NCBI GenBank assembly: GCA_904063045.1
Contig: CAJFCJ010000002.1
Coordinates: 4,497,645-4,561,644, forward strand
Reading direction: 5' to 3'
Length of the DNA stretch: 64,000 nucleotides
Source of the DNA: Dimorphilus gyrociliatus
Taxonomy: Eukaryota > Animalia > Annelida
Position 1 is the first letter of the stretch; each line of letters begins with the position of its first letter. Below the pieces are notes generated by a model, which was not told the DNA's origin, made no database searches, and saw nothing but the letters and a program-made list of their open reading frames with translations. Made by a program: the position numbers and the translations under genes. Shown piece by piece: positions 1 through 64,000 of the stretch.

Positions 1-3000
1 ATAACGTATTTCCCGTTTAGTAATTGTTGCTTTTCCCTCTTGAACTTCTACATATTCCTTATACAAATCATCATCGTAGTTTCTGGCATCATGAGGAGGA
101 AGTTTTATGTCATTAATGACCAGAGGTAAGGTGACATCTAATTCATTCGAATGATGTTGTCTTCCATCTTTACCAACGGCAACTAATATTACTCTGTACA
201 TGTTATTTTCTTGACATCCATCAATAACTATTCGACATCGATCCATTTGATCACCAGGACGAATATCGTCTCCGCATTTTTGCCCATTCAAATATAGCGA
301 ATAATATTCAATTGGACTGTCCTCCGTGGATATTGACTTCCACACAACTGCTATAGAATCTTTCTTTTCAGCCACTTCAAGAGAGATCAATGGTCCGCCA
401 GTTTCCACAACTTTTGGACATTTAAGAATCAACTTGTTTGATTTATGAGATAAAAAATGACGAGATTTAGGTATGGCTTCCAGAACAACTTCATAACTTC
501 TGTCAGCAGCAAGATCAGCAGCCACTGCACTACAACAATTTGGAGCAATCTCCTTTCCATATGAGATGTCGTTCAAAAGAACTTTATAACCTTTCAATTC
601 TGCTAAAGCTTCCAAAGGTGGATTTTCCCAGAAAATTTCAATAACACCAGGCCCAACAAAATGACTCTTAATATTAGGCACACAATTTTTCCAATTTTCT
701 GTATTCTTTTGTAAAGCATCCATATCTTCCTCAACTTCAGAATTCGATTCAGAGCGATCTTCACCATCAGATGTTACCCAAAAACGTCTAAAAAACAGGA
801 AAAAAATGAAAATTTTTCATTTGATAGCATTAGATGGAATAACTTACTTAGATGTTAGGATAGTACTGTTTATTCTGTTGTCAGATACAGCCAAAGCCCT
901 GATATAATGTAATCCAGAGTTCTTCAATGTAATACCCTTTTTGGCATCATACTTCTATAAAAAAGTAAAACATTTTGATTAACTAAGGAAAGATAAACGC
1001 TAAAGAAGGGTAAATTTGGAAAACATTATTTTTTAGTAACAACATAGTAGTATTTAAGAAAATAGTATTTGGGTTTTGGTTAGAATGGTAGAATACGAAA
1101 GTTGTTATCCTGTGCAATTTAGATATCACTAAACGAAAAGAGTGTTGTTAAAAAACAATTATTGTAACCTCTGGTCGAGCTCGATAACCTCTCTTTCTGC
1201 CTTGCTAAATATGTTGATAAAATATGATGATATATTTATCTTAATCTAAGTTTAAGTGATGGATAATCAAGTTAAATTAGTTTAGAAGACGATCTGTACC
1301 TTGACGTTTAATTTATGGAGTTCTGGAGCAGTTCCATCTACAGTATAGTAAATTTTAGCACCTGCTGTGTCACATTTCAACCACACAACATGATTCTTTT
1401 CTACTGTTCCACCGTTCATTTCTCCACCTTGAATGTATGGTTTACTCGTCTTCGATGCTGGTGCTTCCAAAACATGGACTTCACATGGAAAGCCAGGAGC
1501 TCCCTGCGATATCACACTGAAAACTCCGCATTCATCAAAAGTATGAAGGAAAGAACTATTAGGCGTTTGTTTTCCGGAATTAAAAGCCTTTGAACCTTGT
1601 ACACGACTTAGAGGGTTGGAGTTATCGCTGTTGTTTACATGAATAATGTTATGAGCTTCTTCTGATCCAACCCAACTCCATAGTATGGATTGTCCCTTCT
1701 GAATGCAAATTTTTGGTGGCCAAAATCCTTTACTATTCACACGAATTTGTGCATGTTCATTAATATGGTCGACGAGAACAGTGCTCACTCTTTGGTCTTC
1801 CAAACTATTACGAGCGCCGCGATTATAATTGTAAAATCCTCTACTAGTAAAGTGATACATTCCTTTTTTTGAGAACATTCTGTTCATACAATAACGGGGA
1901 CCTTGTTCCGTATTTTCTATCTGTGGATCAAGGAGATGTTCAATTGATGTAATTTGACTAACATCGTAATGTTGAAGTCCTCGATAAGTCCATGCAACAA
2001 CATCATGAACGTTGGCAACAACGGGATCATTTTCTATACTTTCTCCCGGTTCGACTTCAACTTCATGAACCTTTGGAGCTTTTGATACAACAACAGCTCC
2101 AAATGCTTTTGGCAATGAATCGGATATGTAATAGTAACATCCCAAATTTTCAAATCGATGAACAAAGCCAGAGGGGGTGTCCAATAAGGCTCCACTCGAG
2201 AAACCAGTTTTAATTACATTTCCGCTATGAGTAACTTGAGCTATGTTATGAGGCAAAGCTTTACGACTAGATTCTTGCCAAATCCACCAAATTCTATCAC
2301 CAGCCTTGACCGTTACAAGTTTAGGTTCAAAACCTTGGTCAGTAACATGTACAGTATAATTCTATTAAATGGAAAATAGCTTTGAATTGTAGGGGAAAAA
2401 ATTAATTTATATAATAAACTTACTCTTGGCCCATTTTCACAGATGATAGAGCATGAATTAATGATATCTGGACAATCTGGTACTCTATAGTGATAAACTC
2501 CAACTGTACCAAATATTACAGTGTCTACGCCAATTTGAGCTTTAAGTTTTTCACATTCTTGATCCATATAAGCATGTTCATTTATATCTATAATTACAGT
2601 TCCCAATTAGAATTTAAGCAATAATTAATTGTTTTAAAGCATACCACTATTATCATTTTCAATTCCAGGTCTAGTGGCCTCAATCGTATTGCATTTTTCC
2701 CATTCTCGTAGAAGAAACCCGCTTTCCATTTCATTCGGTTTCCATGTAAACCACACCCTATCGCCAGTTTTAACTTTCTGAAGACCTAGAGTAAGAGATA
2801 ATGATAAATCTATCACAAAATGAAAAGGTTAATTTCTAATTTACCAGGTGAAAATTGATCATTTCGCGATAATTCAATAAAATGTTCTTTTTCTTTCGGT
2901 TTAACAACAATTGTCCCCACATATTCTGCAGCTTGAGTAGCATTATAATCGGAGAAATAATAAACTCCAGCTTCGTGAAATTCATGAGATAAAAGGCCAC

Positions 3001-5044
3001 ATTTTCTATTAAATATTTCATAAAACTTATTAATAGAGAAGAACTAAAAAAACAAAGAATTATATTAAAACTTACGATGGTTTTGGCCATTGAAAACCAT
3101 TCTTTTTTTGCTTGTAGGAGTCATCACTGCGAGAATTTGCAGAGGGTCTCTCTATTTCGTAAACGCAATGTAGCTTTTTTGTCTATGAATAATGTAAAAT
3201 GTTTTTCTTTTAATAAAATTCATCAAATACATAATTCATAATTTTTTTAATATTGTATCAAGTCTATATATGTAATGTAATAAAAAAATTTACCCTGTTT
3301 TTATCCCAACCCCACCATACTCTATCTCCTTCATCAATTAATAAGATTTGGGGTTGAAATTCATTATCCAATATTTCTATTTGATGTTCTCTGTTAAATT
3401 GACTCTATTAATCCATAAAGAAATGTGATAAGCCTTAAAATTTCACCTTTGCCTCTCTCGTACATGAACACCACAAAAGATTTTTTCCCCAGGTGATAAA
3501 CCTTCACTTTGGAAGTAGAATAGACCGGGGTTGCTTTTATTAAAACAAATCGTATTTATTAAAATTACAGGAAAATTAATATTATTCTTACTCGAAACTC
3601 CTTTTGCAAGATCCACTTCTTGAACTAGGTCCACTAATATCGTCTTTGGCTATAAATTTGCCCCATCTATGAAAGTATTTTACCTTAAAACAATAAATTA
3701 GTTATTTATAATTAGTTTCATCTTGCTAATTAAAAATTTACTTCAGTTATAGAATGTGGTATTAGACAGTTTTTCCATCTCCATTCAATGGTATTGCCTT
3801 CGTCAATACGAAGAATTTTAGGGAAAAAGCCTTCATCTCCAAGTTCAGCTTCTATATTTGTTCGTTCATATACTTCTATAGTAAGTGGTGTACACTTAAT
3901 TCCGAGACTAAAATTCGAATAAAGAGAACAATTATTTACATAAATAAATATAAAGCTACGCAGTAGGCCAAAGAAAAAAAAATCAACTATCTAAACAATT
4001 ACAATATAAATAAAAGGAAAATATTTGGAAGTTTTGCTCTCTTGTTACTTAAATTAATTAATATTAGAAAAAACAATACTAAATGGTCAAATAGTTCAAT
4101 CAATATGTTCAATAAATAAAAATCATGGAATCAATAGGGCAACAAAATGAATTTTTCTCCAGTAATCATATACTAAGTGGTTTTAGTATTAATTACCCAG
4201 CTTTAAAGTCTTCAAAATATCTTCCAATGCTTTGAAAATAAATATAATATGTAAATATGTAAAAGTTTAATATTTTAGGATATTATTTTTTAACTTGTTT
4301 TTGAAAAGTCAATAGTGTTATGGTATTTTAATTACTGAACCAGAATTTACTTTTAAATATATACTTAATATACTTTTGTGTAAAATACAATTATTATCTT
4401 TCAACTTCTAGCACAATGATAAAGTTGAATAAAGCAAAGTATCAAAGATTTATGATCCACTTTTCTAGCATAATATTATTGCCAGAATATAATATACAAA
4501 GTATATTATAATATTTGAACAAAGAGTGTTGTATTTACCTGACAAATTTGTAGAAGCCGGATAGGTTAAATTGCTCTTCGTAAAATCCTTTTCTTGAAAT
4601 CTGACCACTATGAAATCCCCCTATTACTGGTTTGAATTTCTCTCCATCATGTACGACCTATGATAGCAAATACGTTATTTTAAATGATATGGACAAAAAT
4701 TCCAAAAAGTATCTTACCTGGGTAACATTATATCCTTGACCATCACTAGAAGTTTCATCCCATTTAAAAGTTACAACTTGTCCTTCACAAATCCGCAATT
4801 GTTGAACAGAAAATCCATTTTTATCTATAAGAACGGTACAAGCAGATCGTCTTCCCAGTACAGCAGCTCTCATTTTTCTACTATTTCGATTCTCGGATTC
4901 TCTATGCTGCTTAATTGTCGCTCTGCCATCTTTGACAAATTCCGACTTGTTGGGTGGAAGTACTCTTGGGCGTTGAGAATTAGACGACTGGGGTGCTTGC
5001 CCCCTAACAGTCTGTTCCGGTTCAGAAGAAACACCGCAACCCAT
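1..5044 (-). CDS. Multi-exon protein with N-terminal MGC lipidation motif, about 7 cupredoxin-like repeats, an Fn3-associated (chitobiase-like) domain and FN3-like domains; runs off the left edge
   Basis: Starts MGCGVSSE at 5044. Hand-spliced exons (donor at 4718, then about 4536-4658, 3740-3907, 3300-3410, 2850-3020, 1290-2290, 850-960, 1-790) repeat an F-x-P-x-x-L-x-I-x-x-G-x-x-V-x-W-x-W ... H ... G-x-Y/F pattern. These are followed by VWLKCDTAGAKIYYTVDGT...GLHYIRALAV and IEIFWENPP / IAVVWKS...YYSLYLNG. The frame is still open at base 1. Confidence 0.75.
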
Positions 5045-6040
5045 TTTGGGAGGTAATTTACTAAAATATAAAGAGTAATAGTTAATACATTTATCTATAG
5101 AAATACTAAAGCAAGTAATGTCTGGAATGCAGGTTCAATCAAATTGAAGGTAAGTACTATAGGATAAAGAAAAGTTCATACTGAGACAAGAGAGTTAATT
5201 TAATTCCGTATTGGCTTTTTTTTCCTGAGTGCTGTTTCATCGATTGAAAACGATGAAAAGTAATTAGAGTAAGATAGGGAGTACCTTTTTAAACAAACTA
5301 ACTATATTTCAACTATTTACAATAAACCTTTCAATACGAATAACACTATAAATATTGCTCTTAGCTGAAAGATTACCGAGAAATAGCATGAAAAGAAACG
5401 CCTGCGCTTAGAACACTGATCCATAAATAGTTTTGAATGGTATTTGGAATTCTTCTTAGTTAGGCCTACACCTGCGTAAGCTATCGACCTTAGCAAACAA
5501 AACAAAAAATTATTAAATTTTACAGAAAAATTGAATATAGATCAATATTAAGTCAATGAATTTTAAATAAGGATGGAAGAGAACGTCAGTAACCATACGG
5601 TACAGCATAAAAAAAAGTAAAAGTCCATCAATTATAAATATAGTTTCAATTAAAATCGTCTCCCTCTTTCCCTATCACGCTAACATAACTATTTAACTTA
5701 TTCACTTTTAATTTCTTTATCTAAACGTCTATTATTCGTATTAAAATTTCCTATTAACAATATTCAAACTGAATCTTTTTATTGTTACCATATACAATGT
5801 TAAAGAAAACACTCCATCTCATATTGTTTTTCGCTATCTAACTTAAGTATCTATTTACATCTATTCAAGTAATAAAAACTTTTTCTTATCTAACTATCAA
5901 ATTGATAAGATAAATAAATTGACAAGTTACCTTTAAAAGACACCAAACAAATGAATATATAGCATTTCAAGCCTTAAATTTCTGCTGAACAGTTTTAATA
6001 AGCGGTGTTTTTTAGTAGATTGATTTCTTCTTAGCAACGA

Positions 6041-6050
6041 GTCACGTGAC
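6041..6050. promoter_or_regulatory. Perfect CLEAR-type palindrome GTCACGTGAC between divergent genes
   Basis: Exact 10-mer in AT-rich intergenic DNA between the minus-strand cupredoxin-repeat gene and the plus-strand SH2 gene; matches the MiT/TFE (TFEB)/USF consensus. Confidence 0.45.
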
Positions 6051-6625
6051 AAAAAGAAAATAATAAAAATTCATTTATTTTAATATCTAACTAATTTTAA
6101 ATATATTTTTAATATTAAAAATTGCATAAAAAATTAATTATAGTATTTTATAAAAAAATATTTTACGACAGTAGAACTTGTTTTCGTAAACAAGTGATTC
6201 ATTGGGAAAACAAAGTTTGTCTGAGATGCACCTGTTAAATCTTTTATAGTTGAATATACATCGTGATGAAGGTTAGATAGATTATTTTAAATTAAATGCT
6301 TAAATTAATATGTGCTAAAATATAACAAATGTTGACTTAAAAACCGGCTAAAATGTTTGCTTTTTTCACCTTAAAAATTTTACTATTATGTACAGTATAT
6401 TAAATATCCTTGGCCTTTATCCTGCTTTAAATAGTATTGTTTTGTAAAAGAGAAAAGTTGCATAATCGCTTAATACAATTGATATTACTGTGAATATATA
6501 TTTAAAAGTTGTATTATATTATATTTAATTATTCTTAAAAAGCTTATAGATCTAAACTAATTCTTTAAAAGAGTAGCAAAATCATATTTGTGATACTTCG
6601 TCATGATCGATAATAGAGTAATTTT

Positions 6626-7339
6626 ATGAAAAATGTTCCTCTCATACAGAAAGAGAAAATGACGCATACTATTCGCACAAGTCTGGTTGAAGATGTTCGT
6701 CGGTTGCCTTATTTTCATGCAGATTTGGATAATAAAGCAGCGAAAAAAATATTATGTGATTTTATAAAAGAAGATGGATGTTTTCTTTTACGACCAAGCT
6801 CGTCAGAGAATCATGCGTGCACATTCTCGGTAACAAATCAAGGTTCTATTCTACACGTGAAACTCTTTAAAACTAATTCAAGTCAGTACCATCTAGACGT
6901 TGATCAAACGCCTTTCCCGTCTATTCAACGCTTAGTGGCACATTATTCAAACTCGGCTATTCCCTGTGAGAATTATACAAACATGAAGTTTATTTTCCCA
7001 ATAACATCTAAAAAACAAACAAAGCTCCAGAGAATTTCAGAATGTTCTATTGACACGGCAACTGTTAGCAGACCTTTGCCAGCACCGCCATTAGAGAACT
7101 TGGATAAAAAGGAGGAAGTAATAAAAGAGGAAGTTTGTGAATGTGGACTTCAAAAATCGAATCTTGCTGCTGGTTGGACTGTACACGTCAGCCATGAACC
7201 AGCAACAAGAGGATTATTATTTTTCCAACATAAAGATGGTTTAAAAGTTTGGGAGCTTCCAATAGATATTGTATCTCTCTTGACCAGCGAACAGAGAAAT
7301 TTCCTACAGGCAAATGGATATAGAGGAGCTTTAACATAA
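6626..7339 (+). CDS. Single-exon SH2-domain protein with a C-terminal WW-like segment
   Basis: 237-aa ORF: PYFHADLDNKAAKKIL...DGCFLLRPSS (FLLR, Arg intact)...FPSIQRLVAHY; Pro-rich linker SRPLPAPP; then AGWTVHVS...GLLFFQHKDGLKVWELP. Confidence 0.85.
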   Translation: MKNVPLIQKEKMTHTIRTSLVEDVRRLPYFHADLDNKAAKKILCDFIKEDGCFLLRPSSSENHACTFSVTNQGSILHVKLFKTNSSQYHLDVDQTPFPSIQRLVAHYSNSAIPCENYTNMKFIFPITSKKQTKLQRISECSIDTATVSRPLPAPPLENLDKKEEVIKEEVCECGLQKSNLAAGWTVHVSHEPATRGLLFFQHKDGLKVWELPIDIVSLLTSEQRNFLQANGYRGALT

Positions 7340-8341
7340 AGCGCCCGATTACTTTTAGAACGTTATATATTTATTCTAAACTTTATCTAAAACTTTGATA
7401 AGAATTTCAGGGGGGAAAAAAACAGTTCCTACAGATGTTCCTAATTAATTTAGTTGTTTAGCTTAAAAATTCTTTTTTCCAGTTGAGCCAAAACAAAAAT
7501 TTTGAAAAAAATTGCATTAAAAAACAAAGCCAAAAAAAATATTTAAGCAAAAACAGTAAAGGAAATTGTTTCTCTTTTTTTTCTCCTATACACTAAAAGT
7601 ACTGTATTACATTTACCTTTTGCTTTCTACTTTATGCTTTTATAATCCTATTTACAACCAAAGAATGAAACAAAGAGAGAAAAATTTCTCTTTCTTTTAT
7701 TATGTTCGCAAAATAAAACTGCAAAACTTAAACTAATAAAAATTTATATATTTTAAACAATTGTTCTTTTTTTTTTCTTTTCTTCTACTTTCTTTTTCTC
7801 TTTTTGTCATGTTTCTTTTATTCTTCCTTCTCTCTTTCTTCTCCCTCTCTATGTTAATTCCGAAAGTATTAAATAATATTCATTCATTCTGTATTATTCA
7901 ACAATTGAAAGAAAATTTTAATCAGTCATACTTTTTAATAAAGACATTTGCATATCAAAACAATTTGTAAAATTTCAACATCATTTCCTGACTGAATCAT
8001 AGTAAATTTGATGATTAATTAACAAAGAAAACGACAGTAGTATTATGAATTAATGATAAACTACGATCATTTTAAGGTTTATAGGTTACTAGGCAACAAG
8101 AGAGAGAGAGCGCCCATCCTGTTTTCTTTTTTTATCACGATTTCTAGAAAAAGCTGTTTACAATTTCCCTTTTTTCGTTTTTTAATGCGTAGTTGAGTGT
8201 TGATTTATTGCAGTTCGTTTATTTGATAATTAAATTAATACTAAATATTAATTCTTTTAAACGGTACCTACTTATTTACATAAATTTTTTCTATATAAAA
8301 TAGCACCGCAAAAATAATTTACTATTATGCTAAAGTATTTT

Positions 8342-9075
8342 CTATTTCAGTAGAGTTTGCCAATTTTCAACTAATTTGATTTCTTTGCTATCATCTCTTC
8401 TTTGAAAGAGCATTTCCCCTTCAAATCTGACTAACCCTTGCTTCCTTGCTCTTAATAATAAACCTACGACTTTGCTAGATATCTTAGTATAGGCCTCAAA
8501 TATAGCCCGAAACGAAATAATCCAACCGTCGGGATATTGATTTCCAATAGATTCAATCATCAGGCAAAGTTCTTCTATCTAGAAATAAAGAAATATTATT
8601 AGATCATCATTCCATTGTTGAGAATTATATTTAATAAGTCTTGTTCCACTTAAACGCTTCTTTATTTTATTTTTTACATATCTAACGAATGCTTTCACAC
8701 AACTATGTCAATGTACTTAATAAAACTCCTACTATTTCCGCATTTCTGGTGAAAAGAAAAATAAAGTATGTTTATTCACTGCGGAAATAAAACGAGTCTG
8801 CTGTTTGTAGATGATTAAGATTTTTTTTATATATTTTAAAAATAAAAAGGTTAAAAATTTACCTCAGATGTTATAAGTTTTTTGGCCTGGTTAGCCCGTT
8901 TCTCAGTAAACGAACCCTCTACTGGCTTACCATAATTTGCGTCATTGATAGATAATTTTTCTCTGTGTCCAGCACCTTCCCATTCAGAGAATGGATTAAT
9001 AAGTTGTTTTTCTTTGTGTTCATCAACTTTCTTTTGCCATAATTCTACTTTTCCATTGATATTTGACTTGAAACC
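8342..9075 (-). CDS. ABRA: Actin-binding Rho-activating protein (STARS/Costars domain); 5' exon unresolved
   Basis: Exon 9075-8863 (LINPFSEWEG...NYGKPVEGSFTEKRANQAKKLITSE) joins in phase 0 to exon 8578-8342 (IEELCLMI...FEAYTKISSKVVGLLLRARKQGLVRFEGEMLFQRRDD). Confidence 0.9.
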
Positions 9076-9830
9076 CTTAAAATAGATAGTGTTTAAGTTT
9101 AAAGGGAAATTATATAACGGACTTATCTATTCTGATATGATGAAATGTGTAATGAAATTGTATTTAAAAAATAGGTACAAAAAAACAATAAACTTTCATA
9201 AGAGTTCATACTTTTTACTACAAAAAGGTCAACACATTAAATTAACGACTATTATACTATTAAGTTAAATTAAAAGACGCTTGTTGTTTATGCAAAAAGG
9301 GTCATTTTTTCCTCTTAATAATATTATTGTTATTATTTGTTTGTCATTTTTCGTTAAAAGTCGTAGAATAAATATTTTTCCAAAAGAATCCAAATTTTCT
9401 CAACATTTGTTCTAAACAAATCATATATATAAAAGCTAGGATGCAGATCAAAACTGTCTTTATATATACTGTAAATATATATATATAAATTTATATATAT
9501 AGAATTTATAGGCAAGCTTAGCAAATATGGAAAAAACAGAAAATTGAAAAATCAAAAGCTCTATTTTTATACATTGAAGTATTAAACAGAAGTATTTGTA
9601 GTTATGATTGTTTGTAACAAATATTTTATACTAGAAACAATATAGTAAGAAAATATACTCTTTTTGTTTCTTGTTAAACTGTTGAAAATTATCTTCTTTC
9701 CTTTGAATTTTGATGATTACATTATATAATATAAAAAAATATATATAAAATAACTTCTTCAACAGCTTTTCATTCGCTGTTGAATATTTTTTTAATTTCT
9801 TCTTTTAAATGAATATTTAGTAAGTAAAAT

Positions 9831-12800
9831 TTATTGCCTCGTCATTAAATATCTATCAAGTTTCAAATCCTCAAATTTATGTAATTCGGTCAAAAAAGAT
9901 TCTTTTAAATGATCGCATTTATCTCTTGGATATGAGCATTGGTTCTTTTTACCACAATCAATAATATTAATTAAATCAGACAATTCAGGTATAAAGGAAT
10001 ATCTTTCATATGGAATGGAATACCTTTTCATTATAAAATTCATTGAGGAATAAGAATGTTTATTGGTGTTATGTAAAATTATTTCAGTATAATCTTCACT
10101 TCCATAAGAGCAATACAAGCAGGAATATTTAATAATAGAATTTAAAGGTTTGAGAATACTATTTATATTTACTGGTGTATGATCCTCGTATTCCTTCCAG
10201 TGTTCAATCAATTTTAGATGATTTTCAAATTGTGTTTCGCAAGTTTCACACGCTTTTGATGAAAATTCAAGTCTTTTTTCTTCTAATTTAAGAGAAACTG
10301 AATAACAACCAAATAGATAGTTAATATCACAAATTTCGTGATGTGTTAGAAAATGATCTGAACAATCTCGAATACACTTAAATAACTTATAGCATTCGGG
10401 ACAGAAAATTTCCATTTTGTTTTCTTTACCAACATTTAATATGTTTCTTTTCGCAAATATTGGAATTGGTCCTTTTTCACCAAATTTACATATCATCTCA
10501 CATCCAGAAACATGACAATTTTGCTTTAAATGATTTAAAAGAGATTGAGAACTACCTGAGAAAAAATTGCAACAATGACATTTATAAGCAACCTTTATTG
10601 ATTCATCAGCCTTCACTTCCTTTAACTCTTTTCTCAGCCTATTATAAACAATTAAAAGCAGTGCCTCACGATACTCTGCGAATATAACATTACATCCTAA
10701 TTTGGTGTCTGATGGCATTTCCAAATGGGATTTCCTCAACTCTCTCTTCATTCTTTCGTGTCTTGTACTTAAAACATGCTGAATTCCATCATTTCTACAC
10801 TCAGAAACATAATTACATTCCTGACATCTATAAGTAAGTACAGCAGGTTTCTTATCCAACTTGAATAAAGTTTCAAGTGAATTTCCACTCTTATCAACTT
10901 TTAAGCATTCTATACTTGCATCTGCGCATTCTTTTTCTTCTAAATGATCTGATGCTTTATCAATATTTGTCTCAATAAAGTTACATTTCTCACAGCTGAG
11001 TATAATAAACTCAACATCCGGTAGAATGGGATATTCAAGATAATCACCTTCCTCACAAAATCCTTTTAAACAAGCCAATGTATTATGATCAATGGTTTCG
11101 AAAATTCCCCCTGCGGAAAACTGTGATTTTACTCTATAAATTAACAGATTTGATAAAGAATCTTCAGCTTCATAAGTTGAAGCTGAGTAATGATTCGTCG
11201 TCCTTAAATGCTCTTTAATGATTTCAATCTTCGGTGTATAAAACTCGCAATTAATGCATTTATATATCATATGCTTCTTTAACTTATTGTTCTTCGACAA
11301 GTTTTCAATTGTTCTTGACGTATTATCATTTTGAAGATTCTTTGAAATGTCATCAGTTTTGCTCTCTTCGGCATATTTCGTCTTTTCTGTGCAAGAATAT
11401 GTAACATTCTCACATCTCAGATCAAGATCTTTATGAACTAGCGAATCTATCTTTAATTTCTGTATTTTATTCTCATGAGATTCAATCTGATCACGTTTTA
11501 GGACATCTTTCAAATCAATAAAGTTCGCTTTCTCATTTGAATCGTCCTCTTCTGAGCTCTGAAAAGTTTTATATGATTCTTCCTTTTTCAGTTCTTTATT
11601 ATAAGCTTTATTATTATTCTGGTCAATATCTGCTTTCTCTTTTCTATTGCCAAGTCTTTTCCAAACGTTTGATTGCGATATTTTATTTTCGCTACTTTTT
11701 GACATTTTCCCCTCTTTTAAGGAATTTGATTCTTCTACAAGGGATTGGAAAAAGTAGTCATCAGAATTGGCAGTACTAAAAGGAGATAAAATCACTTCAA
11801 CTGGGGAATCTTTACCCAGAGTTGAAGACTTTAGTTCATTTGTTATTTTACCAGTATCTTTATCATACTTTCTAGAAATTTTAATCTTTTCCCCAAAGGT
11901 TTCATTTGTCTTTGGTGGTGAAACGATAACCACATTTTCTGCAGTTGGCTCTGCTTTCTCCACTTTCCGTTCATGTTCAATATCTGAATCTTTATTTTTG
12001 ACTATACGTAGACTATTATCATATGGACGATATACCTTTTGACGATTTTTTCTATCAATTTCAATTGAAATATTTGTTGTATCATCAATATCTAGATTCT
12101 TCTTATTTGTATCAGTCTGTAAATTTACACATTTTTTTCCTTTTTTATGTTTTGACTGTGATTTTTTGTATGAAAGCATTTTATCTTTATCATTAAAAAT
12201 AGTCTTTGAAATATGACTTGCGTTTTTACTTTCTCTATTATTTTTCAAACTAGAATGAAACGATTTAATATTAGTATTACTATCCTCTCTTCTTCGGTAA
12301 TCTACATCCATAAAAGAGTCTTCAGTAATTGTTGGAGTATTCTTTTTATCATTTGAAAATACACGATTAAATATAGTTTCTGCTATTTTAAAATTAGAAT
12401 TTCTATCTATGGAATCGTATTCACTCTCTACTGCAATAGATAAACTTTTTCCAGACTTTTCGAGCTTATCGTCTTCTCTAAAATTCCTAAGCTTATTTGA
12501 ATTGTGATTCAGTGATTCCCGCCTATAAACTGAATTTTTTAACGTATCTTTTTTTGTACTACTACTAGCTTTCCGACTATAGTCCAAACCCGATTCGGAT
12601 ATATAATTTACAGAGCAACGTGTCTGTGTTGAATGATTGGTACCATTTTTTCTGACTTGGACGGAGTCAAACTGCTCTTCGCGAAATTTATTACGGTTTG
12701 GAATCCATTCATCGTCTGATAGTTGGTTGGTAGTTTTCTTTCTGTCCAATTGCTCTCTTTCGTATGTAGGCCATGGTGGAGAGTTAGTTCTTGATGTGTA

Positions 12801-13412
12801 TCCAGACGCGAATGTCTCGCTCAAACTTTGTATATCGTAGTCGTCTCCATTACTCTCAAAATCGGAGAAATTTTTTCTATTCTCCGTCTTGTAATAGGCA
12901 TCTTCATAGTTATTATTTGGTCGACCATATGATTTCCTTCCATAGCTATATCCACTTTTGTAAGGATGACTATCAGTAAAAGTTTTTTTACTACGCTTAT
13001 AAACGTATCCGTTGTTGTGATATTTTCTTTTCGTTCCCCAAATTCTATCATCTTGCTTTCTATAATCGATATCGCGAGAAAATTTAGTAAATTTTCCCAA
13101 AGCGCTTGAATGAAAACTTGTTGATTCCTTAGAGTTATAATTAATTGCTCCTCTACGTTTATAACTATGGTTAGTATTTTCACTGATAAACCTATCATCA
13201 GCCTCATTATATTCATCATTCTCATCATTAAAATTGTATGGATATCGGTCATATCGTGATTCTTGAATGATATTATGTTCAAACGAATTACTTACAACTT
13301 CTGATTGATGTTTAGAATGTCCATTATAACTAGTTCGCCATGTTTGTTCTTTACGATGCCCCTCAAAATCTTGAGCCGAAGGATGACCACTTCTATATGA
13401 ATATCTGCTCAT
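9831..13412 (-). CDS. Intronless 1193-aa protein: low-complexity N-terminal half plus about 7 dispersed C2H2/C2HC-like zinc fingers
   Basis: Fingers include CINC...HLRTTNH, CEKC...HLEEKEC, CQEC...HVLSTRH, CHCC...HLKQNCH, CPEC...HFLTHH, CETC...HWKEYEDH, CLYC...HNTNKH. A splice acceptor lies just upstream of the ATG (5' UTR intron). Confidence 0.75.
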   Translation of the reverse strand: MSRYSYRSGHPSAQDFEGHRKEQTWRTSYNGHSKHQSEVVSNSFEHNIIQESRYDRYPYNFNDENDEYNEADDRFISENTNHSYKRRGAINYNSKESTSFHSSALGKFTKFSRDIDYRKQDDRIWGTKRKYHNNGYVYKRSKKTFTDSHPYKSGYSYGRKSYGRPNNNYEDAYYKTENRKNFSDFESNGDDYDIQSLSETFASGYTSRTNSPPWPTYEREQLDRKKTTNQLSDDEWIPNRNKFREEQFDSVQVRKNGTNHSTQTRCSVNYISESGLDYSRKASSSTKKDTLKNSVYRRESLNHNSNKLRNFREDDKLEKSGKSLSIAVESEYDSIDRNSNFKIAETIFNRVFSNDKKNTPTITEDSFMDVDYRRREDSNTNIKSFHSSLKNNRESKNASHISKTIFNDKDKMLSYKKSQSKHKKGKKCVNLQTDTNKKNLDIDDTTNISIEIDRKNRQKVYRPYDNSLRIVKNKDSDIEHERKVEKAEPTAENVVIVSPPKTNETFGEKIKISRKYDKDTGKITNELKSSTLGKDSPVEVILSPFSTANSDDYFFQSLVEESNSLKEGKMSKSSENKISQSNVWKRLGNRKEKADIDQNNNKAYNKELKKEESYKTFQSSEEDDSNEKANFIDLKDVLKRDQIESHENKIQKLKIDSLVHKDLDLRCENVTYSCTEKTKYAEESKTDDISKNLQNDNTSRTIENLSKNNKLKKHMIYKCINCEFYTPKIEIIKEHLRTTNHYSASTYEAEDSLSNLLIYRVKSQFSAGGIFETIDHNTLACLKGFCEEGDYLEYPILPDVEFIILSCEKCNFIETNIDKASDHLEEKECADASIECLKVDKSGNSLETLFKLDKKPAVLTYRCQECNYVSECRNDGIQHVLSTRHERMKRELRKSHLEMPSDTKLGCNVIFAEYREALLLIVYNRLRKELKEVKADESIKVAYKCHCCNFFSGSSQSLLNHLKQNCHVSGCEMICKFGEKGPIPIFAKRNILNVGKENKMEIFCPECYKLFKCIRDCSDHFLTHHEICDINYLFGCYSVSLKLEEKRLEFSSKACETCETQFENHLKLIEHWKEYEDHTPVNINSILKPLNSIIKYSCLYCSYGSEDYTEIILHNTNKHSYSSMNFIMKRYSIPYERYSFIPELSDLINIIDCGKKNQCSYPRDKCDHLKESFLTELHKFEDLKLDRYLMTRQ

Positions 13413-14555
13413 ATCTGTCAGAATATTCTCGTCTTGAAGTATCTATTTAAAGAAGAAAAGTGTGAATATCTCTATTGAAAGCATTTAGTGGTAAAAAGTT
13501 TTTTAATTATACTTCAATTCAAGAAAAATCAAGAAAAATCAATTCTTACATCTGAGCAAAGACAAGAAACTAAATACTTGAATACGCACAAAAACACACG
13601 ATTCAAAATACTATTGAAAGTATGGCCTATTATTTATTACCCTAGCAGGCAGATTAATGTTAAATTCATAGTAAACAAAACATCTTTCCTCCTTCAGAAA
13701 GAGGATCTTTACACAAATCTTAGTACTATGTTGTTTAGGAGATATAATAAAAAGAATCGATTTATGAATTCATATCTCTTTTCTGTTACTTTATATTAAT
13801 TGATAATATACTAGGTAAGACAAGAAATATCTTCGAAATACTTCTATAAAGCAACTTTATCTTATTTGCTCGTATTTCCAGTCTTAATATAGTTTATACT
13901 ATCGCTCTTTCCCTTGTACTTGTTTAGTTATATCACCCCTCCTATATATGAATCACTAACCAGTATAATCTGGTGCTTCTAAAAATGTTACAACTTTAAT
14001 CAGACTCAAGTTTCAATCACCAATCAAATACGTTTATTTTTAAATACAATTTTTACTTACTCTTAATAACTTAATTATTAAATTGTATAATAAAAAATAT
14101 AATTACATGATATAAAAGTACCGCTGATTCCGTTCGTTTATTACAGAGACTTATGCTTTCCAAGTGTTATTGTCGATCCAATCTCATTCGCTAGCTTGAT
14201 CAACTTCCGTTGGTTTTTCACGCGCATATTTTTAAATTCTACGTTAGTTATCTTTGTAATTTTAATGTCTAAAATAATTTTTTTTCTTTATATTTCCTTA
14301 TAACAAAAAGAATTTACAATAAAGCAATTGATAGGTAATATCTGCTATCAATCTTTAGCGATAATAATCTCTAATGGTTATATAAACTAGAGATGGCGCT
14401 AGTTTCGTATTAGTCATAATCACTGCCCGACCTTAGCACAGCATATGTACTGCGCTTTAAACTGATAGTTATTAGTCGCCGTACTAAAAGAGATGACGCT
14501 GAATCAATGACAGGATGCTACTGGATACTATCTTTGGAAAATTGGAATAATTATC

Positions 14556-15763
14556 ATGCTTGGTGTACTATTTTTTAGCTTCTTGTTTGTTCTGCATAGC
14601 AACGCCTACGAAATTGAATTCTCTCCTGCAGAAATTCAGGTACAAGTTGCAAAAAATGCAACCACTAATTTGTTAGTAAAAACGAAAATAGAACAAGGAG
14701 CACAAGTGGAATTTCTATACGTTAAAGCAGAAAAGAGACCCTTAAAATGTTTACCTCCCTCCTCAATTATATCACAAATAAAAAATTTTCAGTGGAAAAA
14801 TAGTTCTATAAGGGAAAAGACTATTCAAATAACTGGCAACAGAGTCGGAAGGATTTATGTAACAATCAATGCAACTAAGTTAGATCTTCAAAAGACAGAT
14901 ATTAACTTTGTAAAAGTTTCAGTGATACATAGCTCAGTTCTCTCTATATTCAATGCTATAATAGGATGGCTTTACTTTTTAGCTTGGTCAGTCTCTTTTT
15001 ATCCTCAAATCTATTCCAATTTTGTTAGAAAAAGCGTGGTTGGTTTAAATTTTGACTTTGTATCATTTAATCTTCTTGGTTTTTTCTGCTATTCCATGTT
15101 TAATATAGGTAAATTTAACAGTTTTAGTTATTAATTTGTTTAATACATTATAATTTTTTACTTACAGGCTTATATTGGATTCCAACTGTTAAGAAGGAAT
15201 ATTTCCTAGCTCATCCACTTGGTGTTAATCCTGTTCTATTAAATGATGTTGTGTTCGCTTTACATGCCGTAGTCGCAACCACTATAACCGTAACTCAATG
15301 CCTAATCTATTATAGAGGAGATCAGCGAATATCTAAGACTGCCCTCGTAATACTCTCTCTTACTAGTGTAGCATTAGTTATTAGTCTATTTGTAGCTGTT
15401 GGAGGTAAAATAACTTGGTTGGTTTACCTCCAAATATTTTCCTATGTAAAATTAGTAGTTACTCTCATCAAATATATTCCACAAGCTTGGATGAACTTTC
15501 GCCGGAAAAGTACAGACGGTTGGAGTATTGGTAATGTTTTGTTAGATTTTACTGGCGGTTCCCTAAGCATCTTACAAATGTTCCTGCAATCGTACAACAA
15601 TAACGATTGGACAACTATATTTGGAGATTTTACCAAGTTTGGTCTAGGATTATTTTCTGTGCTATTTGACTGTCTATTTATAGTTCAACATTATATTCTG
15701 TATAAAGCTACAGAAGGTTATGCGAATATAGAGAGCGAGCAGGAGCTACTTTCTGAAGACTAA
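14556..15763 (+). CDS. CTNS: Cystinosin, lysosomal cystine transporter (2 coding exons)
   Basis: Signal peptide; two PQ-loops (SFYPQ, KYIPQA...STDGWSIGNVLLDFTGG); intron 15109-15167 restores NIGLYWIP...GVNPVLLNDVVFALHA; C-terminal GYANI. Confidence 0.96.
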
Positions 15764-15809
15764 TCCATATATTTACACTATATCTTGAATTTATACCAAT
15801 TGTATATAC

Positions 15810-15817
<8 letters not shown>

Positions 15818-15855
<38 letters not shown>
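15818..15855. repeat. (AT)n microsatellite
   Basis: Uninterrupted AT dinucleotide run downstream of the CTNS stop. Confidence 0.9.
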
Positions 15856-15859
<4 letters not shown>

Positions 15860-16731
15860 AAAACACAGATGCTTCCAATATACTCACTCAAACACAAAAT
15901 ACAAAGATAATACTTAATTCATGGTCGTCTTCTGTATTGTAGAAAAAAAGAGGGAGAGAAATAGACCATTTTGCTGTTTTACACAAACTGTTACCATTTT
16001 TTTAGTATTGTATATGCTTTTAAAAAGAGTAGATAATTGATTATTTAAAAACGCCAAAATTACATATGTTGTCCTTGATAGTTTATTCAATTTTACATTA
16101 GTACTATATATAACTTTAAAAATTTCAGTTTCGAACTCTTAATAGTAATTTGTTTATCTAAAATATAATAGAAGATTGGAATATGCAATTTTACATGACT
16201 TTCTAAAATAAGCATCTGTTCTCGACCCAGTTTTTGGTCTTTTTAAAACCTGCATACACATCCAATGTTTCACTGAATCAGAAAGTATAGTTATTGAAGG
16301 AATATTTCGCTTCAACTTGTAAAGTATCTGCCCGACCTACCAGTTATTAAAATTGGGTTAGGTTAGTTATAAAGTATTTGAATAAATTCTTTTTGTGTTC
16401 AACAATAAATATTCGCTAAATCAATATTTGGATTGAAAATGTACTATATACACTTTAATAACTACATCATGCTTTTTCTATTACTCCCCTAGCGGACAAT
16501 TCAAAAGTTTAATTTTTCGGTCATACATAGAGGTCACTATTAACCAATGTCTCCCATAGGCTTTACGTTCAGGACAATTCGTTTGTTAACGTCGCGTAGC
16601 AGATTCATAGCATCCATATCAATCTGTCAATCTACTAATCTAGTACATATTTCTATTGTAGTCTACTATCGCTTATTAACTGAGTTGTTTATTTTTAGCA
16701 TTTCTATTCAACAAAAGTTAACTCACTTGCT

Positions 16732-18067
16732 ATGAAAGGTATCCGAGTCGAAGAGTTTGGAGATCCATCCGTACTAAATTACGTTACGGACTTAGAGATA
16801 CCAAAACCAACTGGTAGCCAAGTTCTTGTTCGGATCAAAGCAGTTGGCATAAATCCTGTTGAGACATACATTCGCAGTGGCACATATGCCAGGAAACCCG
16901 ATTTGCCTTATACTCCTGGAACTGATAGTGCCGGTATTGTTGAATCAGTAGGAAATACTGTAGCAGTATTAAAAGTAAGGCTTTGTTATATTCCATTTTT
17001 AATTCCATTCTATTTTCGATATACTATTTTGATCAACAGCCTGGACAAAGAGTATACACAACAGCTTCTCTAACTGGTACCTACGCTGAATATTGTTTAG
17101 TCGAAGAGAATCATGTATATCCTCTACCTGAAAATATCACTTTTGAGCAAGGTGCTTGTTTATCAATACCTTACTATACTGCTCATAGAGCAATTTTTCT
17201 CAAGTAAGATGTCCCCTAGTGATCAAAATATTTCCTACTTTCGATTCTATTCAGGGGCGGAGCTAAGCCTGGTCAAAATATTTTTATTCATGGAGCAAGC
17301 GGCGCAGTAATTTTTTCTTCATAAAATAAGTATTACAATTAATTAAAATGTTATTAGGTGGGATTAGCTGCGTGTCAAATGGCAGCTGCAAATGGCCTTA
17401 AAGTATTCGGTACCGCAGGAACTGAAGAAGGAATTAAAATAGTCAAACAGAACGGCGCCATTGAGTGTTTTAATCATAGAAAAGAAAATTATATGGAGGA
17501 TTTAATGGTTAAACATATTAACGATATTACTTTCTTGAATAATTTAAGACTCTTAACCTTAATAGAAAGCAACCGGTGGCAGAGGATTCAATATCATCGT
17601 TGAAATGCTTGCAAATGTGAATCTTGTAGCGGATACAACAGTTTTAACAGACGATGGAATAATTCTTGTAATAAATAATAACATATGTTTACATTAAACT
17701 TTTCTAACAAAAGAGTAAATTTTTCCTTAAAGATTGTTGGGAATCGAGGTAGTTTAGAGTTCAATCCAAGATGTTTAATGCCAAAAGAACTAGCAATTCG
17801 AGGAATTGCTTTAGCCCATGGATCTTTGGTTAGTAAATTCTTAAATTAAATCAATTTACTAGCTTTCGCTAATATTTTATAATATTCGTGTAATTGTAGG
17901 ATGAAAAGAAGGAGGCTGCTAAGTTTTTGGATGAAGGAATGAGAAAAAATTTGCTAAATCCAATTGTTTATAAGACCTTTAATTTGAAAGATACTGCAAA
18001 AGCTCATATTGAAGTTATAGAACACTCTGGAGGGAGCAAAGGAAATATCGTTGTTCAAATTGATTGA
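16732..18067 (+). CDS. CRYZ: Quinone oxidoreductase / zeta-crystallin, copy 1 (7 exons, intact)
   Basis: [50 protein letters not shown]; all six introns are GT-AG and in frame; stop at 18065-18067. Confidence 0.93.
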
Positions 18068-18460
18068 TTAGAATAACAAATATATTTTAATATTATTTTT
18101 GATCAGTTTGCTTTTATTCTTCATAAATAAATATCTCTGAAATTGATAATGTTATTAACAGTAATCGTATATCGGACTCTAGTGAAAGGTTACGACCTAC
18201 TCAAAAACAAAACTCTGCCGCGTAAGAATGATAGAGCATAGCTTCCATAAAAACTCCGTTAGAGGTCCTCTTGATATTTCAGTAGTCATGCAAAACTGTT
18301 CATTGAACTTTTCGTCTCAAAGTAATCAACACTCTATACAATCTTATCACTTAGAGTAAATAGAGTACTTTTGTAGGACAAATCATATTGCAGATTACAA
18401 TTTTCTAGAAGTCATTGTATAATATCGAGGATTTGAATTGAATTGTCATCATTACAAATC

Positions 18461-19799
18461 ATGAATGGAATAAGAGTGGAAAGCTTTGGAGAACCATCAG
18501 TCCTAAAATATGTCAAAGATTTAAAGAAACCGGCACCTTCGGGAAAGCAAATTCTTATTCGTATGAAGGCAGCTGGTGTTAATCCGCTTGAAACATACAT
18601 AAGATCAGGAGGCTTCCCTTCTCTACCTAAACTACCCTACACACCAGGTACTGATGGTGCAGGTATTATCGAAGATATTGGCAGGGAGGTTACCAAATTT
18701 AAGGTATGATATGAAAAATCAATTAACTGACCCTTTTTTTTGAACATTTACACATTGAGCATAATAGAGTATTCATCTAATATTTATAGAAAGGCGATAG
18801 GGTCTACACCACAAATTCCATTACTGGAACCTATGCAGAATATAGTTTAGTAGAAGAAGCCGACGTCCACCTACTTCATAAAAACTTGTCCTTTGCTGAT
18901 GGCGCTAGTCTTTTTATACCATATTACACTGCTTTTAGAGCTGTTTTTACTAAGTAAATAAATTACATAAGATCATTTCATTTCTAGATTATCAAATTTC
19001 CATTACAGAGGCATGGGTATAGCAGGAAAACATATACTTGTTCATGGGGCTAGCGGAGCTGTAAGTTTAAGACTTTGCCGCTGTTAAAATAATAAAACCT
19101 TCTCCATAGGTAGGAATTGCTGTTTGTCAAATGGCTGCGGCAGGAGGCTTAATCGTTGTTGGAACAGCTGGAACTGATGAAGGTATCGATATGGTAAAAA
19201 AAAATGGTGCATCTCACTGCTTCAATCATAGAAAAGCTGGTTATATAGATCAAGCAGTGGTAAACATTATAATATAAATTTTATCAAGAATAATACAATT
19301 GCAAATAGGCTATTACTGGAGGAAAAGGTTTCGATATTATTGTAGAGATGTTAGCTAATACCAATTTAAATGCTGATTTGAGTGTGGCTGCACGAAAGGG
19401 AAAAGTTTTGGTTTGAAATAATATAGATTCTTTAGTTTTAATCTCTTAAGCATTTTGTATTTGCAGATTATTGGATGTCGAGGCACTGTTGACAACTTTG
19501 ATCCATTCCCTATGATGCTAAAGGAGATTCAAGTAGAAGGAATTCTTGTTTTTGGAGCAACTTCGGTTTGTTAATAGAGAGATTATTTTAACATTAAAAT
19601 CCCATTCAATACTTGAAATTATATTCATCAGAAACAAATGGTGGAATGTGCAGACTTCCTATATTCAGGAATGGAAAAAGGGTGGCTTAAACCTGTCATA
19701 GATGTCCCGTATGATCTTAGTGATGCAGAAGAAGCACACAAAGAAGTTATAGATCACAAAAAGGGAACAAATGGAAAAATCGTTCTAAATATCAAATGA
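18461..19799 (+). CDS. CRYZ: Quinone oxidoreductase / zeta-crystallin, copy 2 (7 exons, intact tandem paralog)
   Basis: [10 protein letters not shown]...[35 protein letters not shown]; same intron positions as copy 1; stop at 19797-19799. Confidence 0.92.
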
Positions 19800-19891
19800 A
19801 ACTAAAAAATGTATACAAAACAACTTCGTTTATTCTGTATCAATACGTACCATTTGGAATGTTAATTAAATACAATAAGTTAATTGAGTGT

Positions 19892-22800
19892 TTAAAAAAC
19901 AGGCTTATGTTTTTTAACTTCAACCATTACTTGATGAATATTAAGCAGTTCCTTATGAATTCCAAGAGCTTTAAGCATTCCTGTTCCTAATATTTTATGA
20001 AAACGAACATAATATTGCACCATTTGCGTTAGTGTACCCTGGATAAGAAAAGCATATATATTTAATGATATTTCATTGATATTACTGCTAATGGAAAGAT
20101 AACATTAGCAGCTATTACATTGTAAAACAATCAACACACCTGTAGAATTTGAGTACCATTCTTAAAGTTTGTAAACGATTTCATAATTTGACTATTAATA
20201 GATTCTATAGCTCTTTTCCAATCAGTATTGAATCCTCTAACTATCTGATTAATTCTTGCTTCCTGCTGTTTTAAACCATCCGATCCTCCTCTTTCTACTA
20301 TATCTTCTGCCTCTTTCACAAACATAATCATACCCCCAAAATGTGGCATAAGAGTTTCTTCTATGTACTCGTGAGTGCGAGCTGCTAATTGTTGCTTAAA
20401 GGTCTCACTCTCTTTCGAATCATCCGTTGTTCTCTCTAGAATCACTGAGAGCATCATATCGTAATTATTGATAAGAAAAACTAATTGTTCTCTCCTGTCT
20501 GGAAATTCTGCTGCCATCCGTAATATAAAATTTTCTACTTCAGCCTGTTGAAATGGATAAGCATAAGAAATCTTTTAAAAAATAACTTTTATCTAGTTGT
20601 TACCTGTAGGCCCGCCAACAATTTTTCAACTCTTTCCGACGGGAATGACTCATTTAATCCGACAATCGCTGCTGAAAACTCAGCATATCTTCTAGTTATC
20701 TATTTTAATTTAAAAATCTATAAATGGGATTTGCAATTTAACCAAAAAATTAAATATCTTACATAATGAGGTCGTTCATCGATATTTCTAAGTCTTGCGG
20801 GGTCACATTCTCTGACACTATGAATATTCATTTGTAAAATGAACTCAAAACGCGGCCATAGAAGGTGTAAGAGAGAATCCCAATACCTTATGAATTATAA
20901 AATATGATTTTATATTTAAAAACTTTCCTATATATTTATATATTACTGACTTATTTAAAGCTGGTGTACTCCTTTTATGCATTAAAACCTGATATCTTAG
21001 AATAATATGTATACAGAGAAACATAGCTATAGAATCATAACTTTCCATAATGTAAGATTCAGTTTGTTTCTGGAAAGAAAATTTGTAAAAATACGTGTTT
21101 TTTTCAATCATGAACAAAATCTTACGTAAAACATTGAAACTGTTTTATGCATAACAGCATTAAATAGATCCTGAGCAGAATTTCCGGACACGCAAAAGAA
21201 TTCAGATAGAAATAAATATTCTCTACAGCCATTGTCTACCAAGGCATAATGCTGAGATCTAAACAAACTTTCGAAAGAATATCGCTGATCAGTCGTCTTA
21301 GCAGCGTGCGGTACAATAATTGAAGCTTCTAGCTCAGAAGTCAGAACACTTCCTCGATTTCCCAAAGTGAAAATTGTTGATCGATTTTTGAGAATGGGCT
21401 TTGAGAAAATTCGTAAAAAATTTTGTTAAGGATAGTTCTTACAAGAGGAAGAAGAGATTGTAATGAAAAGACTGAAAACTGTTAAAAATCTTTCAAAAGG
21501 ATATCTCTTTTAGCTGTGTCTTCAACGGCCATAAGATCATCTTTGTCTGCTACCTCATCATACTGTTTATGCAAAGGTGAAAATAGTCGGGACTTCTTTT
21601 CTTGAAATTAATAAAACGAACCTGTAATTTCATAATTCTAGTAGAGTATCCCTTGAAATAAGAGTAGTAAATTTTGCTCATGGTGTCAATGTACTCATCC
21701 CTTATTTCTTTTGCCACTGCTCTTTCATTGGCAATTAGGAATTCGTTGAAAAATCTTCAATCAAAGTGAAAAAACGTTAGAGTTTCTCGCAATATTCAAG
21801 ATAACTTACCTAAACTTTAGTAGAGCATCTTGAGGTATTTGATAATTAGTTAAAGGTTTCTTGAACTGATAAACTTTAGATAGGAGGAATTCTCTAATTT
21901 TACTTATTGCCTAAAATCATTAAAGTACGATATATTTGGATTCAGTTTCTTAGTAGCTTGGGAATGTTTTACCTTTATTTTTAGCTTTTCAAGAGTATCC
22001 TTAACATCTAAACATGACTTAGCATCCTTAAAAGATTGTTCTTTCACAAAATTTATTTTATGATTAAGTTCCATTAGATTTTCTTGAAACTCTCTTTCAG
22101 TAACTGGAGTTTCCAAAATATGTCTGGAATGAAAAATTAGACACTGAAGAATCGCTAAAGGCGCCTTTTAAGTGAATTTACTCAATCATTTTTTTCGGTA
22201 TAACCATCTCATCCACAAATTGGCTTAATTCACCTCGTACGGATTGTCTATTCTTTAGTTTAACATTCATTTCAACACTTTGTCTTTGAAGTTTTTGAAT
22301 TTCTGAACTTATGGAACTCAAATCAGTTTGAAATCCGTTGAGCATACCTTCCATTCGCTACAAAATATTAAATAAAAATGGTATCAAGTGGAAAAATAAC
22401 TGGGACATACTTCAAGAATCGAGTCGCAGTTTGTCATTTGCTTGTGAAGTTTTGCTATGTTTTTGCTCTCCTTAATATCTGTTAAATGATAGATTTAAAA
22501 AAATTTAGACACAAGTAAAAAAGATTTACAGTCTTGAATGGAATTGTTCTCTACTTCCAATAATTCCGTCTCAACTTGCTTTGAATAATGCCGAAGATCG
22601 AGGCCCTTTTCAAGGGCCTCTTTTACAATTGGATCCTCCAAGTTCTCTTGAATATATACTGTTGAATAATTTTTAAGTTGAAATATGTTTAAAACGTATT
22701 TGTATAAAATGTTGCCTAGAAGGCTGTTTTTTGTAGTATTAAAATTTAATTTATATTTCCTGTATTGTCATTTTTTTTTCTTTGAAAAGTAATGTGAATT

Positions 22801-23014
22801 TTAGTAGTTAGAAGAAAAGAAAGTCATAAAAACTCACCATCTATTTCATCTAATAGATACTCATCAGAAGTTAAGTCTAAATTTCCTAAATCTAAATCCA
22901 ATTCCTAAAAAATGATAAGTAAAAGTTATAGCCACATCGAAATTTCAGATAAAAGAAGTCTTTAAAAAGAGTAGAAAAAACTTAAATTACATTTTTTAAT
23001 TCTGGAGCAGCCAT
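19892..23014 (-). CDS. VPS52: GARP/EARP complex subunit VPS52 (multi-exon)
   Basis: Spliced exons give GLDLRHYSKQVE, SLFRSQHYALVDNGCREYLF, ITRRYAEFSAA, FLINNYDMMLSV and C-terminal LLNIHQVMVEVKKHKPVF*. Confidence 0.96.
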
Positions 23015-23167
23015 GTTTATTGTTAAATTAAATAATGTTCGTAAAATTACTTCTAATATTTATATAAGATAAATAGATAATTTAAAAGAGAAAAAAAAAT
23101 TTACGTACCGAATACGAAAATGCGCTCGCCACGATATTTCCTTTTCCGCCGTAACTTTGCAGTAAAC
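23015..23167. promoter_or_regulatory. Bidirectional promoter of VPS52/RPS18 with TCT/5'-TOP motif
   Basis: 153 bp between opposing ATGs. TCCTTTTC at 23139-23146 fits the ribosomal-protein TCT initiator YYC(+1)TTTYY. Confidence 0.75.
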
Positions 23168-24157
23168 ATGGTATGTTTTCTGGATTACAAAAATCTTCAA
23201 ATATCTATAACTATTTACAATTAAATTACATTCCTAAAACAATACATGAATGATTGTTATTTTATCATGTTGTTGGTTTATTAATTGTTTGTGAAAATTT
23301 AGATATTTGGTAAAATTTTTAATTTTTTTTCAGGCGTCCGGATCACTCGTGCTACCTGAAAAATTTCAGCACATTTTGCGTATTATGAACACCAATATTG
23401 ATGGTAGACGCAAAATTCCTTATGCTCTGACCTCAATCAAGGTTTGTTTTATTTTTTTCGCCAGAATTTAGAGGATATTTCTGTTTGATAAAATTGAGAA
23501 ATTGTTACTCCCGTCCCGGCTAGACAATTATATTTAAAATAATATCAGTATTACAACAGTATTAAATTATTTTAATAGTTTCTCTAGCACATTATGCTAT
23601 AAATTACATGACAACTGAGATGTAATTATAAATTTGATCTTTCAGGGAATTGGTCGTCGTTATAGTCACGTCGTCTGCAAAAAAGCCGGCGTTGATGTTA
23701 GAAAGCGTGCTGGAGAATTGACCGAAGACGAGGTAAGAAAAATTCATATTAATTTCATCTAATATATGAAATGAAAACTTTACAGTTTACAATATTTGTA
23801 TATAATTTAAAATAACCTTCGTTTTTACATCGTTTAGAAATCATCCCAATAATTGTTTTTTTTATAATTATCATTTTTTGATTTCAGCAAGAAAAGATCA
23901 TTACCGTTATGTCTAACCCTAGACAATACAAGATTCCCGACTGGTTCTTGAACAGACAAAAAGATATCAAGGATGGTAAATTTTCCCAAGTTATGTCTAA
24001 TGCCTTGGATAACAAATTGCGTGAAGATTTGGAACGCCTGAAGAAAATCAGAGCTCACCGTGGTCTTCGTCATTATTGGGGTCTTCGTGTTAGAGGTCAA
24101 CACACTAAGACTACTGGAAGAAGAGGCAGAACTGTTGGTGTGTCCAAGAAGAAGTAA
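23168..24157 (+). CDS. RPS18: 40S ribosomal protein S18 (uS13), 4 coding exons
   Basis: ATG|intron; exons 23334-23441, 23646-23732 and 23888-24157 give [21 protein letters not shown]...RAGEL...[21 protein letters not shown]. Confidence 0.98.
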
Positions 24158-24479
24158 ATGTTAGCGATCGATTTCTGAATACACGTTTTGACGATGTAAA
24201 CTGAAGAATTTTTGTTAATTTAAGCATTCATACAAAATATCAATTAAATGTAAAACATACGCATCAGTTAAAAATTTTCTTTTTTCACCGGAATTATTAA
24301 TATAGCGGGCAAATTAAAGGGAGCCACAAGATGGCAGCGCTAAGTGTGGATACCACAATCTGTTCGAGTTTGTTTTATTGTAATGAGCGATATTATAGGA
24401 TCGAATAAAAATTACCTAAAAGTGTTTTTATAACTAACTAATTTGAGATTTCTAATTAAGAGCCAACTTTAGTCAAAAA

Positions 24480-27105
24480 ATGGCTCAAAATAATCAACTT
24501 TTACCAACAACTGCTCAGGAATTTGCTGATGCAAAGTACTGGCAAGACTTTTTCAAAAAACGTGGTGAATCTGCTTTTGAATGGTATATTTTGCATTTTC
24601 TTTATTTATTTCACTTTTTATTGGAATAAACTCCTAAATAGGTATGGTGAATATGCTCAATTATGCGGAATTATTCATAAATATATTAAGCCCAAAGATA
24701 ACGTTTTGATGATTGGTTGTGGAAATTCTGATTTGAGCGCCAACTTGTATGATGTAGGAATACAGAATATCATGAATATTGATATAAGCGATTTGGTAAT
24801 TAAAAATATGAGAACAAAGAATGAAAAACGAGAAAAAATGAAGTTTGTTAAGATGGATGTTACACAGGTTAACAATAAAACGATTAATATGCTTTTAAAA
24901 AATATATCTTAAATAACTAAGAACTATTTCCTGTTGTATTCAGTTAAGTTTTGAGGATGAAAGTTATTCAGTTGTTTTGGATAAGGGAACTCTAGATGCT
25001 CTCTTCACTGATACTAATGATAATACAGTTGAAGTTATTGAAAAAATGTATAATGAAATAGTCAGAGTGCTAAAACTTGGTGGACGATATATTTGTATAT
25101 CACTAGCTCAAGATCATATTGTTAAAAATATTGTTTCATTCTTTCATTCAAAGTAAGCCAGTTTATTCTAGTAGTAATATTATTTCTTTAAATAATAAAT
25201 CATCTTCAGGAATTGGCCAGTTCGTATTTGTAGAATTGAAACATCAGAAAATGACACTTTCGGATTACCAGTTTTTGCATTTGTTTTCACTAAATTCAAA
25301 ATGATGAATAATTTAAAGACACCATTAGAATTCTCTTCATTTTGTGATTCTATTCAAAGATTCGATTCACCTGAGAATTTAATTGAACAGGTCAAACAGC
25401 TTCAATATTACGCTTTTTTAATAAAGAAAGCTGAAAATTCAGAGTAAGACTATAGTTTATTACATATTGAAATTAAGCTAATAATTCTCATAATCCAGTG
25501 AAATAGCCGATGAACACGTCTCTATAAAGTTACACAATCAAGCTCATCAAGAACCACGTTATACAATTCATTTGGTTATTAATAGTGAATTTACTAAAGG
25601 ATTGTCAATGGGTGTGTTTATTGTACCAAGAGGACGAGAAATAGAATGGGTTTTTTCAACTTTCGAAGGTAGAAAGTTATTAGCGAAAAATGCAAACTGT
25701 CGTCGTTTACTTGTTGTAAGTATGTCGCGAAAGCATGAGTATGGAGGTCAGCATAACATTTATTTTATGTCTATCTATTAAATTTTTGATTTTTGAAATA
25801 TAGGTATGGATAGTATAAAAGCAGAATTATCGTCAAAGGTTATGGATCTTGCTCCTCATGGTATTAAGGACAAAGATGTACCTTTTCTTACACTTGGAGA
25901 CAATATTGATTGTCGAACGATTCGATATGAATTTAACAGCAAATTAAGTGGAACTGGTTTTGTAGAAGATGTTAGCTGCTCTGGAGATAACTATCGTCGA
26001 ATTATCTTTGAAACTTCACCAAATATGATTCAGTCAGAAGCCAAATTAGTATATAAAAGTAATATTTAAACAAATATGCAATATACACTAATTATTGACA
26101 AAATTATTCCAAGATGTGAGCAGAAAGAAGAAAGAATTGGTAATTGACAAATCTAGTTTAACTTGTTCATATCATCAATTTATGGTTGCGGGCTTAATTT
26201 TTATAGAAAACTTTCAACAAGTTTATAGTGAGAAATTTAACATAAATCTTAAAGTCAGATCTAAACTTGAAAGTAAATATTCTTATTAGAAAAAAGCGCT
26301 GAAAGAGATATTCCAACTCTGGTGGTTGGTTTCGGCGGAGGCTCCTTAACTTTATTTTTACACACGTTCTTTAAGAAGGTAAACTTGAACAAAATATTGA
26401 TAATTTTTTGTATTTTGATTATATAAACTATATGTACATATATATATATTTAGCTTCTCGTACTGGCTGTAGAGATTGATGAAACCCTACTAGAAATAGC
26501 ATTGAAATGGTTTGCCTTTCCTAAGGATGAATGTCAAGTTATTATAGATGATGGAGTTCATCAGGTGGAGGTTTTGGCAGAAAAGGGTAATTACTTCATG
26601 ACATAATCAAACTTTGTTATTGAAAGTAAAAATTACGTAACAGGTGAAAAACGAATGGTTATTATGTTGGATGCTGACGCTAAAGACATTAGCCAAGGCA
26701 TGACTGCTCCACCTGAGCAGTTTATAGAAGAAAATTTCTTAAAAAAATTATATAATATTCTTCATGAAGAAGGTAGCATGAAAATGATGAAATTTTTTCA
26801 TTTATATTCTCTTATTGTTAACAAACATTTATTCATCAGGTGTTATAATAATGAATATGGCATGTCGAAATAAAGATTTGAAAATTGAGGTTCTTTCCAA
26901 ACTAAAGAAGCAATTCCCATCTGTATTTACTGTTCCAATTGATCAAGAAATTAATGAAATTATTTATTGTAAAAAGCAAAAGTGCCAATTTTCAGAAGAA
27001 TATTGTAAGAAGGAATTAGCAGCCTTAAATTCAATACTATTAGAAACACCTGCAAAGAATAATTTGAGTGTATCGCAATTGCCAAATACTTTAGTTGCTG
27101 TGTAG
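24480..27105 (+). CDS. METTL13: eEF1A lysine and N-terminal methyltransferase (two MTase domains)
   Basis: LLPTTAQEFADAKYWQDFFKKRGESAFEW|YGEY, LMIGCGNS, LDKGTLDAL, FIVPRGREIEWVFST.EGR, and a second domain with LVVGFGGGSL. Confidence 0.93.
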
Positions 27106-27354
27106 AAATATAACTTTACGCTAACATTTCAAATTTGATTACTTGTGGTTTTTGAAAGCAAACTATACATTTACTCGAAAACAAATAAACATTGGAGGTT
27201 AGAATTTGAATTTTATTGGTTAAAGGTTTTTTCTTTTTATTTTTTATATAAAAGTTTGACTTGTCTTTTTAAAGAAACGAGCTTAAAGTTATATAACAAT
27301 CGGAATATTTCGCCGTTTACGAGAGCCCGTATGCTTTTGTCGTAAATATTATTA

Positions 27355-27366
27355 GCGCGCATGCGT
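27355..27366. promoter_or_regulatory. NRF1-like motif (GCGCGCATGCGT) upstream of the SR gene
   Basis: GC-rich GCGCATGCG core in AT-rich DNA just before a spliced 5' UTR exon (donor at about 27453). Confidence 0.4.
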
Positions 27367-27553
27367 AGTGAATAGCCTGTATCCGGTATAAGAAGCATTT
27401 GACGCTCTGATTTTTTTAAATATTTACTTCATATATCGACCAAACAGCAATCGTAAGTTATGCTCAATATATTATGGGTTCAGAGACCAATAATGTTTTT
27501 AGCTATTAATGGGATATGATAACAAAGGCTGATAATCAATATACTTCAGGTGA

Positions 27554-29908
27554 ATGGCGGACAAGCGGTATAGAAGTAGGTCGCGTTCATCTTCTTTTAG
27601 ACGCCGCAGAAGGTCAAGGTCGTCGGAATCGCGAACACCTAGCCCAACAGTGACGAGGAAAAGAGGTTATGGAGGAGGTAAATGGAAAATTTTAAATAAG
27701 CAAAGTTTCGTATGATATCGGTGCCGAGGATCAGTAAGACAACGAAAGAACTAAACAAATAGGGAGTGTAAAAATGTTAAGGCTTGAAGACAAACTACTG
27801 TCATTAAACAGCATATTATGCACCTCTGTAGCAACCGTCTATTTAAGCCTTCAATACTTTTAACGAATGCTTCTACATAAAAATTAAGCAGAATTTGGAT
27901 TTGGTTCTTGAATGTCTTATTTTTAATAACTATTTGTTGATTCTCATCTGGCAAAAAGATTCGAGAGAAGAAATAGTAATATGGAACTATTATTTCTCTC
28001 AACAATAAGAACCATCAGAGATCTTGGTTAACATGTTTGATATCAAAAGGGGCAATATAGCAAACAGATGTACTTTTGGTTATATTAATAAAGAAGTACT
28101 ATTTCTTACTAGGAGGGGGTGGAGGCGGCGGTGGACGTTTTTACGACGATCGACATTACGATAGAAGAAATAACTATCGCCGAAATGATAGAGGTGGAGG
28201 CGGAAGAGGCTACGATCGTTGGGAGGGCGGAGATGATCCATCGGAAGTCGGCTATAGAGTTCATATTGGAGATGTCGTAAAAAAGACTACTCAGGAGCAA
28301 ATAGAAGAAAAATTTAGTAAATTCGGACACATTAGAGACGTTTTTCTGGCTAATACCTTTCCTCAATTTGCTATTGTAAGCTATGAGGAAAAACTAGATG
28401 CTGAAGATGCTATTAGAGAAATGGATGGAAAGTAAGACGCTTGTGTAGCATTTAGTTTTACCAAAACATTAACTTTTGGCATTACAGCTTTTTCAATGGA
28501 TCGAAGATATCTGTATCATTTGCAAGACCGAGAACAAGACCAAGAGGTAATAGAAGACCCCCTAGTTCTTCGTCTTGTTATAAATGTGGTAGAACGGGCC
28601 ATTTCGCAAGAGAATGCAGTCGTGATCCTGGAGAATATATAAACCCTGGTGACGACAGAGACTTCAATAGAGGTCGAGATAGAAGTCGCGACCGTGATAG
28701 AGACAGAGACAGAGACAGAGACGGGTGGAGAGATAGGAAGTATGTATAAGTAAATATTTCGACTTCGATACTTAACATATGTTCAGGAATTTTTCGTACA
28801 GATCGGATAGATATGGTGGCGGAGGTGGCGGAGGCGGCGGTGGCGGAGGAGGAGGAGGAGGAGGAGGCGGTGGCGGCAGTCGACTTTCATGCTATAGATG
28901 TGGAAAGCCAGGACATTTTGCTCGAGACTGTGACAAACCGATTGATTCGATTAGAAGGTAAAAGACTTAAGAGGAAATAATTTTTCTCAGGAATCGAGTT
29001 TCTCTATTTTTTTCTTTCCGCTAAAAAAAACAATGGCCCAAGAGGGAAAACTACCATTTGATTAGGAAACGGATTGTATCCTTCGATATTATTTTATAAT
29101 GTTGTTTACTAATTTCTAGGCATATTCTTCGTGGCTAGAAAACATAATCTTTTTGTTCCGCTGGCGCACATTGGGTCTCGTATTTTGGTGTTAAAGTTTT
29201 AAGCAAAAATTTAATCAATGGTAGTTAACAAAAATTTGGCGAAAAAAATCGCTGGCTTATTGGTTATAGGCGTGTGTGAGAAAGTCTTGGCAAATTTTGG
29301 GTGCTTGGGTGCGGTTGATTAATGTCTAGTAATGTCACGCAATATTGGTTTGTCGCGTAGTTGTTAAACTGAAAAAAACAATTGGTAAGGAAAATATTCT
29401 ATGAATATAGAGTAGATTATATTTTTTCAGTACGTTATTTTTTTCGTTCGCCACTTATAAAATAGCGACTATTCATCCTCATGAGGTTGGATCAACTGTG
29501 GCTGGATAATTTGAAAATGCGTTTTTTTTCGCAACGATATCTACTTTTTATAGTGTCTGTGGATGTCGTTCTTACGATTTTGGTCTCATTCTAAATCTCA
29601 ATCGGCCGCCCTTGTTTTTTCCAGCCAACTGTTTGCTTTGGCATAATGATTAATTCATTTACTTTCATTTTAAGACGAAGGTCAAGATCGTATTCGAGCT
29701 CATTGGATCGTAAGAAGAGGTCTAGATCGAGATCTAGCGTGTCCCCTTTCAACAAAAGGTAAATAACACAAGATTTAATTGAATGTTGATGAAAATTTAC
29801 TGACTATTTACTCTTGATAGGAAGAGAAGTTTCGATGGAGATAGAGATGATAAATTTAAGAGACATAGAGATTCTTACAGCAAATCGCCAGAAAAAGAAC
29901 GCATTTAA
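27554..29908 (+). CDS. SRSF7/9G8-like SR protein: RS + Gly/Arg-rich + RRM + two CCHC knuckles + RS
   Basis: Exons 27554-27677, 28113-28431, 28488-28739, 28787/28802-28957, 29675-29758 and 29821-29908 join in frame. RRM ends DAEDAIREMDG; knuckles CYKCGRTGHFAREC and CYRCGKPGHFARDC. Confidence 0.85.
28815..28877 (+). repeat. (GGN)21 coding repeat, poly-glycine
   Basis: 21 consecutive Gly codons mixing GGT/GGC/GGA between the two zinc knuckles. Confidence 0.9.
29120..29485 (+). other. Candidate stop-containing (poison) cassette exons inside the 717-nt intron 28958-29674 of the SR gene
   Basis: AG/GT-bounded segments 29120-29220, 29270-29384 and 29431-29485. The first two give in-frame stops within 3-6 codons; the third is 55 nt (frameshift). 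Confidence 0.6.
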
Positions 29909-30444
29909 GCTGTTTTATAATCAGTTTGATGTTGTTTCTTGTTTAATTTGTATGTATCACGATAATATTCGATGCAAAATTAAGTTTCGAAATTTTTGTG
30001 AAGAATGGTTTGTTGATCGTTTACAAGCAGATTTTCCATGGAATGCGATTTGTTGTTGTTATAGATTATATTATAGTGTGTGTTGCCTGTTTAAAAGTCT
30101 TATTTTTTTCATTAAAACTTAACGCAATAGATGAAATAACTGCTTTTTTTCATAGATTTATCTTGCATGTGAATTAATTGATTTTTTTTTAATGTATTTA
30201 ATAAAAACTTGTTTCTTGTCATTGGGAATGTATCAATAATTATACAACTTGAACAAACTAATAAATTAGTCAATTTAAAAATCGGTTATATTTGTATTTT
30301 TTTAAACTGAATTCTCCATTCGCTTTCTTTAACTAACTTCACTAATTATTGCAATTTTTTCAAGGCTGACACTGTAGGCCTTTGTGATATCATAACTGTA
30401 TTTAAAATTCTAAAAAAAACAAAAATTAGACGACATTTAAGGAA

Positions 30445-31580
30445 ATGTTTCATAAGGCTTTTATTCTTTTACATTTATTAACCAGGGGTTCTAGTATTGT
30501 TCGTCTATTTGGGGAAGATGAAAAACCATCAACTTTGTTTGTAAATGTAAATATAGCATTATAAATATTTCTAACAAAAAAAAAGATTATGTATATCTCT
30601 ATACAGTATATTGATATCTGTATTTTATATTTTTATATATAATAACTATATTAAGTAAATATAACTTTGATTTCAATAAAGACAAACTTATCTTCTTTAA
30701 GTTAAAAACAAATAAAAAAAAACAGTGGCATACATCGTTAATTGCAGGAACTATCGAAATCAACATTTTGTTTAGAGACGAAAGAATTCATAGAAGGATC
30801 ATCCGATAGAATTTTAGAAATGTTAAATGGACAAGTACTTGATTGCATTCAACTAAATTCCACGATTGATGTCAATAAACAGAATTGTACTGAATTCTTT
30901 TCATCTAATTTATCACAAAAAAGATCTTTATTGCATTTTGTTTGTAAATTTCCCCAAAATGTATCATACCGAATATTTTTGATGATATCACCTACGAATA
31001 AGAAATCATTAGCTAACCCATTTTGTGATTCTTCCCTATATTTCCCTTCGCAGGGACACATAAGAATAGGCTATTGTTGTATAAAGTTATTCGAAAACAT
31101 AACTTTTAATTTTGAATGTTCAAAATTTGAGTCACAAGAATATCCCAATGTTCAATTGCTACAGGTATCTTAAAGAAATTATTCTTTTTGTATATTGATC
31201 AAACGTTCAAATACATAATTCAATAGGTTGAAGAAGAGACATCTGGAGAATTTACAAAGGATTTACAAAGTCAAACGCAATTTACGACTATTCAAACTGA
31301 TATTGAAAATCTTAGTGAAAATATAACTGGTAAGAGAAATGATGGAAAAACCACCAAATCTACTAAATATAAGTATATTATCAGCGAAAATTCTATAGAT
31401 AAGAAACTCAGTGCTAAACTCGTCGGATTTGCTATTGGAGGGTCTTTAGGACTACCAATTTTAATTCTGATAATTATCGTAACTATTCGAGTTGTAAGGA
31501 AGAGAAAAAGATCTTTTCACAGAGTTGAAAAATTAACAAGAAATGTAAGAGATTACGATAATGATTATATCTATGAATAG
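30445..31580 (+). CDS. Orphan type I membrane protein (3 exons)
   Basis: Exons 30445-30540, 30748-31164 and 31227-31580 join in phase 0. Signal-like N-terminus, Cys-containing ectodomain, Thr-rich stalk, TM (LVGFAIGGSLGLPILILIIIVTI), basic stop-transfer RVVRKRKR, tail DYDNDYIYE*. Confidence 0.7.
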
Positions 31581-32385
31581 AAATGAATGTTTCTAATGTT
31601 ACTGTAATTTTTCGCTGTGAAAGTCAAGGACGAAACAAATATAACTGATAATTTGTATTGTATACACAAGTATATATTTTCATATATATACAGTATATAT
31701 GGTATTTTAAAACTGAAGGTTAAAAACATACAAAAAATTCAAACTCACTATAGAATATAACAAAATATACGCATTGAAAATTTATATAAAAAATAAAGAG
31801 GGAAAAAGAGAAAGTATATCTTTGTCAAAACAAAATTATATATGAATTATTAAGGTAAATGCTTACCAACCTGACAAAATAACATTATAAGAGAATTTTT
31901 TATCATAAATCATTTAGAATTTTTCATTCAAAAACATACATCAATACAGTGATTATATATTGCACAGCAGCAAGTTATGGCTAACGGTGAAGATATCATC
32001 TAGGAGGTTCTTGTACATATGAAATACTTTTAAAGTATCCTATATAGATCATATTGTATTACTGTATGAAAATTTAATAGAGCAGGTTAACATCTCTTTT
32101 ATGTGATTTGTATTCTCAATCGAATATGTCAGATAATAATGCAGAGATAGACAAATAACTTTATATTTTTTATAAATGTGTATTATAGGACTAAATTCAT
32201 TAGTTTTTACATAGAGAAAGTACATATAAACGTAAAATTTATGTAATAATTGTATTTAAACATGTATCATTAATGTTATGTCTGGTTACGATATTGTCAA
32301 TCTTGATGTCGCCTACGATTTGCTTCAATAAAGCTCGTATTCGAGACACTCTATTCATTCGAAAAGAACGAGTCAGTGTTCAAAC

Positions 32386-35024
32386 ATGAACGTTTTCTAC
32401 CTATGGTTATTTGCTAGTTTCCGACTTATTTTAGTAAATTGTTCAGGTAATTCAAATAAGGTTAAGTAAAACAATATTTAAATATATTTATTAATGAGAC
32501 AAAGCTATATAAAAAATTATTTTCTTGATATAATCAATAGTTAAAGAATTATGAATAATCATAATTCCTAAATAGCTTTATCAAAAATATGTCTAATATA
32601 ATATATATATTAATTAATAAACGTAAAACAATGCTGATCTTTACGTTGGAAGAGTCCTTGTAGGTTTTTTTAACAGATTCTTTTCTTAATTTCTAATAAA
32701 AGATGAATACTTTTACTAACATAAGTCTGTTGAAGAGTTGTTTGAATAGAGGTAATTCATTTTCCGGTAGTACGAGGAGAAAAATTGTCGGTAAATGACC
32801 TAGTAGTGAGGCGTATGGAATGTTACGTATTTGACATAATCTGTATAAGATCAGTCCTTAGTGAATATAATGTTTGTTATTTCTTATATAATATATTTTT
32901 TATTGATATAATTCCGATAAAATAGGAGTTAGCATAACCTATTTAAATTGTTTATCTTTTTATTATTATTAAAGTCTTCTTTTATTATAGTTTGTACCAA
33001 GCTCTTTCTATCCGTTCCACCATCTTTAAATACTGGAGATCGTCCCAGATTAATATCTGGTATCTATCATTGGAACACTTCTTACTTTTTTAGACCGGTG
33101 TATAGGAATGTTGGGGTCGATATGTACATTTATCATTCTCCATGTTCGAATGAATGGATGATAGGGGAATTAATAGGTGCTGCATGCACAGCTATTTTCA
33201 AGGCAAATTCAACTTACGAAACACCGTTGGAAGACGTAAAGAACTGGAGAAAATTTGACGCTCACCTAGGAATATTTTCGAGCGAATACGTAGAAATAAA
33301 ATGTTTGGGTAGGGGATAAAAATTGTTAAATAAATATTAAAAAATTCGTATTAACGTTTGGTCTATTCTCTTATGTCTTTCAGAAAGAACTTGCGACTAC
33401 CTTTCACTAAATTTAAAGTCCAGTAATGAAGTGAATTATACTCTTCCAGAAGAGTATAAAGGTCTATATGCAGATCATAAGAAAACCCTTTTTGGTCGAC
33501 CAGTTTACAAACATATTCAATCTGAAGCATATATCTATTACCATTCGTCTAAGGCGCGTTGGATTTTTGGCAAAGAATATGATAGGGGTACGGGTTTTTT
33601 AGAATTAGAGAGTAATGCTACAAGACCGGAAGATGGTGGACAATGGATAGATTCGTCACTTAATTCCACTGTTTTTTTAAAGGATGTTAGCCTAAAATGC
33701 CATAGTAAGTTTGCTTTTTTTATTACTATTCAATACTTTATCTTTGTCCCCTCCAAGAAGAAATTCCTGTTATTCTAAAATGAATATTGAGACACTCAAT
33801 CATACGGGACATTAGTAGTAATTTCCTCTTTTTGTACTGCCTTCTATTATGTTGAATATTCTATATATATATAAAATCTGCTATAGAAATTATCCTATTG
33901 TTAATATTGAATTGGTTAGTCGCGTGCCCAGTATACATTTTAGTTCTTACGTCAACAATTTAGGAAAATAATTTTTTGCATTCCATAGGGTGTGGTCAAA
34001 TTCATACTCAGTTTAGCAACGATGAACTAGTACAGGGTGACGACGTTAAATTTCAAGGAAAATGGCCATTTATGGTGAGAATAATTGCAATGATAGCTCT
34101 GATAAACAGATCATTTTTATAGCTCAATAAAAGAATATTCTTTTGTTGAGCTTTACTAAAAAATACTAAATAGATCATAAATCTTTCAACTAACAGATAG
34201 CAATCCTTAGAGAAGATAAAGAATTAAGGTGTGGGGCAGTACTAATAGCCAAAGATTGGTTTATTACTGCCGGTCATTGCGGGATTAGGTAAGTTCATAA
34301 TAATAATTTTTTACACATGTTGTAAACAACCTAAAAATAAAATATAGTAGATATTTATTCAAATTTTAGTGTGGGTGATAGCGTCATAGCGGGGGCTTTG
34401 AATCTCGATGACGAAGCAGAAAAAAATAGGCAAATATCAACAATTAAAGCTATTTACAGGCACGAAAATTTCACGCATATAGCATCACCATTCAGGTAAA
34501 CATTTTAAAATTCCATTAATATTATAATTTTGAAAGTTTGATAAAAAGTTTTTTACTTTTTCAACATTTTTAGAGTTGAAAATGATTTTAGTGTTGTACA
34601 ATTAGAAAAAGCATTCTCTTTTAATCAATTTGTTCAACCGATATGTCTTCCGACGCTGACCGAACCTTTAGAAAGTTTAACGTTTATTGGTTGGGGTGGA
34701 AAGGGTTTAGATCAACAAGTTGGTTCTGTTTTAAATGAAGCAACGGCGACCACTTTACCTTTGAAAGAATGTAATCTTTTTTTTCCCACTTTTAAATGGT
34801 TAATTGAAAGTCATTCAATATGTATTGCTGGACAACAAGCAGCTAAGACCTGCACTGGAGATAGTGGCGGTCCATTATTTAAAGTTACAAAAGATAAAAC
34901 GGTTATTCTTTTGGGTATTGCCTCATGGACAACGACTTTATGCTTCCCTCTTGGTTATCCAAGCGTCTATGCGGATGTAAGACCATTCACTAATTGGATA
35001 AGAGAAAAGTGCCAATGTTTTTAG
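32386..35024 (+). CDS. Secreted modular S1A (trypsin-fold) serine protease with two N-terminal repeat modules
   Basis: Signal exon 32386-32446; module exons 32991-33308 and 33384-33704; RCGQ...LVQG...WPFM; triad motifs TAGHC, ENDFSV, GDSGGP; QPICLP. Confidence 0.9.
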
Positions 35025-35785
35025 GAAATATTCAAGCTTTTTATTCCATTGTAAAGAGGTTGTATAAACTGTGTACAGATGACTCACGCTGAGGTATCCT
35101 TTTTCGTCTGTTATATTTTAACCTAGAAGTGCCCTTCTTATCAAAAACTCCTCTGATTTAATAAGCAAAATACACTTTTTATTGTTATTATATTATTATT
35201 TACATAATATAGTGATTCGAAACGAATGCTAACTAATTAAATAAAAAACAAAGGTTTATTCTTTTGTTTCGAGTAAGAATAATAATAGTACTATGACTTT
35301 AACTTGGAGAAAATTCTTCATTTTACCTGTTGTTATGAAGGTCATGACTAATTTTTAAGAATCGAATAGTTCTTTTAGAGAAAAAATGAAAGAGCAGGCC
35401 AAAATAGCATGAAAAACGTAAAAAAGAAAAATTAGAATCAGTTGTTGATACTTTAAATGATCTTTAAAATTTTACTCCGAATTCTATTAGCTTTGATGTC
35501 ATAACAGTTGATAAATGAGATATTTAAATAGGTACTCCATTGAGAGTTTACCGCCATTGATACAATATCTATGGAATATTTTACAGAGATAAACTGGTAT
35601 ATGTTCTAGGCAACACGTTGACCCAAAAATTCTAAAATGTTTTAATAACGATTTTATCTATTTCCAGCTTTATTAGACAGCCTTTGTCTACGTTTTAGAT
35701 TAGATATAGATCTGTACAAGGAGACAAAGCTATTAAAGAGTCTTTTGAGGATTTTTATGTCATTTTCACTTAAAAACAAACGGTA

Positions 35786-37293
35786 ATGGCTACGAATATT
35801 GGAGTTTATTATGGAGGAATCGCGTTTTTCACATCTCTAGTTCATAATGTGTTTCTTCTATATCACGTACAAATGTTTGTATCAGTTTATAAGATTCAAA
35901 AGTATTCATTCTGGATAGCTGAAATTGTATTTTTATTTTGGAATTCAGTCAACGATCCTCTCTTTGGTTGGATAAGTGATAAAGGTTTATTGAATACTAG
36001 TAGTAGTATTGACATAGTTGATAGAAGATTGTCAGCACTTCAAAAAGCTGTTCCATTACTTGCTGGATCTTTTTTACTATTTTGGTTTGAATGGCCAATA
36101 TGGACTGGAGCACAGCTGATGTTTTGCTTATGCACATACGATTCTTTTTTAACGGTTGTTGATTTACAGCATAGTTCACTTTTGGCTGATTTAGAAGTTT
36201 CTTCCGAGAAGAGAACAAAATTAAATACATATTCTGCTATTGGATCGGCGGCTGGTTCCGTTTCTGTTTTCCTGTCACACATTTTCTGGTCAGATTTAAA
36301 ATCGTTCAGAATATTTTGTTTATTTATTGCTGTAATATCTCTATTGGGATCGTCGTGGTGTGTCACAGAATTTCGTCGAAATCGGTTAGTATGATGAACT
36401 CAAGATAATAAATCTTATATACTTAACTATTAGCGTACATTATATATTTATAATATTTCTTTTTAATTTTTAGAACAAAAAGAAAGTTATACATTGAAGA
36501 TAACGAAAAGAAAAATCCGTCTGCACTTTCATTCGCCAAACAATTGTTTAATCAAAGGAATTTTAATCTTTTTTCTGCCCTAAATCTATTACAAGTTTTT
36601 CATTGCCATTTTAATTCCAATTTCTTTCCTCTATTCCTTTACCATTTACTTGGCAATAATGTATCGGCGTCTACTGCCTCTTTTATTCTTGGATTTTCAT
36701 TTGTTGCTCCCCATGTTAATAATTTATATTTTTTAAATGCCTGCCGAAAATACGGAACTTATTCCGTTATCAGAAATTTACTATGGGTTAAAGTTTTGTT
36801 TGCAATACTTATGTTTTTCTTTGTTGGACCAAATGGATCTTATGTAATCATTGGAATATTTATAGCTACAAATCGGATGTTTACAGAAGGAACTTGCAAA
36901 TTACTGGGTCTTATCATATCCGATTTAGTTGATGAAGATACTGTTATTCAGAACCGCAAACAGCCTGTCTCTGCTCTAGTCTATGGTACTGCAGCTTTAC
37001 TCGCTAAACCAGGACAAACTTTGGCCCCTTTGATAGGTCTTTCTTTATTAGGATTTCTTACAGGAAATGACATTTTCTCTCAAGTTGATAATCATTCCTT
37101 GAAATTAGACGCCACTTTATTACCACAAGCTTTACACGATGCTTTCAAAGATGCTGCATTTAAGCTACTTGTTCTAGTACCAATATTGTGTGGTGGTATT
37201 CAACTACTTGTTTGGAAAAATTTCAACTTACACACATCAAGATTAAAATGGGTTAAATCTTTAAGACATAATTCTACCTATACTGTTGTATAA
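35786..37293 (+). CDS. MFSD13A: MFS-type transporter MFSD13A/TMEM180 (2 exons)
   Basis: HNVFLLYHVQMFVSVYKI...WNSVNDPLFGWISD, CHFNSNFFPLF, RMFTEGTCKLL..ISDLVDED; intron 36385-36473 is in frame. Confidence 0.9.
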
Positions 37294-37497
37294 TTTAAAA
37301 TGTTCCCTTGAAATAAGACTGTTAATGTATATAAGAATTTAATTTAAATGGCAAATATATAATTTGGAGGATATACTTGAATACATTACTTAAAGGAAAG
37401 ACTGTTTAATTACTCGAAATCTTTATGGCCACATGTGACAACATAGTATTCAAAGCAAGAAATACAGATGACAATTAAAACTAGAACACTCCAGTAG

Positions 37498-40400
37498 TTA
37501 TAGGTTATCATGAATCATTCTTGAAAATATTCCATCCATTTTGCTCTTCAATTCACTAGGAGGACCTGCTTCAACTATATTACCATTTTGTAGTACAACT
37601 ATTGTGTCATAGTTCAATATTGATGATACTCGATGAGCTATTGTTAATATAGTTTTATCTTTGAAATGCTGATTGACTACTCGTTGAACAATTTTATCTG
37701 TTGTCATATCGACAGACGCTGTAGCTTCGTCCATAATTAATATTTTAGAATTTCTTAGTAAAGCCCTAGCCAGACAAAACAACTGCCTTTGTCCGGCACT
37801 AAAGTTTTCACCACCCTCGGCAACCGGTGAATCCAAAAGCCCCGCTTTATTTTTTATAATTGGTACAAGCTGCGCTATATCTAAAGCTTTCCAGATAGTT
37901 TCATCGGAATAGAGTTCGACTGGATCAACATTAAATCTTACGGTTCCAGCAAACAATACGGGATCTTGAGGAATAATTGACAGATGAGAGCGTAGATTTC
38001 GAAGAGGAATATCACTTATATCTTTTTTGTCAATTTTAATGTTTCCACCGCTAATATCAATTAACCTAAATAGTCCTAACATTAGAGATGATTTTCCACT
38101 GCCAGTTCTACCACAAATTCCAACTTTTTCACCACCTTTGATTGACAGTGATAAGTTATTTATTACATTATCCAAATTTTCGTCATAGCGTAAAGATAGA
38201 TTTTCAATATTTACAACTCCATCAGAAGGCCAATCTTTGTCTATTGGACATGTCATATAATGAAATTTTAAAATTAATAAGCTTTTATATAAATATAAGA
38301 CTACTTACCAACGTCTTCATTTGCATTGAAAGATTCATTTTTAATGTTTATATAATGGCTTATTCTTTCAACTGCATTAAAGTTCATCTCCGTTTCGGAA
38401 ACAGATTTCATCATCCAGTTTAAGCTAAATGAAATCATTAACGAATACGCAATACTAAGACCAACGACGCCTTCAGATGCAACACCTGAGAGACCAGACG
38501 ATAAGACGCAGACAATGGAAGCGAAGACGGTAAGAGATCCAACAAAATCTAATCTAATTCCCATCCAAAGAATAGTTGCTTGTAAATTGAAAAAAGCATT
38601 GTTATTTTTATCAACAACTTCATTATTTTTCTTAGAAAAAGCAGATTGTCTACTATGGGCTCTTATTGTTGATAAACCTCCTAAAGTTTCTCCGAAATGA
38701 GACAAGACTGGGGATTTGCTAACGCTATTTAACCTCTGTAAATCTCTGCAGGAGGGAATGTAAAATCTTTGAACTAGTAGATAAATAGCAACAAGGGGTA
38801 TTGCAGCAACTATAAAATAGTAGCTGGAAATTGCATTGACTATAACACCGCCCAAGGAAAAGAATGAACAGTAAAAAAGTTCGTCTAATACTTGGGCCAA
38901 TCGTTCGTCCAAGATCATAACATCTCCCGTAAATCTAAAAAGTAAGCATTACTGAATTATTAACTATATTCTCACATTTTTCTATGTTCTTACCTATTAA
39001 CTATTCTGCCTATAGGTGTTATATCGAAGAATCGCATGGGAGCGTCAATTAGTCTATGTAGCATGGTCGAATGAAGGCGTTTGGACCCTCTTATACAAGT
39101 ATATTCTGTCAGTAAACTGCTAACAACCGAAAAAATAACAAAGCAGCAGCAGATTAGAACATAAATAAGCATCATATGAGATTGGTGTGATATTATTTCA
39201 GCTTCTGTTGTATTTCGTTGCCGTAATTCTGTAGACGATTGTGACCAGTGGGCCAACCAAAAATCAGAGCCGACTCTTAAGGACTGTCTTATAAAATAGG
39301 CCAAAAGTGTAGAAACAGAAAATCGGATGCTAGCCGCCAAAATGAATTTTTTATAAACTCTCCATGATACTGATCCTGTTTCTATTTCTTCACTGTCAAT
39401 CAATTTTCCTGTTTCTTCTCCTTTATCAGATTCATTTTGTTTCGTTTGAGGTACTACGCTTGGAATATCTTCAAAATTATCTAGAGATATTCTAGATAAA
39501 GGCAGTGAGACAATACTAGAAGATCTTGTAAGATTGCTTGAGAATAAGTTTATTCCCCTATTTAAATCAATTTCGGAGGAATTTAAAGATTTCACTTTTT
39601 TCGGATCCATATACTTAATCATTTCCGTTTCTTCCCAAGATTTAACTAAATGTGGATAGTTATCACAAATATCTCCGTAAGTTCCTTGGGCAACTATTTT
39701 ACCTCCTTCCATAGCTATTATATTATCAGCTTTTGGTAAATATTGAACCTGGCCAAATTGAAATTATATACAATTATTACAAAAATCACTTTTTTTGTTT
39801 CTAAACTAAAATACCTGATGTGTAACTAAAACTACAGTCCGCTTTAGTTCATTTATCAAATAACTACAAATAGCTTCTTCAAATATATGACGGCCAACGT
39901 GAACGTCTAATGCTGACATCGGATCATCCAATAATACGATATCAGTGTCAGCATAAAGGGTTCTGGCGATACTGATTCTTTGCTTCTGACCCCCGCTAAG
40001 GTTTATTCCTCTCTCTCCTATTTCAGTATTATCACCTCCAGGTAGAGCCGCTATATCTTGTTTTAAAGCTGCAGCTGCTATGACCTATTTTAGAAATATA
40101 AGATTTATTTTCTTTTCATACGAATATTAAAAAACGAACTCTTTCATATTTTTCTTCAATCAAAGATGAACCGAATAAAATATTATCCTTTAAGGTTGCA
40201 TTTAACAGCCAAGCCCTCTGTGATCCAAAGGCTAATTTAGAATCACAGCACCTTTTAACAGATCCTGAACAAATATTCATTTCACCTAATAGGGCTGCTA
40301 AAAGAGAGGATTTCCCGCTTCCTACAGGACCGGCAATAACTGTTAGACTTCCCTTTTTGATAGTTAAATTAATACTCGAAAGAATTATTTCTTGATCTTC

Positions 40401-42818
40401 GCTTTTATCAGTGGAATGTTTCCAACTAAAATTACCGTTAGATATTTCTAAAAGTGTATTTAATTCTCTGTCAGCTTTTGTCAGTGGAATGAATACACTC
40501 TCAACTTCGTTCATTTCCAAAAACGTATTCATTCTTCGACAGCTTACTCTGGCATGACTAAGAGCATTTACGGCAAGAGATACAACCAATAAGGGTATTA
40601 GGAGTATATTGAAGAGGGCAACTCCAGAAAAAACTTTGTTAGCAGTCAGTGTTTTTCCTTCAATCCAACGATAGATAAGAAACGTCGTCATAATAGCTAT
40701 GATGGGTATGCATTCAGTCACGACAATCGAAAGAGCCCTTAAGCAAGCAGCCTTTAGTATCATTTTCAATTCCTGTTGAAAAGTTTGAAATGATTAATAG
40801 TAGAGAAAGAGTGACGTTCTTCAAGCAATTAGATGTTAGCTTGAATAGTGTATGATTAGATAAAATCTCAAATAAGAAACACGAGGAAAGTAAACTTAGG
40901 AATAGAAAAACGATATAAAAAATAGCTTATCTATTATTTTTATCGTATAAGATACCTTTTAGACAGTTTATAAATGTAAAGATATCAACCTAATAGTGCT
41001 TCTTTCAATAGATTAACTGATACAAGCGTTAAAAAGATTTTAATTAAGAAAAATTAATTAATATTACCAAGTTGCGTGTCTTTTCCACTCTGTCTCGAAA
41101 TACTAATTCCCAAGCATACAGTTTTAATAACTTAATACTTTGTAATAATTCATTACATTGTTTTATTCGTTTGTCAGTAAACTCCATTGCTCTCTTTTGA
41201 AATCTAGATAAGAGTGAAGCTAAAGCAACTTGTAAAGGTAGAATAAGAATCAGAGCTATTGCTCCAATAATTGCTGATACACCTAATTGGCAATATAATA
41301 GAAATATTGCAGTAATAACTTGAAAAGGGATGGTCCACAAAAAGTTTCCCATATAAAACAGCATATATATATAATAGGTATCGAGTGTCATGTGATTTAA
41401 TACCCTTCCTGTAAACATTTCATCATTCATAGAGAATAGATTTAAACGTAAACTCTTCTTATAAATTAATGCTTGGAGAGCTGCTTTACACCTTATTCCT
41501 TCTCTAATTGAAAAGAAGAAGCTATTTTGCCAAAAAACATTTTGTAATAATTGAAGTCCAAATCCACAAACAGCCAGGAAAAAACCGTTTCTTAGTAACT
41601 GTTTCCACGTTGGATATACAGGTTCTGTTAATGGTTTGTAATCTTTTACAAAATCTATAACGTTAGCATAGAAATCAGCGAATTTCCTGTCATAAGCTAT
41701 AGGAATAGAATCCGAATAGTTTCCCAAGAACTCTTTATTAGATGTATAAACACTAACGTGCTGAACTACACGGTCCAAAATGAAGGGATTAAAGAATAAT
41801 AATAAATCTGAAATAATCTTTATCGTTCCACTGTGCACGTGAGTTTTAGAATAAAATATAACTCTTTGATTTGTTAGAATATTAAACGAGTTAAGTTATT
41901 TTATTATTAATCATAATTTTCAATTTATAATTAAAATTCATGGGATATTAATTAATATTTCTTAAAAATCACGTGCCCGAAAAGCATCCATTTCCAATGA
42001 CATTTAAATATAGCTTTCCACAAACTAAACTTTCCATTGTCATTGGTAACTTGTTTTTTTACTTCATTTTCCATTATTTTTGAATTATACTCTGATTTTT
42101 CCAATTCATTGAGTTCTCCTAAATCATCAATATCTAGATCTTTTTTATAACCAATAATCAATAGACGTGATAAACAGTTTAGTGTAATTTTTGAGAGAAA
42201 ATTTGCGTAATAATAAGAAAATCCTTTGACTTTTTTGTATAAAGTTTTTCTCCTCTTGTAAGAATTACAAATATATTTGTCGTAAACCAATAATGCACCT
42301 TCCACAATGGCCAGTTGACATCTTAGTAAAATAATAATAACTGTTAATGTATATCGAACATTTTGAAAGTTTAAATTTAATTGTATTAAGGTAATGAGTC
42401 TTAGTAAACTTAGTATTATTGTTGTTGGCCAATAAATGATCAAGACTATCAGAAGCTTTCTTGATCTTGAACACTCAACTCTGTCATAATAAACTAATGA
42501 TAAGATGGTACTAATTAATGAGAGACTGGGTGTAAGAAATAGATGAGGCTGGGTTCCAGTAAATTCTACATCTGAAATAATTCCTTCGGTCAATTCCAAA
42601 GAGTTGAAATAAATTAGAAGGAGAGTAACTGAATATCTCATTGAGTGGTATTTTGATCTCCATACTTCTTTAAATTCTTTCTTTTTATTCCTAAATATAA
42701 TGAAAATTATGCCAAATAAGAATATAAGGGAAAATAATAAATTAGCGGCGAAACAATTGAAATCAGCGTTGCAGAGATGAATAGTAATTTCCGATTCGCT
42801 ATTCCTGCAGAAAACCAT
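37498..42818 (-). CDS. Sulfonylurea-receptor-like ABCC transporter (TMD0-TMD1-NBD1-TMD2-NBD2), ABCC8/ABCC9-like
   Basis: MVFC..N-terminus with TMD0; [10 protein letters not shown]; NBD1 GPVGSGKSS / LSGGQKQR / LLDDP; NBD2 GRTGSGKSS / [14 protein letters not shown] / IMDEATAS. Confidence 0.88.
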
Positions 42819-43459
42819 TTCAGCTATTGAAATTCAAAAAGTAAACCTTTCAAATAAACGTTATTTTAGTTAATTATCAGATATTCGTCCACACAAGTCA
42901 GCAATATGTTCAACATTTTGCAAACGATATATCAGACGATTTAGATAAACTAGCAGACGATAGAAAGTATATAACAGGTCATGAGCTCACATAGCTTAGT
43001 TTAGGTAATATAATGAAACTGCAATAGCAACCACACGTTTTTACTGTTTTTACCCTTTTTTAAATATTTGAACAATATCTACATTGCAATCTCTTATCTC
43101 TTTTAATATCGTTGATTTATTGAAATTGCAATTTAAATTTAGTTTTATTTTTAACACGATTTTATGAATTAAAAAATATATATGCGCATAATTAACATAA
43201 TTCTTTGACACCTTTTATTTATTATTGAAATTTTACTCCATTTCTCGAAAAATAGAGTAGGATATTTACTTTATAGTCAATATGAATATAAATATAAGAG
43301 ACTTAATCTTGGAGTGGTGAAAATGAGGGGGAAAAGTCGTGTGTTTCACAGAAATAGGAAAACTAGAGAATGAAGCTTTCCAAGTATATTTTTACTATGA
43401 TAGATATTTATCAATTTCTCTCTCTCTCACTCATTTTCTTTCTCTCTTTCTGTATATAC

Positions 43460-43480
43460 ATATATATATATATATATATA
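43460..43480. repeat. (AT)n microsatellite
   Basis: Short AT run in intergenic DNA. Confidence 0.75.
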
Positions 43481-44784
43481 AAACATAGTGAGGATGTAAT
43501 ATGAAAGCTTTTCAATTAAAATAAAACTGATTTCCAAAGAAACCAAACTTAAAACTTTTCGTTTTTTCGTTTTTGTCAAAAATCTGACAAGTGATAAAAT
43601 ATCACATCTAATTTGCAGATATGCTTCCTACAAACATGTTAAAAATATAATCCATTAGTTAAATCTTATTTGAGGATAGGATATTTACCTAATGAAAGCA
43701 AAAGAAATATATATTTAATAGTATTCTACTATATTTATTGACATTAGCTAAAACTTTGTGTTAAATATCTATTATCTCTCTTTGTTTAACAGCTAATATT
43801 TTATACTTAGAAAGCAGTTCGTTTAGCAGGATTTCAATACTTGTTAGCAATATACTGAAGAAAGAATGACGCCTTTCTTTAAGAAAATTATAGTAGTGAT
43901 AATGAATATAAGAACTATTGGAGAAGGTGGGATTTCAGCCTTCGTACTACTATAGTACACTATAATTCCATATTCATGCATATATATATACTGTATATTA
44001 GTACAATTGCTACAACATAATTACAACTTTGGCCATATTTTTCAAACTACCATATTTTAATCATGCGGGAACTTTAAAAGATTGCACTTTTAGTCTATTG
44101 TTTTCTCATTGATTCAGTATTTTCTTTACTTCTTTTTACTTGTGATATAAAAGAAGTAGAGAGAATATATGTTTAAATTGTAATGAGGTATTTGAGTAAT
44201 AAATAAGCCACACCCTCACCTAAATGACGAAGTTATTAACAAGGAGTACAATCTTATTTCAAGTTTGTACTAATAAGAATAAAAAATCACTGGAGTACTA
44301 GACACTCGTGTGTTTATTAAATTATATTAGGGATTTATCTTCAATCGTTAATAAGATTGGTCGTGTGTACGTGTATGCTTATTACAGTTAAATACTTGTA
44401 TCGATAGTTTAAGAGAAAAAATGAGTTCAGTAGAAAACAACAGATAAAATCAAATTAGGCGTTTTCTTTCCTGAATAATTACGAGATAATTAAGAAGGAG
44501 TTTAGTGTTTTATTTACAAACACATAATATTTAACTAATGAATAAAATTATAAAAATCTAATACAAATACTTACAAACATCTTGCTGCATACTCTATTAA
44601 TTATTTAGTTATATAAATACCCAATTAAATTTATGAGCACATCAATTTTCTGACATACGTGTTAATAGACTTGAGACTTTTTACATTCTGACGTGACGTC
44701 ATATGTTTTAAATCGTAAGTCGAATAAAAGCACAAGTTCTTACTTATAGTTTAGAATAGTTTACAGTAGTACAAGCGACAAATA

Positions 44785-45900
44785 ATGGACTACAACAATT
44801 CAACTGTAGCTATCACGGATTGGAAACATTGTGAAATATTTGCTTTTATTGTTGGTGGTTTGCTTCTAACTATAATGAATAGCATTGGGATAGTTTTTAA
44901 CCTAATTTCTATAATAACCTTTTCTTTAGATAAGGCAAAGAACACTACCACTTTTTTGTTAATAGGTTTAGAATTGGCAGATACATTATTTCTAATTAGC
45001 GCAAGTATTATGATCAGTTTTATTTATTTATTTCGATATACTACTAAGCTAGCGCAAGAAATTATTTCACCCCTGGATACTTACAATTATGTGTTTTTAA
45101 CGAGGAGTATTTTCTCACCAATAATTACTGGATCATTGATGGCTAGTAGTTGGCATACGATGCTTATTACACTGGAAAGATATATTGCTGTTTGTGCCCC
45201 GCATAGTTCATGGAAACTTGCTAAAAGAAGTACTGTTATTACGCAAATTTTACTCTTTGTCATATCTATTGGTATAAATATACCACGAGCGTGGGAATAC
45301 GAACCAACGTTTAAAGCGTCTACGGGACAATGGGTTCAAGCTCCTTCTAATTTGAAAAGAAGTTCGACTTACGGTACATATGTAACAGTTCAATATTGGG
45401 TTATTCAACTGGCTATTCCTATTGCAACCATTTCTTATATGACTGTTATGATCTTGAAGGTTAGATTATTTGTCCTTTTTTTTCAAACTGCACTACACAA
45501 ATGACTTTTATTTATCTAGAAATTAAAATTAACAACTCAGAGAAAACGAACCGGACTGACTAAATCACTTATGACAGTTAATATAATATATATATTTGTT
45601 CAAGTAATCAATGGTATAAGAAGAATTTTGGTTGTTATCTTATCCAAGGAAGAAGTAACACTTTGTGAAAAGCCATATTCGTACTTTTATGGAATTACAG
45701 TATGCTGCATATCATTTAATGCAGCAGCTAATTTCTTTATATTTGTGTTGTATAATAGACATTTCCGAAGACTCGTCAAGAATACTTGGTTGAAGCGAAG
45801 AAATAATATTTATCCAGATAGTCTTGACAAAGATCATAGAAACAACCAAAAAACAACAGAATATTCAATGACCGTTGGTGAAACCGGTTACAGATCGTAA
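44785..45900 (+). CDS. Class A GPCR, FMRFamide/peptide-receptor-like, divergent (2 exons)
   Basis: Seven hydrophobic segments; GLELADTLFL (TM2), ITLERYIAVCAP (TM3), NIPRAWEY (TM4), FNAAANFFIF (TM7); intron 45460-45519 is in frame. Confidence 0.85.
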
Positions 45901-46494
45901 AATTCATTGATACAGACACTCCTATTCCTTCTCTTTCTCTCTTACTTTTCAATCGGTTTAAAATCTCAATCTTAACATTATTTCATAAAGAAACATGTTA
46001 TATTCATTTTCTTCTTGAATTTGTTAGTCTATAAGAACGTTTACTCTAAATAAACTATTCAATCTTTATCAGTGATTAATAAACAAATTTTGCTAATTTT
46101 ACTTTATTAAACTATTCCCATAAATCTTTACTGCCAATGATGTTTTTTCATTTATAATTAACTTATCAAAGAAAAGCTTAAAATAATTAATTTAATATAT
46201 TCCTTGAAATTGAAATTGTAAGCATCTCTTATCGTATTTAATTATATTTTTAGACGTTTGAAAACGAATTCCAGTATTACATTTTCAGTACTTTGCTTAT
46301 AGAGCTCTAAGTTTTACCTTATTCTTTTATTAATTCTTACCCCAAGTGCAAAGGCTCTTTGTAGCTAACAAGATAGCTTTATCGAGAAATTCTTATCTTC
46401 TTCTCTAATAATGTAAACAAAATCTATGTGTAATATTAAATTTTTACTCGACAAAACAATAATACAATATATTTATCAGTTTCCAGAAGACGAT

Positions 46495-47864
46495 TTAAGA
46501 ATTTCGTGAGGTAAGATATCGTCTCATCTGTTTTAAAACGCTTAGCGTGTCGGGAAGGATAAAACTATACAGAATCCCATCCAGTGTTAGACTGACATAG
46601 CCAAAACACATAGTGGTTATACGTAATTCAACGTTATTTTCTACAAGAGAAGAGCGATTACTTATTAATACATTTATGATTATCCAAGGACACCAGATGG
46701 CAATGTATGATAGAATGATAATACTTGTCACTACAAGTAACTTTTTTTGACGTGAAGCCTTCGGCCGACTCTTGACTTGAGAGTGAGCTTTATTGGGAAA
46801 ATTTAAATAAAGGTAGAAAGTTATATTTGTAGATTTTTTCATATTTGGTTAATTAACTAAAATATTAAAAATGATCTTTTTAAAATTGTACGCACTCGTT
46901 GGTTCGGTTTCTGAAGGTATAGAGGACCCTTTTTCTAATGAATGATTGGCAACTTTGTTTAAAAGTTTCTTATATATTAGTCCGTAACATCCAGATATAA
47001 CTATAATAGAAACTACTAGACAACCAAATAATCCATAAATTTGCACCCAAACTGATGCATCAACCCTAAGTTTCGAAAGTTTTAAAGACGGATGTATAGA
47101 TGATAGTAGTAATTGTTTACAAATATATATCTACCTCTTAGACCATAGATGACATCCGTGCTGATGAACCGGTCCAGACCCTGACTTTACACCTAACACA
47201 GGTATAACGGTAATAACTAAACTTATTCCAACACCAATTATGACCAGAAAAGTAATTGTCATTGCATTCAATATCCTTTTATGAGGATTGTAAACCAAAT
47301 CTAATCTATCCCCAGCTAGCAAAGCTGGAAAGATCAAGCCATTTTGAACAACTGTAATGGAAAATATATAAATTATAATGAAACTTTTTATGTGTTATAG
47401 CCAGTCTAATAATTTTTACCAACTTATATAGGTTAATTGTTCCTGAACGTAACAAAAATTTTCTGTCACATAATCCAAATTTGCTATTCCCACATAGATC
47501 ATAGCCACTACAAGTAACATTAAATACGTATTGAAACATGAAGCTGACAATGAACAAATAGAGAATTTAGCTATATTTTGAGATGAGATAAGATACAATT
47601 TTAACATTTACCTAAAATTATGATATTTCCTAATTGACTAAGTTTGTTTTTTATACCAAATATATTAATTGTTGAGAAAAAAGAACCAAATAAGAAAACC
47701 AATATTAAAACAATATAACAAAGAACTATGTTCCAAGTAGAAATTCGGCTAAAGGGAAGAGGATTCTTTATCTGTTATAAGTAAATATTAAATTTACATT
47801 ACTTTATTTGGCCATCCTCCTCTTCTTCATGATGATGATCTTCTTCAGTAGTTAACCAACCCAT
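46495..47864 (-). CDS. Orphan class A GPCR (6 exons)
   Basis: Hand-spliced from ATG 47864 (introns of 54 and 41 nt first): TM1 NIVLCYIVLILVFLFG, TM3 ending LLAGDRL, TM5 CYGLIYKKL, TM6 YIAIWCPW, TM7 LDGILY. Confidence 0.78.
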
Positions 47865-49217
47865 CGTTGTGGCGTTCTTTGCAAGATATATCTATTATAA
47901 AGAAAAAAGTATTGACATTATAATGAGCTTTGCGAGAAAAGGTAGCAGGTAGCTCTTAGGAGAATGAAAAGTATAAATAATGTAATCTCATTATCTTTCT
48001 ACATTACGCATAAATTATGAGAGAATAACATTTCATATATTAACTCTAATAATAAAACTCTCATCCTTTTTTTCCCACTTGAATATTAGAAGTTGATTGT
48101 TTTCCGAATATATGATATAAAATATTATTCTGTTAACCACGACAATACCTTTGCAGATGAACTCTTTTTTAAATATAAAGAAAACGATTTCTTATTTTCA
48201 TCTTTTAAAAAAACTTTTTCATACTCTTTTCTCATTTCAAACTAAAATTGAATGCTAAGGAACTATACTAGAAAGGAGAATGAGTCTTTCCAGGGAAAGT
48301 CATCAGCTTTGAGACAGAGAGAGAGAGAGCTAATATACTTCTAAAGTTAAGTGTTGCATGCCTAGCGTTCTTGGCAAACTTAATTCCCTGTTTAGGTGAA
48401 AATTTTCTCCTAGTATTTTCATAAAAAAGTCGAATAATAAAAAACTTATATTCATATTTACCATCGATAAACGATACTCTAGAATACGTAACAGAAATTA
48501 AAATGTCTCTCTTCCTTGCGATGCTAAAACTATTCTCTTTTAGATAAAAATTTTCATTTATATCATTATTAATGTTTTGATCTTAATTATTTAACAGCTT
48601 GATAGAATAATATCAAAGGTCCTAATAGTCTTTGAGCGTATATCATCCTATACAATTTTTAAAGGATATAGCTCTAAGGCATTTTTTTTTCAAAAATCCT
48701 ATTTCCTTGTGAGGTCTTTTTACATTCAAACTTTCAGTTGATTTTTTTTCTATTATTAAATCTAAATTTGGAATTTTAAAGAATTAATATAAATTTCTAT
48801 CAGAGTCTAAAATAGTTTTAATTATATTAAATAACCTCAGTTATTGAGCTCGTTATTTCAGCAGTTCTAAAAGATACTAAAATCACTCTCTCTTAAAGAA
48901 AAATAATGAAGGATAGAACAGTTTTCTAATGCATTTTTATTCATCTTCTCTCAATTATAAGCAAGTGTATTTTTTAAATAAAAAACTTAACAGAAAAACC
49001 GGAAATTATACCTCTTTTATTCGGTAGTAACTTTTTCATCATAAGATCAGCTGTCTATTAATAGATATAATTTTACAATAGAAAAACAAAAATGGCCTAT
49101 TTATGTTATATTTAACTAACATTCTTTTTTACTCCTTTATTCTCTTTTTGTTTGTTTGTTCATTTTAGATAGTCAAATAGTGTATTTCAATTTAACATGT
49201 AGTGCAGACGGTTCTAC

Positions 49218-49220
<3 letters not shown>

Positions 49221-49248
<28 letters not shown>
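49221..49248. repeat. (AT)14 microsatellite
   Basis: Uninterrupted AT run. Confidence 0.9.
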
Positions 49249-49252
<4 letters not shown>

Positions 49253-49800
49253 AGGGAGTATACATACTCTTGAAGATGGGGAAGCACCAACACTTTTCCA
49301 TAATTAACAAAAGAATCTGTAACTAATCATCAACAGATTACAAGTGTACTTAACAAGCTTTAATAGGTTTATACTGAAAAAGAGTAATACAAAAGATAAA
49401 CATATGCTGCGTATATTGCAGAATTGCTTGGAAATTGACAGTAGATATAAACAAGAAAGATTCATTTTTTTTGTTATTTTTTTTGGTTTTTTAAGATTGA
49501 GAATTCTTAAAATAATATCTGTTTATTTGACCTTACAACAATTATCATTATACTGAAAAAATATTATATATTATGAATTTATATATGTACGTATCGTATA
49601 AGTTAGGTACCATTACAAGAAAGATATTTAAATTTTTAAGCACAGATACATTCCATTCAAAACACACAAGTGACAATTTAACAAATTACACGCACTCAGG
49701 AATATATTTAAACTGCTTTGAACTCGACAATGGTAGTTTGAAACAGATAACTATTTTAAAACTTTCTCCTTTAATCCTATGTATTCATATCCTTCTCATC

Positions 49801-50954
<1,154 letters not shown>

Positions 50955-51247
50955 GTTTCTCTGATATTAATCGTCGATTTTATAAATAACAGTTAGTTGG
51001 TCGATGACACACGTTGTTAAAGGGAAAAGTATTCAAAACTGACAGCAATTAGAACTGAAAATCGAAATTTGCCACGTCGATTCAGCCAGCTTTTTCAAGC
51101 AGATATGGCGACAGGAAACGGAAGTCGGGAAATACTTAAAATAGTATAAATTATATCCAAAATTGTCCAATAATTTTTTTTAATAATCTCATAAATAATT
51201 ATATTTTTTTTTGTAATAAAAAAGATTAAAAAAATATTCTTTAAATG

Positions 51248-51273
51248 GTCATGTGACGTCATTGTCACATGAT
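51248..51273. promoter_or_regulatory. Inverted pair of M-box/CLEAR-like motifs with an embedded CRE in the ARF/ARL8 bidirectional promoter
   Basis: GTCATGTGAC (51248-51257) and GTCACATGAT (51264-51273) form a 9-bp inverted repeat; TGACGTCA lies at 51254-51261. Confidence 0.6.
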
Positions 51274-51330
51274 CATTCCGAGATATAAAGACTGAAGGAA
51301 AATATCTAATAAATTAAAAAATCAAGCGAA

Positions 51331-52540
51331 ATGATCGCATTTTTTCAAAAAATTCTTGATTGGTTCCGGAGTTTGTTCTGGAAGGAGGAGATGGAGCTTA
51401 CACTTGTTGGTTTACAATATTCTGGAAAGACAACGTTTGTTAACGTCATAGCGGTTAGTTTTTCGCAGTATTTTTGTAAACAAACTTCATATTTCTGCTA
51501 TTTAGATCGCATGTTTCATAAGAATTAATTAAATATAAAAGATTATCAAACAATTTAAAACAAAGCTATTGTTAAAATTGATATTATTATTGAAAATCGT
51601 AAAGTGCCTTTTTTTCGTAATTTTCAGTCTGGTCAATTCAGTGAGGACATGATACCAACTGTAGGATTCAATATGAGAAAAATTACCAAAGGAAACGTTA
51701 CAATAAAGGTTAATTGATAATAGAACTTTTCGAATTTACTGTTAACTTTTGTTTTTTGTAACAGTTATGGGACATTGGTGGACAGCCAAGATTTAGGAGC
51801 ATGTGGGAAAGATATTGCAGAGGAGTAAACGCCATTGTGTATGTACTTGTTATCGAGATTAGATAATCTATTATATGCCATACATTTTGAGTTATGATCA
51901 CGTGAGATTATTTTTCTCATGATTACCTTATGCCTTAGTTTGTCATGTGATCGGTAGTTCGTTGAAAGCAGTTCTATGGGAACTTAATCCGCTACAAATA
52001 GCTCTTTCTTCTTAGTAGTCTTGAAACTGAACTGTACACTACACCTGTTTAATTTTTTTCGTTAATTTTTTTCCTAGCTATATGGTTGATTCAGCTGATC
52101 ACGAGAAAATGGACGCTTCCAGAAACGAATTGCATAGTTTACTAGACAAGCCGCAACTGGAAAATATTCCTGTTTTGGTTTTGGGTAATAAAAGAGATTT
52201 GCCTGGAGCTCTGGACGAAAAGCAGTTGATTGATCGATTGTAAGTAATTTTGGACATAGATTCACTTTTAAAAAATAAAATAATTTCATTTGTTTTGTTT
52301 TTATTTCAGGAATTTGTCAGCCATTCAAAATCGTGAAATCTGCTGTTATTCAATATCCTGTAAAGAGAAAGAAAATATCGGTTAGCAAATGTGTAATTTT
52401 AATGATGATTTTGTAATATACAATATATTTCAAAATCATCATTAAAATTATACTTTTTATATATCAATTAATTATTTTTTATTCTAGACATTACTCTGCA
52501 ATGGCTCATTCAACATTCAAAGTCTGGTGGCCATCATTGA
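51331..52540 (+). CDS. ARL8: ADP-ribosylation factor-like 8, lysosomal GTPase (6 exons)
   Basis: [79 protein letters not shown]. Confidence 0.97.
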
Positions 52541-54146
52541 AATATTGAACTTTTGGGACACTAGTCATGTAAGTTCGTATAATGTATTGTGCGAGGTTAA
52601 TATTTTACATTTTGTATGTTTGCCAGCATGAGTATAATGCTTTTATTACCTAATATAAGCTACAGTATCGTGGAAAGTCTTTGTTACACTAAAATTTATA
52701 TATTTTTGGTTTTTGCACACTTGAGGAAAAGAAAGGAAATTATGATTTATATCAAGCAATAGTCCTCTAACCATTCTTGGGAGAATAGAATTCTCTTTTT
52801 ATTTCCAAAATGAGACTTTTTAGAAAAAGGAGGCCTATTTCTAGTAAAGTGTAAGTAGTTGTTACAATCATAAAATGTCAACCAAAACTGGTTTAAGAAT
52901 ATGTTTTCATCTTATTTTAGCTAATAATTAATAGTATATGAAAAATTTTATAAATATAACAGAATGCTGATATAAATAAATGGACTATACACATTAAAAC
53001 AATCATAATTCTTGACTAACCTTGAGAGAAAAGTTTTTTTTCTCCCTAGAATGGTTAGCGACTACTACTTGAGACAAATCGTACTTTTCCTTTCTTTTCT
53101 TTAATAGTGCAAAAAAAATATAAATATTTTTAATGTAACAAAGACTTCCCGACGATATTGTATTATTTACTCCAAATAATCATACACGTTATCATTTAGA
53201 AAATATAATTCACATGCTCAACATGTATTTATTTATAATGTTAATAGATAAGAAAGTGTTCATAATTCTTTTTTTTCTCTTTTTTTGTAAAACTGTAGTT
53301 TTTATTTATGTATTGTATTTCATTGTATATTTCCGGCGTCTTTTTTGTAATAAAAGCTTTTCAGATTAAATTCATCCTAATAGGAAATTATACTTGAATT
53401 TGACATTCGGAACAGGCTACTTTCTTTCATTGGTAATTCTGACTGCAGCTTGGAGTAATAATCACTTAAGATATATCGTGATATTAAAAACTTTAAACCA
53501 CGTTCGATAAAGATTCTCCGCCCTCTATTTTAAATAAATAGCTCTTCTATTAATTTCACAAGTACTGAGTAGACGTTCTCTGATCAATTTGTCCAAATTA
53601 TTTCTTTCTCTTTGTATGTATTACATTATCTAATTAAATATAATCGAATTTGAATGATGTAATTAGTTCTGTAACATATTTTCTGAGGATAATCCCCAAG
53701 AAAACTGAAGGAACAGTGACGAGAAAATATTCTCAAACGCCACTCAATGGAATACTATTATCCTTAGGCAAATCTTACTTCGCACTAAAGTTTATGAATA
53801 GTTTCAGGCTGGTATTGATCAAAATATATCAGATAGGCACCAAGGGATAAAAAAAATATTTCACAATCAATATCCTCGTAGGTATGAATATATATATATA
53901 TAGTATTTACTTACACGCACCTACGCCTGAATTTAATTGACGACCTTCACCTTGGAATTTTTCGCTATGTGATTGACATCTGATTTTTCTTTCGATTTTT
54001 GTTTTGATTGTAGTGAAATATGACGTTTGATTGATATAGATAAATAGATTATTTTTTTGATTATATTATAAATAGCTTAGAAAAATGGTTTTTCAATTAT
54101 GTACTCTATTGAATTCGATACAATCTAAAAAGAAAAAGAGCGATAA

Positions 54147-56006
54147 ATGATGAGTGAAGAAAAAAACTATTTCTCACCAACGGAAATTATGCCAATCAAG
54201 TCACCTAAGGCATTATTTGAATGGAATGAGGAAGATTCTCAGCACAATTGTGCGCTAAAAAAACTAAAAACTTCCAAACAGGAGTTGATTTCAATAGTTT
54301 GTCATGATTACAAAGGCGGCTACTTGGAGGATAAATATTCTCACGGGACAAATGAATTTAACGAATGGCCACCCTACTCGTTAAATAGCTGGTGTCTCAT
54401 TGACATATTTATTTATTTTAGCCATAATTTGGTAACTATACCACCTCCAGGATGGATAAATGCCGCCCACAAAAATCAAACACTGATTCTAGGAACTTTT
54501 ATTGTTGAATGGGAAGATGGGAGAAAAATGCTAGATGAAATATTAAAAGATGACATAAATATAGAAAAAAGTGTCGATATGCTTGTTAAGCTATGCAATT
54601 ATTATGGATTTGATGGATGGCTAATTAATATCGAGTCTAAAGTTCAAGTAAGTTATCTATTTATAAAATTATCGAAAGTGCTGTTGATACCTTTTTATTA
54701 ACAAAGTTCATTGACTTTTCAATTTCTTCACAGGAAGATACTGTAGTTAAGCTACAAACTTTCCTAAAAATGCTAACTCAGAAGATGCATATTTCAAAGA
54801 CATTTTCAAAGATTATTTGGTACGATAGTATTATATCAAATGGCAATTTAGAATGGCAGAATGAACTAAATGATCTCAACAATTGTTTCTTAAAATACTC
54901 TGATGCGATATTCTTAAATTACACATGGACGGAAGCGAATCTCAATAATTCAATGAAGGACAACAAGAAAGTCTTTGTAGGTATAGACGTATTTGGTAGA
55001 GGATGCAATAGTTGTCATGGTGAAGGAGGATTCAATACAATTCAGGCAGTAAAACAAGCGAGAAGTAGAAATTTAGGATGTGCCATATTTGCTCCTGGTT
55101 GGACTTTGGAAACTCTGGGAGGCGAGAAGTTTGATTATAATAATGACCGGTTCTGGTCTTTATTAGAAAATGATTTAAATAAAAATATAGAAGTTGAAAT
55201 TCCTTTCTATACAAATTTTTGCAAAGGTTATGGTAAAAAATGGTATGTAAACGGTAAGCTAGAACAGGAAAAGAAATTTTTTAATTTATCTCTACAATCG
55301 CCCCAACCATATGAATATACCAATTTAACGGATGGGACAATTTTCTGCGGCAGTAATTCATTCAGAGTTACCAACTGCCACGATCTGTTTGATATTAATA
55401 CAGAATTAACATCTGCACAAGTATTCGTTTTGGAGTTTGCTTTTGTCGAGCAAATAGAATTAAAATTGTACGAAAAAGACAATAGAACAAGAGAAATCGA
55501 AACTTTTAAGAAATCTTCTTCCGAAGAGGAGTGTCAATATGACAGACGTTGGAAAATAAAGTAATTTAATCTTTATTATTATTATAGTAATTTTTTAAAA
55601 CGAAATGTGTTTTCTGTGTTTTTTTAGGAGAATTGAATTTCAAACAAAATCTAATCATCAAAAATTAATATTGGTATGCAGTGGCAGTGGTTTCCTTGGA
55701 TATATTCATTTCTATGAAAAATCTAAACATATCAAAAATACAATAGAAGTTATAGAAAGATGTAAAAATTGGACATCATTTGGAGGGCATTATATTTTCA
55801 ATGGAAATTTTAATTGTACAACTCTAAATGATCTTAGTCATTTTAATATTTATATCAGAAATGATAAAGAATCCGAATGGAAATATAATACTTCATTTTA
55901 TGGAAGTTCATTTGAAATAACCCAATTAAAATTGGACAAAAAGCAATTTTATCTTAAAATTTCTAGTATACCTGGAAATTATTCTACTGAAATTTACATT
56001 GAATGA
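54147..56006 (+). CDS. ENGASE: Cytosolic endo-beta-N-acetylglucosaminidase (GH85), 3 exons
   Basis: VCHDYKGGYLED, IFIYFSH.LVTIPP.GWINAAH, catalytic FDGWLINIE, IWYDSI...L.WQNELN, IFLNY.W, GIDVFGRG, FAPGW; introns 54648-54733 and 55561-55627. Confidence 0.94.
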
Positions 56007-57058
56007 TATGAACTATTGCTTTACTTCAATAAACTAGTAAAATGAAAAATTGTCTTCACACTTACAGTGGTGAATACAACAAATGATTGAAAGACAAGAG
56101 AGAGGGCTTTCATTAAATTTTATATTAAATATCGTAAACTTTTCTTGGTTGTAGATAAAGGTTCTTTTGATCAGCTGTTCCTTTATTTGAACATGTAATA
56201 TGACAGGTTCAACCGCCTGTTAACAAATTATTTGGTGAAATTATTTATGCCGGGTTCGATGCCACTTAGCCAGATATAACTGCAGTTCTATGTATAGATA
56301 TATTTATCACCTAACACAGCTTATCGAAAAGCGTACTACCCGCTTATTTACTGCAGGATCTACCATATCTTTATACTTGCAGGTGGGAATACTTCGTCTT
56401 TGCCTTTATTAGCTGTTACAATAGTTTAGTATACTTGTATGCGTATAGCTTATCCAGCAGAACTTCATATGTATTATGATTCATGTTTATAATTATAATT
56501 TATTAATTTTCCTCAGTAACAATAGCATTTATTATTCTTTTTCTGCCTGCAAGTTTGACAGCATTTTATGAAATTTAGTTGAAAAATTCTGTGGAGTCCA
56601 ACTGTGGATTTATTAATTAAGTTAAATAATATGATCAATGTTTTGCCATATCTTGTTAGATATAACAAAAAACGTTATGTAGAGCACAATTTATTGATAA
56701 AGTTAATGAAACATAGAATAGAAACATACAACATTACAAGGCCTTCTCTTCAAAATTTGATTGTTTTTGTAAGTGTCATAAATAATTTAAAAAGAGTAAA
56801 TATGATACTTTGCTGTACGTCCTTTCATACGTAGTTTATATTGATTTACTTTTTTGTGAAAATACAGTGTATATACAATATATACTATATAAATCACAAG
56901 TACATGTAAAACGTCAAACACTCTTCATTTTTAATATTCTCAAAAATCTATATTTCCTCGAATACGAAGAGAAGGTAGTTAATTTTAATCTCTATCTCTT
57001 CAATGTACTTATTATATTCCTTCTACTAATTTCAATCTTCAACAAGAAGTATATACTG

Positions 57059-57085
57059 TATATATATATATATATATATATATAT
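57059..57085. repeat. (TA)n microsatellite
   Basis: Uninterrupted TA run. Confidence 0.9.
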
Positions 57086-58166
57086 CTAAATTAGTTATAT
57101 CATATGAATAGATATTGCAACAGAAGAAAAGTACTACTATTGATGTAATTAGGCGCTTTATTGCTAAGTTTCCGTTTTGACTTTCAGACTATTATATTAA
57201 TTAAAAAAATAACAGGGTATTTTTTTGTTTTAGCTCTTTGACAAAGTTTCAGCTATATTTACGTGTTTTTTTTTCGTTTCATTTACTTTATGCCAACAAT
57301 CACATAATGAGAGGAAAAGTTATTATGGAATATTATACAACTTATTTTAAATATACAAAATGACATTATAAAGAAGAAAAAACATACGTTATACCCATTG
57401 TTTTCGTACATTGAATGGAACTTTGATAATAAAATTATTATTTGTTGTTATTCTCCACTATTATTCCAGTATAATATTAAACTATATACAAACTTGTATG
57501 TGTCTTAACTGTTTTACTATTGTAATATATATCGTCTTTAATTTAATTTTTTACAGCCAATCACCATATCTTAAAAGTGTATTTAAAAATGCAGATCGTT
57601 ATTTTCTGTATTTGTAATTTGATTATAGGAGATGATAACTGTTTCTTTTGGTCTAATGTAACTTTGTTTTCATTTAAGCGATCAACCAGTAGCGCTGGAG
57701 AACATGATATGGCTTAAGAAGAAAGGAAATTCTTTGTAGAAATTAACCAAGATTTTATTCTAAATTAATTAAAGTAGTGTATAAATTTCCAGTAGAATAT
57801 CGTGTATATAATTTATTATAAAATGATAAACGTTTTAACGTTCCAGCGATTTGTTTACCTAGGTATTTTTTACCAAGGTTAAACACTCATTTTCGCATTT
57901 TCCGCCCAAATATTTCCCACTAGATGGTGCTGATTGTCATGACGAAATTTCCTCTTCCGTCATTTAACCACCTATTGGTATAAAATTTGAACTTCTTTGT
58001 TTGATTTTACAGTTTTATTGGCGTTTCAAACATCTATTCCAAGGTAATAAGTTATAAATTTAAATATTAGATCTATTTATTCATTTAAATTTACTCTATA
58101 CAGCTGGACTTTACAGCACGCGACGAGAGATTTTTAATTTAACCGTTAAGATTGTTTGTGTTTACA

Positions 58167-60139
58167 ATGAATCCCAATTACTCGTTTATCAGGTAATTAA
58201 TTTTTGAATCTCTTCATTTTATAAACTTCTATAAGTAAACTATTGCATTGAGTGAATGATCGCTTAGTTTGTTTATGATTTGTTTAATTTATATTCCATA
58301 TCTTGAATAATGTGCCAGTCGTCACAAAGTAGATTGAGGCGTATTTGTTATTTTTATTTTGACTTTTCTACTAACAAATTGATAAAGAGAGAAGATTCTT
58401 GATATTAATCCCCATAGACTAATTATCTAATGAAAAGATATTTAAAACCTTATTAAATTCTCATCATCCCACAGTAACGCCTCTATGGAATCGTCGATAC
58501 TCGATGAAACCGATATTTTTTTCGGGCCGGTTACCGAGAAAGAAAAAAACTTTCGAAGAAAATTCGAAGATAAAGAGCAAAAATTGCAAGACAGAAGAAA
58601 AGAGAGAGACCCTAAGGATGACGTCTATTTTGAAAGACGACGAGTACCCTTGAAAGATTCACAAAAGCCTAATATGAATGAGAGTTTAGAATTCAGCCTC
58701 ATTGAAGCATTCGGTGACAAGTCAATTTCTGATGTTGAACGAACATACGAATCTCGTAGATATTCACCCTCGAACGCTCTTAACGATGCACTTGATAGTT
58801 CTGCTCTAGAGAATCTTCTCAATAATTCTCAACACGACAATAATCACAAATTCACAAGTATGGATGATAGCTTTATAGATAGTCGGCGTCCAGTATCACC
58901 ATTTCTTTTTCGAAACAGTGGTAGAGGACGATTTAGGTAAGAACTTATTACAATTGTAACAAAATCTATAATATTACGGTAATATAAGATTTGTTAGCGG
59001 TTACGTGATATTCGCTAATGTTAAACTAGGCTTACTATAATGGTAATGTGCATTCACCTCACTTTAACTATGGAGTTCAACGAGAAACAATTTTGTTTTT
59101 ATAGGTCACGTGCCATGGTTCAGTTAGATTTTGAAGAAGACAAGGAAAACGATAAACCGAGTCCTGTAAAATTGAAGGTGGCATCTTGTCAAGATTTGAA
59201 TCGTCTAGGAAATATCGTTAAACCAATTCCTATTAAAGCTTCAACGCAATCCGTTGAAAATCTAAGGAAATTCGAGGAGTTATCTTCCGCATTCAAACCG
59301 ATATCTAGATCCGAAACAAACTTGACTCCTAAGAAAGAAAGTAAGTTTGTTGACCTAAGAAATGAAATTGTAAAGCAAAGAAGTTGGAACACGAACGGTT
59401 CGTTATTTGTATTATAAAGTTAACTAATCGTTCTTACTAGCCAAGTTAATCAACAGATGTTTACAAAGAGAATCGTTTGTTCTTCGACATGAACTTTATT
59501 GAGGATCAGTATACGTACAGGGTAATTTATTTTATTGGAATACTGTGATATCTACTTTATTATGAATTCGTTTCATTTACTGTAACAGCAAGAAATGAAA
59601 GAGAGAGCCGAGAAAGACATGAGCCATTTGGATTTATCTATCGGACCAACTAATGTACGTTTTAACTTTAAACTGAAAATTTACTTTCTAATCCGTTCTA
59701 GTATAAATTTAAATTACACTAAACATTTCCTTAGGGCATTCCGTCTCCTATATTGAAAAATAGACCTTATCAAAGGATTCAAGTGGTAACACGTGTGACG
59801 CAATTAAATGCAGCTCAGAGCACAAAGTATGGCCTCAGTCCAGCAATGAAAGCTGATGAAAGGGTAACAGTTAGAGCTGCCAGAAGAAAAATGGTACCCC
59901 ATATGAATCAGATGAATACTCCTACGAAAGCGTCCATCAGAAAATTTGCTCCAATGTCCGAGCCAAAGAAGAAAGCCGATGGCGTTGGTCACCGATTCGC
60001 AACTCCACAAACAAAGAGAACTTGCGTAATGGGATCCGGAGCAAACCGGTCTTCCAAGTGTCGTATACCAATCAGAAAAACAGATTCTTCAACTAAAGAC
60101 AAAGAATCGAAGAAGATAAGACAACCTATTTGGAGATAA
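58167..60139 (+). CDS. Uncharacterised, probably disordered protein with KEN boxes and S/T-P sites (6 exons)
   Basis: In-frame splicing from ATG 58167 through exons starting at 58475, 59105, 59457, 59589 and about 59735. Motifs DIFFGPVTEKE, DKENDKPSP, YKENRL, LTPKK, NTPTK. Confidence 0.7.
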
Positions 60140-60490
60140 ATTGTAACAAATTTATCTCTCATAGAAACCATTTTCACTGGTATATTTAAAACGAAGTAAC
60201 TTACGTAGAAAGAAATTAAAGAGAAAATTTAATTTTAGTCAGTCTGGTGAGACATTTGCTATGGCCGATTAGTCAATAAAAGTTTTTTATATGTTTTTTT
60301 TTTATACTATTCGTCTATTAAACATGCTTTTTTCATTATATAAATTTTTTTAATTTTTCATCGATTTTCTTATAAAAACAAAGTAATTTATTTACATTAA
60401 TATAAGTTTTTTCTTTCTTTTTTTTTTTAAAAAAACAAACAAAACAGAATAGTAATATGTATTTTACTTTATATTTTTTAAAAAATAGTC

Positions 60491-63400
60491 ATGATACAAT
60501 TTAAATATTTCCTGTAAATAAATAGTAGATAGCACAATCTATCTTAATATCTCCCTTTTCTAGGATAATGACTAGCTCTAGTGAATTAACATCAACTGTT
60601 CTATCTTCCAATGCAACTACGACTTTTCGTACAACAACATCAGAGAATACCACCAACCTCCAATCAGCTGTTTCTAGCGATGGTACCAATAATTCAGAAA
60701 TTAGTTATACGGAAACAACTCAAATGACACGTAAACCGTCTGTTACATTTTCTGATTATTATCCAGCTCCTCCTCTAAGATCTGCTGAAAGTAGATTAAA
60801 ATGGTCGAAAAGGCCGAATCACTGGAGAAAATGTATTATTTTAGGAATTATAGCATTTTTTTTAATTGGAATATCCCTATTACTTTATAAAATCTCAACA
60901 AACAATGACGAAATGACTAAATTTATGGATCGAGGTCAATTGCCAAGTAATAATAAGACAAACGTAATTTTAAAAATAGACAATCCTCCAGTTACAGAGC
61001 AATATAACTTGTATAATAATTCACATGAATATTCGTATAAAAACATTATAGTACAGACAATTGATCCGTGTTTGAATAATAAAGATGTTAATATTAACAA
61101 TTTCAAACAAAATCATAAAATAAAAATCCTTGTTAATTGTAATATAAAGCTAGTAACTTTTGATCAAAAAAATCAAATTAAAATTTTGGGTTTACAATTA
61201 AAAGGTCAAGGTAAAAATTCTACAAATATTGATATTGGAACATTTGTAAAAAATATAATAAAAAGCAGTAATTATGTAAATGAGGTAAGTTTATAATGTT
61301 TAACTAATTTCAATATAAATTCTTTTTTATATTGCAGCTAATCATTGAAAATTTAAGATTATCTTCATTCGATTTTTCATTATTATTCAATTGGAACCAT
61401 GATAGAAAGACAAAACTAAAGTTAATATTTAGAAACTGCAAAATAGACCGTTTAATTTCTAATAAATTAAATAAAACCAATACTAAATTAATGAATATTG
61501 AAGAATTATCTATCGTTAATTGTCAAATAGATAATGAAATAATTAAAAATCTACTAATTAATATGCAAATAAACAGATTTAATTTTCTTGGAAATTCAAT
61601 TCATAAAATTGATTTTAACTTTATGAAAAATGTTGATATTCAACATTTCAATTTAGAAATTGATAAGATTATTGAATTTAATAGAATTTCTATGTTTAAT
61701 ATAACGGCAAAAGTTTTATCTTTGAAATTCTCATTAAAAACTCCTTTTAATGTGACAAAGAATACTCTAGAAAATTTCGCCTTAAGTCATAGAATGAAAA
61801 AATACTTAAAAGACTTAAAGCTAATTAATATTCATACCAAAGATTTAACAATAAAATATTTTAATGATTATGTTGCCTTGGTAACAATTTATTTAGAGAA
61901 TATAAGAATATTTACAATATCTGAGAATACATTTGCTAGTAAACAATTAAGAAAAATTGTTATTAGAAATTGTCCTATAAAAATTATCTCTATAAAGTTA
62001 TTCATTAATAATAAAGATTTGGACGTTGTAACTAATGACTACAGGTGAGAAATTCGTTTTCTCTTTTCATATCTTCTTGGCAAACTTATATGTAGACCAA
62101 ATACGTCTTAATAGATCATTCATTCCTGTAATAATCTGATAGATGCAACGAAGGGTATGGCTGCTATTCACAGAATTTAATTTCCAACAAAAAAATTCAA
62201 AGAAAATGCGATAAAGATCATTTGCAAATATTTATTCACGAATCTTGTAAATTAGACTGTCGATCCAGTTGTTTATCGAACGAGGTCCTTCTTGCGTCAA
62301 ACGACCCTACAAAAGCCGTTTTAGATAGGAAAAGTACCTGGTACGAAACGAGAAAGAACTCCTGCTTTCAGGAAGATTTTATTACGTGTTTAGATAAGGA
62401 TTTTGAAGGCGAAACTCGCAATCTTTCGCCAATTCTAACTTTTAAGGAGACTGATGAAATAGATAACTGTAAAATTGTTAAAATTGATACTGATTTATGG
62501 AAAGAGAATGAACTTATTAGATTAGATTACATAGATTGCAGTCGTCTTATTATAATTGGTAGTAAAAGATTAAAAAATTCAAATTTTAAAGAAATTCGTT
62601 TAAGTTTTAAAGGAAGACCTTCAATGACTTTTAAAGAAATATTTTCAAGAGTAGCATTTAAGAGGGTGTGTTCTTATCCCGTTCTTAAAGTTGCCTCTCT
62701 TTACTCTACTGTATCCATTAAAACTCAAGTAAATTAGGATTTTATAACGTATAAGAATACACCCTTTAAAGGTTATAATTAACAACATGGATATTGATGT
62801 TTTAGATTTTGATTGGTTTAAAGATTGGATTTTCTCTCGAATTTCTAAAAGGTCTTTAATACTAAACAACTGTAATATTCACCATATAAAAGATAGGCTA
62901 AATAATTTTCTGTGGCACAACGTAGAATTTAAAAGATGCTCATTTAAAGATTCTATTATCACTCTACCAAAAAGCGTCATTCAGCTTGTTTACACAGATA
63001 TTTCAAATAAAAAACCCATTAAAATTTATGAAAATTCTATTGGGCGACGAACTGAATTATTAAGAATTAGCGGTGAAAAAAATCAGTTAGACTTTATTGA
63101 AAGAGACGCTTTTAAGAACGCCCAGAGCTTGACGGATTTATTTTTAAACTTGAAAGTTTCAAAAGTGAAAGTTAGTCGCTATTTAAAGAATATAACCTAT
63201 TGGACAAGTACATTTCTCTTAAATTTAACAATCCGTGTAGACTACTTAGGAGATACTGAAGCTAAATCGCTAATTGAATACAGAAAATTGAAACTAATTA
63301 ACTTGATCAATAGCGATATTGTTATTGTTAATAGTTCATGGGTACCAAGGATAGACGCTTTATCCATCGTATTTACAAATAAATGGCCTAGAATTATTCA

Positions 63401-63869
63401 TCTTGCAATATTTGAAAAGCGGCAAAGTTTACGAATAGAAGCTTTCAAGGGAATAAACGATAAAGAATTTAGAATAAGTGTTAGAGAAAAATATACGGAA
63501 AGAGATGATAAATCTCAAGCTTTAGCTGAATTAGCAGGTATAAACTCTAAAGGGAAAGCTTGCCAATTGAAATGCTCCTCTGAATTTGGAAACAGTAGAT
63601 CGATTTTCATTTCAAATTTAACAAACACTGTTCAAAAGTATTATAAAAGCGCTGAGGTTCAGTGCAAAACCCACAGATTTATTGGTTGCCAATATAAGAT
63701 TGGGAACTTGAGTATAACAACACCAATATTAACCTACGATGTACTTAGCTTAAATCGATTAATAGACACAACAATTGGTCTTTCTCCAGTAAAAAATTCT
63801 GCTTTTAAGGATAATTATTTATTAATTATTTTAATATCTTTTATATCAGATACTTTGTTATATAGTTAA
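60491..63869 (+). CDS. Large LRR-like membrane protein of about 1040 aa
   Basis: Exons 60491-60513 (tentative), 60564-61284, 61338-62044, 62143-62728 and 62772-63869 join in frame. One TM (CIILGIIAFFLIGISLLLY); repeats such as IEELSIVNCQI, INRFNFLGNSIHKIDFNF, LRKIVIRNCPI, NQLDFIERDAFKNAQSL; Cys-rich spacers; hydrophobic C-terminus. Confidence 0.72.
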
Positions 63870-64000
63870 AGTAATACGTACAGTATATGCATGCATAATA
63901 CTTATGTGACTATCGAATATGATAATAGTGTACTTATTGGGTAATACTTAATTATTTACAGTTAATTATCTTGAATCAATTGTAATTTTCTTCGAAATTA

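Follow-up and report, generated by a model that had tools for sequence, protein, structure and literature searches.

The window, a 64,000-nt stretch of the Dimorphilus gyrociliatus genome (contig CAJFCJ010000002.1 of assembly GCA_904063045.1), carries on its + strand an SR-like gene whose product is composed of an N-terminal RS region, an RRM, two CCHC knuckles and a C-terminal RS domain, in this order. The features of the gene are listed below in window coordinates. Contigs designated X14 are 100% identical to the window, those designated X3 originate from a related taxon, and X1 is a metatranscriptome contig.

27419..27452, + strand: 5' non-coding exon, start approximate only; joint 27452>27550, GT..AG (X14 and X3 contigs)
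27550..27677, + strand: N-terminal RS-rich exon, MADKRYRSRSRS..., ATG at 27554 (translation)
27678..28112, + strand: 435-nt intron, kept in otherwise spliced RNA contigs
28113..28431, + strand: exon, Gly/Arg-rich stretch and most of the RRM (Pfam RRM_1, E 8e-11); joint 28431>28488
28488..28739, + strand: exon, end of the RRM, ARPRTR motif, first CCHC knuckle and RD repeats (Pfam zf-CCHC, E 8e-8; alignment A2)
28802..28957, + strand: exon, Gly run and second CCHC knuckle (Pfam zf-CCHC, E 2e-9)
28958..29674, + strand: host intron of the cassette, 717 nt, GT..AG; constitutive joint 28957>29675 in the X1 contig
29023..29119, + strand: upstream intronic flank with branch-point-like TACTAAT and acceptor TTTCTAG, inside the piece 29023-29381 that is 97.8% identical in X3
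29120..29384, + strand: 265-nt poison cassette exon; joints 28957>29120 and 29384>29675, both GT..AG, in X14 contigs
29136..29138, + strand: in-frame TAG, 6 codons into the cassette (frame check)
29385..29674, + strand: downstream sub-intron with a weak TTTTAAG acceptor at its end, retained in some contigs, less conserved
29675..29758, + strand: first exon of the C-terminal RS domain, RRSRSYSSS... (translation; contig joint 29756>29819)
29821..30553, + strand: last exon, end of the RS tail, TAA at 29906-29908 and 3' UTR (translation; X14 contig 9)

The host intron is in phase 2, splits an Arg codon (AG|A) and is located at the boundary between the knuckles and the RS domain. The introns near it are 56, 47 or 62, and 62 nt long, and the preliminary description of this DNA, prepared from the letters alone, was therefore right in singling out a 717-nt intron among short neighbours. 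An in-frame alternative acceptor for the exon 28802..28957 can be read from the sequence at 28787.

A second long intron (27678-28112) and the N-terminal RS exon, both missed by that description, occur in the same gene. X14 contig 6 is unbroken from 27550 to 28431, with its 97- and 56-nt introns spliced out, and the 435-nt intron is also covered by X3 contig 18 and X2 contig 13. Its retention ends the open reading frame after 53 aa. The splice that would remove it is deduced from the reading frame and from the paralogue, the joint itself being unseen in the contigs. The N-terminus encoded by the exon upstream of it recurs in a paralogue on another contig (C3) and in other members of the subfamily described below.

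RNA evidence for the cassette consists throughout of assembled contigs, from which isoform ratios, minor isoforms and strand are not readable. These revealed that the exon 29120-29384 is both included (joints in X14, with an equivalent of the donor joint also in an X3 contig) and skipped (X1). X14 contig 8 and X3 contig 22 cover 29355-29703, and thus retain the downstream sub-intron. The cassette pair are the only strong splice sites inside the 717-nt intron, with the exception of an acceptor at 29624 that is not used.

The preliminary description had divided the intron differently, into a chain of small poison exons (29120-29220, 29270-29384 and 29431-29485) separated by mini-introns of 49 and 46 nt, with a further acceptor at 28990. 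Every AG/GT site that it listed exists, and the frames that it gave are correct (AGG CAT ATT CTT CGT GGC TAG; AGG CGT GTG TGA; a 55-nt frameshift). Of these sites, the acceptor 29119|29120 and the donor 29384|29385 are used in RNA contigs, whereas the inner ones are not joined: positions 29118 to 29384 are continuous in X14 contig 7, which reads across the presumed 49-nt mini-intron (29221-29269), and the donor at 29385 is joined directly to 29675. This indicates one 265-nt exon rather than a chain. Joints at 29220, 29270, 29431 and 29485 occur in no contig, and neither the 46-nt mini-intron nor the segment 29431-29485 was seen; use of the acceptor at 28990 would imply an intron of 32 nt, and the contigs read straight through it.

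The block TAGGC.T.TGTGA around the second acceptor is conserved in the C3 paralogue, where a 46-nt GT..AG unit may likewise be present at this position. However, the donors GTAGTT and GTTGGA are weak, and the density of AG/GT pairs is that expected by chance (435 AG..GT segments of 40-300 nt versus 571 +/- 107 in shuffles). A chain of two or three small exons is thus quite improbable, the contigs pointing to a single cassette with retained flanks. The long intron, the sites and the frames of the preliminary description stand, while its exon chain, mini-introns and 28990 acceptor do not.

The consequences of inclusion follow from the reading frame. With the cassette spliced in, translation would meet the TAG at 29136-29138 after six codons, and the length of the exon imposes a +1 frame shift; the C-terminal RS domain is cut off. 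The stop lies 246 nt before the junction 29384|29675, i.e. further than the 50-55 nt upstream of an exon junction that characterize poison exons, and another junction (29758|29821) follows. As the stop is followed by two exon junctions, we propose that the included message is subject to nonsense-mediated decay (NMD), for which the genome encodes UPF1 and UPF3; otherwise it would yield the RNA-binding half of the protein without its C-terminal RS domain.

It is less likely that the main role of the cassette is the latter one, i.e. that a stable included mRNA produces an RS-RRM-two-knuckle protein, with the predicted end ...DSIRRHILRG, that has its own, possibly antagonistic function. X14 assembled only the included form, with included-form contigs beside constitutive exons and the skipping junction absent, which suits a stable, abundant mRNA no less well than one that is quickly degraded; contig depth, however, cannot rank isoforms and was left out as a measure of their ratio. 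The annotated products of relatives from Owenia, Mytilus and Pomacea stop just past the knuckle, with short non-RS tails, and a half-protein of this kind is made by SRSF7 according to the account of that gene in PMC9022966. Annotated non-RS tails of the family read ..RSRLV, ..RSRLLMVLYG and ..RSRKVVLVKC... On the other hand, the position of the stop represents the classical NMD configuration, and the RS half lacks a second open reading frame, since the RS frame meets a TGA at 29384|29675 and contains no ATG beyond it. The analogy with the split open reading frame of SRSF7 was rejected on the same grounds.

Comparison with the related taxon revealed that the cassette region is more strongly conserved than the coding part of the gene. 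Identity to X3 amounts to 97.8% for this region, compared with 93% in coding exons and roughly 89% in flanking intron sequence: there are 8 differences in the 359 nt of 29023-29381, versus 30 in 423 nt of coding exons (Fisher p = 0.0014) and 40 in 349 nt (27 differences and 13 gaps) of the downstream sub-intron (p = 7e-7).

A homologous cassette is present in the same intron of the C3 paralogue, at 1360641-1360868 on the minus strand of contig C3. Local alignment of the two introns gave a score of 43, versus 13.6 +/- 1.5 for shuffled sequences (z = 19.5), and was restricted to 29085-29352, while third-codon identity between the two genes is only 47%. The elements TTTACTAAT and TTCTAGGCAT are common to the upstream flank region and the paralogue. 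The conserved block GGCTAGAAAA contains the in-frame stop of the window gene, but is out of frame in C3, where the stop is a TAA 33 codons into the cassette. What has been conserved is therefore not the stop codon as such. No similarity to the cassette was detected in the third Dimorphilus gene of the family (C13), in the canonical SRSF3/7-like genes, or in Bugula or Seison, and two conserved cassette blocks scanned against metagenomes gave no matches.

Conservation of this kind could in principle reflect an element acting mainly at the DNA level, such as an intronic enhancer, with splicing incidental to it, and for this genome 944 ATAC peaks are reported to lie within introns of unusual length (PMC7854359). 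Yet the conserved region stops exactly at the used donor and takes in branch point, acceptor and donor; moreover, the junctions are shared by two taxa and the splice sites are kept in C3, which makes this explanation very improbable.

Several other candidates were rejected. A search of 27000-31000 against Rfam at a lax threshold yielded nothing beyond a snoU61 match within the RRM exon that is attributable to chance, the predicted fold of the cassette is unremarkable (z = 0.26), the intron contains no open reading frame longer than 54 aa on either strand, and its 717 nt are single copy in the genome, which excludes a repeat or transposon.

The preliminary description had placed the intron at the position of the SRSF7 autoregulatory intron. 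The conserved, stop-bearing alternative exon used in RNA does divide the RNA-binding part of the gene from its RS domain, at the domain boundary where the SRSF7 poison exon splits its protein, but the implied simple identity with SRSF7 is not supported. Judged from sequence comparison, the closest orthologue of SRSF3/7 is not this gene: the RRMs of SRSF3, SRSF7 and SRSF1 from PDB each match it at only about 35 bits, its RRM is 37-44% identical to canonical SRSF3/7-type RRMs, and it is not of the canonical type (CKVYVGxL ... RNPPGFAFVEFED) that groups with SRSF3/7. The RRM tree and alignment A3 place its family across a split with 91/95 support from the canonical sequences, and two closer SRSF3/7-like genes are located elsewhere in the Dimorphilus genome. 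In one canonical SRSF3/7-like Dimorphilus gene, an intron of 522 nt (contig C19, 1199765-1200286), likewise in phase 2, occupies this position ahead of RSRSY.

Alignments A2 and A3, the sequences themselves and the RRM tree assign the window gene to an invertebrate "SRSF7-like" subfamily with an N-terminal RS region, which has members in Saccoglossus, Ptychodera, Mytilus, Mya, Owenia, Brachionus, Bugula and Seison. It shares with them the N-terminal RS, a G(Y/F)R(V/L)H RNP2, ARPR(T)R after the RRM, a CCHC knuckle and the C-terminal RS. Its RNP1 is divergent (NTFPQFAIV versus NPPCFAFV in the subfamily) and its branch is long. The other members have a single knuckle with the motif (Y/F)DPN.RCYQCGE.GH, which we take to resemble the knuckle region of SRSF7; the second knuckle of the window gene is therefore probably a lineage-specific addition.

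A long intron (373-1813 nt) at the knuckle/RS boundary recurs in five further genes of the subfamily, namely Dimorphilus C3 and C13, and those of Brachionus, Bugula and one metagenome eukaryote. Phase 2 within an Arg codon was found in all five family genes read at the junction, which include the window gene but not C13.

A broader reading, which we consider rather improbable, takes this intron as an ancient regulatory one. In that case the long phase-2 knuckle/RS intron would be ancestral to the whole SRSF3/7-type clade, homologous to the poison-exon intron of vertebrate SRSF7 and SRSF3, and kept long, even as the sole intron, in the compact genomes of annelids, rotifers and bryozoans. Inclusion would be the default in Dimorphilus (gene "off") and productive skipping the regulated step, which is proposed because the cassette acceptor is strong and has a consensus branch point, whereas the AAG acceptor of the RS exon is weak. 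The retained 435-nt intron would then constitute a second unproductive module in the same gene.

The narrower model, in which the intron with its conserved 265-nt cassette controls the level of the full-length protein, is the one that we consider likely. Most likely this level would be tuned by the ratio of skipping to inclusion in combination with the retained flanking sub-introns and the retained 435-nt 5' intron. The likeliest driver would be negative feedback exerted by the protein itself, its paralogue or other SR proteins. No motif for binding of the protein itself was identified. G/T-rich words (TTGG, TGGC, TGGT) occur at 5-12 times the window background in both Dimorphilus cassettes. 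A shared binding motif was considered and dropped, since under a dinucleotide-aware null the family introns compared (five of six, all but that of Bugula) had no enriched 5-mer in common.

The closest published parallel is the poison cassette of vertebrate SRSF7 (Konigs et al. 2020), which, as described in the account given by PMC9022966, splits the protein at the boundary between its RNA-binding and RS parts. There, too, a stop-bearing cassette lies in the intron dividing the RRM and CCHC knuckle from the RS domain, the flanking intron pieces are also retained, and the element is highly conserved. This likeness is drawn from the published description and from domain position. In contrast to SRSF7, the window gene belongs to another subfamily, with its N-terminal RS, two knuckles and NTFPQFAIV in place of NPPGFAFVEF, and a re-initiation open reading frame for the RS half is not possible in it.

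With the ultraconserved poison exons known from SR genes in general (Lareau et al. 2007; Ni et al. 2007; Lareau & Brenner 2015, PMC4379411) the cassette shares its nature as a non-coding premature-stop exon in a splicing-factor gene that is conserved above coding exons. Unlike theirs, its conservation is established between two closely related taxa and between a pair of paralogues in a single annelid rather than across classes, and it resides in a compact genome whose median intron measures 66 bp.

Plant RS2Z proteins (atRSZ33), a family described as plant-specific, combine an RRM, two Zn knuckles and an RS region, and are encoded with an autoregulated long intron (PMC1636356). They resemble the window gene in their two-knuckle architecture, in the single unusually long, alternatively spliced intron whose alternative sites are conserved above constitutive ones, and in an event common to paralogue pairs. 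However, the RS2Z intron is located inside the RRM, between RNP2 and RNP1, instead of at the knuckle/RS boundary, and we claim likeness only, not orthology.

The best-known poison exons in SR genes are those of vertebrates, which are ultraconserved. The cassette described here, a conserved stop-bearing exon of an SR gene, is probably a switch of this known self-limiting type in a new gene family, acting through NMD and autoregulation. The age of SR poison exons is unclear outside the SRSF5 group, and the window gene provides an RNA-supported spiralian case in a compacted genome, within a little-studied SRSF7-like subfamily that is also present in hemichordates, molluscs, insects and rotifers. 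The place of the host intron is kept in six family genes, its phase in all five whose junction was read and its unusual length across three phyla, so that the origin of the SRSF3/7-type feedback intron is directly testable from a handful of loci. A regulatory cassette of this kind would also help to account for the survival of the few long introns under genome compaction.

A model of the plus-strand SR-type gene of the window was built from the DNA sequence, its translations, Pfam matches and RNA-derived contigs; searches were run exon by exon, and exons were joined solely in the scripts used to read frames. For the published D. gyrociliatus genome (73.8 Mb, about 350 scaffolds) the median intron is given as 66 bp, and trans-splicing is reported to be absent (PMC7854359).

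Features of the gene (all on the plus strand)
about 27419-27452: exon 1, non-coding
27453-27549: intron, 97 nt
27550-27677: exon 2, ATG at 27554, RS-rich N-terminal peptide
27678-28112: intron, 435 nt
28113-28431: exon 3, RGG-like stretch and most of the RRM
28432-28487: intron, 56 nt
28488-28739: exon 4, RRM end, ARPRTR, knuckle 1, RD repeats
28740-28786 or 28740-28801: intron, 47 or 62 nt
28787 or 28802 to 28957: exon 5, Gly run, knuckle 2
28958-29674: host intron, 717 nt
29675-29758: exon 6, start of the RS domain
29759-29820: intron, 62 nt
from 29821: last exon, stop TAA at 29906-29908

Pfam placed RRM_1 at 28112-28429 and zf-CCHC at 28489-28737 and 28803-28955. The second-knuckle exon has two in-frame acceptors 15 nt apart (28787 and 28802), the longer form adding N-F-S-Y-R; the contigs skip the repeat-rich part around these sites.

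Contigs of four RNA runs were placed on positions 27000-30600 (3,601 letters); as assembled contigs, they can prove that a form exists, not its abundance nor the absence of another form. Those of run X14 are 100% identical to the window and have the 97-, 56- and 62-nt introns removed, which identifies X14 as RNA. In one of them (295 nt) position 28957 is joined straight to 29120 and the sequence then continues to 29384, while a second (59 nt) joins 29384 straight to 29675; both joints are GT..AG. An equivalent donor-to-29675 joint, with two letters changed, was found in X3, a run from a related taxon (about 93% exon identity), and the constitutive joint of 28957 to 29675 is present in the marine metatranscriptome X1. 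Pieces of the flanking intron are retained at 28932-29245 (X1), about 28964-29381 (X3) and 29355-29703 (X14, X3).

In these contigs, 29120-29384 is thus a single 265-nt exon. The preliminary description had given the length of the 717-nt intron, its AG and GT sites and the reading frames correctly, and its first acceptor (29120) and second donor (29384) are real. However, the chain of three poison exons that it proposed (29120-29220, 29270-29384 and 29431-29485) did not hold: none of the contigs on 27000-30600 removes 29221-29269 or 29385-29430, and none uses 29431-29485. Use of its further acceptor, at 28990, would imply an intron of 32 nt, and the contigs continue unspliced across this site. 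Subdivision by AG/GT pairs tells little by itself, with 435 AG..GT segments of 40-300 nt vs 571 +/- 107 in the shuffled intron. Filtering for strong sites says more: all that remains is the 29119 acceptor, the 29385 donor, an acceptor at 29624 and a GTGAG within a TG-rich stretch.

Two further features of the splice sites were noted. The yeast-like branch-point consensus TACTAAT, unusually strong for an alternative exon, lies 8-10 nt before the cassette AG (29105-29119) and is kept in the gene's paralogue on contig C3 (locus L011, G000:C3:1357000-1363600, minus strand; branch-point region at about 3885-3871). The strong acceptor TTGTTTTTTCCAG at 29624 is unused, 50 nt before the weak constitutive TTTTAAG at 29674 (region 29612-29674); splicing to it would lengthen the exon by 50 nt and lead into a TAA.

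Read on from 28957, the cassette encodes R-H-I-L-R-G and then the stop TAG (29136-29138). Every frame of the cassette contains stops, and its length equals 1 modulo 3. The TAG lies 246 nt upstream of the 29384/29675 junction, beyond which there is one further junction; a premature stop well upstream of exon junctions is the standard configuration for NMD, and UPF1 and UPF3 genes are encoded in the Dimorphilus genome. As judged from the reading frame, the included form would encode a protein that lacks the C-terminal RS domain but retains the two knuckles, the RRM and the N-terminal RS region. In this gene the RS half cannot have a second open reading frame of the SRSF7 kind, because the junction forms a TGA in the RS frame and no in-frame ATG follows. 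The main alternative to decay is that the included mRNA is abundant and stable and encodes this truncated protein. This may be so, since X14 assembled only included and retained forms; the two readings can both hold and are not mutually exclusive.

Conservation, suggested earlier as a check in related species, was seen for the cassette in two independent lines. The first is the comparison with X3, for which identities were taken from contig pieces placed on 27000-30600.

Identity between the window and X3
29023-29381, cassette and 97 nt upstream: 8 differences in 359, 97.8%
28206-28431, coding exon: 16 differences in 226, 92.9%
28489-28685, coding exon: 14 differences in 197, 92.9%
29355-29703, downstream sub-intron: 27 differences and 13 gap positions in 349, 88.5%
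27550-28096, 5' region: 47 differences in 547, 91.4%

The cassette region is more conserved than the coding exons (p = 0.0014) and than the downstream sub-intron (p = 7e-7; Fisher).

The second line is the C3 paralogue, which has the same RS-RRM-knuckle-knuckle-RS layout, a long RD-rich tail and an RRM 73% identical in protein; third codon positions of the RRM exons are 47% identical. Downstream of its second knuckle exon, an intron of 563 nt that matches the 717-nt intron in codon and phase holds a stop-carrying 228-nt unit between TTTCTAG and GTAAGA (L011, 3869-3642, minus strand) alignable with the window cassette. Local alignment of the whole introns scored 43 vs 13.6 +/- 1.5 in shuffles (z = 19.5) and was confined to 29085-29352 of the window. 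Blocks common to both introns are TTTACTAAT (branch-point-like), TTCTAGGCAT, TGGCTAGAAAA, TAGGC.T.TGTGA, GGTTGATTA, AATGTC...CAATA.TGGTTTG and the donor. In the paralogue GGCTAG does not fall in frame, and a TAA 33 codons in is the first stop; what is under selection is therefore the RNA sequence and not this one stop codon. The C3 gene also has an intron of about 500 nt between its two knuckle exons. Beyond these two genes, searches including metagenomes found no sequence similar to the cassette. The core of the original proposal, a poison exon in the host intron, stands: the cassette is a real poison exon and is conserved, and for its included form the stop position suggests decay.

Simple orthology with SRSF7, also proposed earlier, was not upheld. 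The RRMs of SRSF3, SRSF7 and SRSF1 from PDB each match that of the window at about 35 bits only, and a library-wide HMMER search with the RRM exon gave no match above 55% identity. The nearest single-RRM proteins, among them Seison nebaliae KAI3382570 and Bugula neritina KAF6030259, share an N-terminal RS stretch, RNP2 G(Y/F)R(V/L)H, RNP1 NPPCFAF, and ARPRTRGR followed by one CCHC knuckle; the second knuckle of the window gene is unusual among animals. A word search seeded with one member found this family, usually annotated "SRSF7-like", in Saccoglossus, Ptychodera, Mytilus, Mya, Owenia, cephalopods, termites, orthopterans and Brachionus. In a maximum-likelihood tree built from 12 RRMs, it was split from canonical SRSF3/7-type RRMs (support 91/95), with the window gene and its C3 paralogue as a long branch on the SRSF7-like side. 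Dimorphilus has a third member on contig C13 (excluded from the tree because an intron splits its RRM), as well as two canonical SRSF3/7-like genes, one on C19 and the other elsewhere on C2. Given the tree and these canonical genes, the window gene is, on sequence grounds, SRSF7-like in a loose sense and not the closest SRSF3/7 orthologue.

The intron at the knuckle/RS boundary was compared in six genes, with the phase read at the junction in all but the C13 gene.

Introns at the knuckle/RS boundary
window gene: 717 nt, phase 2, AG/A
Dimorphilus C3: 563 nt, phase 2, AG/A
Dimorphilus C13: 968 nt, same domain boundary
Brachionus calyciflorus: 373 nt (L018, 5469-5841), phase 2, AG/A, sole intron of the gene
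bioreactor metagenome eukaryote: 1813 nt (L015, 599-2411), phase 2, AG/A, sole intron seen
Bugula neritina: about 1.87 kb (L013, about 6147-8019), phase 2, AG/A, RS exons annotated as a separate gene

An Arg codon at the start of the RS domain is split AG/A in all five introns read at the junction. In Brachionus, the metagenome eukaryote and Bugula, the long intron is the sole one of its gene or one of a small number. In the canonical gene on C19, an intron of 522 nt and phase 2 occupies the same place, in the Arg codon directly before RSRSYERRR (L012, 3266-3787; G000:C19:1199765-1200286), which is a candidate for an SRSF3-type poison exon; the middle of this intron is pyrimidine- and C-rich (CTTCATCCGCCAACTACTTCGTCTGTCC). 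Annotated products of Owenia fusiformis (P0193 and P0274, two isoforms), Mytilus californianus (X4, P0186), M. edulis (P0275) and Pomacea (X2, P0253) end just past the knuckle with short non-RS tails (..RSRLV, ..RSRLLMVLYG, ..RSRKVVLVKCVRSKSG..), which fits alternative splicing at this boundary, as poison-exon or retained-intron isoforms would give.

The reading to which we commit is regulated unproductive splicing of the window gene. The cassette has a branch point that fits the consensus, and its acceptor and donor are both good, whereas the constitutive RS exon has the weak TTTTAAG acceptor (an AAG acceptor is also found there in the C3 paralogue and Brachionus), so that the choice between inclusion and skipping is well placed for control by trans-acting factors. 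Inclusion brings a premature stop well before two junctions, as is standard for NMD. Retention of the 435-nt intron 27678-28112 gives a second unproductive route: it was retained in contigs of three runs (X14, X3 and X2) otherwise lacking short introns, and ends the open reading frame after 53 residues (MADKRYRSRS...KQSFV). The joint of 27677 to 28113 appears in no contig among the runs placed on 27000-30600; we infer it from the frame and from the C3 paralogue, in which the corresponding intron has 66 nt. The likeliest regulators of the gene would be its own protein and the C3 paralogue, by analogy with SRSF3, SRSF7 and atRSZ33, which offer models for feedback by a gene's own protein (PMC4379411, PMC9022966, PMC1636356).
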